Positions 1 to 64,000 of a stretch of 64,000 bases of DNA are shown here, one piece after another (positions within the stretch are counted from its first letter, which is position 1; the number at the start of each line of letters is the position of its first letter). The notes under the pieces are model-generated. The model did not search any database. It was not told where the DNA came from and saw nothing but the letters and a program-made list of their open reading frames with translations. Source of the DNA: Escherichia coli (lineage in GTDB: Bacteria > Pseudomonadota > Gammaproteobacteria > Enterobacterales > Enterobacteriaceae); NCBI RefSeq assembly GCF_016903815.1, contig NZ_CP069973.1, one strand, 5' to 3'. Both the position numbers and the translations under genes were made by a program.

Positions 1-1061
1 AATGGGCAGCGCTGCACGTCTCACGCTGGGGCAATGGACGCGGTCGCTTGCTGTTTACCTGGATTGTCCTGCTCGGTGCTGCCGTTGCAGCTCTGTTTGC
101 CAATGATGGCGCGGCGCTTATTTTGACACCGATTGTCATCGCCATGCTGCTGGCTTTAGGGTTCAGTAAAGGCACGACGCTTGCGTTCGTGATGGCGGCC
201 GGGTTCATTGCCGATACCGCCAGCCTGCCGCTTATTGTCTCCAACCTGGTGAATATCGTTTCCGCAGATTTCTTTGGCCTCGGCTTTCGCGAATATGCCT
301 CGGTGATGGTGCCGGTGGATATCGCCGCGATTGTTGCCACGCTGGTGATGTTGCATCTCTATTTCCGCAAAGATATTCCGCAGAACTACGACATGGCGCT
401 GCTGAAATCTCCCGCAGAAGCGATTAAAGATCCTGCTACGTTCAAAACTGGCTGGGTTGTTTTACTGCTTCTGCTGGTGGGATTTTTCGTTCTGGAACCG
501 CTCGGCATTCCGGTCAGCGCCATTGCGGCAGTGGGCGCGCTGATATTATTTGCCGTCGCTAAACGCGGTCATGCAATTAATACGGGTAAGGTGCTACGCG
601 GTGCGCCCTGGCAGATTGTCATCTTCTCGCTCGGCATGTATCTGGTGGTTTATGGCCTGCGCAATGCCGGACTAACGGAATATCTTTCTGGCGTACTCAA
701 CGTGCTGGCGGAAAACGGCCTGTGGGCCGCGACGCTCGGCACCGGATTCCTCACCGCCTTCCTCTCTTCTATTATGAACAATATGCCGACGGTACTGGTT
801 GGCGCGTTGTCCATTGATGGCAGCACGGCATCTGGCGTTATCAAAGAAGCGATGGTTTATGCCAACGTGATTGGCTGCGATTTGGGGCCGAAAATTACCC
901 CAATTGGTAGCCTGGCTACGCTACTCTGGCTGCACGTTCTTTCGCAGAAGAATATGACTATCAGCTGGGGATATTACTTCCGTACAGGGATTATCATGAC
1001 CCTGCCGGTGCTTTTTGTGACGCTGGCTGCGCTGGCGCTACGTCTCTCTTTCACTTTGTAA
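1..1061 (+). CDS. arsB: Arsenite efflux pump ArsB, C-terminal ~352 codons; 5' end lies upstream of the window
   Basis: Polytopic membrane protein translation in frame to stop at 1061; immediately followed by arsC as in the arsRBC operon. Confidence 0.9.
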
Positions 1062-1073
1062 TGAGATATTGAT

Positions 1074-1499
1074 ATGAGCAACATTACCATTTATCACAAC
1101 CCGGCCTGCGGTACGTCGCGTAATACGCTGGAGATGATCCGCAACAGCGGTACAGAACCGACCATCGTCTATTATCTGGAAACCCCACCGACGCGTGATG
1201 AACTGGTCAAACTCATTGCCGATATGGGGATTTCCGTACGCGCGCTGCTGCGTAAAAACGTCGAGCCGTATGAGGAACTGGGCCTTGCAGAAGATAAATT
1301 TACTGACGATCGGTTAATCGACTTTATGCTTCAGCACCCGATTCTGATTAATCGCCCGATTGTGGTGACGCCGCTGGGAACTCGCCTGTGTCGCCCTTCA
1401 GAAGTGGTGCTGGAAATTCTGCCAGATGCGCAACAAGGCGCGTTCACCAAGGAAGATGGCGAGAAAGTGGTTGATGAAGCGGGTAAACGCTTGAAATAA
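1074..1499 (+). CDS. arsC: Arsenate reductase ArsC (141 aa)
   Basis: 141-aa ORF starting MSNITIYHNPACGTSRNTLEMIR, the glutaredoxin-coupled ArsC family with catalytic Cys in the HNPACGTSR motif; 12 bp after arsB. Confidence 0.95.
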   Translation: MSNITIYHNPACGTSRNTLEMIRNSGTEPTIVYYLETPPTRDELVKLIADMGISVRALLRKNVEPYEELGLAEDKFTDDRLIDFMLQHPILINRPIVVTPLGTRLCRPSEVVLEILPDAQQGAFTKEDGEKVVDEAGKRLK

Positions 1500-1545
1500 A
1501 GCGGCGATATCCACTGCCCATAGTTGGTAAAGTGCGCTTTGTTTA

Positions 1546-1584
1546 TGTCGGATGCGACGCTAACGCGTCTTATCCGACCTACAA
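1546..1584. repeat. REP-like palindromic unit downstream of arsC
   Basis: tgtcggatgcgacgctaacgcgtcttatccgacctaca has the GCCGGATG...CTTATCCGGCCTAC-type REP architecture with imperfect dyad symmetry. Confidence 0.6.
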
Positions 1585-1621
1585 AACCGTGCATGGCATG
1601 AAATCTGTAGCGCGTAGCGCA

Positions 1622-1918
1622 TCAGGCAATTTTGCTATTTACGCAGCACTCCTCGCGTAAGAATTCAATTATCGCTTCCAGCATTGCGTATTGCGAAACA
1701 CACATCAGCGTTCGACTCTCACGGTTTTGTTTGACCAGCCCTACCGATACCAGTGCTGAAATATGGTGACTGAGTGTAGAGCCGGGTATCCCAAGCTGCT
1801 TTTGCAACTCACCGACCGGCAAACCTTGTTCCCCCGCTTTGACCAGGTGTTTGAATATGAACAAACGGGTCGGGTGACCTAGCTCTTTCAGCGCTTTAGC
1901 AACTTCTTCCAACTGCAT
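1622..1918 (-). CDS. ArsR/SmtB-family HTH transcriptional regulator (98 aa) with C-terminal cysteines
   Basis: LGHPTRLFIFKHL...STLSHHISALVSVGLV is the ArsR/SmtB winged-helix signature. No CVC motif in helix 3; cysteines are at LMCVSQ and the C-terminal EECC. Confidence 0.85.
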   Translation of the reverse strand: MQLEEVAKALKELGHPTRLFIFKHLVKAGEQGLPVGELQKQLGIPGSTLSHHISALVSVGLVKQNRESRTLMCVSQYAMLEAIIEFLREECCVNSKIA

Positions 1919-1943
1919 ATGACACCCCCTTTGTCTGGTTGAT

Positions 1944-2002
1944 ATTTCGATAATACCAGAAATATCTTGATCTGAATTTCATTTCGATTATTCTGGAAAT
2001 AT
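1944..2002. promoter_or_regulatory. Candidate operator: two copies of a ~22-bp motif in the divergent regulator/permease intergenic region
   Basis: atttcgataataccagaaatat (1944-1965) and atttcgattattctggaaatat (1981-2002), identical except the central CCAG/CTGG swap, between the two divergent start codons. Confidence 0.4.
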
Positions 2003-2013
2003 AGATTTATTCA

Positions 2014-3027
2014 ATGAGGTTACGTATGAGTAGTTGGCTTGCGATGCTGCAAGATGCCGCAGAGATGTTTGTGTTTCTCGCCGTTGAGCTTTCTTTGCTG
2101 TTTATAGTGATTAGTGCCGGTGTGAGCCTGATAAGACAAAAGGTGCCAGACCATAAAATCCAGCAGATGATGGGGGCCAGAAAAGGGAGAGGTTATCTCC
2201 TGGCTGCTCTGTTGGGAGCCGTTACCCCGTTCTGTAGTTGCTCGACAATACCCATGTTACGTGGATTGTTGTCAGCGAAAGCCGGGTTTGGTCCAACCCT
2301 TACTTTTTTATTTGTTTCACCGCTACTTAATCCCATTATCGTCGGACTAATGTGGGTGACCTTTGGCTGGAAAGTGACCTTGTTGTACGCGATTATCGCC
2401 GCCGGCGTCTCCGTACTTGCCAGTATTATCCTGGATTCTCTGGGATTTGAACGTCATATTATTGCCAGTAAAAGCTCATCAGCAAATTGTTGTGCTCCAG
2501 CCAAAACTTCGCCGGGGACGACATATACGCCAATAAAAGTGAGTTGCTGTAGTCCAGCGGCTAAAGCCATTGAGAAACCTGTAGTAAACTGTTGCAGTAC
2601 CAAAGCTGTGGTAAGTATTAATCCCATAAAACTAGCCACCAAAGATGCGTTGCAACAGTTTAAAGATGTACTGCCATATCTTTTGTTAGGGGTATTAATA
2701 GGCTCTTTTATTTATGGCTTTATTCCCTCAGAGTGGATTGCCGCTCATGCAGGGGCAGATAATCCCTTCGCCATCCCATTGAGCGCCGTTGTCGGTATTC
2801 CGCTATATATCCGGGCAGAGGCGGTTATCCCTCTGGCATCTGTTCTGATGACAAAAGGAATGGCTCTGGGAGCATTAATGGCATTAATCATCGGCAGTGC
2901 CGGCGCAAGCCTGACGGAAGTGATATTACTTAAATCAATGTTCAGAATACCGATGATAGTTGCATTCCTGACGGTTATATTAGGTATGGCTATCTTGATG
3001 GGCTATTTGACTCAAATGCTATTTTAA
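2014..3027 (+). CDS. Putative permease, DUF318/YraQ-ArsP-like, with TPFCSCS motif and a Cys-rich loop (337 aa)
   Basis: Multi-TM hydrophobic protein; AVTPFCSCSTIPMLRGLL matches the conserved ArsP-type motif as I recall it; central loop has three vicinal Cys pairs (NCCAP, SCCSP, NCCST). Confidence 0.8.
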   Translation: MRLRMSSWLAMLQDAAEMFVFLAVELSLLFIVISAGVSLIRQKVPDHKIQQMMGARKGRGYLLAALLGAVTPFCSCSTIPMLRGLLSAKAGFGPTLTFLFVSPLLNPIIVGLMWVTFGWKVTLLYAIIAAGVSVLASIILDSLGFERHIIASKSSSANCCAPAKTSPGTTYTPIKVSCCSPAAKAIEKPVVNCCSTKAVVSINPIKLATKDALQQFKDVLPYLLLGVLIGSFIYGFIPSEWIAAHAGADNPFAIPLSAVVGIPLYIRAEAVIPLASVLMTKGMALGALMALIIGSAGASLTEVILLKSMFRIPMIVAFLTVILGMAILMGYLTQMLF

Positions 3028-3607
3028 ATAGATGCCAGCAGTAAACTATAAGGAGCATTGTGAGTGCCTTATCCTTCTGAGTAGAAAATCATAGATAGGA
3101 TAATCTTTAAAAATCACAAATAACTTAACTAATGCTTTGAGAATGATGACGGATCCGTCAGTAAGTCATCAATCGACAATCACCACGCAATCATGCTTCT
3201 CTGACATTTTATCGGAGAAGCAATGTCTCTTTGTTTCAGTGCTATCCCCCCTTTTAAAGGGCAGATTTCAGTCGCCAATACAACACATTTTTAAATACAC
3301 TTTAACCTGGTTCATTATTACACATCTAAAACATCACAAAAATATCACTTCACACACTATCGGTGAACATCATAACTTTTTAAAATGAGCGCTTTTTGAT
3401 AGTTGTTAACGTTTTCCTTTACGATACTATCACTGCCCTTTTTTTATACACAAATATTACCGGGTGGAGATAAAAGGGAAATCAAAGGTAATTATATCAG
3501 GAAGAGATAACGCATTACATTTATTGTGTGTAGAAGAAAATCCATTCCTGTTCTAATTATCCAATTTAAACATCTTAGCATAAAACAAATGATGAATAAG
3601 GAATTTT

Positions 3608-4831
3608 ATGTCAATTGACTTTACCCCAGGTATAATAAATACATATCACGGCGATATTTATAACTGCACAACAAATACCGATAATGCTAAAACGCCAGAC
3701 ACACCGAAGTGGCCTTGCGATAATTTGGAAGAACAACAACCCATTAATTCCACATTCTCTGGAGAAGGATATACCTCTGATCAATATGATTTAGCGCAAC
3801 ACCAACTTCAACAAATTAATGCGTGCCACACGAACACTACATATACAAATGCAGAATACTCAAAAGTTGTGACTCAACTTGTAAGTCTTATTACTAACAT
3901 TGAAACGATAAGTTCGACACCACTTACGCAACAGACACAATCAATACTTAATCAGATTAATAACATTAGATACGAAAAAAACAAAAGTGCTGAATGTCGA
4001 ATCATTGTTGTCGCTAATCCTAAACCCGACAAGGCAATCATAACTAAAATTAGCGTAGAAGAGGGAATACCAGTAAGATTCAGTGTCCAAACCATGTTTT
4101 CAGATACTAATTTTATTGCTGAACAACGAGCTGACTTACCGACTAATATAAAAGATATTCAAAACCTGTATCAAAAAATGACGAAGTTATATATTGAGCA
4201 CAGTGAAAATAAAAACAGGATGAAAGTCTTTGCCGGAACCAACTTTATTGATTTCAATATGACAGGACAGAACCTGTCCGGGTTCGTTCTAACCTTGTCA
4301 AGGTTTTATTTCGAAGATCTACTTAATATAAATTTCACTGACGCAAATTTAGGTGACACTATTTTTTCACATAAAGAACACCCTGCCCCAAAATTATATA
4401 AAGACGAACAATATCTTGACAAACAAATCGAAGGTTTATTTTCAACATTATTAACCATTAATGACAACTTTTTACGAGCAAAAGCGGAAATTGCTTCGAC
4501 AATAATTAAATTCTTAGAGGCCAGGATAACCAATATTTCATACAATGACATATTAAAATATCAGCAAGAATTCAAAAAACAATGTTATAAGCAAGTTAAA
4601 GCCTTTACGACACTCTCCCGATACAATAAAATTCAAACATGGGCAGAAATGTCTGAATATCAATTCGAAGTATTTCAACGCGAGACGCTTAACCCAAAAA
4701 AAATGTCATGCGCACCTTATTTAAAGAGATCGCTACCTGATGAAAAAACTATAAATTATGGGGTGGAAATAGAAACACCAACTGGCAAAAGAATTCGCTT
4801 ATCAAATCATTACCAGAATATAATCCCATAA
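3608..4831 (+). CDS. Hypothetical AT-rich protein (407 aa) with a pentapeptide-repeat segment; possibly the intact counterpart of the K-12 yhiS pseudogene
   Basis: Long ORF in a markedly AT-rich stretch, no signal peptide. The segment [43 protein letters not shown] forms about nine consecutive pentapeptides with [DN][LFM] periodicity. Position between arsC and slp matches yhiS in K-12. Confidence 0.6.
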
Positions 4832-5075
4832 TATGAACATTAGCACTTTATAATCATTGAATAAAAATAGATTTTATGTACCTTTAAAAAAAGGCTATTT
4901 TATGGGGCGATGGATACTCATGTCACGCCCCAAAATTAACAGAATTAAACTAAACAGAAGGGATATAAACATCAGACAGGTTTACGTTACTATCAGGCAT
5001 ATCGCCTCAGAATCAGATGAAAACTATAAAGAAATATCTATTATGGTTTTAATATTTGTTGATAAGGATAGTAAC

Positions 5076-5642
5076 ATGAACATGACAAAAGGTGCACTCA
5101 TCCTCAGCCTTTCATTTTTGCTTGCCGCATGTAGTTCAATTCCGCAAAATATCAAAGGCAATAACCAACCTGATATTCAAAAAAGTTTTGTTGCTGTTCA
5201 TAACCAGCCGGGGTTATATGTTGGTCAACAAGCGCGCTTTGGTGGGAAGGTTATCAACGTTATCAATGGCAAAACGGATACGTTGTTAGAAATCGCTGTA
5301 TTACCGTTGGATAGCTATGCGAAGCCTGATATTGAAGCCAACTATCAGGGCCGACTGCTCGCCAGACAAAGCGGCTTCCTTGATCCAGTGAACTATCGTA
5401 ATCACTTTGTTACCATCCTCGGTACCATTCAGGGTGAACAACCTGGCTTTATCAATAAAGTCCCGTATAACTTCCTCGAAGTGAATATGCAGGGCATCCA
5501 GGTGTGGCATTTGAGAGAAGTGGTTAATACCACCTATAACCTGTGGGATTACGGCTATGGTGCATTCTGGCCGGAACCGGGCTGGGGTGCGCCTTACTAC
5601 ACCAACGCGGTGAGTCAGGTAACACCTGAGCTGGTCAAATAA
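5076..5642 (+). CDS. slp: Outer membrane lipoprotein Slp (188 aa)
   Basis: MNMTKGALILSLSFLLAACSS has a lipobox (LAAC); 188-aa length and synteny match Slp. The ORF-track start at 4857 is an upstream in-frame extension. Confidence 0.9.
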   Translation: MNMTKGALILSLSFLLAACSSIPQNIKGNNQPDIQKSFVAVHNQPGLYVGQQARFGGKVINVINGKTDTLLEIAVLPLDSYAKPDIEANYQGRLLARQSGFLDPVNYRNHFVTILGTIQGEQPGFINKVPYNFLEVNMQGIQVWHLREVVNTTYNLWDYGYGAFWPEPGWGAPYYTNAVSQVTPELVK

Positions 5643-5794
5643 CACCACCGAAAGATGCAGATGCTTTCTCAGCATCTGCATCATGCATTACATCAAATTA
5701 ATACACAGCCAGCTAACTATTATTATAAGCCCTGTCCTGTTAATTACCTTTGGCAAACTGATTATAAAGTTAATGTCCGCACCAGGAGTCGGTT

Positions 5795-6325
5795 ATGTTT
5801 CTTATAATTACCAGGGATACGATGTTCTTCACTGCGATGAAAAACATTCTGAGTAAAGGTAATGTCGTTCATATACAGAACGAAGAAGAGATCGACGTAA
5901 TGTTGCATCAGCATGCCTTCGTCATTATTGATACATTAATGAATAATGTATTTCATTCTAATTTGCTCACTCAGATTGAACGATTAAAACCTGTCCATGT
6001 GATTATTTTCTCTCCCTTTAATATTAAACGCTGCCTGGGGAAAGTACCGGTGACCTTTGTTCCGCGAACTATCACCATCATCGACTTTGTCGCACTCATC
6101 AATGGCAGTTACTGCTCTGTGCCTGAAGCGGATGTGTCCCTTTCGCGCAAGCAGCATCAGGTTCTGAGCTGCATTGCGAATCAAATGACAACGGAAGATA
6201 TTCTGGAGAAACTGAAAATATCGCTAAAAACGTTCTACTGCCATAAACACAATATCATGATGATCCTCAATCTTAAGCGGATCAATGAGTTGGTACGCCA
6301 TCAGCATATTGATTATCTGGTGTGA
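5795..6325 (+). CDS. dctR: LuxR-family regulator DctR/YhiF (176 aa)
   Basis: 176-aa ORF with C-terminal LuxR-type HTH, directly after slp as in the acid fitness island. Confidence 0.9.
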   Translation: MFLIITRDTMFFTAMKNILSKGNVVHIQNEEEIDVMLHQHAFVIIDTLMNNVFHSNLLTQIERLKPVHVIIFSPFNIKRCLGKVPVTFVPRTITIIDFVALINGSYCSVPEADVSLSRKQHQVLSCIANQMTTEDILEKLKISLKTFYCHKHNIMMILNLKRINELVRHQHIDYLV

Positions 6326-6385
6326 TCGATTGATTAATATAAAGAGGCCCAGCAATAAATAGCCAGACCTCCCTTTAATTATACG

Positions 6386-7414
6386 TTATGCAGTAACGCC
6401 TTCCGGTATCAGCGAAGCAATTTGCTTACGCCATTGCGCTTGCTCCTGTTCGCCTTCTGTACGTTGACCATAAAGTTGCGCTATCTGCGTACCATCATGG
6501 GCAAACAATTCCAGACTGGTCACATAACCGTCACTAGCAGGTTTACGGGTTACCCAGGTTTCAGCAATGCTCTCTTCTAATAGATGAAGAGTAAACGTCG
6601 GGTTAAAAATATTCAGCCAACCTTTCATTGGCACCACTTTTTCTACCACGCCAGTGAAAATCTGTACGCAGCCACGGTTGCCAACAAACACCATGATTTC
6701 ATTGCCATCCTGCTGTGCAGATTCAAGAATTTGCGCCAACGCACTGTTGGATACTTTGCAGGCCAAATCGTCTGCCACCAGATTGAACGCCTGTTGGCGC
6801 GTCAGGTTGTGGCGCTTGAGCAACGTAAAAAACTGATGAACGTCGGTCATCGCCCGCCACTCTTGCTCGACCACACTGGCATCGGCTCGCATTTGAACGA
6901 CTGGCGCATCAACGGCTTTTAACTCAAGCGGCGTATTCTCATCAGTGATAAACCGTGCCAGAAGCTCACTCCATGCCGCCATATCGGTATTGTCGGTGGC
7001 ATAAACTTTTAGTAATGCATCGCCCTGATGATCAAAGAACTGAATACTCTGGCGTTCGCCACGAGTCGTATTTTCTTTAATGTGAAAAACACTGGCCCAT
7101 TGATTGAGAAACAGACGCAAATCCAGCGCGCGTGGATTGAGGATCAATCCGGCATGTCCGTTCAAATGCTGGTTTGTGAACGCACCAACTTGCTCATGGA
7201 CTGCATATTCATTACGGCAAATACATTTGGTCTCGCCAACACTTTCGAGCGCCGCCAGAATTTCACGGATATCGCCGCGCATCCGCCACGCATCGTGCGT
7301 GACGCGTGCAAATGCCAGTTCTGCTTCGCTAATATTCATTAAACCTGCGATGTCACGCGCGTACTTTCCGGGATTTTGTTCTTTTAACTCAAGCCAGCGT
7401 GTGTAGTGGTTCAT
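6386..7414 (-). CDS. chuS: Haem-degrading/haem oxygenase protein ChuS (342 aa)
   Basis: 342-aa ORF recognised as the ChuS/HemS/ShuS family, immediately downstream of chuA on the same strand. Confidence 0.9.
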   Translation of the reverse strand: MNHYTRWLELKEQNPGKYARDIAGLMNISEAELAFARVTHDAWRMRGDIREILAALESVGETKCICRNEYAVHEQVGAFTNQHLNGHAGLILNPRALDLRLFLNQWASVFHIKENTTRGERQSIQFFDHQGDALLKVYATDNTDMAAWSELLARFITDENTPLELKAVDAPVVQMRADASVVEQEWRAMTDVHQFFTLLKRHNLTRQQAFNLVADDLACKVSNSALAQILESAQQDGNEIMVFVGNRGCVQIFTGVVEKVVPMKGWLNIFNPTFTLHLLEESIAETWVTRKPASDGYVTSLELFAHDGTQIAQLYGQRTEGEQEQAQWRKQIASLIPEGVTA

Positions 7415-7462
7415 TGTCTCTCTTCCTTCCAGATAAATGCCCCGAAATATCGGGGCAGATGA

Positions 7463-9445
7463 TTACCATTGATAACTCACGAAAATTTTTCCATTACGAC
7501 CATCCTGTGGGATGCCTTGTGGCGACCAGTACTCTTTGTCGAAAGCGTTACCCAACACCAAAGTAGTGGTCATACCTTTGAGCGCCTGTTGTCCTTGATA
7601 ACTGACGTAGAAATCATTCACGCCATAGCCTGGTTGTTTGCTGTAACTGCTGCTGATATGTGTTGAGCGATCGGCAAACGTACCAACCCACCCAACAGAG
7701 AAGCCACTGTGAGCGATCGGAATATTCAGGGTACTGGTAACGGTATCCGGGTTAATGCTGGAGATATATTCCCCAGTATCGGTGTCTTTGCCGCGGGTAC
7801 GGTTATAGGCCACATCAAGGCTAAACAGATCAGTGGTATATTTCGTCATTACATCCCAGCCCCAGATTTTGGCGTTCGGGACGTTATACGACATAGTTGT
7901 CGCCGCCGCGAAATCGACGGTCGTGGAGATGTAATCCTTCGCTTTGGTATCAAAGTAGCTGGCTTTAAATTCCAGGGTATCATTGGACAACATCAGGTCA
8001 TCAAAACGCAGCCCAAAACCGTACTCCTGAGTTTCGTTAGTTTCCGGACGTAAGTTCGGGTTTGGCACCCAATAGTTGGTATAGAAGCGACCAATCGAGA
8101 AGTGCTTAGAATCGTTATACATTTCGCCCATCGTCGGGGCGCGGAATGCCTGGGCATATGAGCCAAATAACATCAGCCAGTTAGTCGGATTGATAGTCAT
8201 CCCCGCACGAGATGACCATTTGTCGGCATCAACATCTTTGTAACCGTCACTGCTACCGCGATAACTGTCATAGCGGGTTCCGCCAAGCAGGGTAATCGGC
8301 AGATCGCGTAAGGTGATCTCATCCTGTAGCCAGCCGGAGCTAAAATCGATTTTTGCTTGCGGGAAGCCCGTCGTCGCGCCGCCCGGATGTTGTTCCTGAC
8401 GATAATACTCACCGCCATATGTCAGTAAGTGAGAAGCGAAACTGTCGGCAAAGAGAGTGGAACGGTTCTCCAGCCTGGCTCCTTTTGTTATCTGTTCACG
8501 ATACTCGCCGGAACTCCCCGTGTTTTGCGCATTAATACGGACTTCCGACCAGTAAATTTTTGCATCTGCATTTAACCAGTCGTTGCCCTGCGGGGCGAGT
8601 TTATAAGAAAGCTGCGCATCGCGTTGAATTGTTGAACGATCAACCATCGGGTTGCTGCTATCAGAAGCCTCAACAGTCTGCGGATTTTTTGGTTCACGCG
8701 CGTCGTTGTTGTAGTAACGCACTAAACCGCTCAGAGACTGGGCTGAATCAATTTGCCAGGTCCCTTTCGCCAGCATGTTATTAATGGACTCGTCATTCGG
8801 CGCGGTTTCACCATTGCTCTGGCGTAAATCACCCCGACCGCGACTGGACCAGGCCACAATACCATCCAGATTTTCAGTTCGCCCAAACGCGCTCGCGCCT
8901 AATCCCAGGCTATGGTCCCCCGTGCCGCCAGTACCAAAGACACGAAAACCACTGCTTTGTCCTTCCTGCAATAAATCTTTTGCATCGACCGTATCGTAGG
9001 AGATCACTCCACCCAGCGCACCACTGCCATACAGTAATGCTGAAGGTCCGCGAACAATCTCAACACGCTTGATCAGCGCCGGATCGAGAAAAGTGCCATT
9101 CAGGTGTCCGGTATCCGTTCCCTGGCGAACACCATCGACAAGAACCAGCACGCCGCGATGATCATAGCCACGCATATTTACATCCTGACCGTTGGTTCGT
9201 CCGGTACCATCAAGAGTAATTCCAGGAACATGACGCAGCAAATCAGTGGCTGAAGTAGCCGTTTGATTTTCAGGAGCGGAAGTGTCGATGACGCTGACCA
9301 TCATAGGCGCTTCGAAGGAACTACGGGCATTCCCCGTTGCCGTAACGGTCATGGTTTCAGTAGCAAAAGCAAACGTTGGCAAGGTGGCAGAAACAGCCAA
9401 AGCCAACAAACTCAAACGCAACGAGGTAAATTGCGGACGTGACAT
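7463..9445 (-). CDS. chuA: TonB-dependent outer membrane haem/haemoglobin receptor ChuA (660 aa)
   Basis: Signal peptide, TonB-box-like N-terminus (ETMTVTA), plug and beta-barrel, C-terminal aromatic residue (ends ...FVSYQW). Confidence 0.95.
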   Translation of the reverse strand: MSRPQFTSLRLSLLALAVSATLPTFAFATETMTVTATGNARSSFEAPMMVSVIDTSAPENQTATSATDLLRHVPGITLDGTGRTNGQDVNMRGYDHRGVLVLVDGVRQGTDTGHLNGTFLDPALIKRVEIVRGPSALLYGSGALGGVISYDTVDAKDLLQEGQSSGFRVFGTGGTGDHSLGLGASAFGRTENLDGIVAWSSRGRGDLRQSNGETAPNDESINNMLAKGTWQIDSAQSLSGLVRYYNNDAREPKNPQTVEASDSSNPMVDRSTIQRDAQLSYKLAPQGNDWLNADAKIYWSEVRINAQNTGSSGEYREQITKGARLENRSTLFADSFASHLLTYGGEYYRQEQHPGGATTGFPQAKIDFSSGWLQDEITLRDLPITLLGGTRYDSYRGSSDGYKDVDADKWSSRAGMTINPTNWLMLFGSYAQAFRAPTMGEMYNDSKHFSIGRFYTNYWVPNPNLRPETNETQEYGFGLRFDDLMLSNDTLEFKASYFDTKAKDYISTTVDFAAATTMSYNVPNAKIWGWDVMTKYTTDLFSLDVAYNRTRGKDTDTGEYISSINPDTVTSTLNIPIAHSGFSVGWVGTFADRSTHISSSYSKQPGYGVNDFYVSYQGQQALKGMTTTLVLGNAFDKEYWSPQGIPQDGRNGKIFVSYQW

Positions 9446-9734
9446 AGCGATTCTCCATGAGGAAAATAAAAAATGCTGGCTGCCTGGGTTAATACCGGGG
9501 TGGCTGGCGAAAAATAAATTTATTTAAAATTCAGAGCGATAATATTCGCCGGGTGAGTTTACAGGCGTTTATATCCCATGAAATTGCCTGGTATCTCGGC
9601 AAATACGCAAAAGCACGCCCTCTTTGTCAGGCAAAACGATATGCCCCATCAGGAGTGAAGAGCGCTGTGCGTTATCCCTTGCAAATGCTATGGTTTTGTT
9701 ATCCATATGGTCGTGTTTTGTTAAGCGCGAACGT

Positions 9735-9753
9735 GATAATGAGAATTATTATC
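9735..9753. promoter_or_regulatory. Candidate Fur box in the chuA upstream region
   Basis: gataatgagaattattatc matches the 19-bp Fur consensus GATAATGATAATCATTATC at 16 of 19 positions; about 290 bp upstream of the chuA start. Confidence 0.55.
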
Positions 9754-10086
9754 GATCAATTTTTTATGATCAAGCTTTTTTTTAACCGCCATTAACACAA
9801 TAAACAGGGGGTTATGAAACTTATCCTGCGCCCTGTAAACCACTTTGTTTTTATGGTTATTCCCCCATGACCTCATTACTAAACTTTGTCGTTAGCAGTG
9901 ATAATTTTCTCTTCGCTTTGCTCTGCAAGCCTCGATATCTGTGGGTTCTCAGCTTTTTCCCGCGCTGAAATTTAGTCGGTAACAAGAACGTTAGCTGACG
10001 AAGCATCTTGATAAAAATCAAAAATAAATACGCTTGTAACGCCTTGCGTATTGAATCGACGGTTGTATTTCATATATAACTCAAAT

Positions 10087-10105
10087 GATAATAATGATCA
10101 TTCTC
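10087..10105. promoter_or_regulatory. Candidate Fur box upstream of the chuT operon
   Basis: gataataatgatcattctc matches the Fur consensus at about 15 of 19 positions; lies in the chuA-chuT divergent region just 5' of the chuT ATG at 10129. Confidence 0.55.
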
Positions 10106-10128
10106 AATTTGATAAGAGTTCTCATATT

Positions 10129-11043
10129 ATGCCAAGGATCATCACCAGGCCGTTTCTTTTTTCCCCACTAACGTTATGTATTTCAGCCGTGGCCTCTGCC
10201 GCGAAGACCGCGGTAAAACGAAAAAAAATGTTTACGGCAGTACTGGCTCTTAGCTGGGCTTTTAGCGTAACGGCTGCCGAACGTATCGTGGTCGCAGGAG
10301 GATCGCTGACGGAGCTAATCTACGCGATGGGCGCTGGCGAACGCGTGGTTGGTGTCGATGAAACGACATCTTATCCACCAGAAACCGCCAAACTGCCGCA
10401 TATTGGCTACTGGAAACAACTCAACAGCGAAGGCATTTTGTCACTTCGCCCGGATAGCGTAATTACCTGGCAGGATGCCGGGCCACAAATTGTGCTCGAC
10501 CAACTACGAGCGCAGAAAGTCAACGTCGTTACCCTGCCGCGTGTGCCTGCCACCCTTGAGCAGATGTACGCCAACATTCGCCAACTGGCAAAAACGCTAC
10601 AGGTTCCTGAACAAGGCGAGGCGCTGGTGACACAGATCAACCAACGCCTGGAGCGAGTACAGCAAAACGTGGCGGCCAAAAAAGCCCCGGTTAAAGCCAT
10701 GTTTATTCTCTCCGCAGGCGGAAGTGCGCCACAGGTTGCCGGTAAAGGCAGCGTCGCGGACGCCATTCTTTCGCTTGCCGGAGCAGAAAACGTCGCAACC
10801 CACCAGCAGTACAAAAGCTACAGTGCAGAATCACTGATTGCGGCCAATCCAGAAGTGATTGTCGTAACCTCACAAATGGTCGATGGCGATATTAATCGGC
10901 TACGTTCTATTGCCGGAATTACCCACACTGCCGCATGGAAAAACCAGCGCATTATCACCGTTGATCAAAACCTGATTCTGGGAATGGGTCCGCGTATTGC
11001 TGATGTCGTTGAGTCTTTACACCAGCAGCTTTGGCCGCAATAA
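10129..11043 (+). CDS. chuT: Periplasmic haem-binding protein ChuT
   Basis: Class III periplasmic binding protein. The ORF track opens at 10051 with TTG; I chose the first ATG (MPRIITRP...). A later start at 10228 (MFTAVLALSW...) is also possible. Confidence 0.8.
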   Translation: MPRIITRPFLFSPLTLCISAVASAAKTAVKRKKMFTAVLALSWAFSVTAAERIVVAGGSLTELIYAMGAGERVVGVDETTSYPPETAKLPHIGYWKQLNSEGILSLRPDSVITWQDAGPQIVLDQLRAQKVNVVTLPRVPATLEQMYANIRQLAKTLQVPEQGEALVTQINQRLERVQQNVAAKKAPVKAMFILSAGGSAPQVAGKGSVADAILSLAGAENVATHQQYKSYSAESLIAANPEVIVVTSQMVDGDINRLRSIAGITHTAAWKNQRIITVDQNLILGMGPRIADVVESLHQQLWPQ

Positions 11044-11062
11044 ATGGATTTAAATCAGACGA

Positions 11063-12400
11063 ATGAACGCAAATAACACCCTGGATCTCACGCCACATTT
11101 TGCTTTAGACGGTGATCAGCCATTTAAAGACAGGCGCGCCATGATGCCGTTTCGTGGAGCCATTCCGGTTGCCAAAGAGCAACTGGCACAGACCTGGCAA
11201 GAGATGATCAATCAAACGGTATCACCACGTAAGCGACTGGTTTATCTACACATTCCTTTTTGTGCGACACACTGCACGTTTTGTGGTTTTTATCAGAACC
11301 GTTTTAATGAAGATGCGTGTGCTCATTATACCGACGCCCTGATTCGTGAAATAGAAATGGAAGCGGACAGCGTATTGCATCATTCTGCCCCCATCCACGC
11401 GGTCTATTTCGGTGGCGGTACGCCTTCCGCGCTTTCGGCACACGATTTGGCCAGAATCATCACCACATTACGAGAAAAGCTGCCACTGGCCCCTGATTGT
11501 GAAATCACTATCGAAGGCCGGGTACTGAATTTTGACGCTGAGCGAATCGATGCTTGCCTTGATGCAGGAGCAAACCGCTTCTCAATTGGTATTCAGTCGT
11601 TTAACAGCAAAATCCGTAAGAAAATGGCCCGCACCTCGGATGGCCCAACCGCCATTGCGTTTATGGAAAGCCTGGTCAAACGCGACCGTGCTGCGGTGGT
11701 CTGTGATCTGCTGTTTGGCCTGCCGGGTCAGGATGCGCAAACCTGGGGAGAAGATCTGGCTATTGCTCGCGATATCGGTCTCGACGGCGTCGATCTCTAT
11801 GCGCTCAATGTCCTGCCCAATACACCGCTGGGCAAAGCCGTGGAAAATGGGCGCACTACCGTGCCCTCTCCGGCAGAACGTCGCGATCTTTATCTGCAAG
11901 GGTGTGATTTTATGGACGATGACGGTTGGCGCTGCATCAGTAACAGCCACTGGGGCCGTACCACACGCGAACGCAATCTCTATAACCTGCTGATAAAACA
12001 AGGTGCCGATTGTCTGGCCTTTGGTTCCGGAGCCGGCGGTTCGATTAATGGTTACTCCTGGATGAACGAACGCAATCTTCAGACCTGGCATGAATCCGTC
12101 GCGGCAGGCAAAAAACCGCTGATGATGATCATGCGTAACGCCGAACGTGATGCGCAATGGCGTCATACCTTGCAGTCAGGTGTTGAAACAGCGCGTGTAC
12201 CGCTGGATGAACTTACGCCACATGCCGAAAAACTCGCGCCGTTACTGGCTCAATGGCACCAAAAAGGCTTAAGCCGCGATGCGTCAACTTGCCTGCGGCT
12301 GACTAATGAAGGTCGTTTCTGGGCAAGCAATATTTTGCAGTCTCTTAATGAACTAATTCAGGTACTTAATGCGCCAGCGATTGTGCGTGAAAAACCATAA
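11063..12400 (+). CDS. chuW: Radical SAM enzyme ChuW, HemN-like anaerobilin synthase (445 aa)
   Basis: CxxxCxxC radical-SAM motif (FCATHCTFCGFY) in a 445-aa HemN-like protein within the chu operon. Confidence 0.9.
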   Translation: MNANNTLDLTPHFALDGDQPFKDRRAMMPFRGAIPVAKEQLAQTWQEMINQTVSPRKRLVYLHIPFCATHCTFCGFYQNRFNEDACAHYTDALIREIEMEADSVLHHSAPIHAVYFGGGTPSALSAHDLARIITTLREKLPLAPDCEITIEGRVLNFDAERIDACLDAGANRFSIGIQSFNSKIRKKMARTSDGPTAIAFMESLVKRDRAAVVCDLLFGLPGQDAQTWGEDLAIARDIGLDGVDLYALNVLPNTPLGKAVENGRTTVPSPAERRDLYLQGCDFMDDDGWRCISNSHWGRTTRERNLYNLLIKQGADCLAFGSGAGGSINGYSWMNERNLQTWHESVAAGKKPLMMIMRNAERDAQWRHTLQSGVETARVPLDELTPHAEKLAPLLAQWHQKGLSRDASTCLRLTNEGRFWASNILQSLNELIQVLNAPAIVREKP

Positions 12401-12412
12401 CAGGAGTGATTT

Positions 12413-12907
12413 ATGAGCCATGTCTCGTTACAAGAATTTTTGAAAACGGAGCCGGACGGTACGCTGGAGGTGGTAGCCGAACAATACAACACCACACTGC
12501 TGGAAGTAGTGAAAAACCTGCCCTCCTCAACCATAGTGTCAGGCGATAAATTCGATACTGTCTGGGATACCGTCTGCGAATGGGGCAACGTCACCACGTT
12601 AGTACATACTGCCGATGTTATCCTCGAATTTAGCGGCGAACTGCCTTCGGGTTTCCACCGCCACGGCTATTTCAACCTACGCGGAAAGCACGGCATGTCC
12701 GGGCATATCAAAGCAGAAAACTGCACGCATATTGCCTTGATCGAACGTAAATTTATGGGCATGGACACCGCCTCTATTCTCTTTTTCAATAAGAAAGGCA
12801 GCGCCATGCTGAAAATCTTCCTCGGCAGGGATGACCATCGTCAGCTCCTGAGCGAACAAGTCAGCGCCTTCCATGCTCTGGCAGCATCGTTAAAGGAACA
12901 CGCCTGA
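12413..12907 (+). CDS. chuX: Haem utilisation protein ChuX (164 aa)
   Basis: 164-aa ORF in conserved chuWXY order, tightly packed with its neighbours. Confidence 0.85.
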   Translation: MSHVSLQEFLKTEPDGTLEVVAEQYNTTLLEVVKNLPSSTIVSGDKFDTVWDTVCEWGNVTTLVHTADVILEFSGELPSGFHRHGYFNLRGKHGMSGHIKAENCTHIALIERKFMGMDTASILFFNKKGSAMLKIFLGRDDHRQLLSEQVSAFHALAASLKEHA

Positions 12908-13530
12908 TGACACCGTGGCTACTCTTTGGCGCAGGCGGAAAAGGTGTGGGTGCCAGAACGCTTGAACTGGCGCTGGCAGAGCAACGTCCGGTCGTTGCTG
13001 TCGTTCGTCATGCCGATGCCGCCACGAAACTGGCGCAACAAGGCGTACAGTTTTTTACAGGCGACGCCTGTGATGCCAGCGTAGTCGCGGATGCTTGCCG
13101 CGCAGCTGGCCCGGATGCGCTTATCATCTCAACAATGGGCGGAGCTCAGGATTATCTGGCGCACAGAACAGTGATTGATGAGGCCGAAAAGGCCGGCATT
13201 AGTCGCATGATTCTGGTGACCTCTTTGGGATGCGGCGATAGCTGGCCGTTTTTATCGGAGCGAGCAAAGGCTGCGTTTGGTCAGGCGGTACGGGAAAAAA
13301 CGCTGGCGGAAAGCTGGTTGCAAACCAGCCAGCTTGATTACGCCATTCTCCGCCCTGGCGGTCTGCTTGATGGGGCGGCAACGGGCAAAGCACAACGGAT
13401 ACAAAATCAGGAGTGTCATGGTTTTGTTAACCGTGCCGATGTCGCCGCACATATCCATGAACTGGCAAATGCGCCAGCACTTAACCAGCAGGTCTACAGT
13501 CTGATTGAACCGGACCTGAAACCGGCGTGA
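12907..13530 (+). CDS. chuY: NAD(P)-binding reductase ChuY (207 aa)
   Basis: N-terminal Rossmann-like GxxGxxG (LLFGAGGKGVGA); start overlaps the chuX stop. Confidence 0.85.
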   Translation: MTPWLLFGAGGKGVGARTLELALAEQRPVVAVVRHADAATKLAQQGVQFFTGDACDASVVADACRAAGPDALIISTMGGAQDYLAHRTVIDEAEKAGISRMILVTSLGCGDSWPFLSERAKAAFGQAVREKTLAESWLQTSQLDYAILRPGGLLDGAATGKAQRIQNQECHGFVNRADVAAHIHELANAPALNQQVYSLIEPDLKPA

Positions 13531-13578
13531 TCCCCCGGCGCGGAATCTCCGCGCCGTAATGTCGTAACGGAGTTTTGC

Positions 13579-14571
13579 GTGCTCAAGGATTCACTCTCTT
13601 CCGCCAGGGTCTTTATGGGGCTATCACTATTATTGCTCGCTCTGGTGCTGTTCGGTGCCAGTCAGGGAGCGTTAAAGATCAGTTTTGATGCTCTTTTTGA
13701 TGAGGAATACCGCGATATCTGGCTCAATATTCGTCTACCACGGGTTTTGCTGGCGGTGCTGGTAGGTGCAGCGTTGGCAACCGCAGGGGTAATTATGCAG
13801 GGGCTTTTTCGCAACCCAATGGCTGACCCAGGATTACTTGGCGTCAGTAGCGGTTCTGCATTAATGGTTGGCGTTGCTATTGTGCTACCGTTCTCCTTCC
13901 CAGTGGTGCTGGTGCTCTATGAGCAAATGGTGTTTGCCATTGCCGGAAGTTTAGTGGTCTGCACCATCATTTTTCTCATCACGCAGCGCCATCGCGATGG
14001 CAGCATGATGCAATTATTACTCGCCGGTATCGCCATCAATGCCCTGTGCGGCGCAGCGATCGGCATCCTGAGCTATATCGGCGATGAGCAGCAGCTACGA
14101 CAACTCACATTGTGGATGATGGGCAATCTTGGACAGGCGCAATGGCCGACGTTATTGGTTGCCAGTTCATTCATCCTACCGGCCATTATCGCAACAACTT
14201 GTCTCGCCGGAACGCTGAATTTACTGCAGCTCGGTGATGAAGAAGCCCACTACCTCGGCGTGAACGTTAAGCGTAAACGCCAGCAATTACTGTTAGTGAG
14301 CTCACTGCTCGTTGGTGCCGCCGTATCGGTAAGCGGCATTATCGGCTTTATTGGCCTGGTGATCCCGCATCTGATTCGTATGACTACCGGGGCAAATCAC
14401 CGCTGGCTAATCCCTTGCTCCGCCCTCGCCGGAGCCTGTTTATTGCTGATGGCAGACACGCTTGCCCGCACGCTGGTACAGCCAGCAGAAATGCCCGTGG
14501 GATTATTAACCAGCCTGCTTGGTGGCCCTTATTTTATGTGGTTGATTCTGCGCAACCGGAGGATCACATGA
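13579..14571 (+). CDS. chuU: Haem ABC transporter permease ChuU (330 aa)
   Basis: FecCD-family polytopic permease; start codon appears non-ATG in the ORF track. Confidence 0.85.
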
Positions 14572-15338
14572 TCAGCGCCCAGAATCTGGTTTATAGCCTT
14601 CAGGGGCGGCGTCTGACTGATAATGTCTCGCTGACTTTTCCCGGTGGGGAAATCGTTGCCATTCTCGGCCCTAATGGTGCGGGAAAATCTACGCTGCTTC
14701 GCCAGTTAACCGGCTATCTTCAACCTGATAGCGGCGAATGTCGGTTGTTTAATAAGCCATTAAATGAATGGTCGATTACTGAACTGGCGAAACACCGGGC
14801 CGTGATGCGTCAAAATAGCCACATGGCGTTTCCATTCAGCGTACAAGAAGTTATCCAGATGGGGCGGCATCCGCATCGCACTGGTAATCAGGATAATGAA
14901 ACAGCACAAATAATGGCGTTATGTGACTGTCAGGCGTTAGCAAACCGCGACTATCGGCAATTATCCGGTGGTGAACAACAGCGCGTGCAATTAGCGCGCC
15001 TGCTGGTGCAACTCTGGGAACCTACTCCCTCACCGAAATGGTTATTTCTTGATGAACCAACTTCGGCGCTGGATATTCACCATCAGCAGCACTTGTTTCG
15101 TTTATTACGCCAGCTAGTTCACGAACGGCAGTTCAATGTTTGCTGCGTATTGCACGATCTAAATCTTGCCGCGCGTTATGCAGACCGTGTTGTATTAATG
15201 CAAAAAGGAAAGGTTATCGCAAATGGTAAACCACAGGACGTATTGACACAGCAGGCGCTGACCATGCTTTACGGCGCGGATATTACCGTACTTAAAGATC
15301 CTGCCAGCCATTCCCCCCTGATCGTCCTCGATCATTAA
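14568..15338 (+). CDS. chuV: Haem ABC transporter ATPase ChuV (256 aa)
   Basis: Walker [13 protein letters not shown] signature LSGGEQQR, Walker B LFLDEP. Start taken at [10 protein letters not shown] with ATGA overlap to chuU; the ORF-track start at 14415 is an in-frame extension inside chuU. Confidence 0.9.
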
Positions 15339-15344
15339 AACCAA

Positions 15345-15369
15345 CAGGAGTACCGCTCTGGTACTCCTG
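15345..15369. terminator. Hairpin between convergent chuV and yhiD
   Basis: caggagtacc-gctct-ggtactcctg, a perfect 10-bp stem with 5-nt loop, in the 51-bp gap between the two convergent stop codons. Confidence 0.55.
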
Positions 15370-15389
15370 TGAATAAATAACTATAAAGA

Positions 15390-16037
15390 TTAGCTAATTG
15401 AAACGCCTTTCACCCCTGCCATACCTTTTAATAATCGCAACAGGTCTTCTATCGACGTTGTGGCATGAAGCTGGATATCAATGGCGACCACTTCATGATC
15501 TTCATTTTCCTGCAACGAAACTAAATCAGTTTTTATTTTTTGCTGCTTAAACCAGTCGAGCATTGATACCGTATTACCGTTCACTAATGTCAGCTGTAAA
15601 TGGTAATTTTTGTTCATCAGGCGGAAGGTTAATTGATGGAAGACTTCCAGCACCAGCAAGGTCATCACTGAACCATAAATGCCCAGTTCGTACATACCAC
15701 TGCCAATAACCATACCTATAGCGGCGGTCACCCAGATATCCGCTGCCGTCGTCAGACCTACAATATTTTGGTTACGAACGAGAATGTTACCTGCGCCGAT
15801 AAACCCGACGCCCGTCACCACCTGAGCAGCAATACGGCTGGGGTCCAGTCCGACGTGATCTAAAGACAGCACGTCAGCAAAACCATATTTCGAAACAATC
15901 ATAAACAGGGCGCTTCCCATGCCAATTAATACATGTGTGCGTAACCCTGCTCCTTTGCCGCGCATTTGCCTTTCCATGCCAATAGCGCCACAGGCAATTG
16001 CTGCGAGTATAAGACGTATAATAAATTCTGCTGTCAT
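15390..16037 (-). CDS. yhiD: MgtC-family inner membrane protein YhiD (215 aa)
   Basis: MTAEFIIRLILAAIACGAIGMERQ MgtC/SapB-type N-terminus; synteny with hdeB. Confidence 0.9.
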   Translation of the reverse strand: MTAEFIIRLILAAIACGAIGMERQMRGKGAGLRTHVLIGMGSALFMIVSKYGFADVLSLDHVGLDPSRIAAQVVTGVGFIGAGNILVRNQNIVGLTTAADIWVTAAIGMVIGSGMYELGIYGSVMTLLVLEVFHQLTFRLMNKNYHLQLTLVNGNTVSMLDWFKQQKIKTDLVSLQENEDHEVVAIDIQLHATTSIEDLLRLLKGMAGVKGVSIS

Positions 16038-16100
16038 ATAAAAATGCAAAAAGGAGCAGCAAGATGGCTCAACTTGCTACTCCTTTTTACTTGTACCTCA

Positions 16101-16427
16101 TTAATTCGGCAAGTCATTAGATGCTTGATTTTTGAAGGTATACAAATTTTTCTGCGGGTTTTTCTTGCAGTATTCGATCACTTTAGGAATTTGAGTGAGA
16201 TCGGTTTCATTTAAAGTAACGGTATCGCCACCTTTATATACTGTCTCTTCATGCAGCATCCACCATGCAACCGGTGTCATTGCTTTTGGATTCAGATCAA
16301 TAAATTCCTGGCAGGTCATATCTTTAGCGGATTCATTGGCTGCCAGCGCAGATTGTGCGTTCACCAGTGACAAAGCCGCTACAGCGCCCATAAAAATAAA
16401 CGCTTTACGGAGAGATGAAATATTCAT
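16101..16427 (-). CDS. hdeB: Periplasmic acid-stress chaperone HdeB (108 aa)
   Basis: MNISSLRKAFIFMGAVAALSLVNAQSALA signal peptide; hdeAB operon arrangement. Confidence 0.9.
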   Translation of the reverse strand: MNISSLRKAFIFMGAVAALSLVNAQSALAANESAKDMTCQEFIDLNPKAMTPVAWWMLHEETVYKGGDTVTLNETDLTQIPKVIEYCKKNPQKNLYTFKNQASNDLPN

Positions 16428-16542
16428 TTTGTAACCCATTCAATATAGAGATTATATATGAACAGGAGGAATAGCTGCTTTTAAAGAAGATATTCCGGCC
16501 TGTTCAATATGCAAGGAAGTACGATGTAACGCATTCCCGGAA

Positions 16543-16875
16543 TTACATATCTTTCTTAATTTTGTCCCATTCGCCTTTAACTTTATCTTTAAAGTTGGCT
16601 TGTTTATCCTGAGTACAAGCCTGAACGATAGCTGGGGTTACGGTTGCAATACCCTGAACATCTAAAACCGCATCTTCTGGTTTATCTTTGTTGTTCAGCG
16701 CTTCAGCAAAACCAACTGCAGTTGGCTGGAAGGATTCGTCCACAGCCAGGAAATCTTCACAGGTCCAGGAGTTGACCGGTTTTTTGTTATCAGCTGCTTT
16801 TTGCGCATCCGCTGCATTGCTCACAACTGGCAGAAGAAGCAGACCACCAAGAATAACGCCTAATACTTTTTTCAT
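16543..16875 (-). CDS. hdeA: Periplasmic acid-stress chaperone HdeA (110 aa)
   Basis: MKKVLGVILGGLLLLPVVSNAADAQK..., 110 aa, upstream of hdeB on the same strand. Confidence 0.95.
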   Translation of the reverse strand: MKKVLGVILGGLLLLPVVSNAADAQKAADNKKPVNSWTCEDFLAVDESFQPTAVGFAEALNNKDKPEDAVLDVQGIATVTPAIVQACTQDKQANFKDKVKGEWDKIKKDM

Positions 16876-17129
16876 CGTAATATCCTCAACTATAAAGTGA
16901 AAGAGCCGTCACGAATCAATTTCGACACTGAGGTTATAACCTGGTTTTCTGTATATGTCATGTTGATGGAAAATATCAAAATCAGATATTTTTATTTCAA
17001 TACAATGAGTTACAGATGCATCAGATACTGTAATTAGGAAATTTTTATTAAATCGACTGCATTCTTAGACGCGTTTTTGGCATAGATTGATAGCAGGGGA
17101 TTTTCTTCTTAATTTTATAGGGTGGTTCT

Positions 17130-17702
17130 ATGTTATATATAGATAAGGCAACAATTTTGAAGTTTGATCTGGAGATGCTGAAAAAGCATCGCAGAGCAAT
17201 CCAGTTTATTGCCGTGTTGCTGTTTATCGTCGGGTTGCTGTGTATCAGTTTCCCGTTCGTCTCTGGCGATATTTTAAGCACGGTAGTGGGTGCATTATTA
17301 ATCTGCTCGGGCGTTGCGCTTATTGTCGGGTTATTCAGCAACCGCAGTCATAATTTCTGGCCGGTATTATCCGGTTTCCTCGTCGCAGTCGCCTATTTAT
17401 TGATCGGCTATTTCTTCATCCGCGCACCGGAGCTGGGCATTTTTGCCATTGCGGCATTTATTGCCGGTTTGTTCTGTGTTGCAGGGGTTATTCGCCTGAT
17501 GAGTTGGTATCGTCAGCGTTCAATGAAAGGCAGCTGGCTACAGCTCGTTATTGGTGTGCTGGATATCGTCATTGCATGGATATTCCTTGGTGCAACGCCG
17601 ATGGTGTCTGTAACTTTGGTTTCCACACTGGTGGGTATTGAACTGATATTTAGCGCCGCCAGCCTGTTCAGCTTCGCCAGTTTGTTCGTTAAGCAGCAAT
17701 AA
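17130..17702 (+). CDS. hdeD: Acid-resistance membrane protein HdeD (190 aa)
   Basis: 190-aa multi-TM protein divergent from hdeAB. Confidence 0.9.
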   Translation: MLYIDKATILKFDLEMLKKHRRAIQFIAVLLFIVGLLCISFPFVSGDILSTVVGALLICSGVALIVGLFSNRSHNFWPVLSGFLVAVAYLLIGYFFIRAPELGIFAIAAFIAGLFCVAGVIRLMSWYRQRSMKGSWLQLVIGVLDIVIAWIFLGATPMVSVTLVSTLVGIELIFSAASLFSFASLFVKQQ

Positions 17703-17720
17703 TTATTCTTGTTGTCACCC

Positions 17721-17751
17721 GGATCATAGTCACTTGATGTGACTATGATCC
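17721..17751. terminator. 31-bp near-perfect palindrome just after the hdeD stop
   Basis: ggatcatagtcac-ttga-tgtgactatgatcc, a 13-14 bp stem, 19 bp after the hdeD stop; no obvious T-tract. Confidence 0.4.
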
Positions 17752-18500
17752 GATTAATACTCTCTCCGCTACACAGCGTTGTAGATCAATTGCGCACTAT
17801 CATTGAAATAATTACCTGCTGATGATTATTTCAACCTACTGAATTTCATCTAATTTTTTTCATTCCATGGCAAATTAGCCATTTCAAACATTATCATGGC
17901 TGATATTTTCCGTAGTCAGGTTTAATGTTTTAAAAGTGCTGTGGGAAAGTGAACAAAGAGTTCCGTAAGCGTTGATGCTATGGGCGGTTAAATAAGTAAT
18001 CCGGGTTCATTTTTTTGCAACAGGCGTTGATTACATTGCATAAATATCCGTGTCTCCAGACGCTATATAAAAACCTGAAGACATGAATGCGTTATTTACT
18101 CAGGTAATTTCAATGCGTTAAAAGAAAGCTGGCAATCCAATTGCCAGCTTAAGTCGAAACAAGGAGACTCGATATTTAAATCGGATTACATTTTAACTTT
18201 AGTAATATTCTTCAGAGATCACAAACTGGTTATTGATAACTTATTCTTGGGCAGTAATCCGCAAACGTTAACTTTTTGTTTACCATTTACAAATTGATAA
18301 CAACCAGGAATCTTACTTAGGATCAATATATGGAGTGCGTGATGGATAAATCTGAAGTATTGATTAGTGTTAATAGACGTATTAGTTCACGAAGGGCAAA
18401 GTTCTTATAGGCGTTTACTATATTGAACAACGATTCGGACAAGGATGTAAATAATGAAAAGGATGACATGTTCGAAACGATAACGGCTAAGGAGCAAGTT

Positions 18501-19028
18501 ATGATTTTTCTCATGACGAAAGATTCTTTTCTTTTACAGGGCTTTTGGCAGTTGAAAGATAATCACGAAATGATAAAAATCAATTCCCTGTCAGAGATCA
18601 AAAAAGTAGGCAATAAACCCTTCAAGGTTATCATTGATACCTATCACAATCATATCCTTGATGAAGAAGCGATTAAATTTCTGGAGAAATTAGATGCCGA
18701 GAGAATTATTGTTTTGGCACCTTATCACATCAGTAAACTAAAAGCTAAAGCGCCTATTTATTTTGTTAGTCGCAAAGAAAGTATCAAAAATCTTCTTGAG
18801 ATTACTTATGGTAAACACTTGCCCCATAAGAATTCACAATTATGTTTTTCACATAATCAGTTCAAAATTATGCAACTGATTCTGAAAAATAAAAATGAAA
18901 GCAATATCACGTCGACGCTCAATATTTCGCAACAAACATTAAAGATTCAGAAATTCAACATTATGTACAAGCTGAAACTAAGACGTATGAGCGACATCGT
19001 CACCCTGGGTATCACATCTTATTTTTAG
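18501..19028 (+). CDS. gadE: LuxR-family acid-resistance activator GadE (175 aa)
   Basis: MIFLMTKDSFLLQGFWQLK... 175 aa, preceded by a ~800-bp AT-rich regulatory region after hdeD. The ORF-track start at 18423 is an upstream extension. Confidence 0.9.
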   Translation: MIFLMTKDSFLLQGFWQLKDNHEMIKINSLSEIKKVGNKPFKVIIDTYHNHILDEEAIKFLEKLDAERIIVLAPYHISKLKAKAPIYFVSRKESIKNLLEITYGKHLPHKNSQLCFSHNQFKIMQLILKNKNESNITSTLNISQQTLKIQKFNIMYKLKLRRMSDIVTLGITSYF

Positions 19029-19366
19029 TCAGGACATAAGCAACTGAAATTGATGGCTGGCATGACGAGGGATGCAGATGCTGATTTCATTACCCCCGGT
19101 GATTACTAAAGGAGAGGCGAAAACGACTTTATTCCCCTGGTATATGTATCCACCAGTAGAACCCTTCGTTGCCCGAATGCTGGCAGGAACTGTTGGCAGA
19201 ACGGCAACATTTTTTTTGTCGTTGACCTCACCATGTCGATCACTATGCCTGTATCCCACCTTACTGGCTGACAACCCCACTATGCCGCTGGTCTGTAAAT
19301 CCCTCATATCTCTCCTCGCGCGCAATTTAAAGAACCGTTATTTCTCAAGAATTTTCAGGGACTAAA

Positions 19367-20524
19367 ATGAACAGAAGAAGAAAGCTGTTAATACCGTTGT
19401 TATTCTGCGGCGCGATGCTCACCGCCTGCGATGACAAATCGGCGGAAAACGCCGCCGCCATGACGCCTGAGGTCGGTGTCGTCACGCTCTCCCCCGGTTC
19501 GGTCAATGTGTTGAGCGAATTACCCGGTAGAACCGTTCCTTATGAAGTTGCCGAGATACGTCCCCAGGTGGGCGGTATTATCATTAAACGCAACTTTATC
19601 GAAGGCGATAAAGTGAACCAGGGCGATTCGCTGTATCAGATTGATCCTGCACCTTTACAGGCCGAGCTGAACTCCGCCAAAGGCACGCTGGCGAAAGCGC
19701 TCTCTACCGCCAGCAATGCCCGCATCACCTTTAACCGCCAGGCATCGTTGCTGAAGACCAACTACGTTAGCCGTCAGGATTACGACACCGCGCGCACCCA
19801 GTTGAATGAAGCAGAAGCCAATGTCACCGTCGCCAAAGCGGCTGTTGAACAGGCGACTATCAACCTGCAATACGCGAATGTCACCTCGCCGATTACGGGC
19901 GTCAGCGGGAAATCGTCGGTGACCGTCGGCGCACTCGTTACCGCTAATCAGGCAGATTCGCTGGTTACCGTACAACGTCTGGACCCGATTTATGTCGATC
20001 TCACGCAGTCGGTGCAGGATTTCTTGCGCATGAAAGAAGAGGTCGCCAGTGGGCAAATCAAACAGGTTCAGGGCAGTACGCCAGTACAGCTCAATCTGGA
20101 AAATGGTAAACGTTACAGCCAGACCGGCACGCTGAAATTCTCCGACCCGACGGTGGATGAAACCACGGACTCCGTGACGTTACGGGCGATTTTCCCCAAC
20201 CCAAATGGTGACTTGCTGCCTGGCATGTATGTCACGGCATTAGTGGATGAAGGTAGCCGCCAGAATGTATTACTGGTGCCGCAGGAAGGCGTCACCCACA
20301 ACGCCCAGGGTAAAGCAGCGGCGCTCATTCTGGATAAAGACGATGTCGTGCAGCTACGCGAAATTGAAGCCAGCAAAGCCATCGGCGACCAGTGGGTTGT
20401 CACCTCTGGCTTGCAGGCTGGCGATCGGGTGATCGTTTCCGGTTTGCAACGCATTCGTCCGGGTATCAAAGCACGAGCAATTTCCTCCAGCCAGGAAAAC
20501 GTCAGCACCGAATCGAAACAATAA
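19367..20524 (+). CDS. mdtE: RND efflux membrane fusion protein MdtE (385 aa)
   Basis: Lipoprotein signal (LLFCGAMLTAC), AcrA-like periplasmic adaptor, 385 aa. Confidence 0.95.
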   Translation: MNRRRKLLIPLLFCGAMLTACDDKSAENAAAMTPEVGVVTLSPGSVNVLSELPGRTVPYEVAEIRPQVGGIIIKRNFIEGDKVNQGDSLYQIDPAPLQAELNSAKGTLAKALSTASNARITFNRQASLLKTNYVSRQDYDTARTQLNEAEANVTVAKAAVEQATINLQYANVTSPITGVSGKSSVTVGALVTANQADSLVTVQRLDPIYVDLTQSVQDFLRMKEEVASGQIKQVQGSTPVQLNLENGKRYSQTGTLKFSDPTVDETTDSVTLRAIFPNPNGDLLPGMYVTALVDEGSRQNVLLVPQEGVTHNAQGKAAALILDKDDVVQLREIEASKAIGDQWVVTSGLQAGDRVIVSGLQRIRPGIKARAISSSQENVSTESKQ

Positions 20525-20548
20525 CGTTGCAGGCTTAAGGGGGCTTTC

Positions 20549-23500
20549 ATGGCTAACTATTTTATTGATCGCCCGGTTTTTGCCTGGGTACTTGCCATTA
20601 TTATGATGCTTGCAGGCGGTCTGGCGATCATGAACTTACCGGTTGCGCAGTATCCGCAGATTGCGCCACCGACCATTACCGTCAGCGCTACCTATCCAGG
20701 TGCCGATGCGCAAACGGTAGAAGACTCGGTCACTCAGGTGATTGAGCAAAATATGAATGGGCTTGATGGCCTGATGTACATGTCTTCAACCAGTGATGCG
20801 GCGGGTAATGCCTCTATTACTCTGACCTTCGAGACTGGGACATCTCCTGATATCGCACAGGTTCAGGTGCAAAATAAACTGCAACTCGCTATGCCTTCAT
20901 TACCTGAAGCGGTGCAGCAGCAGGGGATTAGCGTCGATAAGTCGAGCAGTAATATCCTGATGGTAGCGGCGTTTATTTCTGATAACGGCAGCCTCAACCA
21001 GTACGATATCGCGGACTATGTAGCGTCTAATATCAAAGACCCGCTAAGCCGTACCGCGGGCGTTGGTAGCGTACAGCTCTTTGGTTCCGAGTACGCCATG
21101 CGTATCTGGCTGGACCCGCAAAAACTCAATAAATACAATCTGGTACCTTCCGATGTTATTTCCCAGATTAAGGTGCAGAACAACCAGATTTCTGGTGGTC
21201 AACTGGGTGGCATGCCACAGGCGGCAGACCAGCAACTAAACGCCTCGATCATTGTGCAGACGCGTCTGCAAACGCCGGAAGAATTTGGCAAAATCCTGTT
21301 GAAAGTTCAGCAAGATGGTTCGCAAGTGCTGCTGCGTGATGTCGCCCGCGTCGAACTTGGAGCGGAAGATTATTCCACCGTGGCGCGCTATAACGGCAAA
21401 CCTGCTGCCGGGATCGCCATCAAACTGGCTACCGGAGCAAACGCCCTGGATACCTCGCGGGCAGTCAAAGAGGAGCTGAACCGCTTATCAGCCTATTTCC
21501 CCGCAAGTCTGAAGACGGTTTATCCTTACGACACCACGCCGTTTATCGAAATTTCTATTCAGGAAGTTTTTAAAACACTGGTTGAGGCTATCATCCTCGT
21601 CTTCCTGGTCATGTATCTGTTTTTGCAGAATTTCCGTGCCACAATCATCCCGACGATTGCCGTACCGGTGGTTATTCTCGGGACGTTTGCGATCTTGTCG
21701 GCGGTCGGTTTCACCATCAACACGTTAACTATGTTCGGGATGGTGCTGGCGATAGGGTTACTGGTGGATGACGCCATCGTGGTGGTGGAGAACGTCGAGC
21801 GTGTCATTGCGGAAGATAAGCTACCGCCGAAGGAAGCGACGCATAAATCGATGGGGCAGATCCAACGTGCGCTGGTCGGGATTGCCGTTGTTCTTTCCGC
21901 AGTGTTTATGCCGATGGCCTTTATGAGCGGTGCAACCGGGGAGATCTACCGCCAGTTCTCCATCACGCTGATCTCCTCCATGCTGCTTTCAGTATTTGTG
22001 GCAATGAGCCTGACCCCTGCCCTGTGCGCCACCATTCTGAAAGCCGCGCCGGAAGGCGGTCACAAACCTAACGCCCTGTTCGCACGCTTCAACACGCTGT
22101 TTGAAAAATCAACTCAGCACTATACCGACAGTACCCGCTCGCTGTTGCGTTGTACCGGTCGCTACATGGTGGTCTACCTGCTGATTTGCGCCGGGATGGC
22201 GGTGCTGTTCCTGCGCACGCCGACCTCTTTCTTACCAGAAGAGGATCAGGGGGTATTTATGACCACCGCGCAGTTACCTTCCGGTGCCACCATGGTTAAC
22301 ACCACGAAAGTGCTGCAACAGGTGACGGATTATTATCTGACTAAAGAGAAAGATAATGTTCAGTCGGTGTTTACCGTTGGCGGCTTTGGCTTCAGCGGCC
22401 AGGGGCAAAACAACGGTCTGGCGTTTATCAGCCTCAAACCGTGGTCTGAACGTGTCGGCGAGGAAAACTCGGTTACCGCGATCATTCAGCGGGCAATGAT
22501 TGCGTTAAGCAGTATCAATAAAGCCGTCGTCTTCCCGTTCAACTTACCCGCGGTGGCTGAACTGGGTACCGCGTCAGGTTTTGATATGGAACTGCTGGAC
22601 AACGGCAACCTGGGGCACGAAAAACTGACCCAGGCGCGAAACGAGCTATTATCACTGGCAGCGCAATCACCGAACCAAGTCACCGGGGTACGTCCGAACG
22701 GACTGGAAGATACGCCGATGTTCAAAGTGAACGTCAACGCCGCGAAAGCTGAGGCAATGGGTGTGGCGCTGTCTGATATCAACCAGACAATTTCCACCGC
22801 CTTCGGCAGCAGCTACGTGAACGACTTCCTCAACCAGGGGCGGGTGAAAAAAGTGTATGTCCAGGCAGGCACGCCGTTCCGTATGTTGCCGGATAACATC
22901 AACCAATGGTATGTACGCAACGCCTCTGGCACGATGGCACCGCTTTCTGCCTATTCGTCTACCGAATGGACCTATGGTTCACCGCGACTGGAACGCTACA
23001 ACGGCATCCCGTCAATGGAGATTTTAGGTGAAGCGGCGGCCGGGAAAAGTACCGGTGACGCCATGAAATTTATGGCAGACCTGGTCGCTAAACTTCCGGC
23101 AGGCGTCGGCTACTCATGGACCGGACTGTCGTATCAGGAAGCGTTATCCTCAAATCAGGCTCCCGCGCTGTATGCCATTTCACTGGTCGTGGTGTTCCTC
23201 GCCCTCGCCGCACTTTATGAGAGCTGGTCAATTCCGTTCTCGGTGATGTTGGTTGTACCGTTAGGCGTCGTTGGCGCATTACTGGCCACCGATCTACGCG
23301 GCTTAAGTAATGACGTCTACTTCCAGGTTGGTTTGCTGACCACCATCGGGCTTTCCGCCAAGAACGCCATCCTGATTGTCGAATTTGCCGTTGAGATGAT
23401 GCAGAAAGAAGGGAAAACGCCGATAGAGGCAATCATCGAAGCGGCGCGGATGCGTTTACGCCCAATCCTGATGACCTCTCTGGCCTTTATTCTCGGCGTG

Positions 23501-23662
23501 CTGCCGCTGGTTATCAGTCATGGTGCCGGTTCTGGCGCGCAAAACGCGGTAGGTACCGGCGTGATGGGCGGGATGTTTGCCGCAACAGTGCTGGCAATTT
23601 ACTTCGTTCCGGTCTTTTTCGTTGTAGTGGAACATCTCTTTGCCCGCTTTAAAAAAGCGTAA
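20549..23662 (+). CDS. mdtF: RND efflux inner membrane transporter MdtF (1037 aa)
   Basis: AcrB-like 1037-aa protein starting [24 protein letters not shown]. Confidence 0.95.
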
Positions 23663-23673
23663 CGTGTAAATGA

Positions 23674-23711
23674 GAGTAAGGTTGAACGTGAGGGTTCAGC
23701 CTTACTCTTTC
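23674..23711 (+). terminator. Hairpin terminator after mdtF
   Basis: gagtaaggttgaac-gtgagg-gttcagccttactc followed by tttcc, 12 bp after the mdtF stop. Confidence 0.55.
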
Positions 23712-24024
23712 CTGCCAACCATTCACCACTCAACAACCAGCTAACCGTCAGGAATACCAGGCTTAGTACACAGCACTGAAAGTAGAAACCACTCCAGCCA
23801 TTCGTCATCAATTTGAATAACACAATACTGACCCACATTCCCGTAATCGTATGAATTGTCAGCTTAATAATCCCAAACATGCCGAGTCTTTTCCTCCTGA
23901 AAATACCTATACCGCCTGGCAAACTGCGAAAGAGAACTAGCCGGTAGCCCGGCAGAAATCATCAGGGAAGAGTTTCACATGAAGCAGGTGTGAGATCCTG
24001 ACCAATATTCAAATGCAAAATATG

Positions 24025-24753
24025 TCAGGAAAAGGTACCTGGCGAATGTTGCGCAAACTGATGTGGCGTTACACCATAATATTGTCGAAATGTGTTTATA
24101 AAGTACGACGTACTGCTATAGCCACATTTTTCCGCAATAGTATGCAGAGGAATTTGACGTAACTCGAGTAATCGTCTGGCCATCGACATCCTGGAGGCGA
24201 GTAATATTTTACTGAAACAGGTATTTTCATCCTGCAACTTTTTTTTGATGAGACTCTCGCTGGTATACATTCTTTCCGCAATATCGCGCAGATACCAACG
24301 TTTGGCGATATCAAAGCTAATAAGGCGTTCAACTTTTCCTGAAACAGTACTGATACTATTGAAAAGTAAGGGGATCAGTTCTTTCTTATGAGAAAACATC
24401 GATAAACAGGAAAGATAGAGCATTTTGCTCAGTATCGGTGAATTTACCCCTGATTCATTGAAACTATCAAAAATCGCCGTCACCAGCGGCATGGGGGGTG
24501 ACTGGTTAATTAACAGACGGTCTTTGCTATGTAACCCTAAATTGCGTGGTATCTGACGAATATTTTGTAAGTAATGGCAAACTGTCAGCTCATCGATATC
24601 CAGTCGTCGCGTATCCGGTGAACAAAACGCAAAATCGTCTGCCAAATTTTTATCCAGTAACAGGATACTCTCGTTGTGCAACGATATTTTTTGCTGTTCA
24701 TGATAAATATCGAATGAACGACGAACGAGGATCACCGAGCAGACATGAGTCAT
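24025..24753 (-). CDS. gadW: AraC-family regulator GadW (242 aa)
   Basis: 242-aa AraC/XylS family protein with C-terminal HTH; synteny. Confidence 0.9.
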   Translation of the reverse strand: MTHVCSVILVRRSFDIYHEQQKISLHNESILLLDKNLADDFAFCSPDTRRLDIDELTVCHYLQNIRQIPRNLGLHSKDRLLINQSPPMPLVTAIFDSFNESGVNSPILSKMLYLSCLSMFSHKKELIPLLFNSISTVSGKVERLISFDIAKRWYLRDIAERMYTSESLIKKKLQDENTCFSKILLASRMSMARRLLELRQIPLHTIAEKCGYSSTSYFINTFRQYYGVTPHQFAQHSPGTFS

Positions 24754-24999
24754 GACTATCCCTTATATTTCATTACTGCGATTATTTCAATTTCAGTATA
24801 CTAATGAAATGATGCCAGACTGTTTCTTAGCGCAAAAACTGCCAGATTTGGTAGGACCAAAATTTATCCACAAAGTAGTTTTGCATAACAGTTAATTGAT
24901 AATAAGTAAATGCAGCACGAATATATTTTCGCACAGCGTATAGCTTATGTTTATAAAAAAATGGCTGATCTTATTTCCAGTAAAAGTTATATTTAACTT

Positions 25000-25104
25000 A
25001 CTGAGAGCACAAAGTTTCCCGTGCCAACAGGGAGTGTTATAACGGTTTATTAGTCTGGAGACGGCAGACTATCCTCTTCCCGGTCCCCTATGCCGGGTTT
25101 TTTT
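25000..25104 (+). ncRNA. gadY: Small RNA GadY, antisense to the gadX 3' end
   Basis: 105-nt stretch beginning actgagagcacaaagtttccc and ending in the hairpin cccgg...ccggg plus T-run, matching the GadY sequence as I recall it; lies on the opposite strand just 3' of gadX. Confidence 0.7.
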
Positions 25105-25121
25105 TATGTCTGAGTAAAACT

Positions 25122-25946
25122 CTATAATCTTATTCCTTCCGCAGAACGGTCAGTGCCGTAAAAATTCCCTTGTGCAACAATACTTGCCGCCGGGTCACGG
25201 TTCGGCAATCCCTGCGCCGATCGCTCCTGATACTCTGTGGGCGTCATCCCATAATAATTTCGAAAAACGTAAATAAAATACGACACGCTGTGATATCCAC
25301 AGGATACTGCAACTCGCTTAATTGAAACACCATATATAACAATAAGTTGTAAAGCACGCTGCATCCTACACTCAGTAAGCAACTGTGAATATGACGTACC
25401 TTCTTCGCGCAATTTTTTCTTTAACAGGCTTGGACTCATCAACAGCTCGCTGGCGATTCGGGCTAATGTCCACTCATGGGCGATATTATTATTGATGACC
25501 GTACAAACTCGTGTTCGCATATTCGGTTGCAACACGTTCAGTAGTAACGGTATAAACTGCATATCCTCAAGAAAAACAGATAACAACGCAAAGATTAATG
25601 CCCTTTTACGTAGCATTTCTGCATAGCGAAGATTCTTATTCTGCGATAGTTGCGCAACTTCCTGAAAAACAGGAATATCTCTGGTACAGTGATGAACGAG
25701 TAATGCAGGAACTTTTTTATGTGCATGAAGTTTTAATGCCTCCTCCTTGAGCATCGGGAGAAATAATGAAAGCGTGTCTCTTGAAACTAATACGAAATTC
25801 TCAACACACTTATCCACTTGAATTTGGCTTGCATCCGCAAAAACCAGATCACCGCCATTAAAATAGCGATATTCACCATTAACCATGGTGAGAATATATT
25901 TATGTCTTGCGTACGCAATTAGACAATTACCATGTAGTGGTTGCAT
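25122..25946 (-). CDS. gadX: AraC-family regulator GadX (274 aa)
   Basis: 274-aa AraC/XylS protein upstream of gadW and downstream of gadA. Confidence 0.9.
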   Translation of the reverse strand: MQPLHGNCLIAYARHKYILTMVNGEYRYFNGGDLVFADASQIQVDKCVENFVLVSRDTLSLFLPMLKEEALKLHAHKKVPALLVHHCTRDIPVFQEVAQLSQNKNLRYAEMLRKRALIFALLSVFLEDMQFIPLLLNVLQPNMRTRVCTVINNNIAHEWTLARIASELLMSPSLLKKKLREEGTSYSQLLTECRMQRALQLIVIYGVSIKRVAVSCGYHSVSYFIYVFRNYYGMTPTEYQERSAQGLPNRDPAASIVAQGNFYGTDRSAEGIRL

Positions 25947-26305
25947 AGTTGACTTAATATTACATAAACATATTACTGTTTATTAATGTAGCACGCCGCC
26001 CTCTTAAGTCAAATTGATTGATAAATAAATTTAAACGAAGCGGGAAAACAGGATGATAATCTACGGGCAGGATGACTGGATTTATAATACAAAAGGCGTG
26101 CTTAAGAACGCAGTGAAATTAATAGTAAGCAAATAATCCCTTGTAGTGACATTAAAAACACCCGTTACATTGAATAAACATTCATATAACATATATCTTA
26201 TCAACACGATGAATAGACAGCCAATATATTATTGCGATTAATAAGCAACCGAATGCCCAACTGTTTTTTAAAGGTTGGGCATTCGGTTTTTACAACGTTA
26301 TGTTA

Positions 26306-27706
26306 TCAGGTGTGTTTAAAGCTGTTCTGCTGGGCAATACCCTGCAGTTTCGGGTGATCGCTGAGATATTTCAGGGAGGCTTTGTAGTCTTCCAGCAACA
26401 GTTCAGCAAAGTCCATTTCGAAGCCGCGACGACACATAATGCGCATCACCACGATGTCGGTGGCTTCACCGCCGAGAGTGAAGGCCGGAACCTGCCAGCC
26501 GCGCAGACGCAGACGTTCAGAGAGGTCGTACAGGGTGTATCCCGGATCTTCACCCTCTTTCAGTTTGAAGCAAACCGCCGGGATGCCTTCGTCCGGGCGA
26601 CCGGTACAGATGAACTCATACGGCCCCAGTTTGGCGATTTCATCCGCCAGATAAGCGGCAACCTGGTAAGAGGCGTTCTGTACTTTGGTATAGCCTTCAC
26701 GACCGAGGCGCAGGAATTCATAGTACTGTGCAATTACCTGACCCGCCGGGCGGGAGAAGTTGATGGCGAAAGTCCCAATCTGACCACCGAGGTAGTCAAC
26801 GTTGAACACCAGTTCCTGCGGCAGCGCTTCTTCATCACGCCAGATAACCCAGCCGCAGCCCAGCGGAGCCAGACCGAATTTATGGCCTGAAGCACTGATC
26901 GATTTCACACGCGGCAGGCGGAAGTCCCAGACGATATCCGGGGCAACGAACGGTGCCAGGAAGCCACCGCTGGCGGCGTCGATGTGCATGTCGATGTCGA
27001 TACCGGTGTCGGCCTGGAATTTATCCAGCGCATCGTGCAGCGGTTGCGGGAACTCATAGTTACCGGTGTAGGTCACGCCGAAAGTCGGCACCACGCCGAT
27101 GGTGTTTTCGTCGCAGGCTTCAATCATGCGTTTCGGGTCCATAAACAACTGACCGGGGCGCATAGGGATCTCACGCAGCTCCACATCCCAGTAGCGGGCA
27201 AATTTATGCCAGCAGATTTGTACCGGACCGCACACCAGGTTTGGTTTGTTGGTCGGCTTACCTGCGGCTTCCATACGCTTGCGCCAACGCCATTTCATCG
27301 CCATCCCGCCGAGCATACAGGCCTCGGAAGAACCAATGGTGTTGGTGCCAACGGCCTGACCATTTTTCGGCGCAGGCGCATGCCACAGATCGGCAACCAT
27401 GTTTACGCAACGCAGGTCGATGGCTGCAGATTGCGGATATTCTTCTTTGTCGATCCAGTTTTTATTGATCGACAAATCCATCAATTTATGGACGTTTTCG
27501 TCGTCCCAGGTCTGGCAAAAAGTGGCCAGGTTCTGACGAGCGTTGCCATCAAGATATAATTCGTCATTGATAATCTGGAATGCGACATCATCGCGCATTT
27601 CGTGCAGCGGAAATCGTTTTGACTCCGCGATAGTAGAAATGGCCTTTGCGCCAAAACGTGAATCGAGTAGTTCTGAGCGGAAATCCGTTAACAGCTTCTG
27701 GTCCAT
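26306..27706 (-). CDS. gadA: Glutamate decarboxylase alpha GadA (466 aa)
   Basis: [21 protein letters not shown]... with PLP-lysine region [19 protein letters not shown]. The ORF-track start at 27769 is an upstream extension. Confidence 0.95.
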
Positions 27707-27785
27707 TTCGAACTCCTTAAATTTATTTGAAGGCAATAAAAAAGTAGGATTTATCCGCAATGGAAGCAAGGCATTACAGGCTTAA

Positions 27786-27805
27786 TTTAAATAACAAAAT
27801 CCTAA
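27786..27805 (-). promoter_or_regulatory. GAD box (GadE/GadX-GadW site) upstream of gadA
   Basis: Reverse complement reads TTAGGATTTTGTTATTTAAA, the 20-bp gad box consensus, about 80 bp upstream of the gadA ATG. Confidence 0.7.
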
Positions 27806-27916
27806 GCAGAAAAACGACTTTTTATAATATAAACATTTAACATGATAATATTAAAAACAGACTTTATTATCGCAATAAAAATCACCCGAACATTCCTGTT
27901 CGGGCGATTAAATTAA

Positions 27917-29314
27917 TTATTGTTTATCCTGCATATACGGCGTATAAACCCCGTTCAGACTGTGCAGGAAAGCTACGATATCATCCACATCCTCCTGCGG
28001 CAGCTCTTTGCCTACCTGATAGCGCAACATCAGTTTCACCGCCCCGTCCAGCGTCGGCACATCACCGCGATGGAAGTACGGTGCCGTTAGTGCAACGTTA
28101 CGTAAACCGGGTACTTTCTGACGCAATTTATCGCGCTCTTCTTTAGTCACATTCATACGACCAATATCCGCCGCCGTAATTTCACCAAAGTTAAAGTCTT
28201 TTTTCAGCCCCAACGGTTCGAAGGAACGTCCGCCGAGAATAATACCACCATGACAAGTTGCACATTTATTATCTTTAAATAATTGATAGCCTTTTTTCTG
28301 TTGTGCCGTCAGCGCATTCTCATCTCCACGCAACCATTTATCAAATGGGGAATCTGGCGTAATTAATGTTTTCTCAAATTCAGCAATGGCATCAGTAATA
28401 TTTTCGCCACTGAAACCTTGCGGATAGACTTCGAGGAACTGCGCTTTAAGCTGCGGATCTTTTTCCAGCTTAGCAATAATTTCGTCCCAGGATTTCGACG
28501 CCATTTCAATCGGATTCAACGGCGGTCCACCAGCCTGATCCTGCAATGTTGCCGCACGACCATCCCAGAACTGCTCAACGTTAAATACTGAGTTAAATAC
28601 CGTCGGCGCGTTAATCGGCCCCACTGCGCCACCAACACCAATCGATGTTTTTCTGCCATCGACGCCCCCCGCATTCAACGCATGGCAATGAGCGCATGAA
28701 ATGGTGCTATCCGCCGATAAACGGGGATCGTGATACAGCGCAAAACCCAACGCCACTTTTTGCGCATCGGTAGGCAGTTTTTGCGGGATGGGCTGCACCG
28801 GTTCATTGCGATGCTCCGGAGCAATGTCATTGCTGGCGTAATATTCCGCGCGCTGTTTTGCAATCCAGGCGAGTATTTCCGCCCGCTCTTCATCACTCAC
28901 CTTACCCGCCCAGTGTAGCGCGGTATAACGTGTTGGTGGCATGGTTTCATACTGCATCACCCATTCAATCTTATTCAGATCGCTTTGCGAAACGGGTTTA
29001 TCAGCCAGCAGAGCCGCACGCACGGCCTCGAGGTTAAAAGATTTATATCCAAGCTTAATGTCGTAATCCATCAACTGTTTCGCGCCAGGAATATAATAAT
29101 AGGCGGGTAATTCTGCCGAAGGCGTGTGGCAATAGTCGCATCCTTTTTCGCGGAGAAAGCCTAAAACCTTATTATTTTCACTGACAGCAGATGCCTGAAC
29201 ATCGGCCTGTTTACTGCGTTTATTATCGTGGTACCACACATAACCAGATAACCCTAAATAGCAAATCGCGACGCCAGCCAGGCCGATCGCGGTAATACGT
29301 GAGACCATTTTCAT
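27917..29314 (-). CDS. yhjA: Dihaem cytochrome c peroxidase YhjA/Ccp (465 aa)
   Basis: N-terminal membrane anchor and three CxxCH haem-binding motifs (CDYCH, CAHCH, CATCH). Confidence 0.9.
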   Translation of the reverse strand: MKMVSRITAIGLAGVAICYLGLSGYVWYHDNKRSKQADVQASAVSENNKVLGFLREKGCDYCHTPSAELPAYYYIPGAKQLMDYDIKLGYKSFNLEAVRAALLADKPVSQSDLNKIEWVMQYETMPPTRYTALHWAGKVSDEERAEILAWIAKQRAEYYASNDIAPEHRNEPVQPIPQKLPTDAQKVALGFALYHDPRLSADSTISCAHCHALNAGGVDGRKTSIGVGGAVGPINAPTVFNSVFNVEQFWDGRAATLQDQAGGPPLNPIEMASKSWDEIIAKLEKDPQLKAQFLEVYPQGFSGENITDAIAEFEKTLITPDSPFDKWLRGDENALTAQQKKGYQLFKDNKCATCHGGIILGGRSFEPLGLKKDFNFGEITAADIGRMNVTKEERDKLRQKVPGLRNVALTAPYFHRGDVPTLDGAVKLMLRYQVGKELPQEDVDDIVAFLHSLNGVYTPYMQDKQ

Positions 29315-29421
29315 TATTCTTCCCTCACGGTGGTGAGTTATTGTGACCCAGAAAATTTTCCAGAATGCTGCAAACGTCTCTGCGAGACAAAGCCATCATA
29401 AAAAACAGGGAGATACGCTTT

Positions 29422-29435
29422 TTGATAGGAATCAA
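29422..29435. promoter_or_regulatory. Candidate FNR box upstream of yhjA
   Basis: TTGAT-agga-ATCAA, a perfect match to the FNR half-sites, about 110 bp upstream of the yhjA start. Confidence 0.55.
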
Positions 29436-29688
29436 TCAATTACATGAATATAAACTATCAATAAGATAGCCTGTGCCTATTATCCAGATCAGGAATGGCA
29501 TATCATGATTGCGGCGAGAGCAGGATTGAATGTTCTGAAAATGAAAAACAACACGAAATCTGTATTTTTATAAATTCCATGGATATTAGTGCGTTATATT
29601 TTTTGACAGGTTAATAAACGTGATCCACCGCACGCTTTGTCGCCCACCAGGCGGAGCGAATGACTACCCTTAAAGAAAAGCCCGATAA

Positions 29689-31368
<1,680 letters not shown>

Positions 31369-31418
31369 TATTTTTACAGCCAGCCGCTAACTTCCTGCTG
31401 GCTGTAAAATTATCCTCT

Positions 31419-32021
31419 TCAGGAGGAGATATTTAACATCATTGCCGCCTGGGTGCGATTTTTCACTTCCAGACGGCGATACAGGGATTCCAGATGCGCT
31501 TTTACCGTTCCGGTACTGATATTCAGCGCCCTGCCGATCTCCTTATTTGATTCGCCCGCCGCTAACATGGTTAAAATCTCCCGCTGGCGGGCGCTTAACG
31601 ATTTGAGATCTTTAATGTCCTTTTCCGGCGTCGTCCGCCAGTCTCCAGGCAGAAACATCATCCCCATCGCCGCACTATTTACCGCCAACGCAAATGTCTC
31701 GACGGTTGAATCACGAGGCACAATGGCCAGCACATTAAAATGGATAACTTCCTGTAACCACCGTTTATTGCAATCCGTCGCCGTAATTAACACCTTAACC
31801 TCAGGAAATTGCACCACGGTTTTTTGCAGCAACCAGTAACAAAACTCACCATCCTGATCGCCATCGAGCATCACTAAGGCTTCAGGGTAACTTTCCAGCT
31901 TCTGCCATAACTCGTCTGCCTGACCGGCCCCCTGAATACTCACTCCTGGAATACGCTGCTGTAAACTGATTTTCATTCCATGAATAAATATTGACTGCCT
32001 GTCAAACATGACTATTTGCAT
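31419..32021 (-). CDS. yhjB: LuxR-family response-regulator-like protein YhjB (200 aa)
   Basis: Receiver-like N-terminus with C-terminal LuxR HTH (REILTMLAAGESNKEIGRALNISTGTVKAHL). Confidence 0.9.
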   Translation of the reverse strand: MQIVMFDRQSIFIHGMKISLQQRIPGVSIQGAGQADELWQKLESYPEALVMLDGDQDGEFCYWLLQKTVVQFPEVKVLITATDCNKRWLQEVIHFNVLAIVPRDSTVETFALAVNSAAMGMMFLPGDWRTTPEKDIKDLKSLSARQREILTMLAAGESNKEIGRALNISTGTVKAHLESLYRRLEVKNRTQAAMMLNISS

Positions 32022-32541
32022 AACTGAATCTCCACCTGAATACGTTAAAAAGACTTAAGTAGTGGAAGGGTATTACCCGCGAGAAAAAATAAGAATTCGC
32101 CATTTGGCGGTGGCCATTCTACAGAGATGACGCGTAGAAAATAGTTGCCGATATAAATCGTTACAGCTAAACGCCTGAAATTACATGTCGAGGGCACTAT
32201 TTAAAACAATTTTGAGGATTTCCTTATATTGATGGTTAGTACGCATGCAATTAAAAATGAAACTCCGCGACCACAAGCAAAAATAACAAATGGCAATGAG
32301 ACAAAAATAAGCACAAATAGCCAACACGTCCTCTGTTCACTTTAAAGGGAATCGCTGAAAAAAAACGCTCTGTTTAGGGAAATTCACCTTTCTCATAAAG
32401 CTATTCCGCCCTTTTCCTGCTGAGAAATCGCCACATTCGTCATGACAACATTGTGAAACCCGGCATTAGATGTTAGAAAAAACAATAAACAATGCGATAT
32501 GCGCGTTACTGTTTCGCTGTGAACAACAATCGGTCAAAGAA

Positions 32542-33441
32542 ATGGATAAAATTCACGCAATGCAGTTGTTCATCAAAGTCGCGGAGCTGGAAAGTTTTTC
32601 CCGCGCGGCGGATTTCTTTGCTTTGCCAAAGGGAAGTGTTTCGCGCCAGATACAGGCACTGGAACATCAACTTGGCACCCAGCTTCTCCAGCGCACTACG
32701 CGACGGGTCAAACTCACGCCAGAAGGCATGACCTATTATCAACGGGCAAAAGATGTGTTGAGTAATCTCAGCGAACTGGACGGTCTGTTTCAACAGGATG
32801 CCACCAGTATCAGCGGTAAATTACGCATCGACATCCCGCCAGGAATCGCGAAAAGCCTGTTACTGCCGCGCCTGTCGGAATTTATCTATCTGCATCCGGG
32901 AATTGAGCTGGAGCTGAGTAGCCATGACCGTCCGGTAGATATTCTTCACGATGGTTTTGATTGCGTGATACGCACTGGCGCGTTACCGGAAAATGGCGTT
33001 ATCGCCCGTCCCCTCGGCAAACTGACCATGGTCAACTGTGCCAGTCCGCACTATCTGACGCGCTTTGGTTATCCTCAAAGCCCCGACGATCTGACTTCGC
33101 ACGCAATAGTGCGCTACACACCGCACCTGGGTGTACATCCGTTAGGTTTTGAGGTTGCCAGCGTTAATGGCGTCCAGTGGTTTAAGTCTGGCGGCATGTT
33201 GACGGTAAACAGTCGCGAAAACTATCTCGCCGCCGGTCTTGCCGGTCTGGGGATTATTCAGATCCCGCGCATTGCCGTGCGCGAAGCCCTGCGTGCCGGG
33301 AGGCTTATTGAAGTATTACCTGGCTACCGTGCCGAGCCGCTCTCCCTTTCGCTGGTTTATCCGCAGCGTCGGGAGCTTTCCCGGCGTGTAAACCTGTTTA
33401 TGCAGTGGCTGGCTGGCGTAATGAAAGAGCACCTGGACTGA
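32542..33441 (+). CDS. yhjC: LysR-family transcriptional regulator YhjC (299 aa)
   Basis: MDKIHAMQLFIKVAELESFSRAADFF LysR N-terminal HTH. The ORF-track start at 32470 is an upstream extension. Confidence 0.85.
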   Translation: MDKIHAMQLFIKVAELESFSRAADFFALPKGSVSRQIQALEHQLGTQLLQRTTRRVKLTPEGMTYYQRAKDVLSNLSELDGLFQQDATSISGKLRIDIPPGIAKSLLLPRLSEFIYLHPGIELELSSHDRPVDILHDGFDCVIRTGALPENGVIARPLGKLTMVNCASPHYLTRFGYPQSPDDLTSHAIVRYTPHLGVHPLGFEVASVNGVQWFKSGGMLTVNSRENYLAAGLAGLGIIQIPRIAVREALRAGRLIEVLPGYRAEPLSLSLVYPQRRELSRRVNLFMQWLAGVMKEHLD

Positions 33442-33489
33442 CCGACTATACTTTTTAAGAATGACCACGACAGAAGGACAAAAGAGCGG

Positions 33490-34503
33490 ATGACGCAGGA
33501 AAACGAGATCAAACGTCCCACCCAGGATCTGGAGCACGAGCCGATTAAGCAGTTGGATAATAGCGAGAAAGGCGGCAAAGTTAGCCAGGCGCTGGAAACC
33601 GTCACCACCACTGCCGAAAAAGTCCAACGCCAACCGGTTATTGCGCACCTGATTCGCGCAACAGAGCGCTTTAACGATCGGCTGGGTAACCAGTTTGGTG
33701 CGGCTATCACCTATTTCTCATTTTTGTCGATGATCCCGATTTTGATGGTGTCGTTTGCCGCAGGGGGCTTTGTGCTGGCCTCCCATCCGATGTTGCTACA
33801 GGATATCTTCGACAAAATTCTGCAAAACATCAGCGATCCGACGCTAGCCGCCACGTTGAAAAACACCATCAACACCGCCGTTCAGCAGCGTACTACCGTA
33901 GGGCTTGTCGGCCTGGCGGTGGCGCTTTATTCCGGCATCAACTGGATGGGTAACCTGCGTGAAGCGATTCGCGCCCAGTCACGCGATGTCTGGGAACGCT
34001 CGCCGCAAGATCAGGAGAAGTTCTGGGTAAAATATCTGCGTGATTTTATTTCACTGATTGGTTTGTTGATTGCACTGATTGTGACGCTTTCGATCACCTC
34101 GGTTGCCGGTTCGGCGCAGCAAATGATTATTAGCGCCCTGCACCTGAACAGCATTGAGTGGCTGAAACCGACGTGGCGGTTGATTGGCCTGGCGATTTCC
34201 ATCTTCGCCAACTATCTGCTTTTCTTCTGGATCTTCTGGCGCTTGCCGCGCCACCGTCCGCGCAAAAAAGCCCTGATTCGCGGAACATTTCTGGCTGCGA
34301 TTGGTTTTGAAGTGATTAAAATCGTGATGACCTACACCCTGCCATCGCTGATGAAATCCCCCTCTGGCGCAGCATTTGGTTCCGTGCTGGGACTGATGGC
34401 ATTTTTCTACTTCTTCGCCCGTTTGACGCTGTTTTGCGCGGCGTGGATTGCCACCGCCGAATATAAAGACGACCCGCGAATGCCGGGGAAAACGCAGCGG
34501 TAA
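33490..34503 (+). CDS. yhjD: Inner membrane protein YhjD (337 aa)
   Basis: 337-aa ORF with hydrophilic N-terminus and multiple TM helices; synteny. Confidence 0.9.
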   Translation: MTQENEIKRPTQDLEHEPIKQLDNSEKGGKVSQALETVTTTAEKVQRQPVIAHLIRATERFNDRLGNQFGAAITYFSFLSMIPILMVSFAAGGFVLASHPMLLQDIFDKILQNISDPTLAATLKNTINTAVQQRTTVGLVGLAVALYSGINWMGNLREAIRAQSRDVWERSPQDQEKFWVKYLRDFISLIGLLIALIVTLSITSVAGSAQQMIISALHLNSIEWLKPTWRLIGLAISIFANYLLFFWIFWRLPRHRPRKKALIRGTFLAAIGFEVIKIVMTYTLPSLMKSPSGAAFGSVLGLMAFFYFFARLTLFCAAWIATAEYKDDPRMPGKTQR

Positions 34504-34550
34504 TTCATTGGTTTATAATGCCTGATAAACGCACGGTCGATCCCCTCGCC

Positions 34551-34588
34551 CCTTCGGGGAGAGGGTTAGGGTGAGGGGGTACAAGCCA
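34551..34588. repeat. GC-rich short interspersed repeat, copy 1 (upstream of yhjE)
   Basis: cccctcgccccttcggggagagggttagggtgaggggg; a near-identical copy occurs at 36308-36344. Confidence 0.6.
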
Positions 34589-34894
34589 GCCAGAGACCAG
34601 GCAATGACATGCACATAACCACCTGAAACTACATCTCTTCAGGAGCAAACAATTTCATTCCAACTCACAACCCCAGCATATAAATCCAGTTGGTAACTTT
34701 TATTTAACCTGAAACCAGTTTTATCCACTATTTATAAAATTATGTGAAGCATTTCATAGAAGAAAAATCACTGGCTTAAACATTATCCCCTTTTTGCCTG
34801 GCTTTTGACCATTTCCGCGATTTGTTACACATTGAAATATCACTTTTGCTGTGCGTAATATGGCTATTCGTTAGCCAAAAAATAAGAAAAGATT

Positions 34895-36217
34895 ATGCAA
34901 GCAACAGCCACAACACTCGACCACGAGCAAGAATACACGCCGATCAACTCGCGTAATAAAGTCCTTGTCGCCTCTCTCATTGGCACGGCCATTGAGTTTT
35001 TCGACTTTTACATTTACGCCACTGCGGCCGTTATTGTGTTTCCGCATATCTTCTTCCCGCAGGGCGATCCTACGGCAGCAACGCTCCAGTCGCTCGCCAC
35101 CTTCGCCATCGCCTTCGTCGCGCGCCCTATTGGCTCTGCCGTCTTTGGTCATTTTGGCGATCGCGTTGGGCGTAAAGCGACGCTGGTCGCCTCGTTGCTA
35201 ACGATGGGGATTTCGACCGTGGTGATTGGTCTGCTGCCGGGCTATGCCACGATTGGTATTTTCGCCCCGCTGCTGCTGGCGCTGGCTCGATTTGGTCAGG
35301 GTCTGGGCTTAGGCGGTGAATGGGGCGGCGCGGCGCTGCTGGCGACTGAAAACGCCCCACCGCGCAAACGTGCACTGTATGGCTCCTTCCCACAGCTGGG
35401 CGCACCGATTGGCTTCTTCTTTGCCAACGGCACTTTCTTGCTGCTTTCCTGGCTACTGACCGACGAGCAGTTTATGAGCTGGGGCTGGCGGGTGCCATTT
35501 ATCTTCTCGGCGGTACTGGTCATTATCGGCCTGTATGTTCGCGTGTCGCTGCATGAGTCGCCGGTGTTTGAGAAAGTCGCTAAAGCGAAAAAACAGGTGA
35601 AGATCCCGCTGGGTACGCTGCTGACCAAACATGTTCGCGTAACCGTACTGGGTACGTTCATTATGCTGGCAACCTATACGCTGTTTTACATCATGACGGT
35701 CTACTCTATGACCTTCAGTACCGCCGCCGCGCCAGTTGGGCTTGGCCTGCCGCGTAACGAAGTGTTGTGGATGCTGATGATGGCAGTTATTGGTTTTGGC
35801 GTGATGGTACCTGTCGCCGGATTACTGGCTGATGCCTTTGGTCGCCGTAAAAGCATGGTAATCATCACCACGCTGATCATCCTGTTCGCGCTGTTCGCCT
35901 TTAACCCGCTACTCGGTTCTGGCAACCCGATTCTGGTTTTTGCCTTCCTGCTGCTGGGGTTAAGTCTGATGGGACTGACCTTCGGGCCGATGGGCGCGCT
36001 GTTACCAGAGCTGTTCCCGACAGAAGTGCGTTACACCGGAGCATCGTTCTCTTACAACGTAGCGTCGATTCTCGGGGCTTCCGTTGCGCCGTATATCGCA
36101 GCCTGGTTGCAGACTAACTACGGGTTAGGTGCGGTGGGGTTATATCTGGCGGCGATGGCTGGCTTGACGTTAATCGCCCTGCTGCTGACCCATGAGACAC
36201 GACATCAGTCGTTGTAA
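34895..36217 (+). CDS. yhjE: MFS transporter YhjE (440 aa)
   Basis: 12-TM MFS-type protein (metabolite:H+ symporter-like), 440 aa. Confidence 0.9.
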   Translation: MQATATTLDHEQEYTPINSRNKVLVASLIGTAIEFFDFYIYATAAVIVFPHIFFPQGDPTAATLQSLATFAIAFVARPIGSAVFGHFGDRVGRKATLVASLLTMGISTVVIGLLPGYATIGIFAPLLLALARFGQGLGLGGEWGGAALLATENAPPRKRALYGSFPQLGAPIGFFFANGTFLLLSWLLTDEQFMSWGWRVPFIFSAVLVIIGLYVRVSLHESPVFEKVAKAKKQVKIPLGTLLTKHVRVTVLGTFIMLATYTLFYIMTVYSMTFSTAAAPVGLGLPRNEVLWMLMMAVIGFGVMVPVAGLLADAFGRRKSMVIITTLIILFALFAFNPLLGSGNPILVFAFLLLGLSLMGLTFGPMGALLPELFPTEVRYTGASFSYNVASILGASVAPYIAAWLQTNYGLGAVGLYLAAMAGLTLIALLLTHETRHQSL

Positions 36218-36307
36218 GTATCGTGCGGGCTGCCACCCTCACCCCGGCCCTCCCCCCAGAAAGTGAACGGAAAAGCGGTACTCGTTGTTTCAACACGCAC
36301 AAAACAG

Positions 36308-36344
36308 TCCCCTCGCCCCTTTGGGGAGAGGGTTAGGGTGAGGG
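36308..36344. repeat. GC-rich short interspersed repeat, copy 2 (downstream of yhjE)
   Basis: cccctcgcccctttggggagagggttagggtgagggg, same orientation as copy 1; a partial inverted copy (ccctcaccccggccctcccccc) lies about 50 bp upstream at roughly 36235-36260. Confidence 0.6.
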
Positions 36345-36389
36345 GAACACGCTGCTCCCGAACTCACCAGCAAACACAATCCAACCTCA

Positions 36390-38450
36390 TCACTTCTTCA
36401 TCTGCGACAAAATCGTCCGGCACTGATTAGCCTCCCCTTCGGAAGGTGAGATCAGCGCCAGTAACGCCGCCGCTGGCGTAACCAGCGTTGCCAGTGCCGC
36501 CGCAACGGCTCCTCGGGCAATCAACGGCCCGGCTTTCACCCCAGCCTGCGGATTTTTAAATGTCCCACGCACATACAGCGGCGAACGCAGCGTGATAATC
36601 CGAATTCCTTTACTCTCCGGATCAATAGTCAAATCCAGCTGTTCCGAAGCAAAACTTGCCGTGCCGGTAACGTTAATCAACGCGTTCTCAGTATCGAAAG
36701 CAAAAATCTGCGGGCGCGCCACGCCGTTGGCAATATCCAGATTCGCCGCCGCACAGTTCACCCGCACCTCATCGTCACCAAATATCGCACCGACAATGTA
36801 GTTACCGACATTCAGCCCGACAATCTCCATCAGGTTGCGGCTCACCAGCCCGTCATTCATCAACAGTTTCAGGTTGCCGTTACTGTTGCCTAAAAGCGCC
36901 GCCACCGAGTTACCGCTACCGCGTAGTTCCGCGTCACCGTTCATTTCCCCCAGCGTCTTCTGCATCAGTTCCACATCGGGCATCAGTTCTTTCAGTTTCA
37001 GCCGACGAGCCTGAATATCTGCCCGCCCTTGCATCGGTTTTTTATCACCTTCCAGATGAATATTCGCCGCAATGCTGCCGCCTGCCATGCCAAATTTCAG
37101 CGGTTGCAGGCGCAGGTCAGCATTTTTGAGGATGATATGAGTAGAAAGATCGCTAATCGGCAGGCTACTGCCATGCTCAATGCGCCGCCCTTTGAAGCGA
37201 ACATCGGCATCCATGACGTCCCATTTATCGGTTTCGAAGCGGTCATAAGGCAGCACTTTACCCGCAGGCTGAACGCTTTTTTCGCCCTTCTTCTGTTCAG
37301 ACCGTTTCGACTTTTCAGCTCCTTTCCCGGAATCAACGCCAATCAACGGTCCCAAGTCCGCCAGCCGCAATTGCCGCGACTCGACATCACCTTCCAGTTT
37401 TGGCCGTGGCTTGCCGGTGGTATAGACCAGAGAACCGTGGATATCGCTATCGCCAATGCGCCCATTAAAGCCGCGATAATCAAAGACCGACGATTTTTCA
37501 GTGTCGATTTTCGCTACCAGCCGACCATCCGTTTCAAACGGCGGGGTATCGGGCAGCAGAACGCCCGTCAGTTCATAGAGATCACCCAGCGAATCGCCAG
37601 AAAATTTAAGCCGTAAATCGACACCACCCATCTTCATTGGGTCATTCACAACGCCATCAAAAGCAACACGGGTGTTACCAGAGCGGAAATCAGCCTGTAC
37701 CGGAAACGGCGTCCCTTCGCCACGCAGCGCCAGCATACCGCCTATTTTTCCCGTACCAGTGAGCGGTTCACCGTTATAACGTCCCTGCGCCTTCAGGCCA
37801 AAAACGTAATCGCCCACCTTTTCTTTATCCGCTTTACCTTTCGATCCAGTAACTTCGCTGAACGGCAGCGGCTTGCCTAACGGATCGACAAAAATTTCCA
37901 GATCCGCTTTGCTTACTTTGTCATCAATGGCGATCCGCCCTTGATCGAAAAGAATATTATCCAGCCGAAACGACCATGCCGACGGCTTTGCATTCGCGTC
38001 TTTGTTGTCATCGCTGGCGAGATTAAATGTCCAGTTGTTGTTCTTTTCTGAGAGGCGAATCAGGCGTGCGTCGGGCTTTTCCAGTTTGATCCACGGTAGC
38101 CAGACCGTTTTGGTCAGCAGCGCCAACGGTGCCAGCGTTGCCTCTACGCGTGGCAAATGCACCATTGTGACTTCGGGAATATCCGGTGGATTGCCGAGAA
38201 TGATGTCTTCTGCATGCACATGAGGCCACGGCACCCAGCTGCGCCAGCCAGTTTCTTGCTTTTGCCGCTCCCACACCACGCCCAGATCGCCACGGATAGC
38301 GAACGGACGATTCAACTCCGCAGAGACTTTCTGGTTGATGGTCGGTTTGAGTCGATTCCAGTCAAAAGTTGCAATCAAAATGATCGCCACGACAATCAAC
38401 AACAAGAAAGCCCCTGAAATCGCAGCGGTTATTTTGCCTGCCTTGCTCAT
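36390..38450 (-). CDS. yhjG: AsmA-family protein YhjG (about 686 aa)
   Basis: N-terminal membrane anchor followed by a large periplasmic AsmA-like domain. The ORF-track start at 38465 is 5 codons further upstream. Confidence 0.85.
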   Translation of the reverse strand: MSKAGKITAAISGAFLLLIVVAIILIATFDWNRLKPTINQKVSAELNRPFAIRGDLGVVWERQKQETGWRSWVPWPHVHAEDIILGNPPDIPEVTMVHLPRVEATLAPLALLTKTVWLPWIKLEKPDARLIRLSEKNNNWTFNLASDDNKDANAKPSAWSFRLDNILFDQGRIAIDDKVSKADLEIFVDPLGKPLPFSEVTGSKGKADKEKVGDYVFGLKAQGRYNGEPLTGTGKIGGMLALRGEGTPFPVQADFRSGNTRVAFDGVVNDPMKMGGVDLRLKFSGDSLGDLYELTGVLLPDTPPFETDGRLVAKIDTEKSSVFDYRGFNGRIGDSDIHGSLVYTTGKPRPKLEGDVESRQLRLADLGPLIGVDSGKGAEKSKRSEQKKGEKSVQPAGKVLPYDRFETDKWDVMDADVRFKGRRIEHGSSLPISDLSTHIILKNADLRLQPLKFGMAGGSIAANIHLEGDKKPMQGRADIQARRLKLKELMPDVELMQKTLGEMNGDAELRGSGNSVAALLGNSNGNLKLLMNDGLVSRNLMEIVGLNVGNYIVGAIFGDDEVRVNCAAANLDIANGVARPQIFAFDTENALINVTGTASFASEQLDLTIDPESKGIRIITLRSPLYVRGTFKNPQAGVKAGPLIARGAVAAALATLVTPAAALLALISPSEGEANQCRTILSQMKK

Positions 38451-38519
38451 CGTTCGCTTCCTCATATTCTTCCTGTGCCAGTCCTAAAGATAGTCCAGCC
38501 AGGCGGAAAATGAGGCAGC

Positions 38520-39287
38520 TTATAGCGCCAAAACCGCCGTATTCAGCGTTTCTATCGGTGCCGGGCGTGAAAGAAACCAGCCTTGTGCGGCGAATGCGGG
38601 CGAGCTCTGAACATCACGCCACTCTTCCGGCGTTTCTACGCCCTCGACGATCACCCCGCGACAATAGCGATTCATGAGATGTAAAAGCTGAGAAAAGAGT
38701 GTGCGTCCTTCCGGCGACTGACGCAGCATCACAAACAGCTCTCGCGCGATTTTGATGTAGTCATAACGCACTTCACTTAGCGCAGAGAAATTTGCCATCC
38801 CGGTGCCAAAATCATCCAGCCACAGCGGGCCAAATTCACACATCGAGGCAAAGGTTGAATCTTTCGGCAGACGGATGTGTTCCACCAGTTCGAAACGCAG
38901 CCAGGGAAGACGCTCAATCTGGCGCAGGATTTTTGGTTGCTGACGCAGGGCGATGAGCGTAGGGCCATCAATATTGACCGATGCCAGCAGGTCATGCTCT
39001 ATAAAGAAGTCGGCTTTTTGCGCCAGTAAATCAATCTGCTCTTTCACAACCTCCATCCGATGGCTGACGGTGATTTCAGTAAAATAGCGATCCGGCGGCA
39101 GGCGTTGCGAAGGGTTCAAGGGATGCGTGACCACCGTTAATAGCTCCACGGCCATTAACCGCCCGCATGTTTGATAGATCGGCTGCCAGGTGTAAGCACG
39201 CTCACACTGCAACCAAAAACGCCGTTCCTGCAAGCTCTCGATGCTTGCTTCAGGGTTGCTTATTCGCTGGATAACCTGCCTTATCAT
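38520..39287 (-). CDS. pdeH: c-di-GMP phosphodiesterase PdeH/YhjH, EAL domain (255 aa)
   Basis: MIRQVIQRISNPEA...; EAL-domain protein (ELLTVV variant of the EAL motif). The ORF-track start at 39332 is an upstream extension. Confidence 0.9.
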   Translation of the reverse strand: MIRQVIQRISNPEASIESLQERRFWLQCERAYTWQPIYQTCGRLMAVELLTVVTHPLNPSQRLPPDRYFTEITVSHRMEVVKEQIDLLAQKADFFIEHDLLASVNIDGPTLIALRQQPKILRQIERLPWLRFELVEHIRLPKDSTFASMCEFGPLWLDDFGTGMANFSALSEVRYDYIKIARELFVMLRQSPEGRTLFSQLLHLMNRYCRGVIVEGVETPEEWRDVQSSPAFAAQGWFLSRPAPIETLNTAVLAL

Positions 39288-39430
39288 CAAAGATGTCCTG
39301 TGTTTAAAAGTGATGCTGCCCGGACTCGACAAAGATTATCGGCGCGCAAGGGCATAACTTTACCGCCTGGCCGGGTTAAATTTTCCCACTCCACAACGGA
39401 ATCTTTCAGGAATACGTTCTGGCTCAAAAA

Positions 39431-39453
39431 AATAATGGAACACTGTTTTAATA
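39431..39453. promoter_or_regulatory. Candidate KdgR operator upstream of kdgK
   Basis: aataatggaacactgttttaata resembles the palindromic KdgR consensus AAATGAAACAnTGTTTCATTT; about 65 bp upstream of the kdgK ATG. Confidence 0.45.
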
Positions 39454-39518
39454 TGGTTGACCAGCAAACCACCACAGCGCAAACTAACGCTAATTTTTTA
39501 CAGATCAGGTTCACGACT

Positions 39519-40448
39519 ATGTCCAAAAAGATTGCCGTGATTGGCGAATGCATGATTGAGCTTTCCGAGAAAGGCGCGGACGTTAAGCGCGGTTTCGGCG
39601 GCGATACCCTGAACACTTCCGTCTATATCGCCCGTCAGGTCGATCCTGCGGCATTAACCGTTCATTACGTAACGGCGCTGGGAACGGACAGTTTTAGCCA
39701 GCAAATGCTGGACGCCTGGCACGGCGAGAACGTTGATACTTCCCTGACCCAACGGATGGAAAACCGTCTGCCGGGCCTTTACTACATTGAAACCGACAGC
39801 ACCGGCGAACGTACGTTCTACTACTGGCGTAACGAAGCCGCCGCCAAATTCTGGCTGGAGAGCGAGCAGTCTGCGGCGATTTGCGAAGAGCTGGCGAATT
39901 TCGATTATCTCTACCTGAGCGGGATTAGCCTGGCGATCTTAAGCCCGACCAGCCGCGAGAAACTGCTTTCTTTGTTGCGCGAATGCCGCGCCAACGGCGG
40001 AAAAGTAATTTTCGACAATAACTATCGTCCGCGCCTGTGGGCCAGCAAAGAAGAGACACAGCAGGTGTACCAGCAAATGCTGGAATGCACGGATATCGCC
40101 TTCCTGACGCTGGACGACGAAGACGCGCTGTGGGGTCAACAGCCGGTGGAAGACGTCATTGCGCGCACCCATAACGCGGGCGTGAAAGAAGTGGTGGTGA
40201 AACGCGGGGCGGATTCTTGCCTGGTGTCCATTGCTGGCGAAGGGTTAGTGGATGTTCCGGCGGTGAAACTGCCGAAAGAAAAAGTGATCGATACCACCGC
40301 AGCTGGCGACTCTTTCAGTGCCGGTTATCTGGCGGTACGTTTGACGGGCGGCAGTGCGGAAAACGCGGCGAAACGCGGGCACCTGACCGCAAGTACCGTT
40401 ATTCAGTATCGCGGCGCGATTATCCCGCGTGAGGCGATGCCGGCGTAA
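39519..40448 (+). CDS. kdgK: 2-dehydro-3-deoxygluconokinase KdgK (309 aa)
   Basis: MSKKIAVIGECMIELSEKG..., PfkB sugar-kinase family. The ORF-track start at 39171 is a TTG-initiated extension overlapping pdeH. Confidence 0.9.
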   Translation: MSKKIAVIGECMIELSEKGADVKRGFGGDTLNTSVYIARQVDPAALTVHYVTALGTDSFSQQMLDAWHGENVDTSLTQRMENRLPGLYYIETDSTGERTFYYWRNEAAAKFWLESEQSAAICEELANFDYLYLSGISLAILSPTSREKLLSLLRECRANGGKVIFDNNYRPRLWASKEETQQVYQQMLECTDIAFLTLDDEDALWGQQPVEDVIARTHNAGVKEVVVKRGADSCLVSIAGEGLVDVPAVKLPKEKVIDTTAAGDSFSAGYLAVRLTGGSAENAAKRGHLTASTVIQYRGAIIPREAMPA

Positions 40449-40543
40449 AAGCAGCATATGCAAAAGGCTGGATAAAGTGTTACCCCTCTATCCAGCTCAT
40501 CCATAAATACCTGATGGTTGTGCTAACTCATCACCATCAGGCA

Positions 40544-42040
40544 TTACTGTGCAGGTGGAATATCCGTCACTTCAGGATGAACGTCATCCGTGGCGACAGA
40601 GGTGGTCGCAGCGGCAGTAGATGGGGTCATGATTTGATCCCAGGCCGCCTGCAACGCTTTCATGTTAAATTCCAGCTCGCCTTTCGGCTGCAGCAGTATT
40701 AACGCCATATCGTTCGACAACTGCTGACGCAGATCCTGATTTAACATCTCCACCGTCAGGCTGTTAAGGAAGTCCTGGCGCAGTTTCTGATATTGCTCCG
40801 GCGCGATATCGACAACCTGATTTTGCAACGAACGCATCCGCTGCCCCATCAGAATATCGGTATCAGCTCGCGCATAGGCGGCAAACAGTTTCTGCAGCTC
40901 CAGTTTCTTTTGCGCCACTAACGCATTGAACTCCTCTTCCGGCAGACCTTTATCGCGAACCTTCGCCAGCTCACGCGCCACCAGATTAAGGTTGCTGTTC
41001 AGCTTGTCGTTTGGTGATTCGATGTTGATGGCACACTGCGCACGCAGATACAGCACACGGCAGTCAAATCCAAGACCGATGTCTTTGCTGTTATTGGCGC
41101 TTAACGCTTGCTGAACATGCCAGAACAGCGCCTCACGGGCCAGGTCCGCACGCCAGTAGCGCAGCAGTGCGGCTGATTCACGAATCGGCTGCCACGGCGT
41201 ATCCCACATGATGGATAACCGGTCCTGACGCACCGCGTCAGTCATAATACTCACCGCTTCCGCACGCAGCGGAGAAAGCGTCGGCACCGGAGCCGGTGTT
41301 TCACGTTTGCCTTTCAGTTCGCCAAACGTTTTATTGATTTGGTCGACGACCGAGCGCGCATCCACGTTTCCCACCACCAGCAGCGTCATTGCATCCGGGG
41401 TGTACCATTTCTGATAGAAATCTTTAATCTTTTCCGCTTCAACGGGTTGTTTCAGCGGATCGGCAGGATCGTGACCTAACAAGGTTGATCCTTTCAGACG
41501 ATAGCGCCACCAGCCCTCTTTAGTATCGGCAGGCCAGGTTGCCACCATGTCCTGACTTTGCAGCGCGTGGTTGATGGTTTCTGGCGTGATAGTCAGTTTG
41601 CCAGTGGCATTTGCCAGATAAGAGAGCGCTTCTTTCAGCAAGTCGTTACGGTTATTGGGCAAACTCAGATTAAACAGCGTGGTGTCATAAGAGACAATTA
41701 CCGGCGGCATCGGGCGTTTAGGGTCGATCCCCTGCTGCCACAATGAACGCGCCTGTGCTGCTTCAAGGCCACCGCTTTGCGTTAACGCAATACGAGGGAT
41801 GGCGTGGCTGTAACCGCTCTGTTGTGTACTTTCGGCGAGCGAACCGGTATTAACCAGCAGGCGAATTTCAACACGATCGCTGGGACGCTGGGGCGTGGTC
41901 AGCACTTGCCACTGTAAACCGTTGGAAAGCGTCCCCTGTTGCCATGCTGGATCAGGCTGGAGCGCATCTGCCTGCACATAGCCAGCAGTGGCCATCATCA
42001 GCAAACCGCCCGCTAAAAGTCGAATTTTTGTGCCCTGCAT
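40544..42040 (-). CDS. yhjJ: Putative periplasmic M16-family zinc peptidase YhjJ (498 aa)
   Basis: Signal peptide (MQGTKIRLLAGGLLMMATAGYVQA) and 498-aa length; synteny. Confidence 0.85.
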   Translation of the reverse strand: MQGTKIRLLAGGLLMMATAGYVQADALQPDPAWQQGTLSNGLQWQVLTTPQRPSDRVEIRLLVNTGSLAESTQQSGYSHAIPRIALTQSGGLEAAQARSLWQQGIDPKRPMPPVIVSYDTTLFNLSLPNNRNDLLKEALSYLANATGKLTITPETINHALQSQDMVATWPADTKEGWWRYRLKGSTLLGHDPADPLKQPVEAEKIKDFYQKWYTPDAMTLLVVGNVDARSVVDQINKTFGELKGKRETPAPVPTLSPLRAEAVSIMTDAVRQDRLSIMWDTPWQPIRESAALLRYWRADLAREALFWHVQQALSANNSKDIGLGFDCRVLYLRAQCAINIESPNDKLNSNLNLVARELAKVRDKGLPEEEFNALVAQKKLELQKLFAAYARADTDILMGQRMRSLQNQVVDIAPEQYQKLRQDFLNSLTVEMLNQDLRQQLSNDMALILLQPKGELEFNMKALQAAWDQIMTPSTAAATTSVATDDVHPEVTDIPPAQ

Positions 42041-42259
42041 GTGAACCCCTGATCAACTATCCTGGTAATAAAAAACTGCCCGTTGTCGGTCAGTCTAAAT
42101 GACGTTAAAAACACTTCGTGTTAGACCGCAAGAACATGAAAATGTCACGGAAGAAGTGAAATAAACCTGAACTCACCCAGGTGGTAAGTTCAGGCACAGG
42201 GGTCAATTATGCGCAAACACCCGCACTCGGGGAAGGGAGTGCGGGCATAAGTGGTGAGA

Positions 42260-43582
<1,323 letters not shown>

Positions 43583-43728
43583 TTATGGGGTACCTGCGGC
43601 CTTAAAATAACACCCAGACAACATCACAGAAATGTACCTGGATCATAATTGAAACAAAAAGGTTAAAAAGTTTGAGCTGGCTCGCACAAACCAGCACTTT
43701 TTAAAGTTTTGTAATCAGTTTGGGGTAG

Positions 43729-45717
43729 CTACTTTTCTTCCAGGTAACTCTCTTCGAAGATTTCAATAGGGAGTGGGCGAGCAAAAAGGAAGCCCTGGGC
43801 AATACCAACGCCCGCTTTTGCCAGCCAGTCGCGTTGTGCTTCAGTCTCCACGCCTTCGGCAATCATTTGTAAGTTCAGGCTTTGCGCCAACATGATAATT
43901 GCAGCAATCATGCTGCTATCTTCCGGCAAGCCTTCAACAAACATTTTGTCGATTTTCAGTACGTCGATTGGCAACGATTTCATATGCTGCAGCTGACGCA
44001 GCCCCGCATAGCCCATGCCGAAATCATCCAGCGCCACCCGAACTCCGGCATTGCGCAGCGGACGGAGGATTGCCACCGCAGCATGAGGGTCGTCAATACG
44101 TCGGCTTTCTGTCACTTCCAGAATCAGTGTTCCCGGCTGAATGCGATAGCGGGTTAACAGTTCCAGCATATCCGCCACCATATTCGGGTGCATCAGTTGC
44201 AGCGCTGAGAGGTTTACCGACAAGGGCAGCATAATGCCGCGCTCTTGCCAGGCAGCAAGCAGTCGACAGGACTCTTCCAGCACCCAGTGACCAACGGTAA
44301 CCATCAGCCCACAGCATTCAATGCGATCGATTAAGCCATCCGGCAGATCCCAACTGCCATCCGGTTGCTGGATACGCAGTAACACTTCCGCACTGACCAG
44401 TTTACCGCTGGTCATCTCGACCTGTGGCTGTAACCAAATCGCAAACTGATGATTTTCCAGTGCATTAAGGATATCGCTCTCTTCCGTCAACCGCTGTTGG
44501 GCGGCTTCCATCTGCTGCGGATCAAAGAACTGAATCTGATTCTTGCCTTTATGGCGAGCGGTAAATGCCGCAGAAATAGCACGACTGTAAAGCTGTTCGG
44601 CGGTGAGATCGCCGTAGAACATCGCCACGCCAATGCTACAGTGCGGACGGAGTTGAATACGTTCAATCGGCAGGCGCTCGCTCATGATAGTGAGCACTTG
44701 CTGACCTAAAGTGATTGCGTGCCACGGTTCCTGTACACCATTGGCAATGACAGCAAAGTCATAACCACTAATCTGCGCGAGGATCATACGTGGCGACAGT
44801 ACCGATTTGAGTTTTTCCACCAGCGTCAGCAGCAGAATTTCTCGTTGCGCCTCTTTCAGCACGCCCGCAGTATCACGCAGGGTTTCACAGGTGATGATCA
44901 TCAGCGCGGTGGTTTGTTTACGCGCGACAACCTGCTCCAGCATCTCCATCAGCAAGGCTTTGTTCGGCAAATCCGACACCGGGAAGCGCATCGCGTTTTC
45001 GTTCTGTTCTTCATAATGGCGCTGCAGCAATTGCTGGTTGAGGTTGTAACTGCGCACCAGCATACCGATTTCATCGTCCTGATGCAGACGTGGTAATGCC
45101 AGTTGGTGACCAACAAGCTCCTGGGCAGGGATGGCGTTAAGTTCGCGAGCAATATTGCGTAACGGATGCAAAATCAGGCGGTTAATGCACCAGCTAATCG
45201 CCACCGTCAATATTAACGACAAAAGTAAGTAAATGGTCACTAACGTTGAGAGGGTGCTCATCACGAACTTATACATGCGGAAGGAATCCGCCTGTAGCAC
45301 CAGATAGGCAATTGGCTGCGGATTTGCCGGACGTTCGAGCGAGTAGACACCCAGCGAGATTTGAACCGGTAGCTCAAACAGGCGAGTAACCATTACCGGC
45401 ACTGGCCGCTCTGGAATAAAACTTTTACGCAGCGCCTGGAACTGGTTAGGCAGCACTACATCGGCACGGCTGACCACGCCTGCCGGTTTAATGCTGGCAA
45501 GAATAGCTTCCGCTTCGGGAATATCGCCTTTCAAAATAGCTGAAGATAAGGGTTCGCGGACAGAGCGAGCAATGCTTTCCAGTTGCGTAGCCGTGTTATA
45601 GCGATTCTGCTGGACCAGATGGAACAGCAAAACGGTGCAAAAAATAAAAACGAACACCAGGACAACGGCTGCCACCATTGCCATCTGCTTGATTGTTAAC
45701 GAGCGACTTACGCGCAA
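43729..45717 (-). CDS. pdeK: c-di-GMP phosphodiesterase PdeK/YhjK (membrane, HAMP, degenerate GGDEF, EAL)
   Basis: N-terminal TM and sensor region with C-terminal EAL domain (motifs [16 protein letters not shown]). An alternative ATG 13 codons downstream is possible. Confidence 0.85.
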
Positions 45718-45798
45718 ATTGTCTCCCCCCGGAAATCCCAGATTGCCGCCCGAGTATACCCGATCGCAGCGGCATTAAGAGAGGCGCTATCTGAAAAC

Positions 45799-64000: not shown

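Follow-up and report, generated by a model that had tools for sequence, protein, structure and literature searches.

The two 37-bp repeats that flank yhjE in this Escherichia coli DNA are, to near certainty, ordinary copies of BoxC, a family that is already known under four names (BoxC, PIT, TMECO and HPG1). We consider it likely that these copies belong to a dispersed, structure-prone repeat that gives rise to small local insertions and deletions and for which no host function has been demonstrated. Below we describe the copies and their assignment, the alleles of the two intergenic regions in which they lie, and the roles that might be proposed for them.

BoxC copies on either side of yhjE

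We searched the window (the whole 64-kb stretch of DNA that was analysed) with the 37-mer CCCCTCGCCCCTTYGGGGAGAGGGTTAGGGTGAGGGG, tolerating up to three mismatches, a search for which the expectation from shuffled sequence was 0.00 matches. There were two exact matches, both on the plus strand, at 34542-34578 (copy 1) and 36309-36345 (copy 2). A repeat search of the window reported the pair as 38 nt long with 97% identity, spaced 1767 nt, and the two 37-nt copies agree at 36 of 37 positions. These matches bear out the initial annotation in its claim that a GC-rich 37-bp repeat flanks yhjE in direct orientation. It placed copy 2 within 1 nt of its actual position, but its interval for copy 1 (34551-34588) was about 9-10 nt too far to the right. 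A third, partial copy is inverted (36236-36258), is 83% complementary to 36322-36344, and ends 50 nt before copy 2, as expected for the inverted partial copy that had been noticed about 50 bp ahead of the second repeat. Beyond these two full copies and one partial copy, no further copies were found in the 64-kb window.

Both repeat sites fall between annotated genes. Copy 1 begins 38 nt past the stop codon of the upstream neighbour yhjD (33490-34503, plus strand), and copy 2 lies in the convergent intergenic region between yhjE and its downstream neighbour yhjG (36390-38465, minus strand). The flanked gene itself, yhjE (34895-36217, plus strand), is included for context only; it is an open reading frame for an MFS transporter in the RefSeq annotation of E. 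coli strain 7/2, which is 100% identical to the window across the yhjD-yhjG stretch.

The family was named BoxC in the 1990s, then 'potential intrastrand triplex' (PIT) by Hoyne and Maher, and then TMECO by Holder et al. 2015 (PMC4666352); earlier work on the family includes Bergler 1992 and Bachellier 1996, as cited, and Hoyne and Maher 2000 and 2002. The TMECO consensus is 5'-CCCTCNCCC-N3-6-GGGNGAGGG-N3-GGGNGAGGG[G/T/C/-]-3' (PMC4666352), and a regular expression for this consensus matched the plus strand at 34543-34577 and 36310-36344. The core opens with a pyrimidine block of 9-10 nt, which a short loop separates from a complementary purine block; a 3-nt loop then leads to a second purine block. 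The earlier guess of a small interspersed palindromic family, perhaps boxC-like, was well aimed, in that the copies fit the published BoxC consensus and are partly palindromic.

TMECO copies are divided into type A, with TTA as the second loop, and type B, with a CCG-like second loop, and the commonest form, 'A mm', has a single G mismatch within the pyrimidine block (PMC4666352). Both full copies in the window are type A mm (CCCTCGCCCC ... TTA), with a first loop of TTC in copy 1 and TTT in copy 2. Copy 2 has the same 36-nt core as TMECO numbers 7, 11 and 15 of MG1655 (Table 1, PMC4666352), and the G-to-C control oligonucleotide used in that study is this core with four G-to-C changes. The partial copy, on the minus strand at 36236-36256, satisfies the consensus in its two purine blocks only (GGGGGAGGG-CCG-GGGTGAGGG). 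Its pyrimidine block and first loop are missing, and its CCG loop is that of type B.

Kaplan et al. 2016 (PMC5100583) arrived at the purine halves independently and named them HPG1 and HPG2, as G-quadruplex motifs; this is another structural reading of identical DNA. HPG1 (GGGAGAGGGTTAGGGTGAGGG; dGGGAGAGGGTTAGGGTGAGGG) occurs exactly at 34557-34577 and 36324-36344, that is, as the purine halves of the two type A copies, and the truncated copy is one base away from HPG2 (GGGGGAGGGCCGGGGTGAGGG vs GGGAGAGGGCCGGGGTGAGGG).

Similarity between copies continues outside the core. An extended unit around copy 1 spans 34516-34590 on the plus strand, with a 5' flank that ends in GATAAACGCACGGTCGATC and the 3' flank GTACAAGCCAGCC. 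These flanks are less conserved between copies than the core is. Elsewhere on the chromosome there are loci with about 92% identity to 34516-34578. When 10 copies were aligned, the flanks that they shared were approximately RCGCAC-N5-6-GTCC 5' of the core and ACAGGCCAGC 3' of it, and in E. coli copies the weakly shared sequence extends for about 12-25 nt 5' of the core and about 10 nt 3' of it. The repeat unit is probably somewhat longer than the 37-nt core, consistent with the BoxC length of 56 bp that, together with a figure of 32 copies, is quoted from the literature in a 2008 survey naming BoxC as a known E. coli family (PMC2267715).

We found no essential difference between the published TMECO elements (PMC4666352) and the copies in the window. 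They have in common the consensus, the A mm architecture, the intergenic site, multicopy dispersal, the inverted pairing of type A with type B copies, and the decay of paired copies to a simple hairpin.

Two other kinds of element resemble BoxC. Like BoxC, REP elements (REP/BIME, or PU) are short repeated palindromes, rich in GC, that lie between genes and follow stop codons, but they are a different sequence family. There was no match in the window to the REP consensus (of the GCCGGATG...CATCCGGC or GCCTGATG... type), and membership in the REP family was rejected for the copies at yhjE. For REP elements, a mobilizing enzyme (RAYT) is known and a role in stabilizing mRNA is documented; to our knowledge, neither has been documented for BoxC. 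MITEs are likewise small, multicopy, intergenic and structured. This assignment was also rejected, as there were no terminal inverted repeats, and no target-site duplication or empty site in the comparisons of alleles.

Distribution of BoxC and alleles of the yhjD-yhjE-yhjG locus

The motif is not confined to the two sites in the window. A genome-wide count, which the initial annotation had proposed, put the BoxC 37-mer at 1-32 places per genome (median 18) in 5425 of 5426 complete E. coli genomes, in line with the 1 to 29 copies per strain that have been published. Among the BoxC matches listed (40 records), there was no annotated feature beneath any. MG1655 has 23 TMECO copies, and most copies stay at the same locus across strains (PMC4666352). 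Several of the BoxC copies that we found adjoin REP elements (loci L011, L095, L103, L105 and L107).

The exact 36-nt core was also found in Enterobacteriaceae (including Enterobacter), Pseudomonas, Stutzerimonas, Devosia, Azospirillum and several metagenome-assembled genomes, some of which are nominally assigned to non-proteobacterial groups (Anaerolineae, Chloroflexota and Ca. Kuenenia). Across these distant taxa the flanks of the core differ by lineage. In an Anaerolineae metagenome-assembled genome, three units form a perfect tandem array.

We compared alleles of the locus using nine loci, on which the allele definitions rest. Between alleles, whole blocks are replaced, from one stop codon to the next. 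In the yhjD-yhjE region, about 115 nt, beginning within the final codons of yhjD, consist of a BoxC block, as in the window and in S1-JOR-02-A (L004; its core has a point mutation), or else of a pair of REP elements. The yhjE-yhjG gap is more varied. In the intact allele (AHS8C65RI, L003) it is 233 nt and contains a head-to-head pair of a type B and a type A copy; in the window it is 172 nt; in BS-04 (L005) it is a decayed version with further degraded copies; in K-12 and others it holds three REP elements; and in NU14 there is a 40-nt remnant.

The junction of the upstream BoxC allele was found in 600 of the 5426 genomes, the intact downstream pair in 1494, and the downstream allele of the window in 132; 100 records among these genomes had at least 99% identity to the window over the full 2.3 kb. 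Both copies are present in the direct-repeat configuration in approximately 100-130 genomes (roughly 2%). Given these allele counts, the direct-repeat configuration is a minority haplotype. Most E. coli strains have REP elements, not BoxC, at both sites. We prefer to regard the copies that flank yhjE as alleles of two adjacent intergenic regions, each independent of the other, that happen to be on one haplotype, and not as a functional unit.

Strain K-12 illustrates the REP alleles. By alignment, MG1655 has REP elements in both of the intergenic regions where the window has BoxC, so that exactly these two positions are held by REP in K-12 as they are in most E. coli. There is no copy near yhjE in the MG1655 TMECO list (Table 1, PMC4666352), and we found no mention of yhjD, yhjE or yhjG in the text and supplements of Holder et al. 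2015. The absence of this locus from the published K-12 list of 23 copies, and of its genes from that paper, is due solely to the fact that REP, and not BoxC, occupies the K-12 site.

The intact allele accounts for the partial copy. In AHS8C65RI there is a complete type B copy (CCCTCTCCCTTTCAGGGAGAGGGCTGGGGTGAGGG, minus strand) at the same place as the partial copy of the window, and the type A copy is on the plus strand. A global alignment of the two alleles has a single clean gap of 61 nt, bordered by the direct repeat (C)AGCCCTC. As this alignment shows, the partial copy is the remnant of a type B copy after a 61-nt deletion between direct repeats of 7-8 nt (microhomology), with the deletion scar at 36247-36252. 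What the window lacks is the pyrimidine block of the type B copy, together with its first loop and a portion of the spacer. The arm that is left is complementary to both purine blocks of the type A copy, and with them it would form a long imperfect hairpin (36236-36345) with approximately 23 pairs and a loop of 63 nt. In AHS8C65RI the pair is separated by an 80-nt spacer. Inverted pairs of a type A and a type B copy are present at five MG1655 loci (PMC4666352); four of the five are tail-to-tail with short spacers, and one (17+18) is head-to-head like the pair at yhjE (Table 1 of that paper). The decay of paired copies to a hairpin has been called the 'palindrome effect' (PMC4666352), and the truncated pair in the window has the same outcome. 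The microhomology deletion, which leaves a hairpin-forming arm, and the altered copies in BS-04 and S1-JOR-02-A make up a signature of instability at this locus.

The locus has counterparts outside E. coli. The placement of yhjE between yhjD and yhjG is shared by Enterobacter cloacae and a Pluralibacter metagenome-assembled genome. In E. cloacae there is a type B-like copy directly after the yhjE stop codon, at the same position as in E. coli, which speaks for its having long persisted there. In Pluralibacter, what follows the yhjD stop codon is a plain 11-bp palindrome. A stem-loop is thus present just past the yhjD stop codon in every lineage examined, whether BoxC, REP or the Pluralibacter palindrome.

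Structure of BoxC and its possible roles

We folded the copies as RNA with ViennaRNA, which considers Watson-Crick and wobble pairs only. The paired region downstream of yhjE folds strongly, at -60.6 kcal/mol (z -2.8) on the plus strand and -73.7 kcal/mol (z -5.0) on the minus strand. The hairpin of a solo copy (-8.9 kcal/mol; z -1.3 to -1.9) is unexceptional for its GC-rich composition. The initial annotation had suggested RNA folding as a check on the palindromic element. Because the energy of a solo copy is not unusual, folding energy alone gives no support for a function. Searches of the region and of the whole window against Rfam gave no match at the repeats at gathering thresholds. A match to mir-3099 across the long hairpin was rejected as a sub-threshold chance match (22 bits against a gathering threshold of 95; E 0.51).

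Published experiments indicate what the DNA can do. Oligonucleotides of type A and type B form a stable intramolecular triplex in vitro, as determined by circular dichroism and NMR (PMC4666352). The triplex was not seen by DMS footprinting in vivo, and oligonucleotides remain duplex when they are double-stranded (PMC4666352). BoxC loci vary in sequence more than control intergenic sites do, and the genes next to TMECO copies have no pattern of functional class, distance or orientation, nor is there strand bias (PMC4666352).

The mechanism that we propose, in which BoxC has no host function and strand folding leads to slippage and local insertions and deletions, seems to us about evenly balanced between right and wrong. 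As a single strand, BoxC could adopt a hairpin, a purine-motif triplex within the strand, or a G-quadruplex, and this folding would transiently hinder replication, causing slippage and repair errors. Such errors could produce small deletions, degenerate copies, and replacements of whole blocks in the intergenic regions that carry BoxC. We infer, then, that the local indels, decayed copies and block replacements at BoxC sites arise because strand folding impedes replication. Because the triplex was not detected in vivo and double-stranded oligonucleotides stay duplex, the step from structure to instability is likewise one that we infer.

It is unlikely, in our estimation, that the BoxC hairpin serves in the 3' untranslated regions of yhjD and yhjE to shield the mRNA from 3' exonucleases or to aid formation of the 3' end, in the manner of REP. 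The placement of the copies would suit such a role, with copy 1 only 38 nt beyond the yhjD stop codon and the downstream pair filling the convergent gap between yhjE and yhjG, as would the presence of REP (in other strains) or the 11-bp palindrome (in Pluralibacter) at the same positions. The constant stem-loop after yhjD would also fit a role at the level of the transcript, and the strong folding of the paired region as RNA is in its favour. However, a scan for promoters and terminators found nothing at either repeat, and there is no T/U tract after either copy; the hairpin is followed by TTAGGG and not by a T tract, contrary to what defines a Rho-independent terminator. Promoter and terminator activity was absent in the work of Hoyne and Maher 2002, as far as it is summarized in PMC4666352, and the family has neither a strand or orientation bias nor a fixed distance from genes (PMC4666352). 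RNA does not form purine-motif triplexes, and Rfam, as noted, contained no match.

We also regard as rather improbable the proposal that BoxC is a non-autonomous mobile element, moved or copied by some enzyme as RAYT moves REP, possibly with a preference for REP sites or the 3' ends of genes. The identical core in distant taxa with lineage-specific flanks, the variation from 1 to 32 copies between E. coli strains, the copies that adjoin REP elements, and the tandem array of three units in Anaerolineae all point in this direction. Against it, apart from the internal hairpin the element has no terminal inverted repeats, we saw no target-site duplication or empty-site allele, and no associated gene is known. 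The type B-like copy after yhjE is at the same position in E. coli and E. cloacae, and most copies keep their locus (PMC4666352), which points to persistence more than to frequent movement.

A third proposal is that BoxC acts as a G-quadruplex DNA switch, in which the G-tracts of the purine half compete with the hairpin and the duplex and so control nearby genes (Kaplan 2016). The purine half, GGGG-AGA-GGG-TTA-GGG-TGA-GGGG, is a canonical four-tract G-quadruplex motif, and published circular dichroism backs both hairpin and quadruplex forms (PMC5100583). NMR of the full motif, however, gave imino signals of the triplex type and not of the quadruplex type (PMC4666352). A switch that controls nearby genes is also hard to reconcile with neighbours that follow no pattern of class, distance or orientation (PMC4666352), and most E. 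coli strains do not have the element at this locus yet retain the same genes. We consider this proposal very unlikely.

The initial annotation raised the possibility that the flanking repeats recombine to delete or amplify yhjE, a possibility for natural populations that we regard as extremely remote. The copies are direct, 1767 nt apart and nearly identical, but 37 bp with one mismatch is about the minimal length for efficient RecA-dependent recombination. We searched the 5426 genomes with two synthetic queries, one for the deletion junction (the end of yhjD, one BoxC, and the yhjG side) and one for the tandem-duplication junction (the end of yhjE, BoxC, and the region upstream of yhjE). No genome (0 of 5426 for each query) had one place covering at least 80% of the query. 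The yhjD-yhjE-yhjG segment was kept, at a coverage of at least 80%, in 5420 of the 5426 genomes, and the substrate for recombination, with both copies present, exists only in the 100-130 or so genomes noted above. Recombination between distant copies is possible in principle, but most copies hold their locus across strains (PMC4666352). Because both predicted junctions are absent from all of the genomes, the idea of recombination at yhjE was rejected. We also rejected the idea that the repeats delimit yhjE as a mobile cassette; the gene order yhjD-yhjE-yhjG is found in essentially every E. coli.

Significance of the BoxC locus at yhjE

The preferred reading, in which a dispersed repeat promotes local indels and has no demonstrated host function, leaves one feature of the family to be considered. 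A 36-nt core that is identical in distant taxa, with differing flanks, is an observation that stands against the proposed mechanism. The identity of the core is unexplained by neutral decay alone and hints at selection or active spread.

Identity of the core within lineage-specific flanks, alternation with REP at sites after stop codons, and a 30-fold range in copy number are pointers toward an active module. It is nonetheless doubtful, and in our view improbable, that BoxC is an actively maintained or mobilized module rather than a passive relic. If it were, this would imply a sequence-specific enzyme or a copying mechanism, analogous to RAYT for REP.

For yhjE itself, the BoxC repeats seem to have no effect on the presence of the gene. 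The value of the locus is as a clean natural example, in which strains differ in whether BoxC or REP fills one and the same intergenic site. It also exemplifies the decay of paired copies by microhomology deletion, and the occurrence of a type B-like copy after yhjE in both E. coli and Enterobacter cloacae.

BoxC and REP elements at the yhjE locus

Both of the intergenic positions at which the window has BoxC are occupied by REP/BIME elements in most E. coli strains, K-12 included. This was the case for the yhjD-yhjE region (2377-2786 of the fetched MG1655 locus, L002, versus window 34504-34894) and for the yhjE-yhjG region (L002 4110-4290 versus window 36218-36389). On the yhjD side, the swap starts within the last yhjD codons, and the final YhjD residue therefore differs between the two: the last codon and stop are CGG TAA in the window and CCT TAA in K-12.

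We also compared the locus in other Enterobacteriaceae. In Enterobacter cloacae DSM 26481 (L042), the orthologous yhjE-yhjG intergenic region is ~500 nt. A type B-like copy lies immediately 3' of the yhjE stop codon, the position that it also has in E. coli, and an oppositely oriented type A copy lies close to the end of yhjG. In a Pluralibacter metagenome-assembled genome (L114), a plain perfect palindrome, CATTGGGGTGAAATTTCACCCCAATG, lies 3' of yhjD, and yhjE is followed by a REP element and then by a pyrimidine-purine hairpin, CCCTCTCCCACAGGGAGAGGG, that consists of the pyrimidine and purine blocks only, without the third block.

BoxC copies in other genetic contexts

The type A core of E. 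coli was found, without any change, inside longer, lineage-specific repeats at loci from Pseudomonas spp. (L016-L030, L051-L054 and L063-L070) and Enterobacter spp. (L080-L096). The Pseudomonas copies have in common a 40-nt 5' flank, TTTCAGGTCGATGTAGCTCGAAAGAACACCTCGGTCAGTC. The Enterobacter copies share the 5' flank ...GGGATCCCCACAAAATA..GGCACTAAACCATT and the 3' flank AACATACGGCTCTGGTGGTCATTCCGTTCACCTTAGGTTC.

Near-identity searches gave 7-8 plasmid places among the matches; Holder et al. (2015; PMC4666352), by contrast, reported that BoxC (TMECO) is not associated with plasmids. A 155-kb record with the label plasmid p94_0962-1 (NZ_CP074792.1) has one perfect copy (L014 1501-1538) in the interval from flgF to flgG. 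The flg operon context suggests that this copy sits in a chromosomal segment.

Proteobacteria are the only hosts named for BoxC in published reports. We found a perfect tandem array (90 nt x 2.9) in a 144-kb contig of an Anaerolineae metagenome-assembled genome (L104 3230-3493), and exact cores in further contigs whose labels are Chloroflexota, Ca. Kuenenia, Ca. Troglogloeales and rumen uncultured bacterium. The units of this array are 100% identical, each a head-to-head composite of type B-like and type A copies. Binning contamination may be the source of these occurrences.

RNA families in the window

An Rfam match to the mir-3099 precursor at 36231-36349 (22 bits versus a gathering score of 95; E 0.51) was rejected as a sub-threshold chance match, reflecting nothing more than the long BoxC hairpin there. 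Rfam gathering hits elsewhere were ES205 sRNA (19146-19217, plus strand), GadY (24997-25110, plus strand) and three tandem rdlD antitoxin RNA genes (59844-60876, spaced by ~484 nt), which are an ldr/rdl toxin-antitoxin repeat cluster. A further gathering hit, the shuA/chuA 5' UTR thermoregulator (9443-9474, minus strand), is a chuA leader and thus implies presence of the haem-uptake locus in this strain.

Follow-up and report, generated by a model that had tools for sequence, protein, structure and literature searches.

The 21-bp imperfect dyad TAATGGAACACTGTTTTAATA at positions 39433-39453 of the analyzed stretch of Escherichia coli DNA (64 kb, referred to below as the window) is, with a probability of about 0.9, the operator by which the IclR-family repressor KdgR controls kdgK, the gene encoding 2-dehydro-3-deoxygluconokinase. 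The assignment rests on the match of this segment to the KdgR motif, on its phylogenetic footprint in Enterobacteriaceae, and on the published expression of kdgK, which depends on KdgR and is inducible by 2-keto-3-deoxygluconate (KDG). From these data we infer the exact base contacts of KdgR, the position of the kdgK promoter, and the occlusion mechanism described below. An earlier note on this DNA had read a KdgR operator here from the letters of the sequence, and this reading is now supported by the gene names, the position of the site, its outlying score on a weight matrix, its conservation, and published genetics.

Location of the Operator and Neighboring Genes

Positions 39431-39453 of the window read AATAATGGAACACTGTTTTAATA, and both the letters and the coordinates of this 23-mer had been given exactly in the earlier note. 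The 21-bp box inside it consists of the half-sites GGAAC (39437-39441) and GTTTT (39445-39449), separated by the central triplet ACT (39442-39444), with the center of the dyad at 39443. The distance from the end of the site to the ATG of kdgK (39519) is 65 nt, the value that had been estimated before, which places the box, as is characteristic of KdgR boxes, in the regulatory region of a gene of the KDG and pectin-catabolite pathway.

Gene coordinates were transferred onto the window from the RefSeq annotation of an identical E. coli genome, and the names pdeH and kdgK used earlier for the two flanking genes agree with this annotation. The regulated gene kdgK, which is also present in the list of open reading frames, occupies positions 39519-40448 on the plus strand, and pdeH, encoding a c-di-GMP phosphodiesterase, occupies positions 38520-39287 on the minus strand, so that the divergent spacer between them is 231 bp long. 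Approximately 2.2 kb around the site match E. coli chromosomes with 100% identity, and this segment occurs in 5421 of the 5426 complete genomes of the species. The operator of K-12 MG1655 is identical to that of the window and lies at about 3,679,333-3,679,353 of the K-12 chromosome.

Similarity to the KdgR Motif

Two forms of the KdgR consensus were taken from the literature, AAATGAAACANTGTTTCATTT (PMC5559549) and RWWGAAACGNCGTTTCAKKA (PMC8222616). The 21-mer TAATGGAACACTGTTTTAATA coincides with the former at 15 of the 20 specified positions and is the only match of this quality in the window. The probability of a 15/20 match falling inside the 231-bp intergenic region is 0.003, and for the degenerate core TGRAACNNNGTTYYA the expected number in the whole window is 0.08. 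As a test of significance, the counting of consensus positions was rejected as too weak, with about 0.5 matches at the 15/20 level expected per 64 kb and at least one found in 42% of dinucleotide shuffles of the window, and a weight matrix was used instead.

The symmetrized matrix was built from six KdgR-type boxes of E. coli K-12 (kdgT, two boxes of kduI, tabA, ygjV, and eda), with kdgK excluded. The training genes are named targets of KdgR or PlaR, and the boxes upstream of each of them were chosen by their match to the consensus, so that the matrix owes nothing to the kdgK site but does depend on the consensus. With 23.8 bits, the kdgK site falls among the training sites (19.0-28.4 bits) and 11 bits above the next best site in 64 kb (12.9 bits). 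None of 300 shuffled windows contained a site scoring at least 23.8 bits. Thus the earlier statement that the site approximates the KdgR consensus is borne out both by the 15/20 match and by the position of the site as an outlier on the matrix, and the candidate has the sequence of a KdgR box (AAATGAAACANTGTTTCATTT / RWWGAAACGNCGTTTCAKKA), with the top score in 64 kb.

The site contains two half-sites of the GAAAC type 3 bp apart, in the imperfect form GGAAC-ACT-GTTTT. It had been called palindromic, which is correct in that there is a dyad around 39443, but only seven of the ten arm positions are self-complementary. Because of this imperfection, an inverted-repeat finder with a 6-nt seed reported nothing in the intergenic region; similarly, a search with the consensus allowing up to three mismatches returned no match because the kdgK site carries five. 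No auxiliary or second KdgR box was found within 38.5-40.5 kb of the window besides the one described here, which makes regulation by looping unlikely.

Conservation of the Operator in Enterobacteriaceae

A genome scan with the KdgK protein, limited to the 80 closest loci (86-99% protein identity), gave sequences from Escherichia, Citrobacter, Salmonella, Enterobacter, Klebsiella, Kluyvera, Kosakonia, Lelliottia, and other genera of Enterobacteriaceae. When 300 nt upstream of kdgK were considered, the top match to the consensus was the orthologous box in 76 of these loci. Its distance from the ATG is 63-69 nt, except in locus L074, where it is 73 nt as counted from the matched start, the match to KdgK beginning at residue 3; the overall range is thus 63-73 nt. 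Another 21-mer scored highest in the four other loci, L020, L022, L048, and L049.

An alignment was made of 79 distinct kdgK upstream sequences, representing 78 loci and the window itself, with L020 left out. The pattern GGAAC-NNN-GTTTT is found in all 79 sequences, including those of L022, L048, and L049; the box is thus conserved upstream of orthologous genes, as a KdgR operator should be. The positions T36-C41 (TGGAAC) and G45-A51 (GTTTTAA), numbered here by the last two digits of the window coordinate, are invariant. The mean column conservation is 0.96 and 0.99 in the two arms, 0.74 in the center, and 0.64 in the left part of the spacer. The central triplet occurs in 11 variants, every one of which has the form R-N-Y, that is, a purine at the first position and a pyrimidine at the third, and such a center fits both published forms of the consensus, GAAACANTGTTTC and GAAACGNCGTTTC.

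Within E. coli itself, the central triplet is polymorphic, being ACT, AGC, or GGC.

Directly to the left of the box there is an A-tract, TCAAAAAAA (39424-39432), whose mean conservation in the 79 sequences is 0.97. This conservation exceeds what a symmetric operator needs, and the tract could serve as an extended operator flank or in DNA bending. No comparable tract was seen next to the other KdgR boxes of K-12. The whole segment to the left of the box, 39410-39432, starts with a partly conserved GAAnACG (39410-39416), followed by CTCAAAAAAA; inspection of this segment by eye produced no convincing match to CRP, IHF, or a second KdgR half-site.

KdgR-Dependent Expression of kdgK and Comparison with Known Boxes

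Repression of kdgK by KdgR is part of the textbook description of hexuronate and KDG regulation in E. coli. The box upstream of kdgK was reportedly first predicted by comparative genomics by Rodionov et al. in 2000 and 2004, and it is presumably catalogued in regulatory databases.

In E. coli, kdgK is described as a known KdgR target, and its mRNA is raised in Northern analysis when kdgR is mutated (Shimada et al. 2019, PMC6958661). Both kdgK and kdgT are over-expressed, according to RNA-seq, in an E. coli strain that has lost kdgR through a deletion (Sastry et al. 2019, PMC6892915). Northern analysis of wild-type Salmonella Typhimurium grown in minimal medium detects no kdgK mRNA, while KDG induces it strongly, and in the delta-kdgR strain the gene is expressed constitutively (PMC4784465). 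Further, the predicted KdgR regulon of Dickeya includes kdgK (PMC6127512). In the papers searched, neither EMSA nor footprinting nor ChIP data were found for KdgR at the kdgK operator. A literal search of this literature for the operator string retrieved unrelated eukaryotic papers only, and none of the papers searched prints the kdgK site.

For comparison, we considered the KdgR boxes of the pectinolysis regulon of Dickeya dadantii (Erwinia chrysanthemi) and those of the E. coli genes kdgT, kduI, tabA/yjgK, and eda. Like these boxes, the kdgK box is a 21-bp A/T-rich dyad with the core geometry GAAAC-RNY-GTTTC, situated upstream of a KDG-pathway gene that is derepressed in the absence of KdgR and induced by KDG (PMC6958661, PMC4784465). 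Both of its arms deviate from the consensus, with TGGAAC in place of TGAAAC and GTTTTA in place of GTTTCA. These off-consensus arms (39437-39449) are themselves invariant in the 79 aligned sequences, which suggests that selection may favor a sub-optimal or dual-purpose site. Two further differences concern architecture: kdgK has a single box whereas kduI has two, and the kdgK box is located just 5' of the inferred -35 element, in contrast to boxes lying over the -10 element or the start site.

Candidate Promoter of kdgK and Proposed Mode of Repression

The inferred -35 element of the kdgK promoter, TTGACC (39457-39462, plus strand), starts 3 bp past the end of the operator and is invariant in the 79 sequences. 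After a 17-bp spacer it is followed by the inferred -10 element CAAACT (39480-39485, plus strand), which is replaced by CACACT in most genera. The latter element matches at three of six positions, its conservation is 0.97, and its positions A2 and T6 are invariant in all 79 sequences. In a relaxed, conservation-weighted scan of the spacer, TTGACC/CA(A/C)ACT ranked first among the -35/-10 pairs and was the only conserved one; a stricter generic scan for sigma-70 promoters and terminators gave nothing over its thresholds in the region. Judging from the sequence, TTGACC-17 bp-CA(A/C)ACT is likely to be the kdgK promoter. The predicted transcription start would then be at about 39492, which corresponds to about 3,679,392 in K-12, and the KdgR box would occupy positions from approximately -59 to -39. 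No mapped transcription start of kdgK was found in the literature.

The conserved block around the inferred -10 element, CaCAgCGCAnACTA (39473-39486), is longer than the hexamer.

Regulation at the RNA level was considered and rejected. The spacer contains no Rfam family, and the predicted fold of the kdgK leader RNA is no better than that of shuffled sequences (z = 0.67), which argues for an element that acts at the level of DNA and not of RNA.

We propose that, when no inducer is present, a KdgR dimer (or a higher oligomer) would occupy the GGAAC-N3-GTTTT box, and that the bound protein, a winged-helix factor of the IclR family, would block the access of sigma region 4 and of the alpha C-terminal domains to the promoter. 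KDG, the substrate of KdgK, would then free KdgR and allow transcription of kdgK; this last step is taken from established knowledge and from the induction data (PMC4784465). Repressors that act by simple occlusion less typically bind on the upstream side of the -35 element, and this location of the box was counted against the mechanism.

Alternative Explanations

The box could, primarily or additionally, be an operator of PlaR (YiaJ), the IclR-family paralog of KdgR, so that kdgK would be co-repressed by PlaR and KdgR. We regard this as possible, though on the unlikely side. The PlaR box, ATnTGAAACnnnGTTCAnTT (Shimada et al. 2019, PMC6958661), printed with 20 letters though the paper gives its length as 21 bp, is almost equal to the KdgR box. 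When compared by hand, the kdgK site agrees with it at about 10 of 15 specified positions; the PlaR box is indistinguishable here from the KdgR motif, and KdgR and PlaR are inseparable by sequence alone. There is also binding in vitro: kdgK is among the gSELEX targets of PlaR, and the pdeH/kdgK region was one of twelve gel-shift probes, all of which were shifted by PlaR (PMC6958661). The primers of this probe map to 39281 and 39484, and the probe itself, at approximately 39281-39506, spans the box.

Several points speak against this reading. The gel shifts took 1-5 uM PlaR, and the text on Northern analysis of the plaR mutant reports rises for yiaK, kduD, eda, glpA, and glpT, with kdgK absent from this list, whereas kdgK is up in the kdgR mutant (PMC6958661). 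The YiaJ i-modulon consists of 10 genes only, with a precision of 1.0 against the YiaJ regulon, and kdgK follows the loss of kdgR. The strongest site of PlaR and its clear in vivo regulon are the plaR-yiaK spacer and the yiaK operon, and the work examined does not report that PlaR affects kdgK in vivo. It is possible that PlaR provides a secondary or cross-binding input, rather than being the main regulator of kdgK.

As printed in Supplementary Table S1a of the PlaR study (PMC6958661), both pdeH/kdgK gel-shift primers match the plus strand, at 39281-39300 and 39484-39506, and thus one of them is listed as its complement.

A second possibility, which we consider improbable, is that the site is a tuned dual-input element where KdgR and PlaR compete or cooperate, or that KdgR represses by blocking contacts of the alpha C-terminal domain with an UP element instead of by classical occlusion of the core promoter. 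This reading is derived from the off-consensus arms, which are invariant, from the conserved A-tract upstream, and from the position of the box just 5' of the -35 element, which is unusual. If true, it would constitute a mechanistic variant of KdgR control and not a new system.

It is very unlikely that the AT-rich block is promoter architecture only, that is, an UP-like element or a curved segment 5' of the -35 element with an incidental likeness to the KdgR box. The block does lie exactly at about -59 to -39 of the inferred promoter, and the conserved A-tract continues it to the left. But among the invariant positions are the G and C bases that define the KdgR half-sites GGAAC and GTTTT, and the center varies freely within R-N-Y, which is the pattern of the KdgR motif and not of UP elements. 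Further, the matrix score of 23.8 bits is an extreme outlier, and kdgK is regulated by KdgR (PMC6958661, PMC4784465) while there is no other box nearby.

Finally, it is hardly credible that the box serves the divergent pdeH gene, tying the control of c-di-GMP and motility to the availability of KDG. In favor of this reading, the box is situated inside the shared intergenic region, and the sigma-28 promoter of pdeH keeps a fairly constant spacing from kdgK. Against it, the box lies on the upstream side of that promoter, with about 70 bp between its nearest edge and the -35 element; the stretch in between is poorly conserved (0.64); the distance from the box to kdgK is unchanged in loci that lack pdeH; and KdgR-dependent expression of pdeH is not reported in the literature examined.

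The pdeH Promoter and Loci without pdeH

The sigma-28 (FliA)-type class-3 flagellar promoter of pdeH, TAAAGTTATGCCCTTGCGCGCCGATAA (39336-39362, minus strand), is a perfect match to its motif and is unique in the window, where 0.03 such matches are expected. It is a neighboring element, separate from the KdgR operator. Of the 80 closest loci, 72 have a detected PdeH homolog upstream of kdgK, and the motif TAAAGTTnT-N10-GCCGATAA is present in 73, namely in all 72 loci with pdeH and in L004. No pdeH was detected in the other eight loci, five of them from Klebsiella (L052, L057, L060, L070, and L077), plus L004, L021, and L076. All eight retain the box 64-66 nt from the ATG of kdgK, and their kdgK regulatory block is unchanged. 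The retention of the box where pdeH is absent indicates that it travels with kdgK. Hence the description of the site in the earlier note as lying in a region shared with pdeH is correct with respect to geography, the two genes having a common 231-bp spacer, and does not extend to function. In Klebsiella, yhjG seems to be the immediate neighbor of kdgK; this adjacency was suggested by an antisense open reading frame resembling the one inside yhjG of the window and refers to L052, the only locus inspected.

Other Elements in the Window

Three tandem matches to the rdlD antitoxin RNA were observed at 59844-59909, 60327-60392, and 60811-60876 on the plus strand, approximately 483 nt apart. They imply that the rdlD locus would carry three copies of the ldr/rdl toxin-antitoxin system; we take K-12 to have one copy at the corresponding locus. 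An Rfam match to the 5'-UTR thermoregulator of shuA/chuA (9443-9474, minus strand) indicates the probable presence in this strain of the chu heme-uptake locus, which we assume to be absent from K-12. Full-length Rfam matches were obtained for two small RNAs, GadY (24997-25110, plus strand) and ES205 (19146-19217, plus strand).

Significance of the Site

The segment 39433-39453 is the known KdgR operator of kdgK, an ordinary, well-conserved repressor site and not a new one, and its significance beyond annotation is small. The additions made here are modest. They consist of the 79-sequence footprint, which fixes the half-sites, the R-N-Y center, and the likely promoter of kdgK, and of the evidence that the site belongs to kdgK rather than to pdeH.
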